Position numbers and translations under genes: made by a program
Notes under the pieces: model-generated
The model's database searches: none
Told to the model about the DNA's origin: nothing
What the model saw: the letters and a program-made list of their open reading frames with translations, nothing else
Part shown: positions 1-64,000 of the stretch, in pieces
Numbering within the stretch: the stretch's first letter is position 1
How the letters are laid out: each line of letters begins with the position of its first letter
NCBI GenBank assembly: GCA_963575745.1
Contig: CAUYUJ010000237.1
Span: forward strand, 124,001 to 188,000
Direction of reading: 5' to 3'
From: Prorocentrum cordatum
Taxonomy: Eukaryota
Length of the DNA stretch: 64,000 nt

Positions 1-109
1 GACCCAGCATTGAGCCACAAAAGAACCGAAGGAAAACACAACAAACAAACAACACACATACTTCACTACTTACTCATTCCACCGTTCCACTGCTCCACCG
101 TCCGCTTTC

Positions 110-149
110 TTCTAATTCCCCCCCCTTCCCCCCTGCCCCCCCCTTCACT

Positions 150-180
<31 letters not shown>

Positions 181-945
181 CACCTCCTCTCCTCCCGTCT
201 TTCTCCTCCTCCTCCTCCTGCTTGCTTCTCCTCCTCTTATCCCCCTCCTCCTCCTTCTCCTCCTCCTCCTCCTTCCTCCCTCTCCTCCTCCCTCCTCCTC
301 AGCCGCTTCTCCCCCAAATCGGACGGTGCGCACGTCGTGCCAGACCCGGGCACTCGCCCGGCCACTGGGGGCACACGTAGTTTGTTCATTGTAGCGGTGC
401 GATTTTGCCCTTTTTTCCTCTCAAACAAAAACAAGGGCCCCTTCTCATCTCCTCCTCCTCCTCCTCTCCTCATCCTCCTCCTACTCCTCCTCCTCATTCC
501 TACCTCAGTCTCACTCCTCCTCCTAACACGTCTCACGTCCTCCCATCCTCCTCCTTACCCTCCTATTACTCCTCCTCTTCTCCTCCTCCTCCTCCTCATC
601 CCCTCCTCTCCTCCCCATCCATCTTCATCATCATCATCATCAGGGGGGGGGGGGGCAGGAGGAGGGAGGAGGGAATGTGAGGAGGAGGAGAGAAAAGGGG
701 GAAGGCGGGGAGGGGGGAGGATGAGGAGCAGGAGCAGGAGGAGGAATTGCAGGAATGAGGAGTGAGAAGTGACGAATGAGGAGGAGGAGGAGGAGGAGGA
801 GGAGGAGGAGGAGGACCTGGAGCTGGAGGAGGAGGAGGAGGAGGAGGAGGAGGAGGAGGAGGAGGAGGAGAAGGAGGAGGAGGAGGAGGAGGAGGAGGAG
901 GAGGAGGAGGAGGAGGAGGAGGAGGCGGAGGAGGAGGAGGAGGAG
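110..945. repeat. (CCT)n / (GAG)n low-complexity microsatellite tracts
   Basis: Direct read: CCT-rich 110-620, GAG-rich 660-945; the overlapping poly-E/R/P/S ORFs are artefacts. Confidence 0.95.
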
Positions 946-1156
946 TGGAAGGAAGATACGGCACTGCAGGGAAACGTCGCGCGGTGCGCAAAGACGCTCA
1001 CCTAAGAAAGGAGACGGCCAGACGCTTGCCTCGGAATCTGTCAGTGACGCGCCCCCCCACCCGAGGGATCGCGGGGAGAGCGCCCAGACCCATGAAAGGA
1101 GAAGGGAAAAGGAACTGGGCTGGCGCAGGGAAAGCGTCAGCCCAGAGTTCCAGACA

Positions 1157-1456
1157 GGCTTGCGGCATCACCTGGGACAGCGCTATGCACTATCCTCCAG
1201 GCTGTGCCCCCCTCAAGGCGATGGGAGTCCACCGGAGCCGCTCCCTGGGAGCGGAGGTGTGTGGCGCCACTTGGGAACGCACAGCTCGTGCTATCCGCCA
1301 GGCCGTGCCTCCCGCAAGATGCAGGAAGTCCACCGAAGCCACTCCCTCGAGAAATGCCCTGAACCAGGTCTGCGGCATCACCTGGGACAGCACAGCGCGT
1401 GCTATCCGCCAGGCTGTGCCCCCTCCGTGCGAGGGGAGTCCACCGAAGCCACTCCC
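1157..1456 (-). ncRNA. Three tandem copies (1157-1245, 1256-1346, 1367-1456) of a ~90-nt putative structured RNA motif
   Basis: Minus-strand consensus GGGAGYGGCTYCGGTGGA-[hairpin]-CAYRGCCTGG-[hairpin]-CCARGTGRYGCCRCA. Hairpin sequences differ between copies but keep pairing. A fourth copy is at 4015-4101 (+). Confidence 0.55.
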
Positions 1457-3078
1457 TGGCTGCTGGGGCTGAAGATCCAAGCAAGCCGCATTGGGCTGAC
1501 CCGGTCGATCGTGAGAGGACGGGCACATAATCGCATCTAGGCTATCTGCCCGCAGCGTATCAGAGACTACGGCCATCTCATCCTCATCAGAAGAGTGAGG
1601 AGGGGGAGGAGAAGGAGGAGGAGGAGGAGGAGGCGGAGGAGGAGGAGGAGGAGGAGCAGCAGCAGCAGCAGGAGGAGGAGGAGGAACAAGTGGAGGCGTG
1701 AGGAGTCCGTCTGCCGTTCTCCGTGGGAGGCGGGAGAATGGACGGAGGAGGGCGGACGGCGGACGGACTCCTCAGTCCTCCTCGCTTCTCATGCTTCCTC
1801 CTGCTCCTCATCCTCCCCCTCCCCGCCCTCCCCCTGTCCCTCCTCCTCGCCTTCCCCCCTCCTCCTGCTCCCCTTGAAGAAGAGGAGCGAGGCGTGAGGA
1901 AGAGGAGGAGGAGGAGGAGGAGGAGGAGGAGGAGGAGGAGGAGGAGGAGGAGGAGGAGGAGGAGGAGGAGGAGGAGGGGGAGAAGGAGGAGTGAAAGGGG
2001 GGACGGGGAGTGGGTGGGGGGACGGGGGCGGAACGAGGAGAGAGGAGACGGTGGAGCAGTAGAACGGTGGAGTGGTTAGGTATTGAAATGTGTGTTTTGT
2101 TGTTTGAGCTGTTTGGTTTCTTCCCCATGTCCTAAGATCGTATTGTGGTTATTACTTAGACGCCTCCTGCGCCCTCTTCTCCTCCTCTTCGCCCCCATGC
2201 TATGGTTCGGTGTGTTATGATATGGGTTGGTATGACATGTTATGGTATGGCATGGTATGTGTTATTTTGTTATGGTATGACATGATGTGGTATGGTATGT
2301 TATGGCTTGCGATGCCATATTATGGTATATGATGGTGATGATATTGCTGATGATGATGGTGGTGGTGGTGGTGGTGATGATGACGCTGGCGGAGCAAAGT
2401 CTGAGGATATCTCGAGCGAGGCGCGGGTTTCAGCATCCCCAAGTGGGAGCCGCTAGGAGGTATTGCACTCCTCCGTTCGCGCCAAAATGGCGGGAAATCT
2501 CGAGCGGTTTGCGTGTTTTGTGGCCCAACATCCTCCGCTTTCGGAGCAGATGTGGAGGATGTCTCGAACGAGGCGCTCATTGTCGCCTCCAAGTGGGGCC
2601 AGACTGTGAGGATGTCTCGATCGGTTTGCCTGTTTTGGTGGCCAGACTCGTGGGCACGGATCCTCCCCAGGATGCCACGGGAGGCTCCAGCAGGCTCCAG
2701 GGTGCCCCAGGAGGCAACAGGAGGTCCCAGGAGGCATCAGGAGGCCACAAGAAGACTCGAGAGGCCGAGGCCCCAGGAAGCTCCAGGAAGGCCTCAGGAG
2801 GCTCCAGAATGCCCCAGGAGGCCAAAGGAGGCCCCAGGAGGCCCCAGGAGGCAACAGGAAGCGCCAGGAGGCACCAGATGGCCCCGGAAGGCACCAGGAG
2901 GCCCCAGGAGTGGCCATAGGAGTGGCTCCAATCCCACGTGTTGTACGTATGCTCCTATAGATTGTGCTTCCCCTGGAGCACGAGTCATTCGTGTTTTACA
3001 CATGTGTACATCGATTATCTCTCTCCTGTGTATCCAGCCCTAAGTGTTTTACGAATGTTCCTATGGATTGGGCATCCC

Positions 3079-4307
3079 GTGCGATGGCGCTGCCTAGAGG
3101 GGCTCTGGATCCCGTGACGGCTGCCCGCCTCGTCGAGGCGGCTGTGCGCGGGGCGCTCGGGGCGCCGAGGCGCACGGTGGCGGCGGTTGCGCGGTCAGCG
3201 GTCTCGGCGGCGGCCTTCGCCGTCGCGGCGCCGCCTCCGCCCGCCGCCGCCGCTGCCGCCGGGGCGCCACCTCCTGTTCCTCGTCCTGGTGTTCCGGGCC
3301 GCGCAGGTGCTGCTGCGGCCGACCCGACGGCGCTCGCAGCTCGGCGTCGGCGCCGCCGACAGCGCCGCGCGGCGCTGAAGGCCGCCGCGGCGCCCCTGCA
3401 GCCGCAGGCGAGGGCGTTGGGCGGGCTGCTGGAGCCGCTGCTGCCGCTGCTGGTGCGGGCCTCGCGCTCGCCCCCGTGGCCGCTGTGGAGGCGGAGGCTG
3501 CCGACGCGGAGATGGAGGACTTCGACGACGCATGGGCCGACGGGCTCGTGCGATTCCCCGATGGTGGGGCGGTGGCGGCCGCTGCGGAGGCCCGCCCGCC
3601 TCCCTCGGACGGGGCCGCTGCCGCGGCGGAGGCGGCGGATCCAGCTCGCGGAGCTGGAGGAGCTGCTGGTGCTACGGGGTGCGGCCTCGGGTGCGACGGC
3701 CAGGCCGACGGTGCCACGCGGCGGCGGCGCGGGCCCAGGCGCCATCGGGCGAAGGCGGCGGCGGAGCTGGGTGTGGCGCTCGCGGTGGCGGCGCCTGTTG
3801 TAGGCGGAGCTGCGGCTTCGGTGGTCGGCCCTGAGGATGCCTTCTTGGTGGCCGACGGCCTCCTTCGCCAGGCGGCTGACTACGAGCATCGGCTCAGCGA
3901 GCAGCTTCGGCAGATGCTGGAGTCCGTGAGCTGGAGGCCTGCCAGCGCCCTTTAGCTCGCGCTCGCGGGTGGCGCGCCTTGCGCCTGGTGGCTCCCTCCG
4001 CCTCTGCTCCTGAAGGGGTGGCTTCGGTGGACTGCCCTCTTTGGAGGGTGGCATAGCCTGGAGGGTGCCCCGCGGGGGTGCCCCAGGTGATGCCGCAGAC
4101 CTCGGTAGAGCAAGCCGAGCATTCGTCAGCCTCGGCCTCTGCGGCAGCGGCGGTGTCAAGGGGAGAGCATTCGGTGGTCTGGCCCCGTTCGGGGCTGGCA
4201 CGGCCAGGTGGGCGCCTCGCGCGGGCGCCCCTGGTGACGGCGCACACGCTGGAGCCACCCCAGGACCGAGCTCGTGCCGCGCGAGCCGAGGGCACAGCTA
4301 AACAAAA
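3079..4307 (+). mobile_element. Retroposed insert with an Ala-rich/basic/acidic ORF (ATG 3084, frameshifted, stop 3955), structured 3' region and aaacaaaa tail
   Basis: Splits the host unit attgggc(ctctcc)|tggggcacgagtcc, which is intact at ~6602-6628. Encodes MALPRGALDPVTAARLVEAAVRGALGAPRRTVAA; A-rich end at 4300-4307. Confidence 0.7.
4015..4101 (+). ncRNA. Fourth copy of the ~90-nt structured motif, 3' of the ORF in the retroposed insert
   Basis: ggggtggcttcggtgga-ctgccctc tttg gagggtgg-catagcctgg-ag ggtgcccc..ggggtgcc-ccaggtgatgccgcagacc. G-U pairs favour this strand as the RNA. Confidence 0.55.
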
Positions 4308-5259
4308 TGAGGCACGAGTCCTCGGTGATTTATGCGTGTTCCTGTAGGCAGCCCTTCTACTGCGGCTCCAATCCGCAGTGCTTCATGTACGTATGTTCCT
4401 ATTTGGGCCTCTCCTGAGGCACGAATCATCTCCAGGAGGCCCCCAGGATGCCCAGGAGGCCCCAGGAGGCCGCGCGAGGCCACAGGAGGCTTCAAACGGC
4501 CACTGGAAGCCCCGAGAGGCCCCAGAAGGCCCAGAGAGGCTCCAGGAGGCCCCAGGAAGCCCCAGGAGGTTTCAGGAGGCCCCAGGAGGCCCCAGGCTCA
4601 TGCGCGCAGACTCGCTCGTACAACTGAGGCCCATTCACACTCCAATTCTTTCACAGTTAGACTCACCCCCAGTCTATCAATACTCAAACCCGTTCGTTCT
4701 CGAAGTCTCTTGCGCCTCGGCGCTCACAGCGGGAAGGTCCATGCTAATTGATGCACATATATAGGGAGCTCCACGCAGTGAGTAATCGGTTTGTGCTTAA
4801 GTTTTGGATATGTGGTTGTTTCGTTGTCTTTGGCTGTGCCTTGTGTTTTGTGGGATTTCTCGCCGCCCGCGTATGGCATCTACGGGCAGGCTTGCATGAC
4901 GCATTGCTGCCGCAGTTCGTCGTTCACGGGGGGGAGGGGGAGGAGGAGGAGGGGGAGGTGGAGGAGGAGGCGGATGAGGCGAGGTGGAGAAGGAGGGAGA
5001 GAGGATAAGCAGGAGATGCAATTTCGGTGCTTTTGTTCGGGGTTCGAGTTTTTTATCGGGGGCTTCTGAGGGGTTCGGAGCGGCGCAAGTTGCTGGGGCT
5101 GGAGGCTCTCTTCTGGGAGCTCCTTGGCAATTGTCGGAGTCATCCGGGGGCTTCGAGGCACGTGGGAGTGGTATGAGACCTCTATGGGGTCTGGGGCTTT
5201 ATTCCCCATATCCTAAGATGGGGCTCTTGTTCCCCATATCCTAAGATGGGGTTATTGTT

Positions 5260-8200
5260 ATTACTTGGACGCCTCCTACTCCTCCTCCTCCTCCTCCCTC
5301 CTCCTCTTTCCTCCCCCCCTCCTGTCGGAGTTACTCATACTCAGACTTGCTCATACACAGACCTACTCATACTCAGACTTACTCATACTCAGACCTGCTC
5401 ATACTCAGATTTACTCACGCTCAGACATACTCATACACAGACTTACTCATACACAGACTTACTCATACACAGATTTGGAGGATGTCTCGAGCGAGGCGCT
5501 CATTTCAGCACCCCTAAGGGGAGCCGCCAGGTGTGTTTGCACGGGCTCGTTCGCGGCCATGTTGTGGGGATGTCTCAGGCGGTTTGCCTGTTTCTGGGCC
5601 CAACATCCTTCGCTTTCGGAGCAGATTTGGAGGATGTCTCGAGCGAGGCGCTCATTTCAGCACCCCTAAGGGGAGCCGCCAGGGGTGGTTGCACGGGCTC
5701 GTTCGCGGCCATTTTGTGGGGATGTCTCAGGCGGTTTGCCTGTTTCTGGGCCCAACATCCTTCGCTTTCGGAGCAGATTTGGAGGATGTCTCGAGCGAGG
5801 CGCTCATTTCAGCACCCCTAAGGGGAGCCGCCAGGGGTGGTTGCACGGGCTCGTTCGCGGCCATTTTGTGGGGATGTCTCAGGCGGTTTGCTTGTTTCTG
5901 GCCCAACATCCTTCGCTTTCGGAGCAGATTTGGAGGATGTCTCGAGCGAGGCGCTCATTTCAGCACCCCTAAGGGGAGCCGCCAGGGGTGGTTGCACGGG
6001 CTCGTTCGCGGCCATTTTGTGGGGATGTCTCAGGCGGTTTGCTTGTTTCTGGCCCAACATCCTTCGCTTTCGGAGCAGATTTGGAGGATGTCTCGAGCGA
6101 GGCGCTCATTTCACCCCCCAGGTGGGCCAGATTTTGAGGATGTCTCGATCGGTTTGCTTGTTTTGGTGGCCAGGCTCGTGGGCGCAGATTCTTCTCAGGA
6201 TGCCACAGGAGGCTCCAACAGGCTCCAGGAGGCCCCAGGAGACCACATGAGGTCCCAGGAGGCATCAGGAGGCCACAGAAAGACTCAAGATGCCACAGGA
6301 TGTCCCAAGAGGCTCCAGGAGGCCCCAGGAAGCTCCAGAAGGCCTCAGGAAACCACAGGAGGCCCCAGGAGGCAACAGGAAGCGCCAGGAGGCCTCGGAA
6401 GGCAACAGGAGGCCCCGAGAGGCCCCAGGAGCAGGAGGCCTCAGAAGGCAACAGGAGTGGCTCCAATCCCATGTGTTTTACGTATGCTCCTATCGATTGG
6501 GCCTCACCTGGAGCACGATTCTTTGATGTTCTACGTATGTTTCTATAGATGGTCCTTCTCCTGTGTACACAATCCTAAATGTTTTACTCATGTTCCTATG
6601 TATTGGGCCTCTCCTGGGGCACGAGTCCTTGGTGTTTTACGCGTGTTCCTATATATTGCCCTTCTCCTGTGGCTCTAATCCGCAATGTTTTATGTACGTC
6701 TGTTGCTATAGATTGCGCCTCTCCTGGGGCACGAAACCTTCCTAGGAGGTCCCAGGAGGTCCCAAGAGGCTCCTGGAGACCCCAGGAAGCCCCAGTAGGT
6801 TTCAGGAGGCCCCAGGAGGCCCCAGGCTCATGCACAGAGACGCGCTCGTACTACTGAGGCTCATTCACACTCCAATTCATTCGCAGTTAGATTGATGTCC
6901 AGACCGTCACAACTGAAGCCCGTTAATATTCGAAAGTTCTTGCGCCTAGACATTCACGGCGGACAGGTCCATGCGAGTAGATGCACATATGGGGAGCTCC
7001 ACGCAGTGAATAATTATTACTTGGACGCCTCCTACTCCTTCTCCCTCCTCCTCTTTCCTCCTCCCCTCCTGTCGGACTCACTCATACTCAGACTTGCTCA
7101 TACTCAGACTTACTCATACACAGACTTACCCATACTCAGACTTACTCATATTCAGACCTACTCATACTCAGACTTACTCACACTCAGACATACTCATACA
7201 CTGACTTACTCATACGCAGACTTACTCACACTCAGTTTGCTTGTTTCTGGGCTCAACATCCTTCGCTTGGAGAGCAGATTGTGAGGATGTCTCAGGCGGG
7301 GCGCTAGTTTCAGCACCCCTAAGGGGAGCCGCCAGGGGTGTTTGCACGTGCTCGTTCGCTGCCATTTTGTGGGGATGTCTCAGGCGGTTTGCTTGTTTCT
7401 GGGCCCAACATCCTTCGCTTTCGGAACAGATTTGGAGGATGTCTCGAGCGAGGCGCTGGTTTCAGCACCCCTAAGGGGAGCCGCCAGGGGTGTTTGCACG
7501 GGCTCGTTCGCGGCCATTTTGTGGGGATGTCTCAGGCGGTTTGCTTGTTTCTGGGCCCAACATCCTTCGCTTTCGGAGCAGATTTGGAGGATGTCTCGAG
7601 CGAGGCGCTCATTTTCACCCCCCAGGTGGGCCAGATTTTGAGGATGTCTCGATCGGTTTGCTTGTTTTGGTGGCCAGGCTCGTGGCCCTAAGGGGAGCCG
7701 CCAGGGGTGTTTGCACGGGCTCGTTCGCGGCCATTTTGTGGGGATGTCTCAGGCGGTTTGCTTGTTTCTGGGCGGGCATCCAACGCTCCTTCGAGAGCAG
7801 ATTTGGAGGATCTCGAGCGAGGCGCTCATTTTCACCCCCCAGGTGGGCCAGATTTTGAGGATGTCTCGATCGGTTTGCTTGTTTTGGTGGCTAGGCTCGT
7901 GGGCGCAGATTCTTCTCAGGATGCCACAGGAGGCTCCAACAGGCTCAGGAGGCCCCAGGAGACCACATGAGGTCCCAGGAGGCATCAGGAGGCCACAGAA
8001 AGACTCAAGAGGCCACAGGATGTCCCAAGAGGCTCCAGGAGGCCCCAGGAAGCTCCAGAAGGCCTCAGGAAACCACAGGAGGCCCCAGGAGGCAACAGGA
8101 AGCGCCAGGAGGCCTCGGAAGGCAACAGGAGGCCCCGAGAGGCCCCAGGAGCAGGAGGCCTCAGAAGGCAACAGGAGTGGCTCCAATCCCATGTGTTTTA

Positions 8201-8734
8201 CGTATGCTCCTATCGATTGGGCCTCACCTGGAGCACGATTCTTTGATGTTCTACGTATGTTTCTATAGATGGTCCTTCTCCTGTGTACACAATCCTAAAT
8301 GTTTTACTCATGTTCCTATGTATTGGGCCTCTCCTGGGGCACGAGTCCTTGGTGTTTTACGCGTGTTCCTATAGATTGCCCTTCTCCTGTGGCTCTAATC
8401 CGCAATGTTTTATGTACGTCTGTTGCTATAGATTGCGCCTCTCCTGGGGCACGAAACCTTCCTAGGAGGTCCCAGGAGGTCCCAAGAGGCTCCTGGAGAC
8501 CCCAGGAAGCCCCAGTAGGTTTCAGGAGGCCCCAGGAGGCCCCAGGCTCATGCACAGAGACGCGCTCGTACTACTGAGGCTCATTCACACTCCAATTCAT
8601 TCGCAGTTAGATTGATGTCCAGACCGTCACAACTGAAGCCCGTTAATATTCGAAAGCTCTTGCGCCTAGACATTCACGGCGGACAGGTCCATGCGAGTAG
8701 ATGCACATATGGGGAGCTCCACGCAGTGAATAAT
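5260..8734 (+). repeat. Head-to-tail dimer of the ~1.7-kb composite element (5260-7014, 7016-8734)
   Basis: 3' halves are nearly identical at a 1720-bp offset (e.g. ORFs 6563 vs 8283). Internal 16-bp tactcatactcagact array and 10-bp ggccccagga array. Confidence 0.9.
5470..6110 (+). repeat. ~152-bp tandem satellite (about 4 units; further units at 7270-7830)
   Basis: Unit agatttggaggatgtctcgagcgaggcgctcatttcagcacccctaaggggagcc...ccttcgctttcggagc recurs at ~151-152 bp spacing. Confidence 0.92.
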
Positions 8735-8859
8735 TTGGGGCGGGCTCGGGAATCCAGGAATGGCGAATGTGCTGGGGCTGGAGTTGGGAGCTCCTTGGCA
8801 ACTGTGGGAGTATGTTGGGAGGCTCTCGGGTACCTCGGAGTGGTCCTTCTTGAATAGCT

Positions 8860-9390
8860 CTCGGGGTCCTCTTGGGCCATTTCTGGGCCCCTCTGAGGCC
8901 GTCTCAGGGACCTCTGTGGTCGTGTTGGGGCCATGTTGGGGGTCTAAGGCCGTCTTAGAGCCCGCCTTGGGGCCTCTTGGACAGTTCCTGGGGCCATCTT
9001 GGGGGGCCACTGGGTTCCGTCAGGCCGTTCGGGGCCTCTCTTGAGACGTCTTGGTCGCCTCTTCGGGGCCTCTTGGACCGTCTTGGGGCGATCTTGCAAG
9101 GACCTGGAGCCGTGCGGGGCCGCTCGGGGCTCGAAGTGGCGAACATGTGGGAAACATCGAACATTAAGTAACGTGTCGGTTTGATTGTTGGCTTCGTCGG
9201 CCGCCACCGGGGTCCCCGTGGTGCCGTCAGAGGAGCCTTCTGGCTGGTCTTCGGCGTCTTCGGGCCTTCTTGGGCCGCCATGTGGCGCGCCATGGGTTTG
9301 CTTGGGCCGTCCTGCCTTCCTCTTGAGCGCATCGGGGCTGTCTTGGGGCCGTCTGAGGCCGTTTTGAGGCCACCCGAGGGCCCGCTGGAA
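8860..9390 (+). repeat. Degenerate ~11-bp ggcc(t/g)tcttg satellite
   Basis: Same motif as the 30-35 kb array; the reverse complement is at ~62.8-63.26 kb. Confidence 0.75.
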
Positions 9391-10259
9391 CCGTGGTGGA
9401 TCGCCCCGAAGCGCGCCAGGATTTCGAGCTGCTCGTCCGTTTCGCATGCGCCGCGACCAGGCTTGTAGTACTGACGGCGGGCGGCCCGAAGTCTGCAATG
9501 AAAACAAGATGCAAGATCATTCGCTGGTTTCGGCTATTCGCTTCAAGTTCATTTCGATTTAGCCAACCCAGCCGACAGAGCACGACGTCCCTGGCGACGA
9601 GTTGCCATTCAAACGCCACGTTGGGGCATCGAGGTGCAGATCGGGGATCGGGTTCATTGATGAGCCCGCTTGAAACGTGCCTACGGATAGACCGAAGCCG
9701 CATGCGCTCGAGCTGGTTCGGAGGAGGATAAGGAGGATGAGCGAGGAGGGTGAGCAGGGGCAGGGGCAAGGAGGAGGAAGAGGAGGAGGAGGAGGAGGAG
9801 GAGGAGATGGAAAGGAGCAGGCAGAAAACGCGAGGAAGAGGAGCGAGGAGAAGGACGACCAGAGTTAATCAAATATGCATGAGCGGTACTGCGATACACC
9901 ATCCCATCCCAAGTCCCTTCCTCACATGCTCCTGTAAGTTGTTGAATGGCAAGCGCCCCCGCTGAAAGACCAGCACAGTTGGGCTTGCCATGTCGGCCAG
10001 GGCTCCGTTTTGAGCAGGAAACGCCTTGCATCTTTATTGCGCGCAATCATGATTTCGAGAATGATCGGACAGTTCAGCGATGTGTCCAATGATACACCCT
10101 TTTTGAAGAAAGACCGCCCTCCCACCCGTGTACTTGTTCCTGCATAAGTGTACATGTGTGATCATGTTCATCAAAGAAAATTGAGACTAGAGCCGCCATG
10201 GACACGTGCGGCGCTACGTGCGTTGATGTCTCGTGCTCTCGAACTTAACGAAAACTTAA

Positions 10260-11030
10260 GGAAGACATGTCTTTTGGAAAAGTAGAGTCCTCCATCCTGC
10301 TAGATCCACTCAAGAACGAAGGCGCGCGGCGCTTAAGCGAGAGCCTCATTCTGAAAACAGCCCGTGCCCAATCTTGGGAATTGTGGCAAGATGCGGGACG
10401 AATGGTCGCGGCGCTAACGCGAAAACTCGATTTTGAAGAAGAACCGCCGTCCATGTGCGCGGCGGTAAGTCGAGAGCGCAATGTTGGAAACCACCGCCTT
10501 TGCCACAGGTAAAACGGTTTCAAGATCAGAAGACAAATGTGTGCGGCGCTAAGGCGAGAGCCGCATTTTGGAAACGACCCCCACTTTTGTTAAATTGGTG
10601 CAAACTTCTGAGACGAATCTGCTCGACGCTAAGGCGAAAATCACAGTTTGCCAGCGCCCCCCTCCGCCATCGTGTGGTTGCTGAAAGCTTTGAAGGCAAA
10701 TGCTTGCGGGGCGAAGGCGAGAGCTCCATGTTGAGAACGGACCGCCCTCCATCCGCACAACGGTTGAAAAAACGTTTAGAACGATTGTGCGCGGCGCTAC
10801 GGCGAGAGCCACGTTTTGAACAGGAGCCGCCCTCCATCCGCGGCACTGCTGCGAACGTTAAGGTCAATGCCATCGGCGCCACGGCGAGAGCTCCATCCTG
10901 AACACCACCCGCCCTCCGTCCGTGGAACAACTGCGAGCTTTTGAGACGAAGGCGCACGACGGCCAGGCGAGAGCTCCGTTTTGAAGACGACCCGCCCTCC
11001 ATCCGTGAAGCCGCTGCAGGTCTCGAGCTC
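10260..11030 (+). repeat. Diverged ~80-85-bp tandem repeat family
   Basis: Recurring gcggcgctaaggcgagagc...ttttgaaaacgacccgccctccatccg; also at 61190-61510 (+) and ~58610-58760 (-). Confidence 0.8.
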
Positions 11031-11123
11031 CGGTCGCAGGCCTGGTGGGGACGTCTGGGGCGAAACGCCCGGCCCGCCACGCCGGCACGCCCCGGGGAGC
11101 GACAGGCACGAGCGGTTCGTAAG

Positions 11124-11289
11124 TCAGGAGGGGAAAACACACACACAGACACAATTGATCGTCGACTCCCCAGAAAGCATGCGAAAATATGGGATGTTGG
11201 GGGGGAAGACAGAAACCCAGACAAGATGGAAAAATGTGGGGAATCATTTTGCTTGTGTGTATTTGTTTGTGTGTCCTGGGGCCCCTTCA
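11124..11289. mobile_element. ~165-bp element family A (TCAGGAGGG...GGCCCCTTCA), 5-bp TSD
   Basis: Exact TSD gtaag (11119-11123 and 11290-11294); homologous copies at 17979-18134 and 52018-52180. Confidence 0.85.
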
Positions 11290-12083
11290 GTAAGGAGCGG
11301 GAGGGCCCACCGCTCCCTGGGAAGGCGGCCCCTCCGCACCCCCCGCCCCGCCTACCTCCGCAGGCGCGGGGGCGGCGCCAGCGCGATCGACCTCGCGACG
11401 CGCCAGCAGCAGAGGCGGCCTGCCGGCGCGGCGCCTGGGTCGAGGGGCGGTGCCCTCTCCCTCTTCCCCCCTTGAGGCCCCCGAGCTTCGAGCTTCGAGC
11501 TGCGGACCACTGCCTCCATGAGGCTGCGGCCTTCGATTCCCCCAAGCTCCTGCTCCTCCTCCTCCTCCCCCTCCCTCCTCCTCCCCCTCCTCCTCCTCCT
11601 CCTCCCCCTCGTCCTCCCCATACTCATGCCGTCCCGTTGCACTGACCATCGACCATTTGCCCTCTTCTCGCGTCGTGTCCGCTGGCCCTCGTCTGGTCTC
11701 TTCTCTTGGCCCGTGCGCTCCTCCTCCTCCTCCTCCTGATTCCTCCTCCTCCTCCTCCTCCTCCTCCTCCTCCTCCTCCTCCTCCTCCTCCTCCTCCTCC
11801 TCCTCCCCCCTCCTCCTCCTCCTCCTCATCCCTCCTCCTCCCTCCTCCTCTCCTCCTCCTCCCCCTCCTCCTCCTCCTCCTCCTCCCCTCCTCCTCCCTC
11901 CTCCTCCCCCTCCTGATCCTCCTCCCCCTCCTGATTCCTGATTCCTGTGGCGGCACGATGCTCGGGGTGTGGCCTCCCCCCCCACCCAGGGCCCGTCGGC
12001 CCTGCAGGGTGGATCAAACTGGGGCCAGGTGCCCCCGGGAGCACCGCTCCAGGGGCCACCGGCGGTGCGGCAGAGAGTAGCAA

Positions 12084-12367
12084 TCGGGAGGAGGAGGAGG
12101 AGGAGGAGGAGGAGGAGGAGGAGGAGGAGGAGGAGGAGGAGGAGGAGGAGGAGGAGGAGGAGGGAGGGGAGGGGCGAACGAAAGGGGGGGGATAGGGAAA
12201 GGGGGGGGGTACGAAATCTGCTGCGTGCAGCTGGCGTCGGCCCCACCGAGGGGCCCATGCCTCGATACATGGGCGCCTCCCGGCGCCAGGAGGCGCCAGT
12301 AAAAAATCAGCCACGTGAGCTGATTCTCAACCCCCCCCGTTGCTATCCCCCCTTTCGCCCGACCCGA
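12084..12367. mobile_element. MITE family B (TCGGG...CCCGA) with a (GAG)n tract inside the left TIR
   Basis: Homologous to 15304-15498; TIR cgaaagggggggatag/ctatcccccctttcg; flanks agcaa/aacaa. Confidence 0.8.
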
Positions 12368-13138
12368 AACAAGGAAAAGCGAAGGGTGGCGACAGACAGA
12401 AGTCGAGGAGATAACGGGAGGAGGGAGAATTGAATCGAGGCAGGCAGGATGCTTGGCAGCGGGGATTGTAGCTTGGCCGCATGTGGCGTACGATGGCCAG
12501 CTGGCCTTAGGTTGCAGCTACCTCCGCGCGAGATTCCGTCCACCCCCCAGGCCCACCCACCCCCAGGCCCACAGTCGGCAGGCAAAGTGGCAGCGGCGTG
12601 TCGAGTCGAGTCGAGTAGATGCGCTGAAGTCGAAGAGTGTGCCAGATGTAAAGGGTTGCTGAAGCCTACGGCGAAGGACCTGGCGCCCGGTACCAGCGTA
12701 GCTCGGGGAACAGCATGAGGTAATCGCTGGGGGACGAGAAAGGCTGGCGACGACCCTAGGCTGGCTGCGTTGTCCTCTGCGTGGCGACTGCTTCGCAATT
12801 TAATAGCCAATGTGACCAAATCAAGGTCGGAGTTGCGGGGCAGAAAGAAGGGCGGCGGGTATGGGTGTGGCGGTGGCGGCCCGTGTCCACATTCCCCGAT
12901 GTGGAAGGCACAGACGCTTCTGTCTTCCTCTGCGCGTAGGAGCCCCCACAGGCGGCCCCGAGGTCAGTCACGGATTCCCTCACTTGCAGGCAGGCGCAGG
13001 TTTCCCAGCACATTGACCTCAAGGCCGTTTGCATGTGTGCGTGCCTTCCTGGCCGTTGTGGGGATCCCCACGCTTGCCAGTCGAGTGGGCGGCCACTTTC
13101 GCCCAAGTGGAAGGCATAACGGCCTCCTGCACATAGGA

Positions 13139-13297
13139 TTAAGTCGAGCGTGTCCCTCTACAGGAGGGATGTTCAAACATAGTCAAAAATAGTATGGGGA
13201 CGACTTTATAAACATGTTTTGACAATGCTTGAGCATTTTGGTGAGTGTTTTTATTTGACGTCCAAAATCCGCCTGTAGGAGGACATGCCCGACCTAA
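13139..13297. mobile_element. MITE family C, 8-bp TSD (hAT-like by TSD length)
   Basis: TIR ttaagtcgagcgtgtcc / ggacatgcccgacctaa; exact TSD acatagga (13131-13138 and 13298-13305). Confidence 0.88.
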
Positions 13298-15303
13298 ACA
13301 TAGGACCCCCCCCAAAGCGTCGACTGGTACTCTCCCCTGACGAGCAGGAGTAGGGCACCCAGGCCACGGGAGTGGTGGCCGCTTCGGGGCGGTCCACACC
13401 GTGCTTGGGGGAGGTGTATGCCTTCCTTGGCGGTTGCACGGCCGTAGGTGAGTTGACGCTCCCCCCTCCCAGCAAAATGATCCCAACCCAGCACCGTGAA
13501 GTGAGTAGCGCTGCGGCAAATGAGGAGGTTGGTGGGAACGTGTTTTCACGCCTGAGTAAACAAACGTTGACGACAATAACACCTACGGTAGCATTTTGCT
13601 CTTCTCCGGTACTTCGCCACCGGGCTCTTGCCGAAGGCGTCCCTTTGCAAGAACTTCGGCTTCGGCACCGCCTGTTTCCGAGGCTATGCCTCCTCTCGGC
13701 CTCGCTCTGAGGCTCCGCCGCTTCCTCCCTCCTCTTCTCCGCCTAATTCAAGCTTCGCGCGGCCCGCTTAGCTTCGACCGGAAGAGGTGCGCTCTCGACC
13801 CGCAGATCAAAAAAGCTTTCACGCCCGAGGAAAGCTGGCAAACGACAGGAGATTGGTGCGGAAATGTAGGCTGTGCGGGCACGCTGCGCGCCCTGTGTGT
13901 CCAGCCCGAGCGATGCTAGGCACGGTGACGACCCGAGGCCCGTTGCGATGCAGCCACGGCTGCCCTTGCCTCTGCCAGGGCGGCCCGTGGCACGTTTCTG
14001 ACTCTTCCCCCCGCCGCATATCCGCCCCGCTCCACCACCGCAAGAGGAAGGATGGTGGGAGGTCAGCGTGGAAAGGCGGGGGAAGAGGGGGCCGCAAGAA
14101 GATGAGCCGAGAGAGAGCGTGAAGGCTGGAGGTTGGTAGAGGCCCTCATGCTGCATGCCATGTCTGTGGCTGAGATAGCCTCGTGGGGACCCACTGACAT
14201 CTCCTTGTGGGTGAGACTGCCCCGTAGGGGCCCGCTCGAGCACGTCGGATAAAGTATCATGCGTTGGTGAGAAAGCCCCTTGGGGGCCCACAGCATAGCA
14301 TGGCTGTTGTCGGTGCTCTCGCCGTGTGCTGTGCTGCGTAGCTGGGTGTCTGCGCCTCGCACTGCCGCCGATGGAGATGTAAGGGTACGACTTCTGCTAC
14401 CAGCTGTGCTGCTGCCGGTGGTAACCAGTGAGTGCGTACAGTTTGGTATGAGCGCAGTGCCGAGATGTGTAATTGCCATGGAGCAGCTGGTGCAGTCTGC
14501 TGTCTGCCGTGGAGCCAGAAGAGTCGAACTTGAGATGTGGGGAGTGGTGACGCACTGATGGGCCGCCGGTCCGCCGGTCCCACCCTGAGGCTAGGGCCTC
14601 GCAGTTGTTGGCGATCAGGGGGAGTCTCCTGATTCGCTGTAGTGTTGTATTCGAGCTGGTAGGCGACGTTGTTCAGTGGCCATGGTTGCCATTCTTGGTC
14701 AACTCCAGTCGTTGTGGTCGTCTCGGGGCTGCGAGCCTGCTGATCATGCAAGTCCGTGGGGTTGTTATGCCCTCCCTCCTACGGTGTGGTGGTCGGTATG
14801 CCCACTCTTTCAGGACGGTTGGGGCCGTAGACGCGCTAACCGCAATGCAGGTAACGGCGATGTAGGCTTCGGCATTGTAGATGGGACTGGTTCGTGGCCA
14901 AACCAATTGTAGGACATGGTGGTTCGTGCTTTCCTACAATTCCCTGCGTCGTATTCGCTCGATGCATTCGCACATTTGCAATGTAGGAAAGTGTGGTTCG
15001 TGATTCCATACAATTTGTTCTGCGCCAGCTCGGCGTCACAAAAGTCGGATTCCCAACACCGCCGTTAACCAACATCGCCGTCAGCGCGGCTTCGGTCCAG
15101 GTCGGTTGGGGGGGGCTGGGGTCGTATGCAGGCGTGGCTTCGTCCTGGTCGGTGATCGTCGTGCGGACATCTGCTGACACTGGCTGATGGTCGTTCTTGG
15201 TCGCACATGAGACTTCGGGTTGCTGTGCTGCTGCAGGTGGGCCCTCGCTCCAGCGGTGGGGGTGCCTAAGTCTGGACGTTGTTCGCGCCATGCTGCAAAT
15301 TGA

Positions 15304-15498
15304 TCGGGCGAACGAAAGGGGGGGATAGGGAAAGGGAGGGTCACGAAATCTGCTGCATGCAGCTGGTTTCGGCCCCGCCGCCGGGCTCATTCCTCGATAC
15401 ATGGGCGCCTCCTGGCGCTGGGAGGCGCTGGGAAAATCAGCTACGTGAGCTGATTATCTACCCTACTCTTTGCTATCCCCCCCTTTCGTTCCCCCCGA
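15304..15498. mobile_element. MITE family B, intact copy, 5-bp TSD
   Basis: tcgggcgaacgaaagggggggatag...ctatccccccctttcgttccccccga; exact TSD attga (15299-15303 and 15499-15503). Confidence 0.9.
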
Positions 15499-15520
15499 AT
15501 TGAGCGAGGGGCGTCTCTAA

Positions 15521-15931
15521 TGGGGCCGACCCAAACGGGGGTCCAGCGACAAGGGGGTGGTGCAGTAGTAGTGCAATAGATTTATGGGGTTGCAATACAT
15601 GTGGGTTGTGCAATACCTATCGGGGCGCAAATGTACTGCTGGATTCTCGCGCGCAATGCATTGCTTATAATGCAATGCAATATCATTCTCCGTCGCAAAA
15701 CACTTGCAATATAACTGCCCCAAATCTATTGCACCACCTTGAAATCGCCGCGGGGGCACAATCGGCTCTCCTCTAGAGGAGGGGGGTGTCGGGGCGCCAG
15801 TTTCCCGCAGTTCAAGGAAGCAGAATCGTCGATTCTATAGATTCGCAGTGCGTCGTCAGTGATGTCGGCGTCCAGCTGAAAGGGGGTGGTGCCACCACCC
15901 CCTTTCAGCTGGACCCCCTTTTGGGTCACCC
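15521..15931. mobile_element. Foldback/MITE-like element with ~40-bp TIRs and a terminal perfect hairpin
   Basis: Left gacccaaacgggggtccagcgacaagggggtggtg vs right caccaccccctttcagctggacccccttttgggtc; 22-bp perfect palindrome arms at 15870-15914. Confidence 0.7.
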
Positions 15932-17978
15932 AAATCTAAGCGGTTGAGCCTGGCGGTGCTGTTGCCGAAGCTCATCTCGTGGTCTTGCGGTGCTGGCCCT
16001 CGTGGCTGCGGGCCGTGGTGCCGTGGCTCGGAGAGTGGGCTCGAGCTCGTGCTCGCGCTGGGCTGCTTGGCGGAGGAGGAAAAGGAGGAGGAGGAGGAGG
16101 AGGAGGAGGAGGAGGAGGAGGAGCAGGAGGAGGAGGAGGAGGAGGAGGAGAAGGAGGAGGAGGAGGAGGGAGGAGGAGGGAGGAGGAGGAGGGAGGAGGA
16201 GGAGAAGACGCGAAGCAAGCAGACGACGCACGCGCAGGCAGCAGGGCCAGGGTCTGCGGTTGGCCTGCTACACCCTTGTGGCCGGGTGGAGTGATCCGCG
16301 GCAGCGGCGCGCAGATCGGGGCCTCCGCAGAAGGCTCTGAAGGCCTCCGGACTCCGGCCTTCTGAGGGGCTTCTTGAGCCGTCTCCGAAGCCCACCTGCA
16401 CCGAAGGCCGAGGTACTCGCGGCCGCGCCGCGCCACCGCCCAATCATCAGGGTGGTCGAGATCTCCGATGATCAGCCCACACTGCAGGGACCGAGCACAG
16501 CGATGTTTAGCTTGGTTCTGGCCCGTGATCTGTTGATCGTTTCGTTTTATCGCAGCTCGTTGGTCTTGCTGATGGCATTTGATGGCTGCGGCGGCGGTCT
16601 CTCTCTCTCTCTCTCTCTGGAAGCGCGTGATAGCGAAGGGCACAGATGCTGGAGGTCGGATTGTAGCGTATGCCCAGCTTGATGTGCATGAATCGGCTGC
16701 AGCGTTTATGTGCAACTGCAGCTGGCGCGAGTATGTGATCGCAGTCGTCGCCGATCTGGTACGTTAGCATCGTGGCGAGCTGGTGGTTAACGAAGTGGGC
16801 GAGTACAGACAGTCTGCCTATGGGTCATCGCGAACAGGCGTGCTTCCTGTGGCCCGTCGTGCCTGAGGACGTAGTTGAGCGATGATTCAACGTAGCTCAT
16901 GATCCTGTCGTACTCGAAGTGCGTGTCACGGTGTACGTCCTGCTCGAGGTCGCAGTTGTCACCGATGTTGGTCATGTTGTTGAGGTGTCATGAGATCATC
17001 GTTTGCAAGTGGATCTTGAAGAGAGGAGTGTTGCGTTCGTAGTGGATGCTGCTGATGTTGTCGGTCAGCCGTTCGATAATGTCTTGTTGCCTCTCACTGT
17101 GGTCAGATTCCGAAGTCGTCCCGTTTGGTGGTTGCTCGGTCGACAGCCTCGCTTGCTCGTATAAGGTGTCCATGTGGCGTCTTCTAAGTGCCTTGGCTTT
17201 GATTGTGGGCGCCTAGCTGTGCGGGGACGTGGAGAGACCACCGCTGCCGCTAAGTGTCCTCGGCTCGCTGATGCTCAGTGGTGGTGTCTTAGGTGGTGGC
17301 TTGGATCTAACATCCTGGTAGGGTAGGCGCGGCGCTGTGGCACTGCTTGAAGCCCCGTCTTCATTAGCCGTCGTGCTCTGCTGTTTCAGCACGCTGCTTG
17401 GTCCGCTGATGGTTGGTGGTGCCTTGTAGTGTAGCTCATGTGCGGCTGCAGGTGTTGTTTCGCTTGCCGTGGGTATTGTTGTAGCCAGGATCGGCGCCGC
17501 CATTGGCGCTGCAATGTGGTGGTTGTGGCCAGGATCGGCGCCGCCGTTGGTGCTGCAATGTGGTGGTCGTCAGGCTGGTGGGTCATTCGCGGTTCCGGAG
17601 CCGCCTGGATCTCCGCGATGATTTTCAGGACCCCCTCATTGGTCACAAAGTTGTCGGCCTGATTGGACAGGAGCAGGCTCGTGAGGTGGCCGCCGGGGCT
17701 GTCGGATCGCACGAGCTCGGTCATCTGGTTATCATTCAGGCCAGTTATGGTTTCCTTGAGGATAGTTACCTTATCCTTGAAGTCGTAGTCGGTGTAGTAC
17801 CTGGTGACGGTTTCATCCAGGGCGGATATATCTATCAACGTAGTGCGATATTGCCTGTGGTGACGGCGAGCGTGCCCTCGGAGGGGATGGCGGAGGTGGT
17901 GGCTGCCCTTCGTCGCGCGGCGCCATAGGTGGGTATCTCATGAGGTTCTCGTTGGCGTCGTACGGGCACTCCAGGTTG

Positions 17979-18134
17979 TCGGAAAAAACACACAGACACA
18001 ATGAATCGCCGATTCCCCAGACAATATAGGAAAATATGGGAAGTGGGGGGGAAGACAAAAACCCAGAAACTATTTAGAAAATGGGGAATCCTGGTATTTG
18101 TGTTTACCTATGTGTGTGTCCTTGGGCCCCTTCA
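17979..18134. mobile_element. Family A copy without TSD
   Basis: acacacagacaca...atatgggaagtgggggggaagac...gtgtccttgggccccttca; flanks do not match. Confidence 0.8.
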
Positions 18135-20429
18135 GACAGCTCTCTTCCAGCCTGAACGCCTTAGCCCATTGCCTGGGTCATCCCCTGTGGATTCCCTGGT
18201 GTCCAGGCTGTCGTAGCCTACTTGGGCGCGCCACTCGGCAGGCGCGCCGTTAACTTGGCTTCGGGCCGAAGCCAAGGGTCGCATATCCTGTTGTCCCGGC
18301 AGGTGTCGTTTTGTTTACGCTTTGGGTTGACGTTTCTGTTTCTGTGTTGGTCGACCGCAACACCAAAAGTCGAACACTGGGGAAACAAAAAAGACGCCCC
18401 CAGCGTTTTTTAGAACAACTAAGGCTTCGGCAGGGGCAGTCGATGGTGGGGTGCCAGAGGAAGGCCGTGGGGAGGCAGGCTTTCTGAAGGGCCTGTGCCA
18501 GCGTGTGCGCGTCCCAGGTCGTGTGGTTCGGTTGATAAAGCGGCGGATGTAGGCAGTTTGGTGGTGGCGGCTCGCTGTGGGGGCCTGCCTGGCGAGTCGA
18601 ACTGTCAGTGATGACTCGGTTCGTTGTCTTCGGGTGCCTTGCTGTGGCTCGCTGTGGTCTTTGTCGCTCCACCCTCGCAATCTTGGTGGTGTGCGTGTGA
18701 GGGATGATCTCGCTGGTCTTCGTGCGCTTCGCAAAGCCCATCTGCTCGATCTGTGCCTCGTAGTCGTCGCTGATGCGGTTGCAGAAGTCGGTCCTCGTCT
18801 TGGTTAGCATCCTCCTTCCTGCACGTGCTTCAGGCTGAATATGTGACATGGGGTCGTGGATGTCGGCTGCAGTTGTCTTCACGAAGCCGAAGACCTGGAG
18901 TTCTGCTGGCTCCTCCCGTCCGGCGGGTTTGGGAGGTGGTGGTCGTCTGATCACGTCTGCCTCCAAAGGTGGCATCACGTCCGTGGTTCTGCGTTGGCCT
19001 TGGATAGTGTCCTCGTGCGTGACGTCGGCTGGTAGGTACCAGTTGATTCATGCGATGGTGGGCCACTGTGGGTTTCCCTTGGATGGTGGCCCCAGCTGAT
19101 ATTCGCACCTCTCGGTCACCTCGGTGAAGTGGTTGATGGGGACCCCGTACTCGACATTCTAGTCCTTGAGGAGGTGGTCCCCTTCGTTGGTAGCCTCGAT
19201 CAAAGGTACCAGGTCTCCGTTGGGGTCGCCTCCCGCGACGTGGAGGTCTGCGCGAATCTGGGGTGTCATATACAGGTTGTTCTTGTCGAAGACCAGATTG
19301 TCACTGTGAGGAAGTACGGCCTTGGTGCCCATGGTTGTCAAGGTGTCCGTCAGGTAGGGGAGGCGGGCTAGGGCTTCGCTCGGGTCCTGCACGTTGCTGT
19401 TCTCGTCAGTCGCGTGGATCAGGTCGGGCGCATTGCTGGTCATGTGGAGCAGGTGGATGGCCTTACGTTCCGCGCTCTGTAGGTCGGCTCGCTTGAGCAC
19501 CTGCGTAGTCAGGACCTTGTGGGTATGGTCGACGTTGGGCATCTCTGTCCCGTGCTGGCCAGTCTGGGGTGGGACGAGGTAGATCATGTTCGTCTCGGCA
19601 AGCTCCTTGGCCCGCTCCCAGGGTAGAACGGCGATCAGGTCTCGGCGGTGCGTGTCGTTATGGTTGCCGTCGCCCCTGCTTCTGACCCAGACTGCCTTTC
19701 TGTAGTCAAGTATGTGGGTCGTGCCATGTAGTGGCGGTCCATGTTGTTGAGGCCGATGTCCGTGTGATTCCTTTTGAAGAGTGAACGAATCGCGCCTTCG
19801 GCTTTCGCTGCTGTGTTCCCCTTCCAAGTGGTGGTGGTGGTGGTCGCTCTCAAGTACGCGAGGCTGTAGTGATGATTGTATGTCTTTTTGTCCATCCTCT
19901 TGGCGTGTTGGTTGGGATGAAGACCCGCCCGACCTCCAGTCAGCCAGTGCTGCGTAATTATACTCCTTTTGTCTGGTGCTCGGGCCGTTGGTCTTGCGGG
20001 TTGTGGTCCAGTCGACGGTCTTCTGGTGGTCTGTAGTCGAGCAGCTCAATTCCTGGCTGTATGTTTTTACCCCCGCAGTATCCTCGGCTGGTCTTCTTGT
20101 TGGAATTCTGGGGGGCGCTCGGTGCGATGTTTGGTCGTCCTTGCTGCTGTGGTTGTTGTACTCTTTTTTCGTTCTTTGAGGTCAGGTCCTTGGTGCCCTT
20201 GGTGATCCTGAACTCGGCCTTGTCGGAGAAAGTGGTCTTCGGGAGACGGTTGAATATCCTGTAGTCGATCGTAGCGATGCATGGGTCGATCCCGTCGTTG
20301 AGCTTTCTGTCCCAATGTAGGTCAACAGGTGGCTCCATTGCGGGTAAGTCCGTGCCGGTCGCATTGTGGTGTCGGTGATTGTAAGGTCGGGTCCGCATCT
20401 TTGAGCCAGATGTCCGCGGTTTGCGGGCT

Positions 20430-20852
20430 GGAAGGTAAGGGGTCGAAGTCGAATTGGCGGAGGGCTCCCCCCTGAGTTGCAGGGCGGGCGGGGCTTCGAA
20501 CTGGGGGAGGGGGCCCCCCCGCTGTCCAAGGGAGGTGGGGTCGCACTGGGAGGAGGGGGTCCCCCCCTTCTGTCCGGGGGGGGAGGGGGTGGCGCGAACG
20601 GGGGGGTGCCTCCACGCCCCTCGAGCTGCAGGGGGGGGGGGGGGCTCGAACCGGGGCCCGCCCCTGGAGTTGCAAGGGGGGGAGGTTCGAACTGGGCGGG
20701 GGCCCCCCCCTTCTGCAGCCGACGACGGCGAGCGCCAGCGCAGGCGCCGTCGCCATCGGGCAGCGACGACGACGACGATGATGACGACGACGACGACGGC
20801 GACGACGGCGGCGACGATGACGACGACGACGACGGCGACGGCGGCGACGACG

Positions 20853-20937
<85 letters not shown>

Positions 20938-21001
20938 CGGCCACGGCGACGGTGACGGTGACGGCGAGGGCGACGGCGACGACGGCGATGACGACGACGA
21001 G

Positions 21002-21033
<32 letters not shown>

Positions 21034-21072
21034 CGACGGCGACGACGACGGCGATTCAGACAGCGACGGCTC

Positions 21073-21145
<73 letters not shown>

Positions 21146-21199
21146 TGCGACGGCGACGGCGACTGGGACGACGGCGTTGACGACGACGACGACGATGAC

Positions 21200-21231
<32 letters not shown>

Positions 21232-21262
21232 CGGCGACTGCGACGGCGACTGCGACAGCGAC

Positions 21263-21301
<39 letters not shown>

Positions 21302-21500
21302 TGCCTTCCGCCCGGTTCGAACATCCTCCAAATTTGGGCAGGGAGGGGTGGAACCGTCCCCGGTTCGAACCTTTGCCCCTCTTGGACAGGCAGCAGGGAG
21401 GGGGGGGGCCTCCCCGGTTCGAAGATCCCCACCCTTGGGGCTCAGGGGAGGGTGGGGGGCCCCCCTCTGTTGGAATCCCTCCCGCCCCTTGGAAAGGGGG
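20430..21500. repeat. G/C-run repeat punctuated by TTCGAA palindromes, enclosing a ~540-bp (GAC/GGC)n tract
   Basis: Multiple gttcgaac/ctcgaac motifs with G5-G13 runs at 20430-20710 and 21310-21500; related sequence at ~24000-24240; (GAC)n at 20762-21301. Confidence 0.8.
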
Positions 21501-21526
21501 GGGGGAGTAGGACCTTGCGTTTATGC

Positions 21527-21686
21527 TCGAGTCGGGCGTGTCCCTCTACAGGAGGAGTATTCAAAAATAGTCAAAAATAGTTTGGGGACTATTCTTTGAG
21601 TACGTTCGAGCATTTTCAGCATATTGGTGGACTATTTTTTCTTTTTTTCGTCCAGAATACCCATGTAGGGGACATGCCCGACCTGA
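21527..21686. mobile_element. MITE family C, second copy
   Basis: tcgagtcgggcgtgtccctctaca...tgtaggggacatgcccgacctga; TSD gtttatgc/gttgatgc (7/8). Confidence 0.85.
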
Positions 21687-21689
21687 GTT

Positions 21690-23810
21690 GATGCGTATAC
21701 AACCAGGTGTTTTTGTTTTACAGATTGTAGACACCCACGCTGAATCAAATTCCTGGTGGTGCACATCCCCCACATTTGAAGTCCTTGTGTAGCAGCCTTT
21801 ACAGAAGGATTCTTTGTTTATGGCGATACTACAAAAGGAGGAACATCGGGGAACAAAAACAAGGAAGACATGACACAACCTGTGCCTTCGCATAGACATA
21901 TGGGAAAAGGCCATGGAACCTGTGACGGTCTATATGTTATACGGTGCTGACCCCCACAAAATACACCGTTTCGTAGCAGCCTTTACAAAAAGGATTCGTT
22001 TTTATTTATCTGTTTTGTGGAAGCCTTCTTACAAAAGATGTTAATGTGTGGCGTTCCTACAAAACGGTTTCGAGAGTGAAAGAATTGCGGCGACGGCATG
22101 CTGAGTCCAGAAAAGCTTAAGAGGATAAATTGAAACAGCAGAAAAAGAATGGCAACCTGAAAAAGCCTGCGCGCTCGCAGCAACAACTAGGAAACAAGTA
22201 TGAACATTTTTGGTTGTAGACCCCCGACACATAGACTCCTTGTGCAGCAGCTTTCACAACAGACCAGGATTGTTTGTGTGGCGACATTACAAAAAAATGT
22301 GTCGTAGGGGATACGACATGGCCTCCACACTTGGGATTATCAGTGTGGCCTCTTGTGGTGTCTTCTTTTGAAAGAAGCAACTGCGGTGGATTTGCAATGG
22401 CGGCACCTGGAACCCAGGAAGGCTAGAGAAGAAAACAAGACAACAGGAAACACATGACTCAACTTGTGTTCTCACAGGGAAAAGTTGGAATACGCCCGGA
22501 AAACAGGTGACCGTCTTTATTCTTATGGCGAGATCCCTTAGGATTGGAATCCGTTTAGAGGAGCCGTCACATAAGGATTCCGATTGTGGCGACACTACAA
22601 AAGGATTTAACGTGTTGAAAGAATATTTGGTTCAAGGCTGCCACAGATGGAGTTCAAGTGTGGAGGCCATTGCAGATCCCCCACACTTGAAATTCGTGTG
22701 TAAGGTAGCCACAATAAGGAATCCTGGTGTAAAGGCTTCTACACCATAGTTTACATCGTGGGGGATCAGCAACCGAAAAATAGCGACAGTCACGATATGT
22801 CCTAGCCTTTTCCATTTTTTCCATGTGGAAACGTAAGCTTTTTCATCTTTGTCACATGTTCCTTTTTAGCTCTCCTGGGCTCAATGTGCGGCCGCCTCGT
22901 ATTCATCACAGTTAAAGTCCTTTGTGCCAGGCTGCACCAGGAATCCCTTTGTGCAGGCTGCCACACCAGGAATCCCCTTGCATAGGCTGCCACAGTGAGG
23001 ATCCTAAGTGTGGAGGCCACTGCAGATCTACCACACTTCAGATCCTTTTTCCAAGGTCGCCACGCACGGAATCATTTTTTTACACAGGCTGCTACAACAT
23101 GATTTCAAGTGTTGGGGATCTGCACCATAAGAATTGCGAGAATCACCGGTGTCGTAGCTTCAAGCAATTTGTCATGTTTCCTTCGTTTTCCTTTATAGCC
23201 TTCGTGGGCACACGGTGCCGCCACTGCAGATCCCTCACACTGGAAACTTTCTTGAAAGAGTTCCACACAAGGATTCCAAGTGTGGAGCCCAGTGCAGATC
23301 CCCCCAATTGAAATAATTGTGCAAGATCGCCAGAAAAGAAATCCTTTTACGAAGGCTGCTACAAAAAGGTTTCACTTGCGGGGTAGCATCGCCGTAAGAA
23401 TAGCGACGATCACAGGTTTCGTTGCTTTTTCCTATTTATCCATGTGAAAGCACAGTTTGTTTCCGGGCTGTTCCTTTTTTGTCACGTCTTCTTTCGTTTT
23501 CCTGGGCTCAAGGTGCCGCCACTGCAGATACCAACAATTGAAACTTTTTAGTCAGGCCGCCACCAAAATAATCGTTGCGCAGGCTGCCAAACAAGGATTC
23601 CAAGTGTGTAGGCCACCGCAGATCCCCCACCATTGAAGCCATTTTTTGAAAGAACGCCACACAAGGAATCGTTTTTCCAAAGGCTGCTACAACAGGGCTT
23701 GGATTATGGAGGCCATTGCGTATCCCCCATCATCGGATTCCTGTTGGTAAGATCGCAACAAAAAGAACCCTTCTCTGCAAAAGGCTGCTGCAAGAGGATT
23801 TGTTTGGAAA
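21690..23810. repeat. Relatively AT-rich modular repeat with units in both orientations
   Basis: Recurring gcagatcccccacacttg, aaggattccaagtgtggaggcc and aaggctgctacaa motifs and their reverse complements. Confidence 0.7.
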
Positions 23811-24369
23811 CCTGCCTTAAGTTGCATCCTTTTGCACGGCAGTCACAAAATAGTTACCAAGCGCGCCCGCCAAAAGTGACGGTCATGATGATGATGGTGA
23901 CGATGGTGGTGATGATGATGGTAACTGTGATGCAGATGAACCTGATGTTCGGTCGTTAGAAACACATCAAAACATATTTGTTGTAATCGTACGAACGGTC
24001 GCACGCCCCCCCCCCTTCCCGTTCTACCCCGCCGTCTTGCAATTCAGGAGGGGCGGGCCCCGTTCGAACCCTCCGTCCCCTTGAGCAGGAGGGGGGACCC
24101 TTCCAAATCCGACCCCCCCCCACCGTCAGGGAGGAAGGGCCCGCCTCCCCCGGTCAGGGAGGCCAGTGACCAAAAGGGAGGGGGGAGCCTTTGGTTCTCC
24201 AGGGGTGCTCAACGCGTTGGGGGATCACCCCTTGGTTCCAACGTGCGAAGGTGTTTTTTTCCAGGCAAACGTCCACGAAATGCGTTTTCTCGCGTATGGG
24301 TAGACATACACATGTGGTGTAAGCCATGTGGTCTAAGCCATGTGATTAAGCCTGCCTTGAAAGCTCAGA

Positions 24370-24895
24370 GTAACCGGGGCGCCCGCGATGCGCCCACGAG
24401 GCGGCACGGGCGGCAATGTGGCGCAAACTTGGCACACCCTCTAAGCGCACGGGGCGCCCACGAGGCGGCATCGCCGGCAACTTGGCGCAACCTCGGCACA
24501 CCCTCCCAGCGCGGGGCGCATACCTAGGCGGCTACGAGGCGCGGTACTGGCCGCAACGTCACGAAAACTTGACATGCCAACCAGGCGCACTGACGAAAGC
24601 AACAGAGAGGCAACGGGCGGCAACGTGGCGAAGCCTCGCCGGACCCCACCAAGCGCAGGACGGCCACGAGGCGGCTGCGGGCGGCAACGCGGCGAAACCT
24701 CGCCGGACCCACCCAGCGCACGAGGCGGCCACGGGCGGCAGTCTGGCGAGACCTCGATGGACCGACCCAGAGCACGAGGCGGCCACGAGGCGGCCACGGG
24801 CGACAACGTGGCGAAACCTCGCTGGACCCACCCAGCGCACGAGGCGGCTATGAGACGGCCACGGGCGGCAACGTGGCGAAACCTCGTCGGACCCA
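24370..24895 (+). repeat. ~55-65-bp GC-rich tandem repeat
   Basis: Unit cacgaggcggccacgggcggcaacgtggcgaaacctcgccggacccacccagcg, about 8 degenerate copies. Confidence 0.85.
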
Positions 24896-25694
24896 TCCGA
24901 ATGTTTAGTGAAATAAGCAGAAACCCCTAAGTACAAGCACTGTCTGGAGAATTGAAGATTTTGTAGTTTCTTCGGACCCTGTTGGGGATTCTCTCGTGGC
25001 CCTCTTGGAGGCATCTTGGGCAGTCTTGTGTCCATCTTTGAGCGCCCTGGGGCCGTCATGGAACGTCTTGGAGGCATCTTGGGCCATCTTGGCGGCTGGG
25101 CCATCTCGAAAGCTCAGGACACGGAACCATGCATTGTTCTCCACGAGGGATCGTGGCCTCGGGAGCCGCTATCCACTCACTGGCCCTCAAGCGCCAACGT
25201 TCCGAGCTTTTGTGAGCCTACCGCCCCGCGGAGCGGAGCGGCACTATCCACTTGTAGGTGGTAGCGTGTCGCCAGGGACGCCGCGGCGACCGGGTATGCA
25301 AGAGTTCCTGGCTGTATTTGCCACGCCTCAAGTGCCAGGGGGCGCGCTTGTGGGTTGAGTGCAAGACTCACGGACATCGTACCACTGGGTTGATGCAAAT
25401 GCTGCAACGTGCCACTGGATGTTGGAGAGCAGATGGTGTCTACCCATTGGCTTCAGGCAGACCCATGGTCTATGGTGTTTGAGCCTTTTGTGAAGTTGGA
25501 GCCTCAGCAGCAGGAGGGGCAGGAGAGGAGGAGGAGGAGGAGGAGGAGGAGCAAGAAGGTATCGAGTACAAGACTCACTGAAACCACACACGAGGTGATG
25601 CACCTGACGCAGCAGATCACTAGATGCAGGAATGCATACTGTGCCTACACTTTGATGTTGGTCAGGCCGATGGTGCCTGACCAGAGAGGAAGAT

Positions 25695-26340
<646 letters not shown>

Positions 26341-26424
26341 CCATGCATGTCTACTCTACGTGAGGCGGAACGGCTGGTGTGCCCCGGCCAGCCTCCAGGG
26401 GACGAAGACGCCTGGCCCCCTCAG

Positions 26425-26545
26425 GCAGCGCAACGTCATGGAGCGCCAGCAGCGGGAAGAGCAGGACGGCAGGCAGGCCAGCTGGACGCAGGCGCGACGG
26501 GGAGTCGCAGGGGCTGGACGCGGCCTCTCGCCCTCGACCTCCATG

Positions 26546-26576
<31 letters not shown>

Positions 26577-26696
26577 GTCTCCCTCTCTCGCTTTCTCTCC
26601 TTCTTGTTCTCTCTCTCTCAGACTGGACCTGGCAGCGATTCCTGCGCATGCGGGATGACAGGGGCGCCGAGATCTCCTGGTTCGACGACCCTGCGG
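26425..26696 (+). CDS. Two candidate short exons (26425-26491 QRNVMERQQREEQDGRQASWTQ; ~26622-26696 DWTWQRFLRMRDDRGAEISWFDDPA), unknown product
   Basis: GC3-rich codons, cag|g acceptor, CAG|GC donor, and a (CT)n tract before the second acceptor. The phases do not join cleanly, so this is tentative. Confidence 0.4.
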
Positions 26697-26734
26697 GCAC
26701 CAGCACGCACACACACATACACACACACATCATG

Positions 26735-27600
26735 TGAAGGACGTCCCAGAGTCGCGCCTTCGTGCAGCGAGTCCCCTAGTCCAGGCCCGACCTTGGCTCC
26801 TTGCTGCAATATTCCCAGGGGGTCGACATGTACGATACGGCCTGGCCAGATCTGGCCAGCCCGCAGAAGGCCTGTGCCCCATGGCAACGAGGCCTCCTGC
26901 TCAACGACCCGTGTGGTGGAGACCACACGCAGCAATGCATTGTTCGGGCTGCCGTCTCAGCTGACGACTTCCCCTCTACCGCTACCGCGACGATGAGGAA
27001 GAGACGCGCAACACACACCTGTCTGGCGCTGGCGTTCCTGGGCCCAGCACCGCCGCCCTTTCACACGCCCATTTTCGCCAGGACGTCGGCCCAGAGCCCT
27101 TCCGCCCAATGTCGACACGCCGAATAATAACAAAACGCTCACAAGCAGCCGGCTGCAGTGAGACGGGAACGGACCAGACGTCTGGGTCGAGGCTGAGGAG
27201 CGGGGGGTCCATAGCGTCTGAGGCACCGCCGCCCCAGGCTGTGAACCCGACCCCACCCGTGCGGAGGCTTTCGGTGCGCTGAGGGTGGTCTTGCGTCCAG
27301 TTAACATTGCGTTGGCCACACAAGCGCTGGAGGCAAGTCCTGAACTGGCTTCTACAAGTGTTGTGGGTCCGAAACAGTTGCAAGCTCTCCAGGGACTTTG
27401 GTGATGAGCTTGTCGAATGCCCAGGGTGCGCGGTCAGCGGCCGCTTGCTCGGAGGGCAGCACCACACGCATCTTTGCGAGCAAACGGGCGTGTCTGTTCC
27501 GCAGCACGTGGGCCCCCTTGTCGGAGGAGAACCGTACCGTCGGGGCGCAGAAGAAGGAACCTTTTTCGCTGGGGAGGGGCTCAGTGTGCCTCCTAGTCTT
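26735..27600 (-). pseudogene. Possible highly decayed reverse-transcriptase fragment
   Basis: Only IVHVDPLGIL...GDSLHE resembles a YVDN-type RT motif; many frameshifts. Confidence 0.2.
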
Positions 27601-27681
27601 TCTACAGTTTGCCTCAGGTTGTCGTTCGGCTTTCGCTGGGAAAACGAGGTTTCACCTATGGAAGAAGAGGGCCTTCCTTCC

Positions 27682-27807
27682 CTCGGCATCGCTCGGACGT
27701 GTGCATTTTTCCTTCGGCGAGGACCATCGAGGAGCATCCTTGGTCATTTGGCGAAAAAGCCACGCACGAAACCGACAAATGCACAGGGAATGGACGTCCG
27801 AGCGATG
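27682..27807. mobile_element. MITE family D copy flanked by ~70-bp direct repeats
   Basis: TIR catcgctcggacgt/acgtccgagcgatg, homologous to 52396-52526; direct repeats at 27611-27681 and 27808-27878. Confidence 0.75.
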
Positions 27808-28478
27808 GCCTCAGGTTGTCTTTCGGCTTGCGCTGGAACAGCGAGGTTTCACTTATGGAAGAAAAGGGCCTTCCTTCCTGAGGAGGAGGAGGAGGAGGAG
27901 GAGGAGGAGGAGGAGGAGGAAGAAGAAGGGATGGGGAGGAGGAGGAGGAGGAGGAGGAGGAGGAGGAGGAGGAGGAGGAGGAGGCTCATTTAGGCTTCCT
28001 TCGGTCCATGCCCCGACTGCTCGTCGTCGCGCGGCGTCTCCCGCCCACGGCGGCCGCGGCGAGCGGAGCGCGTCGCGGGAGGAGGGTGCGGCTCGGCCTG
28101 CCCGTGCCGCGGGGGATGCGGCCGCTCCGGGAGGAGACTTCGACGATGTCGGGGGGGGGGGGGGCACCGTGGCTCGCAGGAACACCGCGGCTCGCAGGGG
28201 GACACGGGGGCCCCGAGAGAGAGAGAGAGAGAGAGAGAGCAAGAAAAACGAAGAAGTGGCAAGAGCGGAAGTGACAAACACATGCTACAGACAGAGGGAG
28301 GGGGAGAAGGAGAGGGGGAGGGAGAAGGGAGCAGGAGAAGGAGGGGAGGGTATAGCATTCTGCTTGGGGCGTTTGTTGTCGGAGGGGGACAATGTGGGGA
28401 CAGGCCAGGGGGGGGGGGAAGGGATGGTGGGAGGCAGAACAGCGGGGGGGGGGGGGGGGAAAGAGGGGCGGGCCCGAG

Positions 28479-28646
28479 GAAGACAAGAGCGGCGACTGGG
28501 GCGACTGGGGCGACTCCCCGGCCGCCGCGGCCGCCCCGGGCGTGCCCCTCAAGGCCGCGCCCCAGGCGGGGGCCGTGCCGCCCAGCGAGGAGGCGCCCGA
28601 GCGCGCGCAGTGGACGGCGAACTTCTGCCCGCACTGCGGGGAGAAG
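28479..28646 (+). CDS. Internal exon (phase 0-0, 56 codons) ending in the zinc-ribbon half-motif NFCPHCGEK
   Basis: gag|gaa acceptor, AAG|GC donor, near-exclusive G/C third positions; EDKSGDWGDWGDSPAAAAAPG...WTANFCPHCGEK. Confidence 0.65.
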
Positions 28647-28698
28647 GCCCGGCAGCGCGCCGCACGCTCTCTCCGCCGGGAGCCATGAGGCGGGGGTC

Positions 28699-28899
28699 CT
28701 CGGGGAGCAAAAAGTAACATAAACATAAAAACTCGGAGGTCCCCGCGGATTTCTCGGATCGGCGCTGGGGTCCCCCGGCGGCGCCTCCGGCGCCGCCCCT
28801 GGCGCGCTCCGCGCGCCAGGGAGGGGGGTGCAGCGCCGATCCGAGAAATCCGCGCGGACCTCGGAGTTTTATGGTTTATGTTACTTTTTGTTCCCCTAG
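28699..28899. mobile_element. 201-bp MITE with ~68-bp TIRs and an 11-bp TSD (Mutator-like by TSD length)
   Basis: Left ctcggggagcaaaaagtaacataaac...atttctcggatcggcgctg matches the reverse complement of the right end; TSD aggcgggggtc / agacgggggtc. Confidence 0.88.
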
Positions 28900-29170
28900 A
28901 GACGGGGGTCAGTGCAACCGGGGGTCAGCCAGAGCGCCCGATCCTGCAGGACCCTGCAGGGACAGGGTCGCATTGACCCGGGCTCGGGTGCAGGATCTTG
29001 CAGGACCCTGCAGGATCCTGCAAGGCCTGACTGACCCGGGTCTGGATTATTGACCCGGGTCAGAAGATTCCCGACTCCATTTGTAATCGGGTGCATCGAA
29101 GGAGGGGTTGATCGAGCTTCGAGATTCTGCTCTCCGGAGGCAGGATTCGAGGCTCCAAGGCAGGGCCGCA

Positions 29171-29365
29171 GCAGATGGGGTCGGAGGGTCGCGCCGCATC
29201 GGCGATGCATCGCCGATGCGGCTCGATGTGGGGCCCGATTTGCTTCACGTCGAAGTCGCCGGTGCATCGCCGACGTCGACGATGCATCTCAGGTGCATCA
29301 GCGATGCATCGCCGATGCATCGCCAGTGTATCGGCGATGCGACGCGATCCTCCGACCCCATCTAC
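29171..29365. repeat. Foldback element with an internal (gcatcgccgat) array
   Basis: agatggggtcggagggtcgcgccgcatcg is inverted as cgatgcgacgcgatcctccgaccccatct. Confidence 0.75.
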
Positions 29366-29799
29366 TCCGACCCGATCTAGGAGGCCTCTAATGATGTGTT
29401 ATTCAATCTGGGCGTTTTTTCCTAGATCTCGGCCAGCCTTGGGGAATTCAAGTATGGGTCCAGGGTGCCAAACGACGCCCGAGGAAGTGGTCGGGACCCT
29501 TTGGACAGCGGATTGAACAAATCACAGCGGCTGATGTCTGTGGTTCGAATTTGTCTTGCCTTCTCGTCGGTTCTCGGCGGGTTTCCAGCCTCGGTGTGCC
29601 TTCCAGCGGCCGTGCTTCGCCGAGGGCGTTCCAAAACAGCATATGGTGCTACCGGTGCGAGATGGATAATTCTGCAATGCTGGAGCGAAGCGCACTCCGA
29701 CTAGGATATACTAAAGCTGGAATACATGTAAAAAGTGCAGCAGTCGTCGGGGATCATGCCTAAAAGGTACTGTTGCACGTGAACAAGTCCGCTTGCAGC

Positions 29800-32700
29800 C
29801 ATTGTCGAAGACGCCCACGGCGAATCACCGCCGCCCCCTCCTAGAATCGCCCATGTGGCCGAGCGTTGTGGCAAGAGCTCCGTCAAGCAATTGGACCATG
29901 TGTTCCCCCAACCGTTGTGGAAACCCTTCGGGGAACACTTGGGGGAGGATGGCGGGGAAGATCAGGAGGAGGCGGAGGAGGAGGTGGAGGAGGAGGAGGA
30001 GGAGGCGGAGGAGGAGGTGGAGGAGGAGGAGGAGGAGGAGGATCTTGGGGGCCTCGTTGGCGCTCTGGGGGCGATCTTTAGGGCCTCTTGGGCCGTCGGA
30101 AGGCCGACAAAGAGCAAATACGTCACAAACCAACGGAAAATCAATGATTTTAGCTTCTTCGGGCCCTCCTGGAGGACCTCTCGGAGGCCTCTTGGGCCGT
30201 CTTGGAGGCCTCGTGGGCACCTCTTGGACAGTCTTGGGCAGTCTTGGAGGCTTCTTGGGCGGACTTGGAAGTATCTTGGACCCTCTTGGGCCGTCTTGGA
30301 GGCCACCGTGGAGGCATCCTGCAGGCCAGCTTGGGCCATCTTGCAGCCCTCTGAAGCAGGAAAAACATTGGCAAGCGGATCTTCGGGGTCTTTCCGGGTG
30401 GCCGGCGGGATGGGCCGGAGCTCCAGGGGAGAGTTCTTCTGGAACAAATACCAAACCCAAAACCGAAAGGGTCCAGCACGCCGGGCGGCCCTGTGGCAAG
30501 CCAACAGGGGGCGGCGGATCGAAGACGCCTACGGCGTATCACCGCCGCCCCCTGCCTTTTTGGAAGCGCCTGCGTGGCCGAAAATTGGGTTTGAGCTTGG
30601 CCAAGCTATCGGGCCACGCGTTCCCCGAGTGGGTTTCGAAAGCTTTCGGGGAACACAGAGTCGGGCGAGCTATCGGACCAGGTGGTTTCCAAGCCTTCGG
30701 GCCTTCCTGGAAGACGCGGACGCTCCTGGAGGACCCCTTGGACACCTTTTGGGCCGTCTTGGAGGCTTCGTGGTCGCCTCTTGGGCCTTCTTCGGCCATC
30801 TTGCAGGCTTCTGAGGCGGACTTGGAGGCATATTCGGCCCTCTCGGGCCGTCTTGGAGGCCATCTTGGACCAGCGTAGGCGAACTTGAGACCCATCGTGA
30901 CCCTCCTGCCCCAATTGTTCCCCGAGTCGGCTTAGAAAGCTTTCGGGGAACACGTAGGGGAGGACGGGACAGAGGAGGAGAGTCAGGGAAAAGGAGAAGG
31001 GAAGAAGAGGCCTCTTGGGAACCTCTTGAGACACTCTCGGGCTCTATTGGGCCAGCTTGGCGGTCTTGGCCGAGAGTTGGGCTAGAGTTTGGCCAGGCTG
31101 TCAGACCATGAGTTGCCCGAGTCGATTTGGAAGGCTTTGAGGACACGCCTATGTGGCCGAGAGTTGGGCTAGAGCTTGACCAAGCTGTCGGATCATGAGT
31201 TCCCCGAGTCGGTTTGGAAAGGTTTCGGGGAAAACGTAGGGGACGAAGAGGAAGAGGAGGGGAAGAAGGAAAAAGGAGAAGGGGGAGGATGCCTCTTCGG
31301 AGCCTCTTGAGGCACTCTTGGTCTCGATTGGACTATCTTGGGACCGTCTTGGAGGCCATGATGGTGCTATCTTTGGCTCTCTTGGGGCCTGTTGAGGGCC
31401 TCTTGGGGCCCTTTGGCCGTCTTATGGCGTTCCTGTCCCGTCTGACGCCGTCGGGAGCCGTCTTGGGGGCCCCTCTGAACCGACTTGGGGCCCTCTTGGA
31501 GCGCTTCGGGTCCGTCTTGGCGGCCATCTTGGGCGTGTTGGATGCCTCTTGGGCCGTCTTGGGGCCCTCTTGGCCCCTTCTTGGGGGCTTCTTGGGCCGT
31601 CATAGGGCCATCTTGGAGGCCTCGTGAGCGATTTTGGGCCGATCTTGGAGGCCTCTTGGGCCGTCTTGAGGTCTTCGGAAGGCCGAAAAGAAGCAAATGC
31701 CCAAATCCTTCAAAAACCTTAGGAAATTCAATGATTTGGGCCTCTTCGGGCTCTCCTTGAGGACCTCTTGGAGGCGTCTTGGGCGGCTCTTGGGGGCCTC
31801 TGGGGCCGTCTTGAACCATCTTGAGGCTATCTGAGGCCGTCTTGGAGGGGCCATCTTGGGCCGTCTTGGAGCCGTCTGGAGCAGGAAAAACCCTTGGCAA
31901 CCGGCTCCGGGCGAGCCGGGCAATCTTTCCGGGTGGCCGGCGGGACGGGCCGAAGGCCTTGGGGGAGTTCTTTCGGAAAAAGAACCAAAACCAAAACCGA
32001 AAGGGTCCAGCACGCCAGGCACCACTGCTATGAATCGACAGGGGGCGGCGGATCGAAGACGCCTACGGCGAATCACCGCCGCCCCTTGCCCTTGTAGAAG
32101 CGCTTATGTGTCCGACAGCTGGTCTAGAGCTTGGCCAAGCTATCGGACCATATGTGTTCCCCGAGTCGGTTTGGAAAGGTTTCGGGGAACGCGGGGGGGA
32201 GTAAGGGGAGGAGGAGGAGAAGGAGGAAAAAGGAGAAGGGGGAGGATGCCTCTTCGGAGCCTCTTGAGGCACTCTTGGGCTCGATTGGACCATCTTGGGA
32301 CCGTCTTGGAGGCCATGATGGGGCTATCTTGGGCTCTCTTGGGTCCTGTTGAGGGCCTCTTGGGGCCCTTTTGGGGCTTCTCGGGGGCTAATTATTTGGC
32401 CGTCTTATGGCGTTCCTGGCCCGTCTGACGCCGTCGGGAGCCGTCTTGGGGGCCTCTCTGAACCGACTTGGGGCCCTCTTGGGCGCTTCGGGTCCGTCTT
32501 GGAGGCCATCTTGGGCGTGTCGGAGGCCTCTTGGGTCGTCTTGAGGCCCTCTTGGCCCCTTCTTGGGGGCTTCTTGGGCCGTCATAGGGCCATCTTGGAG
32601 GCCTCGTGAGCGATTTTGGGGCGATCTTGGGGGCCTCTTGGGCCGTCTTGAGGTCTTCGGAAGGCCGAAAAGAAGCAAATGCCCAAATCCTTCAAAAACC

Positions 32701-35440
32701 TTAGGAAATTCAATGATTTTGGCCTCTTCGGGCTCTCCTTGAGGACCTCTTGGAGGCGTCTTGGGCGGCTCTTGGGGGCCTCTGGGGCCGTCTTGAACCA
32801 TCTTGAAGCTATCTGAGGCCGTCTTGGAGGCATCTTGGGCCACCTTGGAGGCATCTTGGGGCCATCTGAGCCGTCTTGGAGGCCATGTTGGCCGTCTTGG
32901 AGGGGCCATCTTGGGCCGTCTTGGAGCCGTCTGGAGCAGGAAAAATCCTTGGCAACCGGCTCCGGGCAAGCCGGGCAATCTTTCCAGGTGGCCGGCGGGA
33001 CGGGCCGAAGGCCTTGGGGGAGTTCTTTCCGAAAAAGAACCAAAACCGAAAGGATCTAGCACGCCAGGCACCCTTGCGATGAATCGACAGGGGGCGGCGG
33101 ATCGAAGACGCCTACGGCGAATCACCGCCGCCCCCTGCCCTTGTGGAAGCGCCTATGTGGCCGATAGCTGGGCTAGAGCTTGGCCAGGCTATCGGGCCAG
33201 TTGTTCCCCGAGTTGGTTTGGAAAGCCTTCGGGGAACGCGTGGGGAAGCAAGAGGTTTGAAATCGACCATGTGTCCGAGCGTTGTGGCAAGAGCTCTGCC
33301 AATCTATCGGACCATGTGTTCCCCCAACCGTTGCGGAAACCCTTCGGGGAACCCTTGGGGGAGGATGGCGGGGAAGATCAGGAGGAGGAGGAGGAGGAGG
33401 AGCACGAGGAGGAGGAGGAGGAGGAGGAGGAGCAGCAGAAAGAGAAGGAGAGAGGAGGAGAGGAAGAGGAGGAGGAGGAGGAGGAGGAGGAGGAGGAGGA
33501 GGAGGAGGAGGAGGAGGAGGAGGAGGAGGAGGAGGAGGAGGAGGAGGGAGGAGGAGGAGGAGGAGAGGGAGGAGGAGGAGGACGAGGAGGAGGAGGAGGA
33601 CGAGGAGGAGGAGGCGGAGGAGGAGGGGGAGGAGGAGGAGGGAGGAGGAGAGGAGGAGGAGAGGAGGAGGAGGAGAGCAAGAGGATGAGGAGGAGGAGGA
33701 GAGGAGGAGGAGGAGGAGGAGAGGAGGAGGAGGAGGAGGAGGAGGAGAGAAAGGAGGAGGAGGAGGAGGGAGGAGGAGAGAGGAGGAGGAGGGAGGAGGA
33801 GGAGAGGAGGAGGAGGAGGAGGAGCAGGAGGAGGAGAGGAGGAGGAGGAGGAGGAGGAGGAGGAGGAGCAGAAAGAGGAGGAGCAGGAGGAGCAGGAGGA
33901 GCAGGAGGAGCAGAGGAGGAGGAGGAGGAGGGAGGAGGAGGAGGAGGAGGAGGAAATAAGAGGGAGGATGGAGGAGGGAGGAGGGGAAGGAGGAGGAGGA
34001 GATAAGAGGGAGGATGGAGGAGGGAGGAGGGGAAGGAGGAAGAGGAGAAGGAGGGGGCATCTCGGGAACCTCTGGGAGCACTCTTGAGGCCTCCTGTGAG
34101 CTTCCTGGGAGCCCCTTGGTGGCATTTGGGGGGCCTCTTTGGGCCTGTTGGGGGCGTTTGGGTGCTGCTCGGGGGTCTCTCTGGCCGTCTCAGAGCATTC
34201 CTGTCACGTCCGATTCTGTCGGAAGCCGTCTTGGGGGCCTCTCGGGCCGTTCTGGGGCCGTCCTGGAGGCCCCTTGAGCGATCTTCCGGGGCTCTTGGGC
34301 CGTCTCGGGCCGTCGGAAGGCCGAAACGAAGCAAATGCCAAAATCCTTCAAAAACTTTAGGAACATCAATGATTTGGGCCGGCCTCTTGGTCCGTCTTGG
34401 AGGCCTCTTGGGAGCCTCTAGGGCCGTCATGGGCCATCTTGAGGCTATCTTGGACCGTCTTCAGTGCATCTTGGGCCGTCTTGGAAGCATTTTGGAGGCC
34501 TCTCTGGGCCGACTGGGGGCCCTTTTGGAATGCTCCAGGGCCGTCTTGGGGGCCATCTTGGGCGTCTTGGAGGCCTCTTGGGCCGTCTTGGGGCCATCCT
34601 GGGGCGGTCTTGGGGGCCTCTTGGATCGTTCTGGGGCCATCTCGGCGGCCACTTGGGCGATCTTGGGGCGATCTTTGGGGGCTTTTGGGCCGTCTTGAGG
34701 TCTTCGGAAGGCCGAAAAGAAGCAAATGCCAACATCCTTCAAAAACCCTAGGACATGCAATGAGTTTGGCCTCTTTGGGCCTTCCTGGAGGCCCTTTTGG
34801 AGGCCTCTTGGGCCGTCTTGAAGGCCTCTTGGAGGCCTCTTGGGCCGTCTTGAATCATCTTGAGGCTATCTGAGGCCGTCTTGGAGGCATCTTGGGCCAT
34901 CTTGGAGGCATTTTGGGGCCGTCTGAGCCGTCTTGGAGGCCCTGTTGGCAGTCTTGGAGGCGTCTTGGAGGCCATCTTTGGCCATCTTGAGCGAGACATT
35001 GAGGAATTGAGATCCTGTGCAATCTTTCCGGGTGACCGGCGGGACTGGCCGAAGGCCCCAGGGGAGTTCTTTTGGAAAAAGAACCAACACCAAAACCGAA
35101 AGGGTCCAGCACGCCAGGCACCCCTGCGATGAATCGACAGGGGGCGGCGGATCTAGTGGCCTTCGGCCCAGCCGCCACCGTTCCTGGGTTGTGGACCAGA
35201 GGACTCTGATATGCCTCTGAGGGTCTCTTCGGAGGCAACTTGGGGGCGTCTCGGAGGCCTCCTCGGGACCTATTGGGGGTCTCCTTGGGGCCTCTCGGGC
35301 TTTTGTCTGCAGTCCTGGAGGCCATCTTTGGAGCAAGAACTCCGCACCAGTTCGTGAACCCCCCCCCTCGGGGGCCCACCTCGGAGCTCAAGAGGGGGCC
35401 TCTTGGGCTGCCTCCGGGAGCTCGGGGGCAGTCTAAGGCC
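29800..35440 (+). repeat. Higher-order array of 1-2-kb units built from the 11-bp ggcctcttg/ggccgtcttg satellite, conserved modules and GAG tracts
   Basis: Modules ccaaaaccgaaagg..cagcacgcc (~30458, 31991, 33040, 35090) and gcaaatgcc..atccttcaaaaac recur. Confidence 0.9.
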
Positions 35441-36164
35441 GACCATGGGGGTAAATCCATCTCGGGCGCTTTTACGATCGCCGAACATGCGAGCTCAAAG
35501 TCACACAGAACAGTGCGCTGTTCACTGATGTTGGCCTCGTGGGTTGGCCCCCGGGGCCATCTAAAACGTTTCCACGGCGGGCCCGCAGACCGCAGACCAT
35601 ACGAGGCCATTCTGGAAGCACGAAGTGCCAACCACATCGCCGAGGCTTCCGAAAAAGTCGCGCGAGTCGCCGCGATAGTGCCTGAGAACGCCCGCGAATC
35701 CGGGCCCTGGTCTTTGTAACGTAGTTCCCAGCAAAACTCGAAGGTACCTGAGGACCCTCCACTGAGTGCCGTCGGCACGGTGGCCGATTGTATAATGTGG
35801 TACGGCGTTGATATGTCTTTGGTGCGATCGAGTATTGGTAAGAAAGGGGACGATGATTGGAAGGAGCAGGAGTCACGCCAGAACGAAAACAGTTTATCTC
35901 GCCTGGGGTCCTCCTCGGCCGTGTTAGCCAAATGTGTTACAGCATCGGGGGCCTCTCCGGGACGTGCGCTTCTCTTGGGTTTTTTTTGGGAGCGTCGGAA
36001 TCGTTTGGTAGTCTATTGGATGCTTCCTGGCGCATCAGAGGCACCGTAGGCCGTCCTGAAAGCATCGTAGGGTCATTTCAAGCCGTCTTGGGGGCCTCTC
36101 GGTGGCTCACTGGGCCGTCTAAGAGTTGATTCGGCCACTTTGGGGCGCCTCTTGGACGCCTCGG

Positions 36165-37218
36165 CACGACATTGAGGCACGTCACCTGGAACCAACGCAA
36201 GCGCCGAGCTGTGAAGCCGAGAACTCAAGCGGATAAGGAACAGGTTCAGCACCCGGGCGCACTGAAAGTCCCGATTAGCATCCTGATGAAGAAGATGACC
36301 AACCCCACATTGGCCCCTTCTCTGCCGACGACTCTGTTGGCCGCCTACCCCTGTAGACACCTAACAAACTGATCGTGTGAATTCGGCATGCACGAGATCA
36401 TCGTGATGCCTTCCATCAGCTCGACGACGCGGAGCCCCGCGCCTCTGGCCCTGCCGCTCCTGGGAACAGGAACGGCTTCTTCGTGCACGTATACAGCCCG
36501 CTGCCCTTTCGTCAGCATGCGGGAGCCCAGGCGGACAGCCCACACACCTTCCATATGGTTCCACTCGGGCACAGCAGCCAGGAGCTGCCCCGCGCCGGTG
36601 AACATCCACTGCGGCAGAGCTGGGAACCTCTGCCGCGCCGGTACCTTCTCCTGAGCCTTGGCCTTCACCAGGTCCTGCACCATTTTCTCGATGGACTCCT
36701 CGACGCGCAGGCCGGGCACCTTGCCACTCAGCTCCATCTCATCATCGTCGTCGTCGCCCGCCAGAGACGGCGGCAACCACTCGTCCTCCTCCACCTCCAC
36801 CTTCGGTCCGGACGCCGTCGTCGCCAGGTCGCCCCCGCGGCCCTGCTCCTCCGGCTCCAGCCTCCGCCTCTTCTCGTCATCGTCGCCCGCCTGGCGCGCC
36901 GCCGCGGCCAGGTCCTTCTTCTTCCGCCTCTTCCGCTGCCGCCGTGCCGAACCGGCGGCGGCAGGCTCAGGGGCACCCCGCGCTGGACCATTGCCACACC
37001 GCGTCGCCACCATGAACGAGGTGGCCACGGCCCGCAGCAGCGGCGGCTGCGACGGTCCGGCGCGGGGCGCCAGCCTGTACAGCTGCGCGGACGGCCGCCT
37101 CCACGAGGGAAGCCGCCACCGCACCGCCGCTGGCATCCGCCATCCCGCGCGCGCCGCCGGAGGGGGGGCCCGGCGCGCACTTTCGCAGACTGTGCTTGAG
37201 CCAAAATGGCTTGAGCCA
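36165..37218 (-). pseudogene. SL-capped retroposed copy of the LVEAAVR..GAPRRTVAA ORF family (frameshifted)
   Basis: Relict SL at the 5' end; 37107-37033 encodes LVEAAVRAAVQAGAPRRTVAAAAAA, then shifts into ORF 37136-36345 (RRQRKRRKKK, then an acidic tract); intronless and embedded in satellite. Confidence 0.75.
37195..37218 (-). other. Tandem relict dinoflagellate spliced leader (DinoSL)
   Basis: Minus strand reads TGGCTCAAGCCATTTTGGCTCAAG; the last 16 nt equal the 3' end of DinoSL DCCGTAGCCATTTTGGCTCAAG. Confidence 0.9.
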
Positions 37219-38158
37219 GAGGCCTCTCGGAGGCCTTTCGATACATCTGGAGATGCTCTAGGGTTGTCTTTGAAACCTTCAGGGCCGTTTGAGGCACTTC
37301 CTGAGCGCCCTTCAGGTCGTCTTTGGGGCCTTCGGGGGCTTCCTGGGCCGTCTAAGGTATCTTTAAGATCCTCTTAGACGAATCTTGGGGGCCTCTTGGG
37401 ATGTCTTGGCGGCCCCATTGTAAGCGTCTTGGTGGCCTCGGGGGCCCTCTTGGGAGCATATAGGGAGCAAGAGGCGGGTTCTGGCGGAACGCCTCGGTCT
37501 TCTGGGACTCCTTTTTCGGGCACGCATTTCCGAACGAAGCAATACATATGTTCGACAATGGGTTCCTCGCATAGGCGTCTTCGGTCAAAGCGATGAAACA
37601 AACAACTGAGAATCCAGATTTCCGCCGAAGCTGGGGCCACGGTGAGAGGGTGGATGAAGAGGTCAGCCCTTCCCGCGAAGGCTCAAAGGCAGGAGCCTGG
37701 GACACGACCCTGGGTCACCTTCAGCCCAAAGGGCTGGTGCGATTCTGTTCTGGAGCGACCTTGGCTGCAACCAGAACTTGTTGGCTCGAGAGGGCGGCCT
37801 CGCGCACCGCGAATGCACGGCTGCTCCGAACCAGCGCCCCCGACGAGGCGCCAGCGGCCCAAGGTCGCAGGCGCGGCCCCGCCGCGCTTCATCGACAGCA
37901 GGCGCCGGACATCTGGGGCGCTCCACGGCGGCGGGTGCGCCGGCGGATCCGTGCCCCCGCCATCTCCGTATCCGCGCCCATGCCGCATTGCGGTCTGGGT
38001 TCCGAGGCGCGAGCCCATGGACACGTGGCGCTCGGGGCCTGCGCGCGAGGCCGCGGTGTGCCCCTGGGGATGCGGGCCCAGGAGTCTTGACCGCGAGGCC
38101 GCGGATGTGGACACGCTTCCCGCCCACGACTCAAGCAGTGCCGAAGCGTCCTGGCGTG

Positions 38159-38335
38159 CCTATAGGCCTACCAAACAATGTTCGAAGAACCTTTTTGTGG
38201 CTTCCACGAAATGTTCTTAGAACGCTGCTGACTGGGACTGTCTTGTTTTATCACATCGTTTTTTCTTGCAAGCAAATTGTTCTTGCTCTTGGAACATTTT
38301 TGGGTTCTGAGAACATGTCGTGGTAGGCCTATAGG
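38159..38335. mobile_element. AT-rich MITE with ~30-bp TIRs ending in palindromic cctatagg
   Basis: cctataggcctaccaaacaatgttcgaagaacc / ggttctgagaacatgtcgtggtaggcctatagg. Confidence 0.8.
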
Positions 38336-38674
38336 ATGCTGGGACGGTCGGTCCCTGCTCAAACGACGGGTGGTTGCTCCGAGGGGGCTTGGGCCAGACG
38401 GCGAGATCGACGCTTGGACGCTCTTGTTCGCGGATCCGCAGGTCACATTACATCTACGGCGGGCCTTGTCTGTCGAATGAGTCAAAACATTTTCCCCCAA
38501 GAGGTGCTAGCATTTAGGGTTTCTTCGGAGGCTGGGGGTGAGATCGAAGTGGGACGGAGAGCCCCCCACTGGGAAATCGGCGAGTGGGCGGGCGAGAAGA
38601 ATGATTCCGCTGTGGCTAGGGCGGGTCAAGATAGAAGACCGCCCCTCCAGTGGGCCGGCGTGGCCGGGGGGGGG

Positions 38675-39440
38675 GTCCCGCCGTGGTGTCCCGCCGTGGA
38701 GTCCCGTCGGTGTCCCCTCGGTGTCCTCGGACGGTGGCCAAGGGTGTCCCGCCGTGGTGTCCCGTCGGTGGTGTCCCGCCGTGGTGTCCCGTCGGTGTCC
38801 CGTCGGTGTTCCGTCGGTGTCCCGTCGGTGTCCGATTGGTGTCCCATCGGTGTCCCGATCGGTGTCCCGTCGGTGTCCCGTCGGTGTCCCGATTGGTGTC
38901 CCGTCGGTGCCCCGTCGGAGTCTCGTCAGTGTCCCGTCGGGGTCCCATCGGTGTCCCGTCGGTGTCCCGTCGGTGTCCCGTTGGTGTTCCGTCAGTGTCT
39001 CGCTGGTGTCCCGCCGTCGGTGCCCCGCGGTGTCCCGATTGGTGTCCCGATTGGTGTCCCGATTGATGTCCCGTCGGTGTCCCGATTGGTGTCTCGATTG
39101 GGATGGTGCCCTGGTGGTGTTTCGATTGGTGTCTCGATGCTGTCCCAGTGGTGTCCGGTCTGTGTCCCGCCGTCGGTGTCCTGTCGGTGTCCGGTCTTTG
39201 TCCGATTGGTGCCCCGATTGGTGTCCTGATAGTGCCCCGGTGGTGTTTCGATGGGGTCTCGTTGCTGTCCCGGTGGTGTCCCGATAGGTGCCCCGATTGG
39301 TGTTCCGATGTTGTCCTGGTGGTGCACTGGTGTTGTACTGGTTGGCGTTCCGATTGGTATCCCGATGGTGCCCCTGTGGTGTCCTGATTGTGCCCCGATG
39401 GTGTCCCGATGGTATGGCGGTGCCCCGATGGTGCCCCGAT
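38675..39440 (+). repeat. 11-12-bp minisatellite (ggtgtcccgtc / ggtgtcccgatt)
   Basis: Dozens of tandem degenerate units read directly. Confidence 0.95.
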
Positions 39441-40379
39441 CGTATCGCTTCCAGGATAGCCAGTGAGATCGATAGTCAGATTTGGGTGGTGAAATCCAAG
39501 AGAAACATATAGACACCACACGGTTCACCACGACTCGGCACGGGGTCGATAATGCGAGATCGATGAAACGAAATTGATAACGACATGGGTGAAATGAGAT
39601 CGGGAAATTGAAATCGAGTGGTCGAATTCGATGGGGACATCGACCTCTCAGCCACGGGATCAATAGCGAGATCGACAGATGGATGTCGACGTGCGACTCA
39701 CAGTCAGATCGGCATCGGGGTCGATACAACCAGGCTCTGCCTGGCGAACTCACTTAGTGCCAAAAGCGCCCCAGGGCCAAATACATGCCACCAGTCTTCT
39801 GGCTTGTCTTCTCCTCTCTTTTCTTTTTCCCTCTGCCTCATTCCTCGCCTTCTGTCCTGCTCTCCCAGTCCTTGCATCCTTCTCCTTCACTTCTTGTCTC
39901 CTGGCCCTCGGAGGCCGCGCGGCCCGAGACGCCTCCAGACGGCCCGAGAGGTCCGCAGTATGTTGCAGACGGCCCAACAGGACCACAAAGCGACCCAAGG
40001 TGACGAATGATGCCCCCTCCTCCTCCTCCTCCTCCTCGTCCTCCTCCTCCTCCTCCTCCTCCTCCTCAATGGGCCCCGGGTGTGGCGTTGTCTTTGCTCA
40101 CGTGTGTTGGGCGATGGCGCGTGACCCCTCTATCATGGGGGAGTCCACACCGTGCGGCGAGTCCGATCGTGCAGACGTGCATCGCGCAGCGTGGTGGATT
40201 TGTGATTGCCGTGCATGTGAACCTGCGCCCTGTCCCATGGCCCAGCGGCTTGTTTACTTGATTCGGCGGTCTGCCCTCCTCTCCCTCTCAGCGCCTGGAA
40301 CAGCGAGAGGTATTGTCAATGCCATGGGCATCAGGGGCAAACCTGTTACCCTCGACCAAGTGAATTTCAAAAGCGGGTT

Positions 40380-41240
40380 GCACAACTTACTAAAATTAGT
40401 TGATGCATTGCGTATGGGTGGCATTGCGTGCGCAGTATTTGTCGTCGCTCCCTCTCCAATATCGGTCATCATGGTACTTCCGAGTCGCGCTGGCTCAGAC
40501 CGCGTTTCGCCTTGCTTCGACATAGAAGGGCACGACGTTGACGGGGCGAATAGGAGGCGACATCGAAGGAGCACGTCAACAACTTTGATGATCATTGTGT
40601 CGAGAGTTGGCCGCGCGGAATGGATGCGCGGGCGAGCCGACCTGCAAGAATTTGTTAGTTGCCTCGGCCCGCGCACATCTCGACTGTCAACTTAGAGCAA
40701 CTAGTGGTCGCGGTAGCGTTCCGCATTGATTGTTCTCACTCCACAGTGACCCGTAGTTGTTCAAACAGTTGTTCGTTTTGAAATGGCAACATTCGTTTCT
40801 GCATTTAAAGAAGCAACAGCTGTTTGACAACTACGGGCGCATCTGGTGTGTCATAAAACAGTCCGACGCTCCTGATGGCCGTAGATGCTGTGCGTTTAGA
40901 ATAGGAGCGGCCCTGGTGGCACTGCTGCGTATCAAGTCATGTCGGCTCAGCTCCCGTGGGTGGGTGGCGTCGGCGCGAACGGCAGCCTGTAACATAATAT
41001 GATATCCGCTATCCCGCTCGGATACATGAATGGAGAGACTGAGGCATAATGCGTGCGAGGTGAGACATAAACAATTAATACATTTGATACTCTGCGTGTG
41101 GATGGCAGTGCGTGCGAAGTACTTGTTGGCGCTCCCTCTCGAATGTGGCCACCGTGGAACTTCCGAGTCGCGCTGGCTCCGACCGCGCTTCGCCTTGCTT
41201 CGATATTGACGGGGACGCCTGGGACGGGGCGATAAGGGGG
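40380..41240. repeat. Diverged direct repeat (~40380-40555 and ~41065-41240)
   Basis: Shared core acttccgagtcgcgctggctc(a/c)gaccgcg(t/c)ttcgccttgcttcga, ~684 bp apart. Confidence 0.75.
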
Positions 41241-41614
41241 CGACATTGCGGCTAATTTTAAGGCTTGTTTCAAGGCTCCTTCTCGGTGCGGCAGCGACGA
41301 GGGAACAGCGGCGAGGGAGCGGTGGCAGCGGCAGCAGGAGCTCCTATCGGTGCTTCCCCGTTCCCCCTTTCCTTCTTCTCTCCCGCCTGTAGCCGTTTTT
41401 GTCCAAGCCCTCCGCCGTTGTGGGGCCGTTTGCTTCTCGCCAGCCGACCTCCTCCCCATGCGCCCCTCTTAGACCAGCACTCCGCCTCACCTCGCCCGAG
41501 ACCGAACTTGTTTCAATCGCGCGCTCCTGACGCTTTTGTCACTCGCGATCTCACGTTGCATCGGCATCGCTTTAGGTATAGTCCTACCGTGCTGCCTGTC
41601 GCGCGCTGGCAGTT

Positions 41615-42150
<536 letters not shown>

Positions 42151-42814
42151 AAGGACGAGGAGGAAGGGAGAATGGGGAAGGGCGTTCCAGGCCCGCCCGC
42201 GGAGTCCCAGGGATCTGAGTGTGGATCCGGAGGCCGAGGCCTGGGTAGGACGGTCAGCCGTGAGATCCCCTGGCGCACTGAAAAGAGTGGGCCTCGTCGT
42301 CGCCCTCCTCCTCCTCCTCCTCCTCCTCCTCCTCCTGCTCCCTCCTCATCCTGCTTCTCCTTCTCCATATATTTCCTCTTCTCCCTGCTCATTCCTCCTC
42401 TTGTTTCCTCCCTCCCCCTCGTCGCCCTCCTCCCCCTCCATCATCACTCTCCCGCCCTCCTTCCCTCCACCTCCCTCCTCCCCCGATGCCACTGAAGCTC
42501 AACACTCGATACATACATTGGGCCAGGCCGTGGTTCACGACGCGGGGATACCTCACACGCACTTTCGATGACCATGGTGTCCAAGGTGGGAGGAGGGAGG
42601 GAGGAGGAGGAGGGGGAGGTAGGATGATGAGGATGAGGATGAGGAGGAGGTGAAGGAAGAGGAGAGGAGGGAGGAGGAAGAGGCGGAGGAGGAGGTGGAA
42701 GAGGAGAAGTGGAGGATGAAGAGGTACAGGAGGAGGAGGAGGAGGAGGAGGAGGAGGAGGAGGAGGAGGAGGAGAAGGAAGGGGAGAGGACGGAAAGAGG
42801 AGGAGGAGGCCGAG

Positions 42815-43650
42815 GTCGCTTCCGTCCTGGCCTGCCTCTCGGTCGCGCGGGCCCTCGCGGGCAACCAGGCTCAGGATGCGGGGCGGTCCGTGGCCAGCGC
42901 CGGGAGGGCCGCCTGCGACTGCCTGGAGTTCGCGGCGGTCTATTACGACAACCTCGCCTCCTGCGGCCGCGCCAGGGAGCTGTACTTCCTCACCAAGTAC
43001 GGCGCCTCCGAGGCTTATGCCCCCACGGAGCCCATCGCGGGCCTGCCGCACCAGGTCTGCAACAACTTCTTCAAGAACCTGAAGAACAACTCCTGCGTCA
43101 ACGTCGACATGTTCTCCTTCCCGAGCGAGACGAGCGATGCCAGCGCGGGCCAGTCGTGGTGCTACGTGTCCAACGAGTGCCTCAGCCTGAACGGTGGCAC
43201 CTTCGCAACCAACACGCTCGGCTTCGCGATGGGCGGGTGGAACAATCTCCAGAGCACGAGCAACTTGTCTTGGAAGGTCTGCGACAGCAGCTCGGACTCC
43301 ATCTTGAAGGACAAGACGATGGACGAGCTGATTGCGATCGGCAGCGAGAGTGACGTCAGCATGGCTACGCTGCTGCGGTACGCATACCCGGCCGTGTCCA
43401 TCACCTGGGGCGAGGCGAGGGAGTTCTTGGAGACCCTCAACGATGCTGACCACTGGAACGATGGGCTCTCGCTCGCCGATAACGTCAATGCCATTGCGTC
43501 GCCGCCCGCCACATGGGGCACCAGGCTCCCCTTTGTGCACACGACGCTCAGCGGCATAGTCACGTCCGAGCAGGGCACGATCCTCGACTCGCCAGGGCAC
43601 AGGGACGAATTCCACGTAGTCGTTGGCCGCGAGGTGTGGGAAGTGAAGAG
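42815..43650 (+). CDS. Large exon of a probable secreted cysteine-rich protein (unknown family); 3' end uncertain (43650-43711)
   Basis: Starts at gag|gtc with hydrophobic VASVLACLSVARALAG (signal-peptide-like). About 280 stop-free, complex codons with strong GC3 bias; 8 Cys including CDC and WCYV. The upstream poly-E/R of ORF 42650 is microsatellite. Confidence 0.82.
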
Positions 43651-44376
43651 GACTGCGCAGCAGTCGATCGGGCGGTCGGTCACGAGGTCCCCGGAGGCCC
43701 CCAGAGGTTAGGGGATTTCCTTGGGTCTCCCACGGGGTCCCGGGGGGGTTCCCCAGAGGTCTCCGGAGGGGACGGCCAGGAGAGCGCTCAAGGGCTTTGG
43801 GCTATCTGGGCCGATTGGATCATGATCAGGACACGAAGGAGTGTGGTGGAGGAGGGTCGTGGAGCAGGAAGAGTACGGAGGACGAGGAGGAGGAGGAGGA
43901 GGAGGAGGAGGAGGAGGAGGAGAGGGATGATATTCTACCGAAGTTCCATGTGTTTGGCCCATGGCTTGTTTTTTAGGTTGATGGGGTATGCCTTGTCGCC
44001 ACGGATAGATTCCTCTCGCAATCATTCTCGCAGTGTACGGACAAAGTCTGGAGGTCGACTTGGGGAGGAGTGAAGAGGAAGAAGCAGGAAGGGGAGGGAG
44101 GAGGAAGAGGGAATAGGAGGATCCAGGATCGACGAGGGCAACATGGCCTACCTTGCCGGCAAGTTCTACCGTGAGTTCGACGTGATCTGTCGCTTCGGCT
44201 GCTCCTCGACGGCGAGGGAGGCCCCCCTCGACTTGCTCACGCAGTGAGGTGGTGTGAGCCAAGACCGAGCTAGGAGCTAAGGCCGCCGCTGGCCCCCTTT
44301 TGGCCGACACCCTCTCTGCCCCTCCCCTCGTGCCCCCAATCACTCCCCTCCGCCTCCTCCTCCTCGTCGTCATCAG

Positions 44377-44465
<89 letters not shown>

Positions 44466-44527
44466 GCATCAGCATCAGCATCATCATCAGCATCATCATC
44501 AGCATCATCATCATCTTCACCACCACC

Positions 44528-44560
<33 letters not shown>

Positions 44561-44565
44561 GTCAC

Positions 44566-44613
<48 letters not shown>

Positions 44614-44649
44614 TTGTTGGTTGACGTTGCACGGACATGAATATAGGAT

Positions 44650-47600
44650 CGTTGCGTTCTGGGTGGGGAAAATGTAACGGAAACCGATTTCGGCCGACAG
44701 CAGACTAATTAAGCCTGGCGGGCGCAGCAGAAACGACAATGCAAATAGCATCGGAAAAGGTAAACAAGGGCCCTAAAGGCCATAGAGTATGCGCCCGCCA
44801 GGCCGAGAGTGAGTTATATACGCGTGCAACAGATTAGCTTACACTTTGTTCTCTAGTGGTGCCGGGCAGCCAGTGCAGAGTGAGGCTCGCCCATTCCCAC
44901 ATGGAGACCTCCTAGTCCCCTACCCGCCCCCGCCCTCATTTCAAGGATGGCAGCAAAGATAGCGTGAACAAACATAGAGTAGGCGGCGCATGCTAGAGGT
45001 CAAGAGGAATAGTGTCTGTGAACGACGTGTCAAAAAGGCCGTGAACATAAGACATTCGTATCACAGAAGTGGGTGATGCACTGCAAAGAAAAAGGCTGAC
45101 ACAGACGTAGTGGCCGTCCTAATCAATGGCGTCTCTGAGGGCTGGTACAGGCGCGATGAACGCCCTAGGGTAGCTGGCTGTGTACTATTAGGCTGGCGCA
45201 ATTAGTGCTGGCTGGCCTCCTGTCTGAGCGCGGTACCCCCTCCACCAACCCCAGTCACCACGGCAAGCTTCCTGTCATCTCCCACAAGCGCAGGGATAGC
45301 AAGCGCAGGCATAATAAGAGGCGGTATAACTTGCAAGTAACGGAGAGTGAAAAACGATGAGTGGTGCATGGCATGAGCTTGGCCGCGCCCTCCACTAGGG
45401 TCGCGCCAGGGTGCAACCCGGGAAGTCGAATTATACGATGTCGTAGTGTGTGGTGCTCGACCTTCTAACCTAGGGGAGCAGCACGGGCAGCCTCGGGGGG
45501 CTTGCACAGTGGCTACAGGCGCGGTTGGGAAACAACATGCTTTGGTACAGGCATACGGGTAACGTAGCTAAAATCAAGATGCGGTCAAAGAGACACGGAG
45601 GCTGCGAGAAGCAAAATGGTGTATACAGGCTATTGCTGAGTTGGTGGGCCACTCCCTGTCGCGCAGGGGGATCCGATAACTGCCGAAAGAACATGTCCCT
45701 CCCAGTATCATCGTACCCAAGACTTCATTCTGACTCCAAATAGTAGGTGCAGGTACGCCGTAAGATAGCGGGAGCGCGCTGGAGGTGCAAAAAGGCGGTG
45801 GAAACATAGCAGGACGCATAACAGAGAGCGAGATTGCGTTATTCAAGATAAGAGGTGTAAGGTACAGAGCGCAAATGTGATGGCAAAACGGCTGATAGGC
45901 TGACAGTGTGTTTCAAATGCTCTTGTTGATGCGGAATCTCGCATCCCCCACACGGCCCATCAGCAAGCATCAACGACCCGGGAGGAGGAATAGGGGGCAG
46001 GCGCCGTACCGATCTAGTGCTATAGCGAGGAGCATTCGCCAGGCATCCGCACGCGGTCACCAGGCCCAATTCCCCCCCCGCCTTTTCCAAGTCACCAGCG
46101 GGGGAATGCGCCCGTGCGGGCGGAGAGGCCACACATTTATGGTAGACCATCCTGTTCCTGAGGGGCACTGGGCACGCCTTCGGGTTTACGTGGCCGGAAC
46201 CAAGAAGGCAGCGGCCGCACGCGACGTTGATTTACCCACCCCCGAGGAGCTTCGAGAGCACACCGCAGCCGTCGCTACCGCTGTGCTCGAGGATCTGTAA
46301 GTATGGGTCGATCTCAATTGCTTCTCACGGCGCCCGCGCCGTGGAGCACGCGACATCCTTGACTGCAGGTGGGCAGGCAAATTGGAATTCGCACGGAGCA
46401 AAGCAGGCCCATCTCAGAAATTCCGGACTATCCGCATGAGGTTGACTTTCCGAGGTTTCAAGGACGCCAACGCCGATCTCATCGCCATTTACGCAGGCAC
46501 CTCATCACGGCCCAGCGCGCGATCGTGTTCGAGGCTGCCTGCCGAGAACGGACGATCGATGCGCAGGACGTCGAGAAGGCCTTCCTGGAAGGCACCCGCT
46601 ACCCGATGCTTGCGGAGACAACGAGTGAGGAGGAGGAGCGCAATGTAAATGTTGAACTTTCCTTCGACGGCGTCGCAGTCCTGCGCGCCGTAAAAGGGGC
46701 GCGGAGATTTCGACCCAGCGCTTGACGTTCTCCGCGTGGAGAGCCAGGCACTGGGTGCAAGGGCGCCCCGAGATGCCGGTCAATCTTACTCATGCACCGA
46801 GCAATCCCTACACTATGCGACAACGAGTTCATCGCCGAGCGCAAGGATGGCGAGTTCGCCCCACTGACAACCAAGCTCGTCGACGACATCAAGGTAGCGG
46901 GACCACTGCACAAAAAATGCGCGTCAGTTCCTGGAGAATTCCTTCGGTAAAGGTGAGCTGTATATCGGTGAAAAGACCATCGCGCGCCGCAGGGCGCGCC
47001 CCTCTCCCGCGCGCGACGGCGGATGTGAGCTGGGCCAGATCGAGAGTATTCAGGCCTATGAATCCTATTGGACGAATTGTGCTAGTTGGCAGATTCAACT
47101 CCGAGCTCACCTTCGAAGGCTAGACCAAGATGTACCTCGGCTCGCTTCTGGCACTAGCCGTCGCGCTCGTCACGCGAATCGATCCGCGCGTCTACGCGGG
47201 CGCTCTTCAGCGCCGCGCAGAGGCGCCAACGCGCGGCCACATGCGAAAGCTCAACGCGCTTGCAAGATGCGCGCAGGCCGGGCCTTGACGGGCCCACAAT
47301 CCACCTGCGCGCTACGCGCGCAAGCTCGAAGCACACAGCGACGCAGCATTCAGCAAAGAGCAGAAGGAAAGCGCAGACGCGGGGCGGGCCTCGCGAGGAG
47401 CCACCTTCCCGCGCGCGGGCGCAGGCGACACGGATGCTCGACGAGCGTTCGTCGGCAAGCGACCGTGTCGCGCGCTCGACCGGCAGCGCGGCGCGCTCAT
47501 CACAGTTGCGCGAAGGATTGTGCATGCGGGCTGATGGCTGCGATCGGCCCGACAGATCACGGCTTCGCCCTTGCCAGCGCGCCCCGCGAAGTGCCCCGGG

Positions 47601-48330
47601 GACTTCGGGGCCCTGTTGCTGCGCGCCGCCAGCGAGATCTGAGAGAATCAGCAGCCGCTCGCACGCCCACTGAGCATTGCGGTGTAGGTGTCGCACCCGA
47701 TCAGGAGGAGCACGCACCCCAGCTGGGAGATCGAGCAGGCTCTCGGGCCGAGGACGGGTAGAACGCGACCGGGGCAAGCAATCTAGACCCCGCCGCATTG
47801 GCCATGATGACCAGCATTCATCCGCGTTGGGAGAGGGCCCGCATTTGAAGGCAAATTCCGCGCCAGCTGCCGCCCCCCCCCCCCAGCGGGCCACCCTGGG
47901 CCCCAGGCGCGCTAGGAGTGCAGAAGCACATATTGTGGACAGCTAGATGAGAACACTAGGAGCCCACAGGGGGGCGGAGACCACTGGCAACCGCGCGCGC
48001 ATATGGCGGGCGGCCACGGCAGCTGCGTCGCAACTGACGCCGACTTTTGGCAGCGAGCCTTTGTCGACGCACCACTAGGCTGAAAGATGCGCGGGGCCGG
48101 GCTAGAGCGCGGGTTGCAGCCCCACCTGGCGCTGACCGCGCACTGCAAATTGAGTCGCGCCTCGATTTAAAGCGGGCGGTCGCGGCCGTCGCGGCCGCGA
48201 GAACCTAGCTCCTCTTTTGGGGAGACACACGAGATATGACCGCGGATGGACTGACTAAGGGCAGCATGGGTGGATCTGCCCTCCGCGACGTGGCCTGCGG
48301 CTCTCGCCCGCGGTCGCGCGCGCCAGCGCA
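44650..48330 (+). mobile_element. Decayed Ty1/copia-type retrotransposon pol (RT-RNase H; probable integrase remnant upstream)
   Basis: Ordered motifs across frameshifts: ILDCRW, IRMRLTFRGFKD, DVEKAFL (46567), LVDDIKVAG (46876), HSDAAF (47334), RVARST, DTRDMTADGLTKG (48224). 5' boundary approximate; LTRs not identified. Confidence 0.85.
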
Positions 48331-51300
48331 TGCCGACCTCCGACAACTAACATCTGCCAGCGTGCGTCTGTGGACTGCTCTGTGCACCATTCTCTTCGAA
48401 ACTATCAGTCTTTCCTCCTCCTCGCCCCTTTCGGAAGGCTTGTCGCGCGGCGCACGGTGGTTGAGATGCATGTTGTAGCGCGGCAGTTCGGGAAGGGCAC
48501 GCCGCTGCAATGTTCGGCTCGCGCTGCGGCGCGCGCGGGCGCGCCCGTGCACGGGCGCTCGAGACATGAGAATGGCAAGGGGGATCAGGGATGGACGTCA
48601 ACGATATCGCTGCCATTCTTTTTCAGCAGCAGGCCTGCGCGCAGCCCGGCCGGACCGCGCATGGCCGCTGGTCGCGGCTCGCGCGCCGCCGGGCCCGCGC
48701 GCGGGCCCCCGACGCGCGTCGACGCGCGTCGAGCGGCCACCCGCCGCCGCGCGCGCGCCTGCCGGGCGCGCCTTGGAGCGACCCGCCGGGGCCTCCAGGG
48801 CCGCCGCCGCCGTTCGCGGACCGCGCCCCCGGCATCTCTGTCCCGCGCGGAGGAAGAGGACTTCATCAGACGACGCGGCACTCGCGACGCCCGCAGGTCG
48901 AGCCGCACCACGCGCGAGATTTCCGTCGCCCCCATCCAGGCACATGGTGGAGCGGTGGCCCGAAGGCGCAGCCAGTCACGGCCCGCCCCCCAGGCGCGCC
49001 TCCGATGACGCCTCCGCCGAGCAAGGACCAAGCACGTCAGTTACAGCGTCCGCCGCAGCAGCTCAGCGAGGCAAGGCGCCTCGCATCATCCTCGTCTGCC
49101 CTTCGAGATCACGCTCGGGCTCAAGAGCTCCCTCAGACACGCTCGCGCCCGCCGCCCCCGCGAAGACGCCGCGTGGCTGCCGCGCCTCGCGCTCGGCCGA
49201 CGCCCGCCAGCGAGGCACCCGCATCCGCGCCGAGTCCTCCGAGCGCTCCACCGCCCCCCCGACGCGCCAGCCTCGGTGCTCGCGGAAGGTAACCGCTCTT
49301 TCCGCTCAGCAAGAGCGACGCCGAAGTGGCGGGGTCCACGCGGCAGCGGCGCATCGGCGACCCAGCCCCCGAGGTGCCGCTTCGCTGGAGTCTCAACTTC
49401 ACCAACGTCATGGAGCCAGACTTGCGCGCCAGGGTCACGTTCGAGGCTCGCGGGGCCACCGGCTGGCTGGGCGACGCATAGCCGCGCGCGGCCTAGCAGC
49501 GAAACCCGCGGGCCTCGTGGACCGCCCAGGAGAGGGCCGAGCGCCGCCGCTATCGGTCGCTCAACAACGTCAGCGCGCGGCCCGGGTTTGACCGAGAACC
49601 CTTCTCGACCCGCGACGAGCCGGCTCTCGGCGCGCCCTCTTCCCAGAGCAGGCCGCTCGGCTACAAAAGGCCAGCGCCGCTGACGCCGCGGCCGTCGCGC
49701 CCCCCGTCGCCGCAGGACGAGCGCGCGCCGCGCAATCCTCCACGTCGCCACCTTTCTCCAGAGGTTCAGCGCCCATCTCCCTCTCGCGAGGCTGAGTGCG
49801 ACGAGGACAGCGCTGCTCACAGCTCGGGCTGGAGGCCGACGCCACCTCGCCCCCCGGCACCGCGCCCACTCTGTGCGAGGACAGGAGCCGCGGCGCCCAC
49901 GGGTTCCCGCAGGCATGCCGCCGCGGCATCTAGCAGGGGCAAGAGCAACAAGAGCGAGCCCAAGCCAGAGGCCGACGCCGACCCTCCCGAGAAGAAGAAG
50001 AATAATAACAACAATAATATCCGCAGGGCACTCGAGAACGCCAAGCGCTGGCGCGCCAGCGCGGCTCGCCGCACCGCTGGCGCCGGCGAGGCAAGCCAGC
50101 CCCCGCCCGCGGGCAGCGCTGACGCTGAGGAGGCGGAGGCCCCCGGCACGCCCAGCGAGGAGGACGCCTTCGGTCGTGGACGGAGCGACTCCCGCCACTC
50201 GTGACTGCGGTGAGCTTCGAGACGATCGCGCCAAAAAGTGCGCGCAGCCCTCAAGGTCTATCTCCATCCATCACCCTCTCCCACCTACCAGGTCAAGGCG
50301 TCCACGCACTTCCGCCTCGCCCTTCACGTGGCCCCAGGGCCATCACTTTGCATGAGTTTTCCTTAGGGCAGGTTTTCAGACATCACGTCTGCGACCCGAG
50401 GTCATTAACATCATGCGCAGATGCGGCATGGGAGAGCTCCCACCGCCATCACTCACACGCGCGAGCTCTTCCAGTGCCGCTCCTCAGAACACGAGCGAGC
50501 TTCAGTCAACGCGCGTAGTAAGGACGCGCGCTTTCCCTTGGGGTACCCTGCTGTCCTTGTCTCGGCATCCCTTGCGCCCCTGGGGCGTTGGTCGCCCGCC
50601 GCCCACAAAATCCCAACGTCCTCCAAGGGGCTTGCGTCCTTGCCGCCCGTCCTCACTACGCGTTTCGATTGCACCCGCTACGGAGGGCGAGCCTGCGCCC
50701 CGCCGCTTCGCGCGCCCCTAAGTCAGACAGCGACGGGGTCCCATTGCTAAGTCTCGAATGTGTTGGGGTCTGGACAGTTATCGTTCCGTTATTATTTTCT
50801 CCCTCTTCTCCGCCAGAGCTGTCTGATCGCCCGGGCAACCCCGACTCAAATAGGAGGGGCCACCGCCATGTGGCCAAAGTGCCCGCGCAGACCTGCACAT
50901 CGTACGGAAACTTAAACGCTACAGTCAACATATTATTGCCGCCTTGGGTTCTCTCGTACAGCTTCCAACCCCCGTCATTAAAGTGTCTCCTCCTCCCCTG
51001 TCCCTCCTCCTTCTCCTCCTCCTCCTCCTCTTCCTCCTCCTCCTTCTCCTCCTCCTCCCCCTCCTCATCCTCATCCGCATTTTCCTCTTCCGTTACCCCA
51101 TTCGACCTCTTTTTCCTCCGCCTCCCTCCTCCTATTCCTCCTCCTCCTCCTTCTCCTCTTCCTGCTCGACTGTTTACCGAGCTCTTCCGAAGAAGCTTGT
51201 TTGAACAATTTTCGGGACGTCTGAGCGGGCCATCTTAGAGCCTTCGTGGGCCGTCATGACGGGATTCTTGGGTGGTTTTGATCCCGCCTTGAGGTCACTT

Positions 51301-51866
51301 CGGAGCCGTATTGAGACGTCTCGGGCGCTTCTCGGGGTTTCCTTCATGACCTCCAAATTGAAGCTGGAAAGCCTTGGGAGCAACAGGCACCGATTTCCCA
51401 CACGTTGCTCGCTGCTTTCCGCCTTCTACGGTTTCGCGGGAGGTTTCCTGAGCAGCCTCTCGGGGGTTCTTTGGCCCCCCCCGTGCCTTTTTGGTAATAG
51501 ATTGGAGCCCCTGGAGGCTCGCTGGGCCACCCCGAGACAGTCTTCGGGCACCCCCCGGCCGTTAATGAGAGGGTCGTTGGCCGTCGGTGGCCTTTGGCCG
51601 TCCTTCAGCCCGGTCGTCTGCATCCCGCCGTCGCCAGTGCATCGCCGATGCATCGGCCTTCAATCGGCTGCACGGAAGGGCGACCCTTTCGAGGCGCGTC
51701 TCCCTGATCGTTGATGCGGTCCGACAGCAGCGGCTTGCGCGGTTGCGTTGGGCCCCCACAGGCGCCTTTTCAATGCCGCGCACCGAAGGTCATGCCTGCC
51801 AGGGGTCACTCTTGCGTGCATCCGACCCACCCCCCACGCGTTTCTGCCCTATCTGGGCGGCTTCTG

Positions 51867-52227
51867 TCGGGCCGGACGAAAGGGGGGGATTGGGAAAGGG
51901 GGGGGTACGAAATCTGTTGCATGCAGCTGGTATCGGCCTCGCCGAGGGGCCCATTCCTCGATACGTAGCTCCATCTGGCGCCGGGAGGCGCCGGGAAAAT
52001 CAGCTGCGAGCTGATTCTCAGGAGGGAAAAAGACACACAGACACAAATAATCGTCGAGTCCCAAGACAAGATGGGAAAATATGGGAAGTGGGGGGGAAGA
52101 CGAAAGCCAAACAAATACGGGAAAATATGGGGAATCATTTTATTTGCGTGTATTTAGTTGTGTGTCCTGGGGCCCCTTTAGATTCTCACACCCTCCCTTT
52201 GCTATCCCCCCCTTTCGCCTGGCCCGA
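51867..52227. mobile_element. MITE family B copy hosting a nested family A element
   Basis: tcgggccggacgaaaggggggg...ctatccccccctttcgcctggcccga; internal sequence matches 15304-15498. Confidence 0.88.
52018..52180. mobile_element. Family A element nested in MITE B, 5-bp TSD gattc
   Basis: gattc at 52013-52017 and 52181-52185; excising it restores gagctgattctca as in the 12084 copy. Confidence 0.9.
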
Positions 52228-52395
52228 TTCCTGGTCGGAGGCCGAGCACGTGGGAGCGCGAGCTGCCGCGCGCCTGCGCGCGTGCGGCAAAGCCGTGGTC
52301 CTGCCTCGGCCTGCGCGCTTTGCCCTGCGGGTGCCCCCTGCGTGGTGCCCCCCTATGCAGTGCCCTCGTACGGTCACCCCGTATGGTCCCCCGTA

Positions 52396-52526
52396 CCTTG
52401 GCATCGCTCGGACGTGTACATCTTTTCTCTGCGAGAACCATCGAGGACCATCCTGGACCATCGAGCAAAACAACACGCACGAAACCGAAAAACGCACGGG
52501 AAATGGACGTCCGAGCGACGGCAAGG
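52396..52526. mobile_element. MITE family D with TA TSD (Tc1/mariner-like)
   Basis: ta|ccttggcatcgctcggacgt...acgtccgagcgacggcaagg|ta. Confidence 0.85.
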
Positions 52527-55500
52527 TACGATGCCCTCGTGCGGTTCCCTCGATGGCCTCCTCGTCTGGTTCCGACGCGACCGCGGCCTCCCTGTCCACA
52601 CGCGCCCATGGACAAGGTGAGGCCGTTCGGCAGCCCCTCACTATGACTGAAGTGATGGTAAGCTCGACGGTGATGACGATTATGATGGCAGTGTGCTTTC
52701 ACTTCATGTTGTGCTGATGCCCCCCTCAAATGCGCCATCGACGACGACGCCCAAGGCCATTTCCCCACAACTCCTCTCGAATGTAAACTCGTCAGATTGC
52801 CCCCCTGGACCCAGCAATCATAGTCACGCCGACTACAGTCTGCTGCTGCACGTTTGCCTCTCCCCCATCCTCATTCTCCTACTCCTCCCAATCCCCCTCC
52901 TGCTCCCACTTCAACGTCTCTGGACATTGCCCAGAGAAGGTGCAGGCGCACTTCCTCTTCTGCAGCAACTGCGGCGGGAGCACCGCGATGCCAAATCAGC
53001 AGCCCCCCCAGCGGCGGAGGAGGAGCAGGAGTAGGTGGAGGACTGTGGAGTACTTTTGCCGTCGGCTTCGATCAGCATCTTTTGGTGGGAGAAGCACGCT
53101 TCAAATGTGAGTATCGTTTTGGTACAGGGGGTTGTTTGGATTTCTGCGCATGTCCTTGATTCCACATCTGAGGTGGTGCCCAGCAATGCCTTTGTTCCGA
53201 TCCGATGCGATCTGATTTCGACGGTCCCCTCCCGATCCCGATTACGGTCCGAGTCCCTGTCGTGTTGCCGATGTCGGTGTTTCGATCCGATCCGCACATG
53301 CCTATTCATGGTACGATCCGATGCTCCTGATACAATTTGATTCCAGTTCGGATTCCGATGCTTTCCTACCGCTGGGGGGAGAGAAGGAAGCGTTTCGCAG
53401 AATTCTGCAGACAACTGCGCGCTGTTGGTACATCCTCGTCCGTCGTCGCCCTGGTGTTGCTGTCACCGCCGCCGCTGCCAGAGGAGAGGGGATAATGGAA
53501 CAGTGGAGGTGGGGTCTCGCACCAGGGTCAGGTTTGGGGGGCTCTGGCATTGGGGGAGTCGCGACCAGGGGGTCGGCAACCGCGTCCGCGGTCCCAAATT
53601 GCAGAGGGGTCGATCGCGCCCGTCCCGGCGAGGGGGGTCGGTCGCGACTTCCTTCCCTTCACCGATGCGATCGACTCTCTGTGCCGAGCTGATCGGGGCC
53701 GAGGGACAGGTCAGGCTTGCAGCAGCTGGCTGCCGTCATTCTTCGATGCAGTCGGACCGAAGTATACGATCGCGGTCGGCTCGGGGAGGGTACCCTAGTG
53801 TTTTTCGTGTTTGTTGGATGCTCTTGTGCACCTTCGGGAGGACACCCTTGAATGTTCTGTTTGTCTTGGCCGACAGGGTCTCATGTTCTCGAGGTGTGTT
53901 CTTCTGGCGTGGGTCCGACCTGCAAGCCAACGCTCCGTAGCCCGCTCACGTCGCCGCGAGATTGCAGGTTTGCAGGATGGCATGTGGGGTCGTGGGAGGG
54001 GTGGGGCGGCCGGCGGCGCAGTCGGCCCCGCTCCGAGGCCGAACCCGCGCTGGATGGGCGAGGACCCCCCCCCCGAGTCCCCTCCTCCTCCTCCTCCTCC
54101 TCCTCCTCCTCCTCCTCCTCCTCCTCCTCCTCCTCCTCCTCCTCCTCCTCCTCCTCCTCCTCTCCTCCTCTTCCTTCTCCTCCTCCTCCCGGATGTCGGC
54201 AGTTCGAAGGTGCGGCCCCCTGAGGGGTGGAGCCCTCGGGACGGATCAACGAGCGCGTTCCACGGCTCGCAGAGTGCCTACTCGCAGGCGCCCGAAAGGC
54301 CCTGGGCGTGCCCCAGTGTCACGGGACGTAGGGGAACGTTTTCTTATTCGGTTGTTCGGCATTGGGCGAAAGGGAGAGGGGGAGGGGGGGGGGTCTGGGG
54401 GGTCTGGCTCCGGACCTCTGCTTGATGCGCCTGTTTGCAACAGTGCGTCCTATGGGGTAGACTCCACCTGCTCGAAACAGGCGCCAAAAACAGCCAAGAC
54501 CTACTCCATGGGGGGGAGGGGGGGTGCGAGGGCCCGCGCCGATCGGCAAAACAATGAGTGCGAAAACGATCGCCAGATCCCCCGCGGCGGATCCAGGCCA
54601 CTTGCGAGTGCTTAATTACTCTGCGAGTCGTGGAGCGCGCTTGCCTCGGGACGGGCAAGGGGTCCCAGGCTGAGTCTGCACTGCTTGAGGCCTCCCGTCC
54701 TTGGGGCCCCGTCCCTCAGGGCCCCATCCTTGAGCCGCCCACCAGATCGATCTGCACACCGGCCCCTCATCCCCAGGGCCGCCTCCCCAAGTACAGGCAC
54801 GGCGTGTGCACATTACAGCAACGACGCTGAGATAAGGAACAGCTCTCGCTGTTTCTCGACTCCTGCCATGGCCGCTTCTGTGCCGCCCTGCGTTCCTCAC
54901 GAAGCGTTCGTGGCAGTATCTTGTTTGCGGCCCACATGGCAGGAGGGGATTTGCACACCGCGCCTGTCTCTGGGAGGTCGTCGCTGCCCCTCGGTGGGGA
55001 AGGGGTAGGTGTACGTGCTCTCTGGAGGAGCCCACGGTTTCGCCCGACTCGCTCCGCTGCAACTCGCTCCGCCCCCTCCCCGCCGCCACGTGTTCCTATC
55101 CGACGGTGCCCCCCCTTGCTGCCGTACTGGCTCCCGTCCCTTCCTCGCCCTGCTCTCTCCCGTCACGGCACCACGCCTCCCTGCTCTGCCCTCCTTCCTC
55201 CACCCCGTTCCTTTTACTTTGCACTTGGTCCTCCCCCTCGCGTTTCTTGTTGTCTTCTTGTTCCAATTCTACTTCCTGATCCTACCGCCGCTGCAGATGT
55301 CTTCCAGGACCTCGCGATTCGGACAGCATGCTGCCAGAGACACGCATAAAGAGACTCGTGCCGACATTCAAATACTAGGCATGCTCTTTCAATGTCAAAG
55401 GCCGGGCGGCTCGATAAGAGCTTGCTAGCAAACGGTGACGAAGCGATTGACTCCCACTCAAATGTGCACGCACGGACACTTATGCAGGTGCACACATGGA

Positions 55501-57745
55501 TGCTCATGCAGGCACGTCGTATGCGTACACGTGCACACGCTCTTACATCATGAGTGCGCGCAGCCAACTACACACACGCAGCCATGTGCATGTGTGCAGT
55601 TCGACAAGAGGGCCGTGGTCGAGCAAACAAATCGTTGCTGCCGCTTCAGTGCCACTCAAAGTTATCTTGAAATCTACGCTCCCGCCTGCACGCGGCGCTT
55701 GCCTTGAGCGCCTTCCGTTCGCTAGACGGGAGCGCGCGCATGGGAGGGGGGGCGGGAGCGGGCGGGTCCCGCTGGCTCGCTCGACCTGACTGTGTGACGC
55801 CTGCACCTCTTCCAGCTCCTTGTCCTTATCATTCCTCCTTGTCAATCGCATTCCTACTCGGCCACCTGGCCCGCCCGCAGACAGGGGCCGCATCCAGATT
55901 GCTCCATCCGGCTCATCAAGCAAGACGACTTACCGAAGGCGACGTGAGGTGCTTATTTTCCAAAGGAACAGTTTGGCGTCGACGCTGCAGCATGCGTAGC
56001 AGGAGTTGGACAGGGCGCACATCCCGCGCCGACCCGTTTGTTCCTTCGTCGGAAGCGGGACCGCGCGCGAGAGACATTCTGTCGCTTGTTGGAAATGCTC
56101 CACATCCCCCATAGCAAGTTGCGCCGAAAGTGATGATTCTCGCTTCGCGGCGCGCACGTCCAGGGCACGTGAAGACTGGCCCTCTGGGTGGTTCGCCTTG
56201 CTCGCCTGCAGCGCCATCGTGCCGCCTCGTTCTGCCCGCCGTGTGGCGCTGCCCGCGCCGCCACGGGCGGGGCGATTGATTCGATTGCGCTCGAGCCGTC
56301 GGCGATGGCGCGCTAAGCCGCGAAAGAACATCGCGCTGATGCCCTGCGCGTGAACCAACAAGAAGCATCGCAATAATAGATAATAATAACAGAACTGGGG
56401 TGGAAACCGAAACGTTGCCGAAACACTGCGGGCGGGGCCCGTCGCATGAAGTGACGCCCGCGCGGTGCATGGCAAGCACCTCGTCGGGGGACGAAGCTGC
56501 AAGGCATCCACTTGGACCGCCCATGCTCGTGGCCCAGTGAGCGATCAACCTGGAAGCGCATCTGAGCATTAAGTTGCACCCGCCTCTCAATGCTACCACC
56601 GAGCGCACAAGCCAATGGCTGATATATCGGCGACCGGGCAATGGTGCGCACTTGCGCGCGCTGCCAGCTTTGAAAGGCGGGCATCACGTAATGGTCCTTT
56701 TGTGGGCGTCGTCGTTCACGTATCATTCAGTATGACAGCAATGTAGATGTTTGTATGATTTGCCTACGGCTGCGTGGATGTCGAACCAGGTTGCGCGTGT
56801 GTTCAGACGCTCTGGTTCGATTTCTCCTCTTCCTGGCCGTTCGTTGATATTGCGCTGGCTTCCGTTGGTGTTCCGTTGTCTTCTCCATCTTGGGCTGTGC
56901 TGCGTTAGATCGTGCTGGAGCATGTTTGGTTGAACTAGGCTGCTGTCGTCCTCGTCGTCGTCGTCGCTTCCCCGTCCTCGTCTTCGTCCTCGCTCGCCGT
57001 CCGAAGGGGGCGGGTGCGTTCTGGGCGCCATCGGGCCCAGGACGCACGCACCACTCTCGGACGCATCCCCCGAAGGTACTGGGCGGGGGCGCGCTCGCTG
57101 AGTGAATGCATGCGCGGGAGAGCCCGGCCGCTGTCCGATGCGCGCGCTCAGCGACTGGGCGGGGGCGCGCTCGGCGCGCACGTTCGCGCATGCGGGGAGC
57201 ACCTTCCGCTGCCCGGCGAAGCCACTCCAAGACGGGGCGGGGGCGGGCTCAGCGTGCAAATTCGCCAGCGGTCCCACTTCACGACCGGGCGTTGGTGGCA
57301 AGTTCAGTGTGTAAACAAGCACGCGCACACATGGAACGTGCTTCGCTCGAAGTGGTGATTCCTCTCAACGATTTAGTTTGTTCGCGTCTGGCGCGTGAAA
57401 AATCGGCGGGAAGCATCGATCTTGAAGTATTTTCGGTACCCGCCAACAAAAAACAGTTCCCCGCGTCCAGAGAGTTTTCTGTATTATCTGGGTGCCCCCA
57501 CGCAGTGCGCTCCTCACCCCTCCCCTCCCTTATCCCCCACTCACGCAATCACCATCATCATCGTCATCACCATCATCATCAGCAAAATCATCTTCATCTT
57601 CACCACCATCATCACCATTATTATCATCATCGCTATTCACTCGCTCACTAACTCACTCACTCACTCACTCACCCACTCAGTCGCTCACTCATCAACATCA
57701 CCACCATCATCAGGGCGCCGTAGTCTTGAATATTGAGGAAGCTTC

Positions 57746-57970
57746 AGGCAGGAGCCCTGTATGTGAATGAATTGCGAGGAAGTCTCAGGCGGGAGCCCCC
57801 TCCCTACGGGGCCCACGCCTCATGTGTGTTTCTCCAGGGGGTCATAACCGTCGTTGCCTTTGGGCCCCTGAGGCTTGAATCTGGAGAAAGTCTCAGGTCT
57901 CAGGCGGGGGCCTTGTCTGTGAATGAATCGCGAGGAAGTCTCAGGCGGGAGCCCCCTCCCTATGGGGGCC
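57746..57970 (+). repeat. ~68-bp direct repeat, two copies
   Basis: tgtgaatgaat(t/c)gcgaggaagtctcaggcgggagccccctcccta at ~57763 and ~57918. Confidence 0.85.
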
Positions 57971-58289
57971 CTCGTTTCGTGTTCTTGATCTCAGGGGGCC
58001 GCTCGACACGAGCAAGGGTCGTCAAATTTGAGCTCCTGGGGTCTTACCCCTCGCCAGATCGTCGGAGAGCGGGGCCGCGTGCGAGTGCCTTCCGGGAAGA
58101 CCGGAAACGCGTTCCAATCCTCATGCCAGGTTGTGCCACCACTCGTTTTCGGCAATTCTTGGGAGGGAGGGAGGGGGGGGGGGGGATCGGCGAGGTTTGC
58201 TGGCTCGATCGACCTTGATCGCTTGATGTGTTGGCGTCCTGTTCCGAATGGGCATACATACGGTGGCATACATACGGTTTGGTCTTACA

Positions 58290-59450
58290 TGCTCTGACCT
58301 CTCCGCCAGCGCTTTGGCATAGTATTTTTCAGAAGGTTGATGTTGGATGTGATGATCGATGGGGCGCTTGGATTGTGGAATGAATGCTCCTGCTTCTCGC
58401 GCCCCTCATCTGAAGGAGGCGGCGATGGCCCCCGCCGCGTCGCCCGCGGCGATGTACTACATGGCCCTGGCCTCAAGTTCGGGCGCGATCTGCCATCCCA
58501 AACCCTCCCTCCTCGCTCCTCCCTCCCCGTCCTCCTCGCTCCTTTTTTTTCATTGCGAACAACTCCCTGTCGCACCCACCCGCGTGTCGGTAGGGCCACA
58601 TTCGATCCTGAAGATTGAAACTCGCAACAGTTTCATGGATGGGGGCGGGTGTCAAACTGACGCTCTCGCCCTAGCGCCGCGCACAGTAATTTCAAAGGTT
58701 CGCAGTCCCTTCATGGATAGAGGGCGGTTCCTTTTCAAAATGGGGCTCTCGCCTCATCGCCGGGCATGGGATCTTGCAGTGCGTCGAGGCCCCCATGCGT
58801 TAAAGGGCCCCGTCGACGCGGTCATCCAGTTCTACTATCCGCCGAAGGCGGCCAAGCACCAGGTGTAGGTCATGAGGTCGCCTGAGGTTGCGACCGTCCT
58901 GTCACCGTCTACTGGTGGCGCGGCCACGGGGGACGCAGTGTCCACTGGTGGCTCGGCCGGTGGGGATGCCTGGCTCATTGGGGGTATGGCCCCCGGGAGC
59001 AGCGAGGGAGCTGCTCCGGCTAGGGATGGTGGTGTCGGGCGCGGAGCCGTTGTGGTCGAGGAGGGCGGCCATCCCCCGTGCGATTCAGATGATGCCGAAG
59101 TGGAAATAAGCGGCGAGGAACGCCTCACGGAAGACGCCGTCTCCCAGCTGCGTCTGCTCAGCCATGCTCCTCAGAACTCGTTCTGCCAAGCATGCATGCG
59201 GTGGGCAGGGGCGTCGCGTCTGCAGCAGCGGAGTGGAGAGGCTTCAGGACGGGCATCAACGGCCGCACCGGCAGGCTCGCCAGCCAACACCTGGCGGAGT
59301 CAGAATCCTGGACCCTGCGCCGTTCCATCTCGCAGAGGGCGTGCGGGAGCAGCACGGCCGCGCGCCCAGAACCTTCCGCGCGCGTGTGCTGAGCTCGGCT
59401 TTGCCTATCGGTGCCCCCGCTTGGCCTGGCGCTGGTGCGGATCGCCTCCG
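58290..59450 (+). pseudogene. Decayed LTR-retrotransposon gag-pol fragment (protease-like to integrase zinc-finger-like)
   Basis: VMIDGAL (possible eroded DSGA site) and RLLSHAPQNSFCQAC at ~59150-59197 (HHCC-like, first H lost); interrupted by a repeat at ~58610-58760. Confidence 0.4.
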
Positions 59451-61189
59451 CCTCGCCGCCGCCGGACTAAAAGTCTGCCGAGCTCGGCGCTCGGCAGCAG
59501 TGCGATCGGGCCGGCGGCGCCGCGACGCTTGGCCCTCAGCTGCCGAGATCGCCCGCCGCAGCCTCCGAGGAGAAACCAGAGGGGGGGAAGAGGCGGGGCG
59601 AGATGGGCTCAGTGGTGCGGGCTCGGTGGGGCGAGCAGAGTCTCGACCCAAGCTGGCGCTAGAGGAGGAGGAGGAGGAGGAGGAGGAGGAGGAGGAAGAG
59701 AACAGAGGAAAGAGAGGAGGACGCGAGGGATGAAGGAGGAGAGGGACGTCTTGCGTTTTGATTTTGTGGTGGCGGTGGTGATGGTGATATTGATGATGGT
59801 GGTGATGATGATGGTGATGGTGATGGTGATGATGGTGCTGATGATGATGATGCTGATTATCATTATGATGACGGTGGTGATGATGATGGTGATGGTGATG
59901 ATGATGACGATGGTGACGATGACGATGCTGATGACGGTGACGATGACGATGACTATGATGATGACGATGGCGATGACGTTGATGATGACGATGATGATGA
60001 CGATGACGATGATGACGATGATGACGATGATGATGGTGGTGGTGATGATGATAATGATGATGGGGATGATGATGATGGTGATGATGATGATGCCGACGAT
60101 GATGATGATTCTGATGAGAAGGAGAAGGATAAGGAGGAGGACAAGGAAAGGGTGAGTTGGAGGAGGAGGGGGACCACGAAAAGAGGGGGAATGGAGGGAG
60201 GAGTTGGAGGAGAAGGAGGAGCAAGATGAGGGTCGTTGTCGGACGGGGGCTTGCGGCGAACCCGTGCTCCGTGCAAGCAAAGTGCTCGCAGATAGACAGC
60301 GGGGGCAGGGGGGGAGAAAGATGAATGAGGGGGGAAGCAAGGCGAGGGGGGGGGAAGCAGGATGAGAGAGGGAAGGGGGATCACGATGAAGGAGCAGGAG
60401 GGAGGAGGGAAGCCAGATGAAGAAGGGAGGGAAGGGGGTGGAGGAATGCCCGCCCAGGTCATGCCGAACTGCTACTCGGACGCCAGCCCACCCAACTCCG
60501 GGTCCAACCAGACATGGTTGGCCGCTTGAGCCCGAGGGCCAGCGTTTCAGCCTAATGCTGGCTGGCGACCTTCCGCCTGTGCCTGTCAGGGAGAACGCAA
60601 GAGCAGGAGGAGGAGGAGGAGGAGGAGGAGGAGGAGGGTGAGGAGGAGGAGGAGGAGGAGGAGGAGGAATTTCGTCCTTCCTCTCCCCCTCTTCCCCCGC
60701 TCTCCCCTTCCCTCCTTCCACTCCTCCTCTTGTACCCCTAGTGCTCCTATTCCGTCCTTCCTCTCTCCTCCCCCGCCCATCGCGCGCGCGGGGGAGAGGG
60801 GAGAAGAGGAGGAGGAGGAGGAGGACCATTGTAAACCCAAGATGAATCAGCGATGTTGCAATAAAGCCTCCCTCCAAGTTCCATCTTTATAGGCCCCTGC
60901 AAGACTTGATCTACATTGCGGTATGTGGCCCGTTAGAAGGCAACCTTGTGATAATCCCCAACCGTGCCAAAACACAAATCTTGGAATTTTGGAGCAGTGG
61001 ATCGACGTGATTGCTGCGTCCTGACAATACTAGACTCGTGCCAGAACGACGAACCTGGGATTTCAGCACCACGAATACATTTGACCGCTGCTTCATGACA
61101 ATCCGAAATCACGTCAGGACGCCATTCCTGGGACTTCAACCGCTCGAGTCCTTGAAATTGTTGCAGACTTTTGGAGCGAATGTGCGAGT

Positions 61190-61510
61190 GCGTGGCGACC
61201 AGGCGGGAACAGCATTTTGAAAACGACCCGCCCTCCATCCGTGAAAGTGCTGCAAACTGTTAAGACGAATGAGCGCGGCGTTCAGGCGAGAGCCACCTTT
61301 TGAAAAGGACTTGCCATCCGCCCGTGGAATTATTGCAAGCTTTTCAGACGCTTGTGCGCGGCGCTAAGGTAAGAGCCACAGTTTGAAAACGATCCGCCCT
61401 CCATCCGTGAAGCTGTTGCACACGTGTAAGACGACTATGCGTGGCGCTGAGGCGAGAGCGACATATTGAAAACGACCCGCCCTCCATCCGTGAGAGTGCT
61501 GCAAACTCTT
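61190..61510 (+). repeat. ~80-85-bp repeat family, second array
   Basis: ttgaaaacgacccgccctccatccgtga units as at 10.3-11.0 kb. Confidence 0.85.
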
Positions 61511-62349
61511 CAGGCTTGAGGATCATAAGTGGTGGAGAAGTCTCAGGCGGAACACCCAGCCCGCCCTACCGACACGTTCGGGGGTGCGACAGCGAGGAGT
61601 TATTCATAAGGCGACGGGCTGGCTGATGATGATGATGATGAGGAGGAGGAGGAGGAGGAGGAGCAGGAGGAGCAGGAGGCGGTATAGGAGTAGGAGGAGC
61701 AGGGAGGCGTTGCCAGAGTGCGAGCGAACTGCTGAAACAATCGAGATTACCCGAGCTACCAAACATCTATATGGAGTCGGGATGTTCGAGGACGCCAGCT
61801 GGACTGCAGCCAGCGCCGAGCCTGGATCACAGTGGCCCCAAGGGTAATCTTCGGCAGCGGGCCCGCAGACATGGGTCTGGAGCGAACGGCTTGTCTTAGT
61901 ATCAGCTCCTCGGCCGCAGGAATATCTATATCTATATATATGTATGTATGTTCAGATATACGTATATATAGAACATACGGACACACGCATGAACATGAGC
62001 ATGTGTAGGTGCAGTATTGGATGCCTATAAACAGTACACGCACACCAATGCGTAGACATAGTCTAACTCCGTGCAGTGCACGACCAGGGTTGCATGCCGT
62101 TGGAAGTGTCACACCTATGCATGCCAAAACGTTAAGTTCGAAACCAGCCTTACGCATCGTACCAGTAAGATGGCGACTACAGCCATAAGCGGACACGTGC
62201 GAATAGGGGGCGCGAGCAAATTGTTAATGACGCGTAGAAGGTGAGGTGAACACGCATCAGTGTAGACTGAAGGCTGGGTGTAGAATTGCAATGGAATGAT
62301 ATAGGTCCGCACGTATACCACATCATAATCGCATGTAAATAGAGTAGGC

Positions 62350-63260
62350 GCACACGATATATATATATATATATATATATGCATATCAAAAAATACGTAT
62401 GTGCAACCGCACATGTGCTGTCTGTATGGTTTGCTATTATATATATGTGTGTATATGTATGTGCATACATGTGTAGACACAAAGACTTGCATACACGTAT
62501 GTATGTATGTTTGCATGAATGTATGTACGTATGTATGTATGTATGTATGTATGTGTGTATGTATGTTTGTTTGTTTGTTTGTTTGTTTGTTTGTTTGTTT
62601 GTTTGTATGTATGTATGTATGTATGTATGTATGTATGTATGTGTGTATGCTTGTATGTATGTATGTATGTATGCATATGTACCTATCACCAAGGACCCAC
62701 CCCCCCGAAATCGGACCCCTCCGAATCCCGGGCCCCTGCGGGAGGCCCCCCAGGCGTTCTTCAGTGCTCCTGGAAGCCCTTGCAACGGGCCGAGGCAGCG
62801 GGCCAAAATCGGTCGGCGGCCGAGCGGCCCCCCCGAGGGCCCCAAGAGGCCCCAGACACCCACCAGACGCCCGAAGACGACCCAAAGAAAACCCCCAGGA
62901 GGCTTCCCAAACGCAGAAAACAGTGTCCTGGTGATGTTTGCATGATTGGGGGACTGTGCTGTTCTTCGGGCTCCAAATCACAGCAAAACCATCCGAAAGG
63001 GCTTCCAGGCAGTCCAAGAGAGCCCCAAGACGGCACAACAGGGTTCCAAGATGGCCTAAGACAGCCCCATGACAGCCCAAGATGGCCCCAAGACACCCTC
63101 CGAAGCATTGCAAATCGTGACCCGGTCCTTCAGGGAGACCGCGGTCGGAGGCAGGGCGACCCGAAGAAGCCCCCAGAGGCCCCCAGAAGACGCCCAGGAG
63201 GCCTCCAGAAGGCCTTACGGAAAGTTTGAAAAACTTCCGTGAGGCCCCCAGAGGCTCTCC
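62350..63260. repeat. (AT)n/(ATGT)n/(GTTT)n microsatellites followed by the minus-strand ggcctcttg satellite
   Basis: Direct read; ORF 62115-63530 is an artefact. Confidence 0.85.
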
Positions 63261-64000
63261 AAGGAGGAGCCTCCGCAAAATGAGCTGAGGATGATGGGGG
63301 AGAATTCGCACGGTAGGGCGAGAATGATGAACTAACATGGAGGAAGGATGCCGAAAAACATGATTGGAATGGCGATGCCAGAAAGGTTGACAAGGAATTA
63401 TCGCTAAGGTGTCTGTTTGATCTGCCTGCCATTCCGACTGAAGACCAAACTTCAAGCACCAAGGTGCATGGCGCGAAGCGCAAATGCAGTCTGGTGTATG
63501 AGTGTATGGATCTATGTATGTATGTATCAATGAGTATGTATGAATATGTTCAGATCAGTACACATGCGTGCATATGTGTGTATGTGTATGTGTATATCAT
63601 CATACGCACCTCTCCGAGGGACTAGAGCTCAGAGGCGGTTATTGTTGAAGCTCCGAGTGTGAGTGTCTGGCAGTTCCGCTTGGGACATCTTCAAAATTGT
63701 GAGAATTGCACGCACCCCTTACGCAGATCGCGACGTCGCGGTCCAAACATGTTCTAGGGACCTTCGACATTTGAACATCGACCCCTACGTCCACTTGCTC
63801 GACACTCCGACCTGCAGACTCCAGCATCCGACCTCCCACGTCCACCTCCACCTATCGACTTCCAGCCTCCAGCATCCGACTTCCCACTTCCACCTCCACG
63901 CATCGCCCCCCAGCATCCACCAGCTCAGCAAATCCTGCATCCAGGCGATCTCAATCGTATTCCTGCGATCCCAAGGAGGCTTTAATAGGAATGGAGCAGA

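Follow-up and report, generated by a model that had tools for sequence, protein, structure and literature searches.

A motif of roughly 95 bases, found five times in the window (the whole 64 kb stretch of Prorocentrum cordatum DNA analysed), probably represents a new element of structured RNA, one that sits in the tail of a transcript which is repeated and spread by copy-and-paste. Three copies, on the minus strand, form a tandem trio: A (1365 to 1458), B (1255 to 1348), and C (1155 to 1247). The other two, D (4012 to 4103) and E (4160 to 4250), are on the plus strand. The preliminary description of this DNA reported four copies. All four were found in the places given, and the conserved segments and hairpin pairs listed for them are present, as written, in copies A to D. 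The count, however, was one too low, because copy E had been missed.

Copy E is the most divergent of the five and its closing helix has two mismatches. Even so, copy D used alone as a BLAST query retrieved it (75.6% over 90 nt, with an E-value of 1.9e-10). Pairwise identity among the five copies is 56–83%, and E-values from copy-versus-copy BLAST range from 6e-4 to 6e-24. Copy A is 80% identical to B, 83% identical to C, and 77% identical to D, which is at the other locus and on the other strand. The spacers between neighbouring copies are unequal (about 20, 10, and 63 nt), the last being that between D and E. Collecting copies with nhmmer, which had been proposed genome-wide, was done on the 64 kb window. 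There were five matches, with E-values of 4e-18 to 7e-25, well apart from the next best at 0.63. A covariance model, run over the 64 kb with filters off, returned the five copies at 83–100 bits (A, 99.6; B, 83.4; C, 97.1; D, 99.0; E, 86.8) and everything else at 17.5 bits or less. Note that there is circularity in this search of the window, the same five copies having served to build the model.

Fold and folded strand

The five copies share one common three-way junction of 37 consensus pairs, and each copy keeps 32 to 36 of them (A and D, 36; C, 35; B, 33; E, 32). The span of copy A corresponds to alignment columns 5–99, and takes in the outer helix, the closing helix, hairpin 1, and hairpin 2. 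The fold is closed by the outer helix together with the closing helix (GUGGC/GCCGC plus UC/GA). The former prolongs the latter by four pairs, between columns 5–8 and 96–99, and two of these four covary. In arm 1, GUG/CAY is followed by a GA bulge that is conserved, beyond which comes a 9-bp hairpin of variable sequence. Arm 2 has the same layout, with GCCUGG/CCAGGU, an NG bulge (also conserved), and an 8-bp hairpin that varies. At the junction, the strands have the sequences UYCGGUGGA, CAYRG, and GUGAU. The linkers of the junction are single bases, and hardly any junction nucleotides are unpaired if the consensus pairs hold.

The 35–40 nt closest to the junction are nearly invariant. Distal stems and loops vary while pairing persists, and the loop sequences are not conserved among copies. 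Identity is 84% in the core and 53% in the hairpins, yet pairing in those hairpin helices is 94–97%. Across the alignment, 94.0% of 183 cells are paired, compared to 83.0% in shuffles, and none of 500 shuffles reached the observed value. When partners were slid, as a control, only 40–49% of cells were paired. Both sides have changed in 12 of the 37 pairs, against a shuffled mean of 5.7 (one shuffle in 500 reached 12), in an alignment of five copies that come from one window, are related by descent, and are too few for R-scape-type statistics. The types of compensatory change are not the same from copy to copy. We conclude that the helices covary, as the preliminary description had proposed. 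Its suggestion of a pseudoknot, between GGU and RCC, fared less well. While 14 of 15 cells are compatible with such pairing, none shows a change on both sides, and the pseudoknot competes with the covarying outer helix.

Pairs of the G-U type occupy 26 cells, whereas A-C combinations occupy 4 (in 13 and 4 pair columns, respectively). Hence, the folded strand is fixed. Folding energies are -40 to -47 kcal/mol for the sense strand and -27 to -38 kcal/mol for the antisense strand. In the case of D and E, the folded strand is also that of a nearby open reading frame (ORF), in a retroposed-looking unit described below. The earlier assignment of a strand-specific, RNA-level motif, in the same sense as this ORF, is therefore upheld.

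Conservation of the motif is not explained by a protein reading frame, an alternative that the preliminary description had raised. Loop insertions and deletions, of 1 and 2 nt, shift the frame between copies and the bases downstream are still conserved. Furthermore, stops are present in all frames, each in some copy. An antisense ORF spans the trio (1155 to 1458) and had no relatives in a protein search.

Variation in other copies was followed in contigs assembled from sequencing runs. Ten runs carry the window, each with a small share (at most 0.13), and none of the 10 is listed as RNA. These contigs cover 3094 to 4318, with 85–99% likeness. In one contig, positions 3949 to 4169 are replaced by 38 letters that end in the consensus start of the motif. 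Among the variants listed, at least 14 places fall inside motif copies, 10 of them in paired columns. With nine of these 10 listed variants, pairing is kept or restored, and with the remaining one it is lost, where mapping was done by hand on the five-copy alignment and assumes an unchanged pairing partner in the same contig. On the same footing, three broken pairs of copy E would be repaired by the variants found at 4166, 4169, and 4248. To judge from the contig sequences, further copies of the motif exist and obey the fold. Two of the runs (X1 and X5) may, at a guess, be RNA, given that they almost lack the satellites that abound in a DNA run (X7).

The unit that carries copies D and E

Copies D and E are part of an inserted unit of 1.23 kb (3077 to 4307, plus strand), made up of an ORF and a 3' region, which was delimited by alignment of its flanks. 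The left flank (2850 to 3076) aligns to 6371–6611, and the right flank (4308 to 4513) to 6615–6823. The resulting boundaries are accurate to about 3 nt. The host sequence is a composite satellite and the insertion is clean. At its 5' end, the unit begins 7 nt before the ATG. At its 3' end is the A-rich sequence AAACAAAA (4300 to 4307, plus strand), which abuts the satellite. The ORF (3084 to 3955, plus strand) runs from MALPRGALDP... to ...SVSWRPASAL, with a TAG stop at 3953–3955. In the present copy, it is frameshifted near 3392–3480, and contigs from the sequencing runs have a 1-base insertion behind 3392. Both motif copies are located between the TAG and the A-rich end, with D some 57 nt 3' of the stop codon.

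The unit is a member of a dispersed family. All relatives of its ORF, identified by protein search, are from P. cordatum. At least six further gene models contain such a relative, and the contigs that bear these models differ in length. Among them are fusions with FHA, TPR, or ShK parts, as well as a model with two units in tandem. The ORF contains no Pfam domain. Similarly, no reverse transcriptase, or other credible Pfam domain, was found in the 148 ORFs of the window; the sole match, to Apo-CIII, scored 19.5 bits and is below its cutoff. Hence, the word ‘retroelement’ can apply to, at most, a non-autonomous or processed copy. The preliminary description had suggested a dinoflagellate retroelement. 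Relatives in P. cordatum, and a clean insertion with an A-rich end, are in keeping with this, but the lack of a reverse transcriptase among the 148 ORFs is not. There is no target-site duplication around the unit, and no spliced-leader relic at its 5' end. The only exact spliced-leader relic of the window is at 37195–37209.

The locus of the trio is different. Between 1155 and 1458 there is no recognizable ORF, no A-rich end, and no homology to the flanks of D and E. Homology of the two loci is restricted to the motif, and the sequences either side of it are unrelated. Hence, the claim that the motif is always placed in a 3' untranslated region (UTR) rests on one locus together with the contig evidence.

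Possible roles of the motif

Our preferred reading, which we hold tentatively, is that the motif is a modular structured 3' UTR element, belonging to a lineage-specific dispersed family of P. cordatum transcripts, and is read by a protein at the conserved junction. The motif, variable in copy number, would act in cis in the 3' UTR of this multi-copy transcript family. The junction would provide a docking site, specific in both sequence and shape, with the hairpins serving as rigid arms. One to three motif units per transcript may add avidity. The docking protein could bind RNA to regulate the stability or translation of mRNA. Alternatively, it could be the reverse transcriptase by which these transcripts return to the genome as copies. 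Note that docking, and either outcome, are inferred; the fold, its strand, its place between the stop and the A-rich end, and the dispersal of the carrier unit are observed.

It is rather unlikely that the unit of ~95 nt is mobile in its own right, as a short non-autonomous element resembling a SINE, MITE, or introner, with a fold serving its own mobilization. The trio, and the copies in the 3' region, would then be independent insertions or local amplifications. This would account for two loci with homology in the motif only, for the differing spacers, and for the resemblance of A to distant D being about the same as that to its neighbours. The closing helix could act as terminal inverted repeats. 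Moreover, copies A and D start with GT and end with AG, and P. cordatum introns are reported to be rich in introner elements (PMC10666404). Conversely, no direct repeats were seen, by eye, beside any of the five copies, and the individual units do not have an A-rich end. Copies D and E are retained, rather than spliced out, in a processed-looking copy, and the excess of G-U over A-C speaks against a purely DNA-level palindrome. In the introner model described for dinoflagellates, a 4-nt target duplication supplies the 5' splice site and inverted repeats end at AG (bioRxiv 10.1101/2020.10.14.339549). No such arrangement was found here, and neither B nor E has the AG. On these grounds, an introner-like element was rejected.

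No match was obtained in the 64 kb with the 4227 Rfam models at their gathering thresholds, which agrees with the proposal of an undescribed RNA. The best sub-threshold matches touching a copy were to NrsZ (10 bits, threshold 76.9) and, on the antisense strand, to NLPC-P60 (13.6 bits, threshold 53.7). A tRNA, or tRNA-derived SINE, was rejected since ARAGORN reported no genes in the window. The signatures of SECIS, the k-turn, the SRP Alu domain, 5S, group II domain V, and the TPP-riboswitch, compared by eye, do not fit, and none had an Rfam match. We also scanned outside collections with a pattern consisting of the motif core with free hairpins. There were no matches in the viral collection. 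The only metagenome match (L001) is inside a long bacterial ORF, with hairpin 1 broken, and we took this to be chance. Three matches in prokaryote genomes were treated likewise; the best scored 10.5 bits and two of the three score nothing at E-values up to 1. A literature search, which included the conserved strings and had the supplements of the P. cordatum genome paper outside its scope, found no description of the motif. Nor did it find a structured cis-acting RNA of dinoflagellate nuclear transcripts resembling it.

The motif might represent a small ribozyme of a new class that cleaves itself and is arranged in tandem, as in satellites bearing hammerheads, in retrozymes, and in non-LTR elements with their HDV-like ribozymes, though we consider this very unlikely. 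Its anatomy is typical of ribozymes, with a core that hardly varies at a three-way junction and helices that covary freely, and both the tandem arrangement and association with a retroposed-looking unit would suit. However, no Rfam ribozyme family matched, even at E-values up to 10. In the hammerhead, also a three-way junction, the core CUGANGA ... GAAA is conserved and the cleavage site is a UH. It was rejected, since this core is absent from the junction strands and no Rfam hammerhead match was apparent at E-values up to 10. The HDV-like ribozyme is a nested double pseudoknot (P1, P1.1, P2, P3, P4) whose catalytic C is in J4/2. It, too, had no Rfam match (the relevant models being HDV and CPEB3), and manual threading gives a P1 of only 4 nt and the order of strands is wrong. 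Our attempts thus ended as those of the preliminary description had, which could fit neither core. Two further points count against catalysis: the near absence of unpaired junction nucleotides, if the consensus pairs hold, and the presence of D and E, uncut, in a unit that looks copied from mature RNA.

It is equally doubtful that there is no RNA function at all, with the copies being repeat relics related by descent or DNA-level palindromes under upkeep, or that the motifs are instead tandem small RNA genes. In favour of the former, there are only five related copies, in a GC-rich and very repeat-rich genome (144 tandem-repeat rows in 64 kb), and MFE z-scores for single copies are modest (-0.8 to -2.4). 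Against this are the pairing maintained in divergent hairpins, the compensatory types that differ by copy, the 26 to 4 bias towards G-U, and the listed contig variants, which leave 9 of 10 affected pairs kept or restored. Small RNA genes are further disfavoured by the lack of any tRNA or Rfam gene family, and by the location of D and E inside a longer transcript-like unit. Finally, it is highly improbable that the motif is an exonuclease-stalling or 3'-end-protecting element, which, by analogy with tandem flavivirus xrRNA and dumbbell structures, would give stable 3' UTR fragments or protect the transcript: the 3'-region position, tandem units, three-way junction, and possible tertiary pairing of 5'-side GGU with 3'-side ACC (the 14 compatible cells noted above) would fit, but no Rfam xrRNA or dumbbell family matched, that pairing does not covary and competes with the covarying outer helix, and a loop-to-downstream pseudoknot is unlikely because the loops are not conserved.

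Comparison with known systems

Dinoflagellate introners, as portrayed in the sources cited above, share with the motif its short length, repetition, terminal inverted pairing, and group of organisms. The GT...AG frame of introners is present in two of the five motif copies and lacking in three. The motif also differs in having no 4-nt target duplication, in being retained in a processed-looking copy, and in hairpin covariation that is specific to the RNA strand.

Ribozymes and riboswitches, too, are marked by a junction core that hardly varies and by helices that are free to, which counts against the preferred reading. Hammerhead, HDV-like, and twister ribozymes resemble the motif in their compact junction folds, conserved cores, covarying helices, and tandem copies. 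In contrast to them, the motif has no Rfam match and no hammerhead core, and no nested double pseudoknot could be threaded. Tandem three-way junctions also occur in the 3' UTRs of flaviviruses, as xrRNA and dumbbell elements, and this 3' arrangement is what the motif has in common with them. Unlike these, it matches no such family, has no supported pseudoknot, and is hosted by a dinoflagellate cellular transcript. That the motif is the founding member of an RNA class native to dinoflagellate nuclear transcripts, whether catalytic or sensing a ligand or exonuclease, strikes us as quite unlikely. It would then be a self-cleaving ribozyme of a new type, or else a three-way junction resembling an xrRNA or a riboswitch, placed in tandem in 3' regions.

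In dinoflagellates, gene expression is controlled largely post-transcriptionally, and mRNAs are copied back into genomes on a large scale. The motif offers a concrete handle. It might serve to capture the protein presumed to read it, and can be tested for cleavage or exonuclease resistance. Tracing the motif genome-wide could tell marking for regulation from marking for retroposition. Should it be catalytic, a little-studied lineage of eukaryotes would have supplied a new class of ribozyme.

Further comparators are the R2 3' UTR and the stem-loop of eel UnaL2, structured modules located at the 3' termini of non-LTR retrotransposons and of the SINEs partnered with them. In that group, a non-autonomous element has its 3' structure in common with a partner that encodes a reverse transcriptase, and copies have an A-rich or simple-repeat tail, often together with a target-site duplication. 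The unit with D and E has an A-rich end and is a clean insertion; a target duplication and, in the window, a reverse transcriptase are absent. No partner LINE is present in the window either, and the motif shares no sequence family with the R2 and UnaL2 modules. While those modules are at the very end, the motif is 50–290 nt from it, as one to three diverged units. In common with these modules, the motif is probably an RNA structure located towards the 3' end of a transcript whose copies enter new genomic sites.

Five copies of one folded motif

The preliminary description listed four copies of the motif. All are present, and both BLAST and nhmmer extend the set by a fifth. Copies A (1365-1458), B (1255-1348) and C (1155-1247) form a head-to-tail trio on the minus strand; copy D (4012-4103) is on the plus strand. 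These coordinates refer to alignment columns 5-99. The additional copy, E (4160-4250, plus strand), is 63 nt 3' of D. When the two loci were compared with the window by BLAST, each copy retrieved every other (E = 6e-4 to 6e-24), with D and E matching at 75.6% over 90 nt (E = 1.9e-10). Using nhmmer, the five copies were recovered at E values of 4e-18 to 7e-25, the next match being at 0.63. A covariance model trained on the five copies, run with filters off, scored them at 83-100 bits, which is circular given the model's origin, and all else at no more than 17.5 bits among the 41 matches listed. This search found no further copy in the 64-kb window. Its top non-motif scores (14-17.5 bits) fell in short palindromic repeats (TGCAGGATCC- and GATGCATCGC-type) at 28984-29357 (plus strand), a cluster unrelated to the motif.

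Pairwise identity between copies is 56-83% and, by BLAST, homology between the two loci ends at the motif edges. The trio, with spacers of approximately 20 and 10 nt, sits between GGA-type microsatellites. It lacks a recognisable open reading frame (ORF) and an A-rich end, and shows no homology to the D/E flanks. Note that A shares 77% identity with D, about what it shares with its neighbours (80% and 83%). Hence, the trio array is either old or was inherited as already diverged units. At 69% identity in the alignment, D and E likewise appear to be diverged units. At 1690-1785, between GGA and CCT microsatellites, is a long inverted repeat whose 12-nt arms (GAGGAGTCCGTC / GACGGACTCCTC) are exact. 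This repeat and the microsatellites attract many sub-threshold microRNA-type Rfam matches, which are low-complexity artefacts.

For the five copies, RNAalifold returned a 37-pair three-way junction. Columns 5-8 pair with 96-99 in an outer helix, which is joined by a closing helix (GUGGC/GCCGC followed by UC/GA). Arm 1 comprises GUG/CAY, a GA bulge and a 9-bp hairpin; arm 2 comprises GCCUGG/CCAGGU, an NG bulge and an 8-bp hairpin. The linkers are one base each. Pairing is retained in 94.0% of 183 cells compared with 83.0% in shuffles (reached by 0 of 500), a statistic that, like those that follow, is strong for so small a set of related sequences and no substitute for many independent copies. 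Sliding the 3' partners by 1-3 columns left 40-49% of cells paired. Both-sided changes occur in 12 of the 37 pairs, against a shuffled mean of 5.7 (reached by 1 of 500 shuffles), and compensatory pairs are present in all four helices. Each copy retains 32-36 of the 37 pairs. Mean identity is 84% in the junction-proximal core versus 53% in the distal hairpins, and loops vary between copies in length and sequence. We conclude that the motif is a strand-specific RNA fold, maintained through compensatory change, with a near-invariant junction and free arms. The earlier claim of helices that covary while pairing persists is thus borne out. The same cannot be said of a proposed GGU/RCC pseudoknot. 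While 14 of its 15 cells pair, it has zero both-sided changes, and it is in competition with the outer helix, two of whose four pairs covary. The preliminary interpretation is partly supported: a structured RNA, of a dinoflagellate, in a retroposed-looking carrier, stands, and the specific functions and retroelement machinery proposed for it are candidates.

The 183 cells divide into 146 Watson-Crick, 26 G-U, 4 A-C and 7 other combinations, with G-U spread over 13 pair columns and A-C over 4. Since G-U and A-C counts would swap on the opposite strand, the fold belongs to the strand assigned to each copy. The folding energy of single copies is -40.2 to -46.8 kcal/mol in the sense direction (z -0.8 to -2.4), compared with -27.2 to -38.4 kcal/mol in antisense (z +0.6 to -1.9). 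D and E fold on the strand of the adjoining ORF; that G-U pairs give the sense of the ORF, as had been suggested, holds for these copies. A protein reading frame does not explain the conservation. Every frame carries a stop in some copy, and 1- and 2-base loop gaps shift the frame between copies, with downstream bases still conserved. Hence, a protein-coding repeat is excluded. A long antisense ORF across the trio has zero relatives among 5.8 billion proteins.

The inserted unit carrying D and E

The sequence to the left of the D/E locus (2850-3076) aligns to 6371-6611, and that to the right (4308-4513) to 6615-6823, of a composite satellite farther along the window. Since these satellite segments adjoin, 3077-4307 is a 1.23-kb insertion. 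The unit starts 7 nt 5' of an ATG at 3084. Its ORF has a TAG stop at 3953-3955, followed by D, then E, and its 3' end is AAACAAAA (4300-4307), exactly at the satellite junction. This clean insertion agrees with the retroposed-looking carrier first proposed. No target-site duplication was seen at the junctions. We conclude that the unit is dispersed and insertion-competent, and that D and E follow its stop codon and precede its A-rich end.

No Pfam domain is present in the unit's ORF. There is no reverse transcriptase nearby, and none of the 148 window ORFs of at least 122 aa (low-complexity ORFs filtered out) has a credible Pfam domain. Protein searches with the unit's ORF found three short and three longer relatives (word-indexed), or six besides itself and one weak match (exhaustive). 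Every relative is a gene model under the name Prorocentrum cordatum, consistent with the dinoflagellate host claimed initially. Fusions to FHA, TPR or ShK parts occur in some, and one contains a tandem pair of units. A dispersed repeat unit behaves in this way. In the window the ORF is frameshifted; run contigs carry a one-base insertion behind 3392, and P0007, a related gene model, reads the region in one frame. Hence, the window copy looks decaying. P0007 also passes from the end of one ORF unit, leaving it after ...QMLES (where the window has GTGAGC, 3926-3931), to the inside of the next, resuming before AAVRGALGAP, after an AG (window ~3133-3136). In tandem units, the stop codon, motif-bearing 3' region and next start would then be annotated as intron.

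Public sequencing runs each share at most 0.13 of sampled words, and were compared as assembled contigs. Contigs of runs X1 and X5, from the same organism (X5 being RNA by guess), span 3094-4318 with many paralogous pieces yet barely touch the satellites that dominate DNA run X7. This is at most a hint that the unit is transcribed. In one X1 contig, 3949-4169 is replaced by 38 letters ending in the motif's consensus start, so that relative has a single motif unit after the ORF. Loci carry one to three motif units. Among the variants listed, 14 places are inside copies, mapped by hand on the alignment with the partner base assumed unchanged. Four are in unpaired columns (4017, 4055, 4062, 4209). 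The ten paired places include four that repair a mismatch of the window copy (4166, 4169, 4248, 1222), five that keep the pair (4049, 4054, 4217, 4249, 1320) and one that breaks it (4175).

The composite satellite recurs at 2400-3076, 4308-4600, 5331-6826 and 7075-8546. It combines repeats of 16 nt, 152 nt, 10 nt (CCAGGAGGCC-type) and 53/106 nt, with word depth up to ~31,000 in X7, and is nearly missing from X1 and X5. Tandem Repeats Finder gave 144 rows in the window, which is essentially repeats and lineage-specific sequence. G+C dips to 46% at 22001-24000, versus 55-71% in the rest. A tandem dinoflagellate spliced leader relic (GGCTCAAG then CCATTTTGGCTCAAG) lies at 37190-37216 (minus strand), 5' of a GC-rich minus-strand ORF, with an exact 15-mer match at 37195-37209. 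Retroposed dinoflagellate genes are classically marked by such relics. The exact tandem relic at 37195-37216 (minus strand) shows that mRNA retroposition operates in this genome. The unit at 3077-4307 has no such relic.

Possible roles and known RNA families

Our tentative reading is that the conserved junction docks a protein. The motif units would then influence, in cis, what becomes of the transcript, perhaps its stability or translation, or its choice as a reverse-transcription template. The main rival, that the motif is itself a short mobile element, is rather unlikely. The unrelated flanks of the two loci and the variable spacers fit, but target duplications are missing, the introner model fails, and D and E are retained in a processed-looking copy. 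A new ribozyme is improbable and an exonuclease-stalling element slightly more so; the conserved-core anatomy and tandem arrangement fit each, but neither has positive evidence. A functionless relic or a small RNA gene array, even together no more probable than a ribozyme, fit poorly to the pairing statistics and context.

The preliminary description could fit neither a hammerhead nor an HDV-like core, and we concur. The consensus hammerhead core is missing from the junction strands, and the HDV-like double pseudoknot could not be threaded onto the motif. The suggested comparison with Rfam gave zero matches in the whole window at gathering thresholds. At E up to 10, 1000-4400 gave 68 matches, all outside the copies and of low-complexity microRNA-type or similar. 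With two short stretches searched alone, the only rows touching a copy were NrsZ (10 bits; threshold 76.9), SNORD100 (13.8 bits; antisense, mostly spacer) and NLPC-P60 (13.6 bits, antisense; threshold 53.7). ARAGORN detected no tRNA genes. Pattern scans, with the conserved core fixed and both hairpins free, gave one stretch in a metagenome collection (inside a bacterial ORF, hairpin broken), zero matches in a viral collection, and three stretches in prokaryote genomes, none fitting the model (best 10.5 bits). Literature searches, including the conserved strings as text, found no description of the motif. No such element is mentioned in passages from a review of RNA-binding proteins in dinoflagellates, from the genome paper for P. 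cordatum and from an introner preprint (bioRxiv 10.1101/2020.10.14.339549). The motif falls in no described family. Judged from five copies in one window, it would be a cis-acting structured RNA of a repeated transcript.
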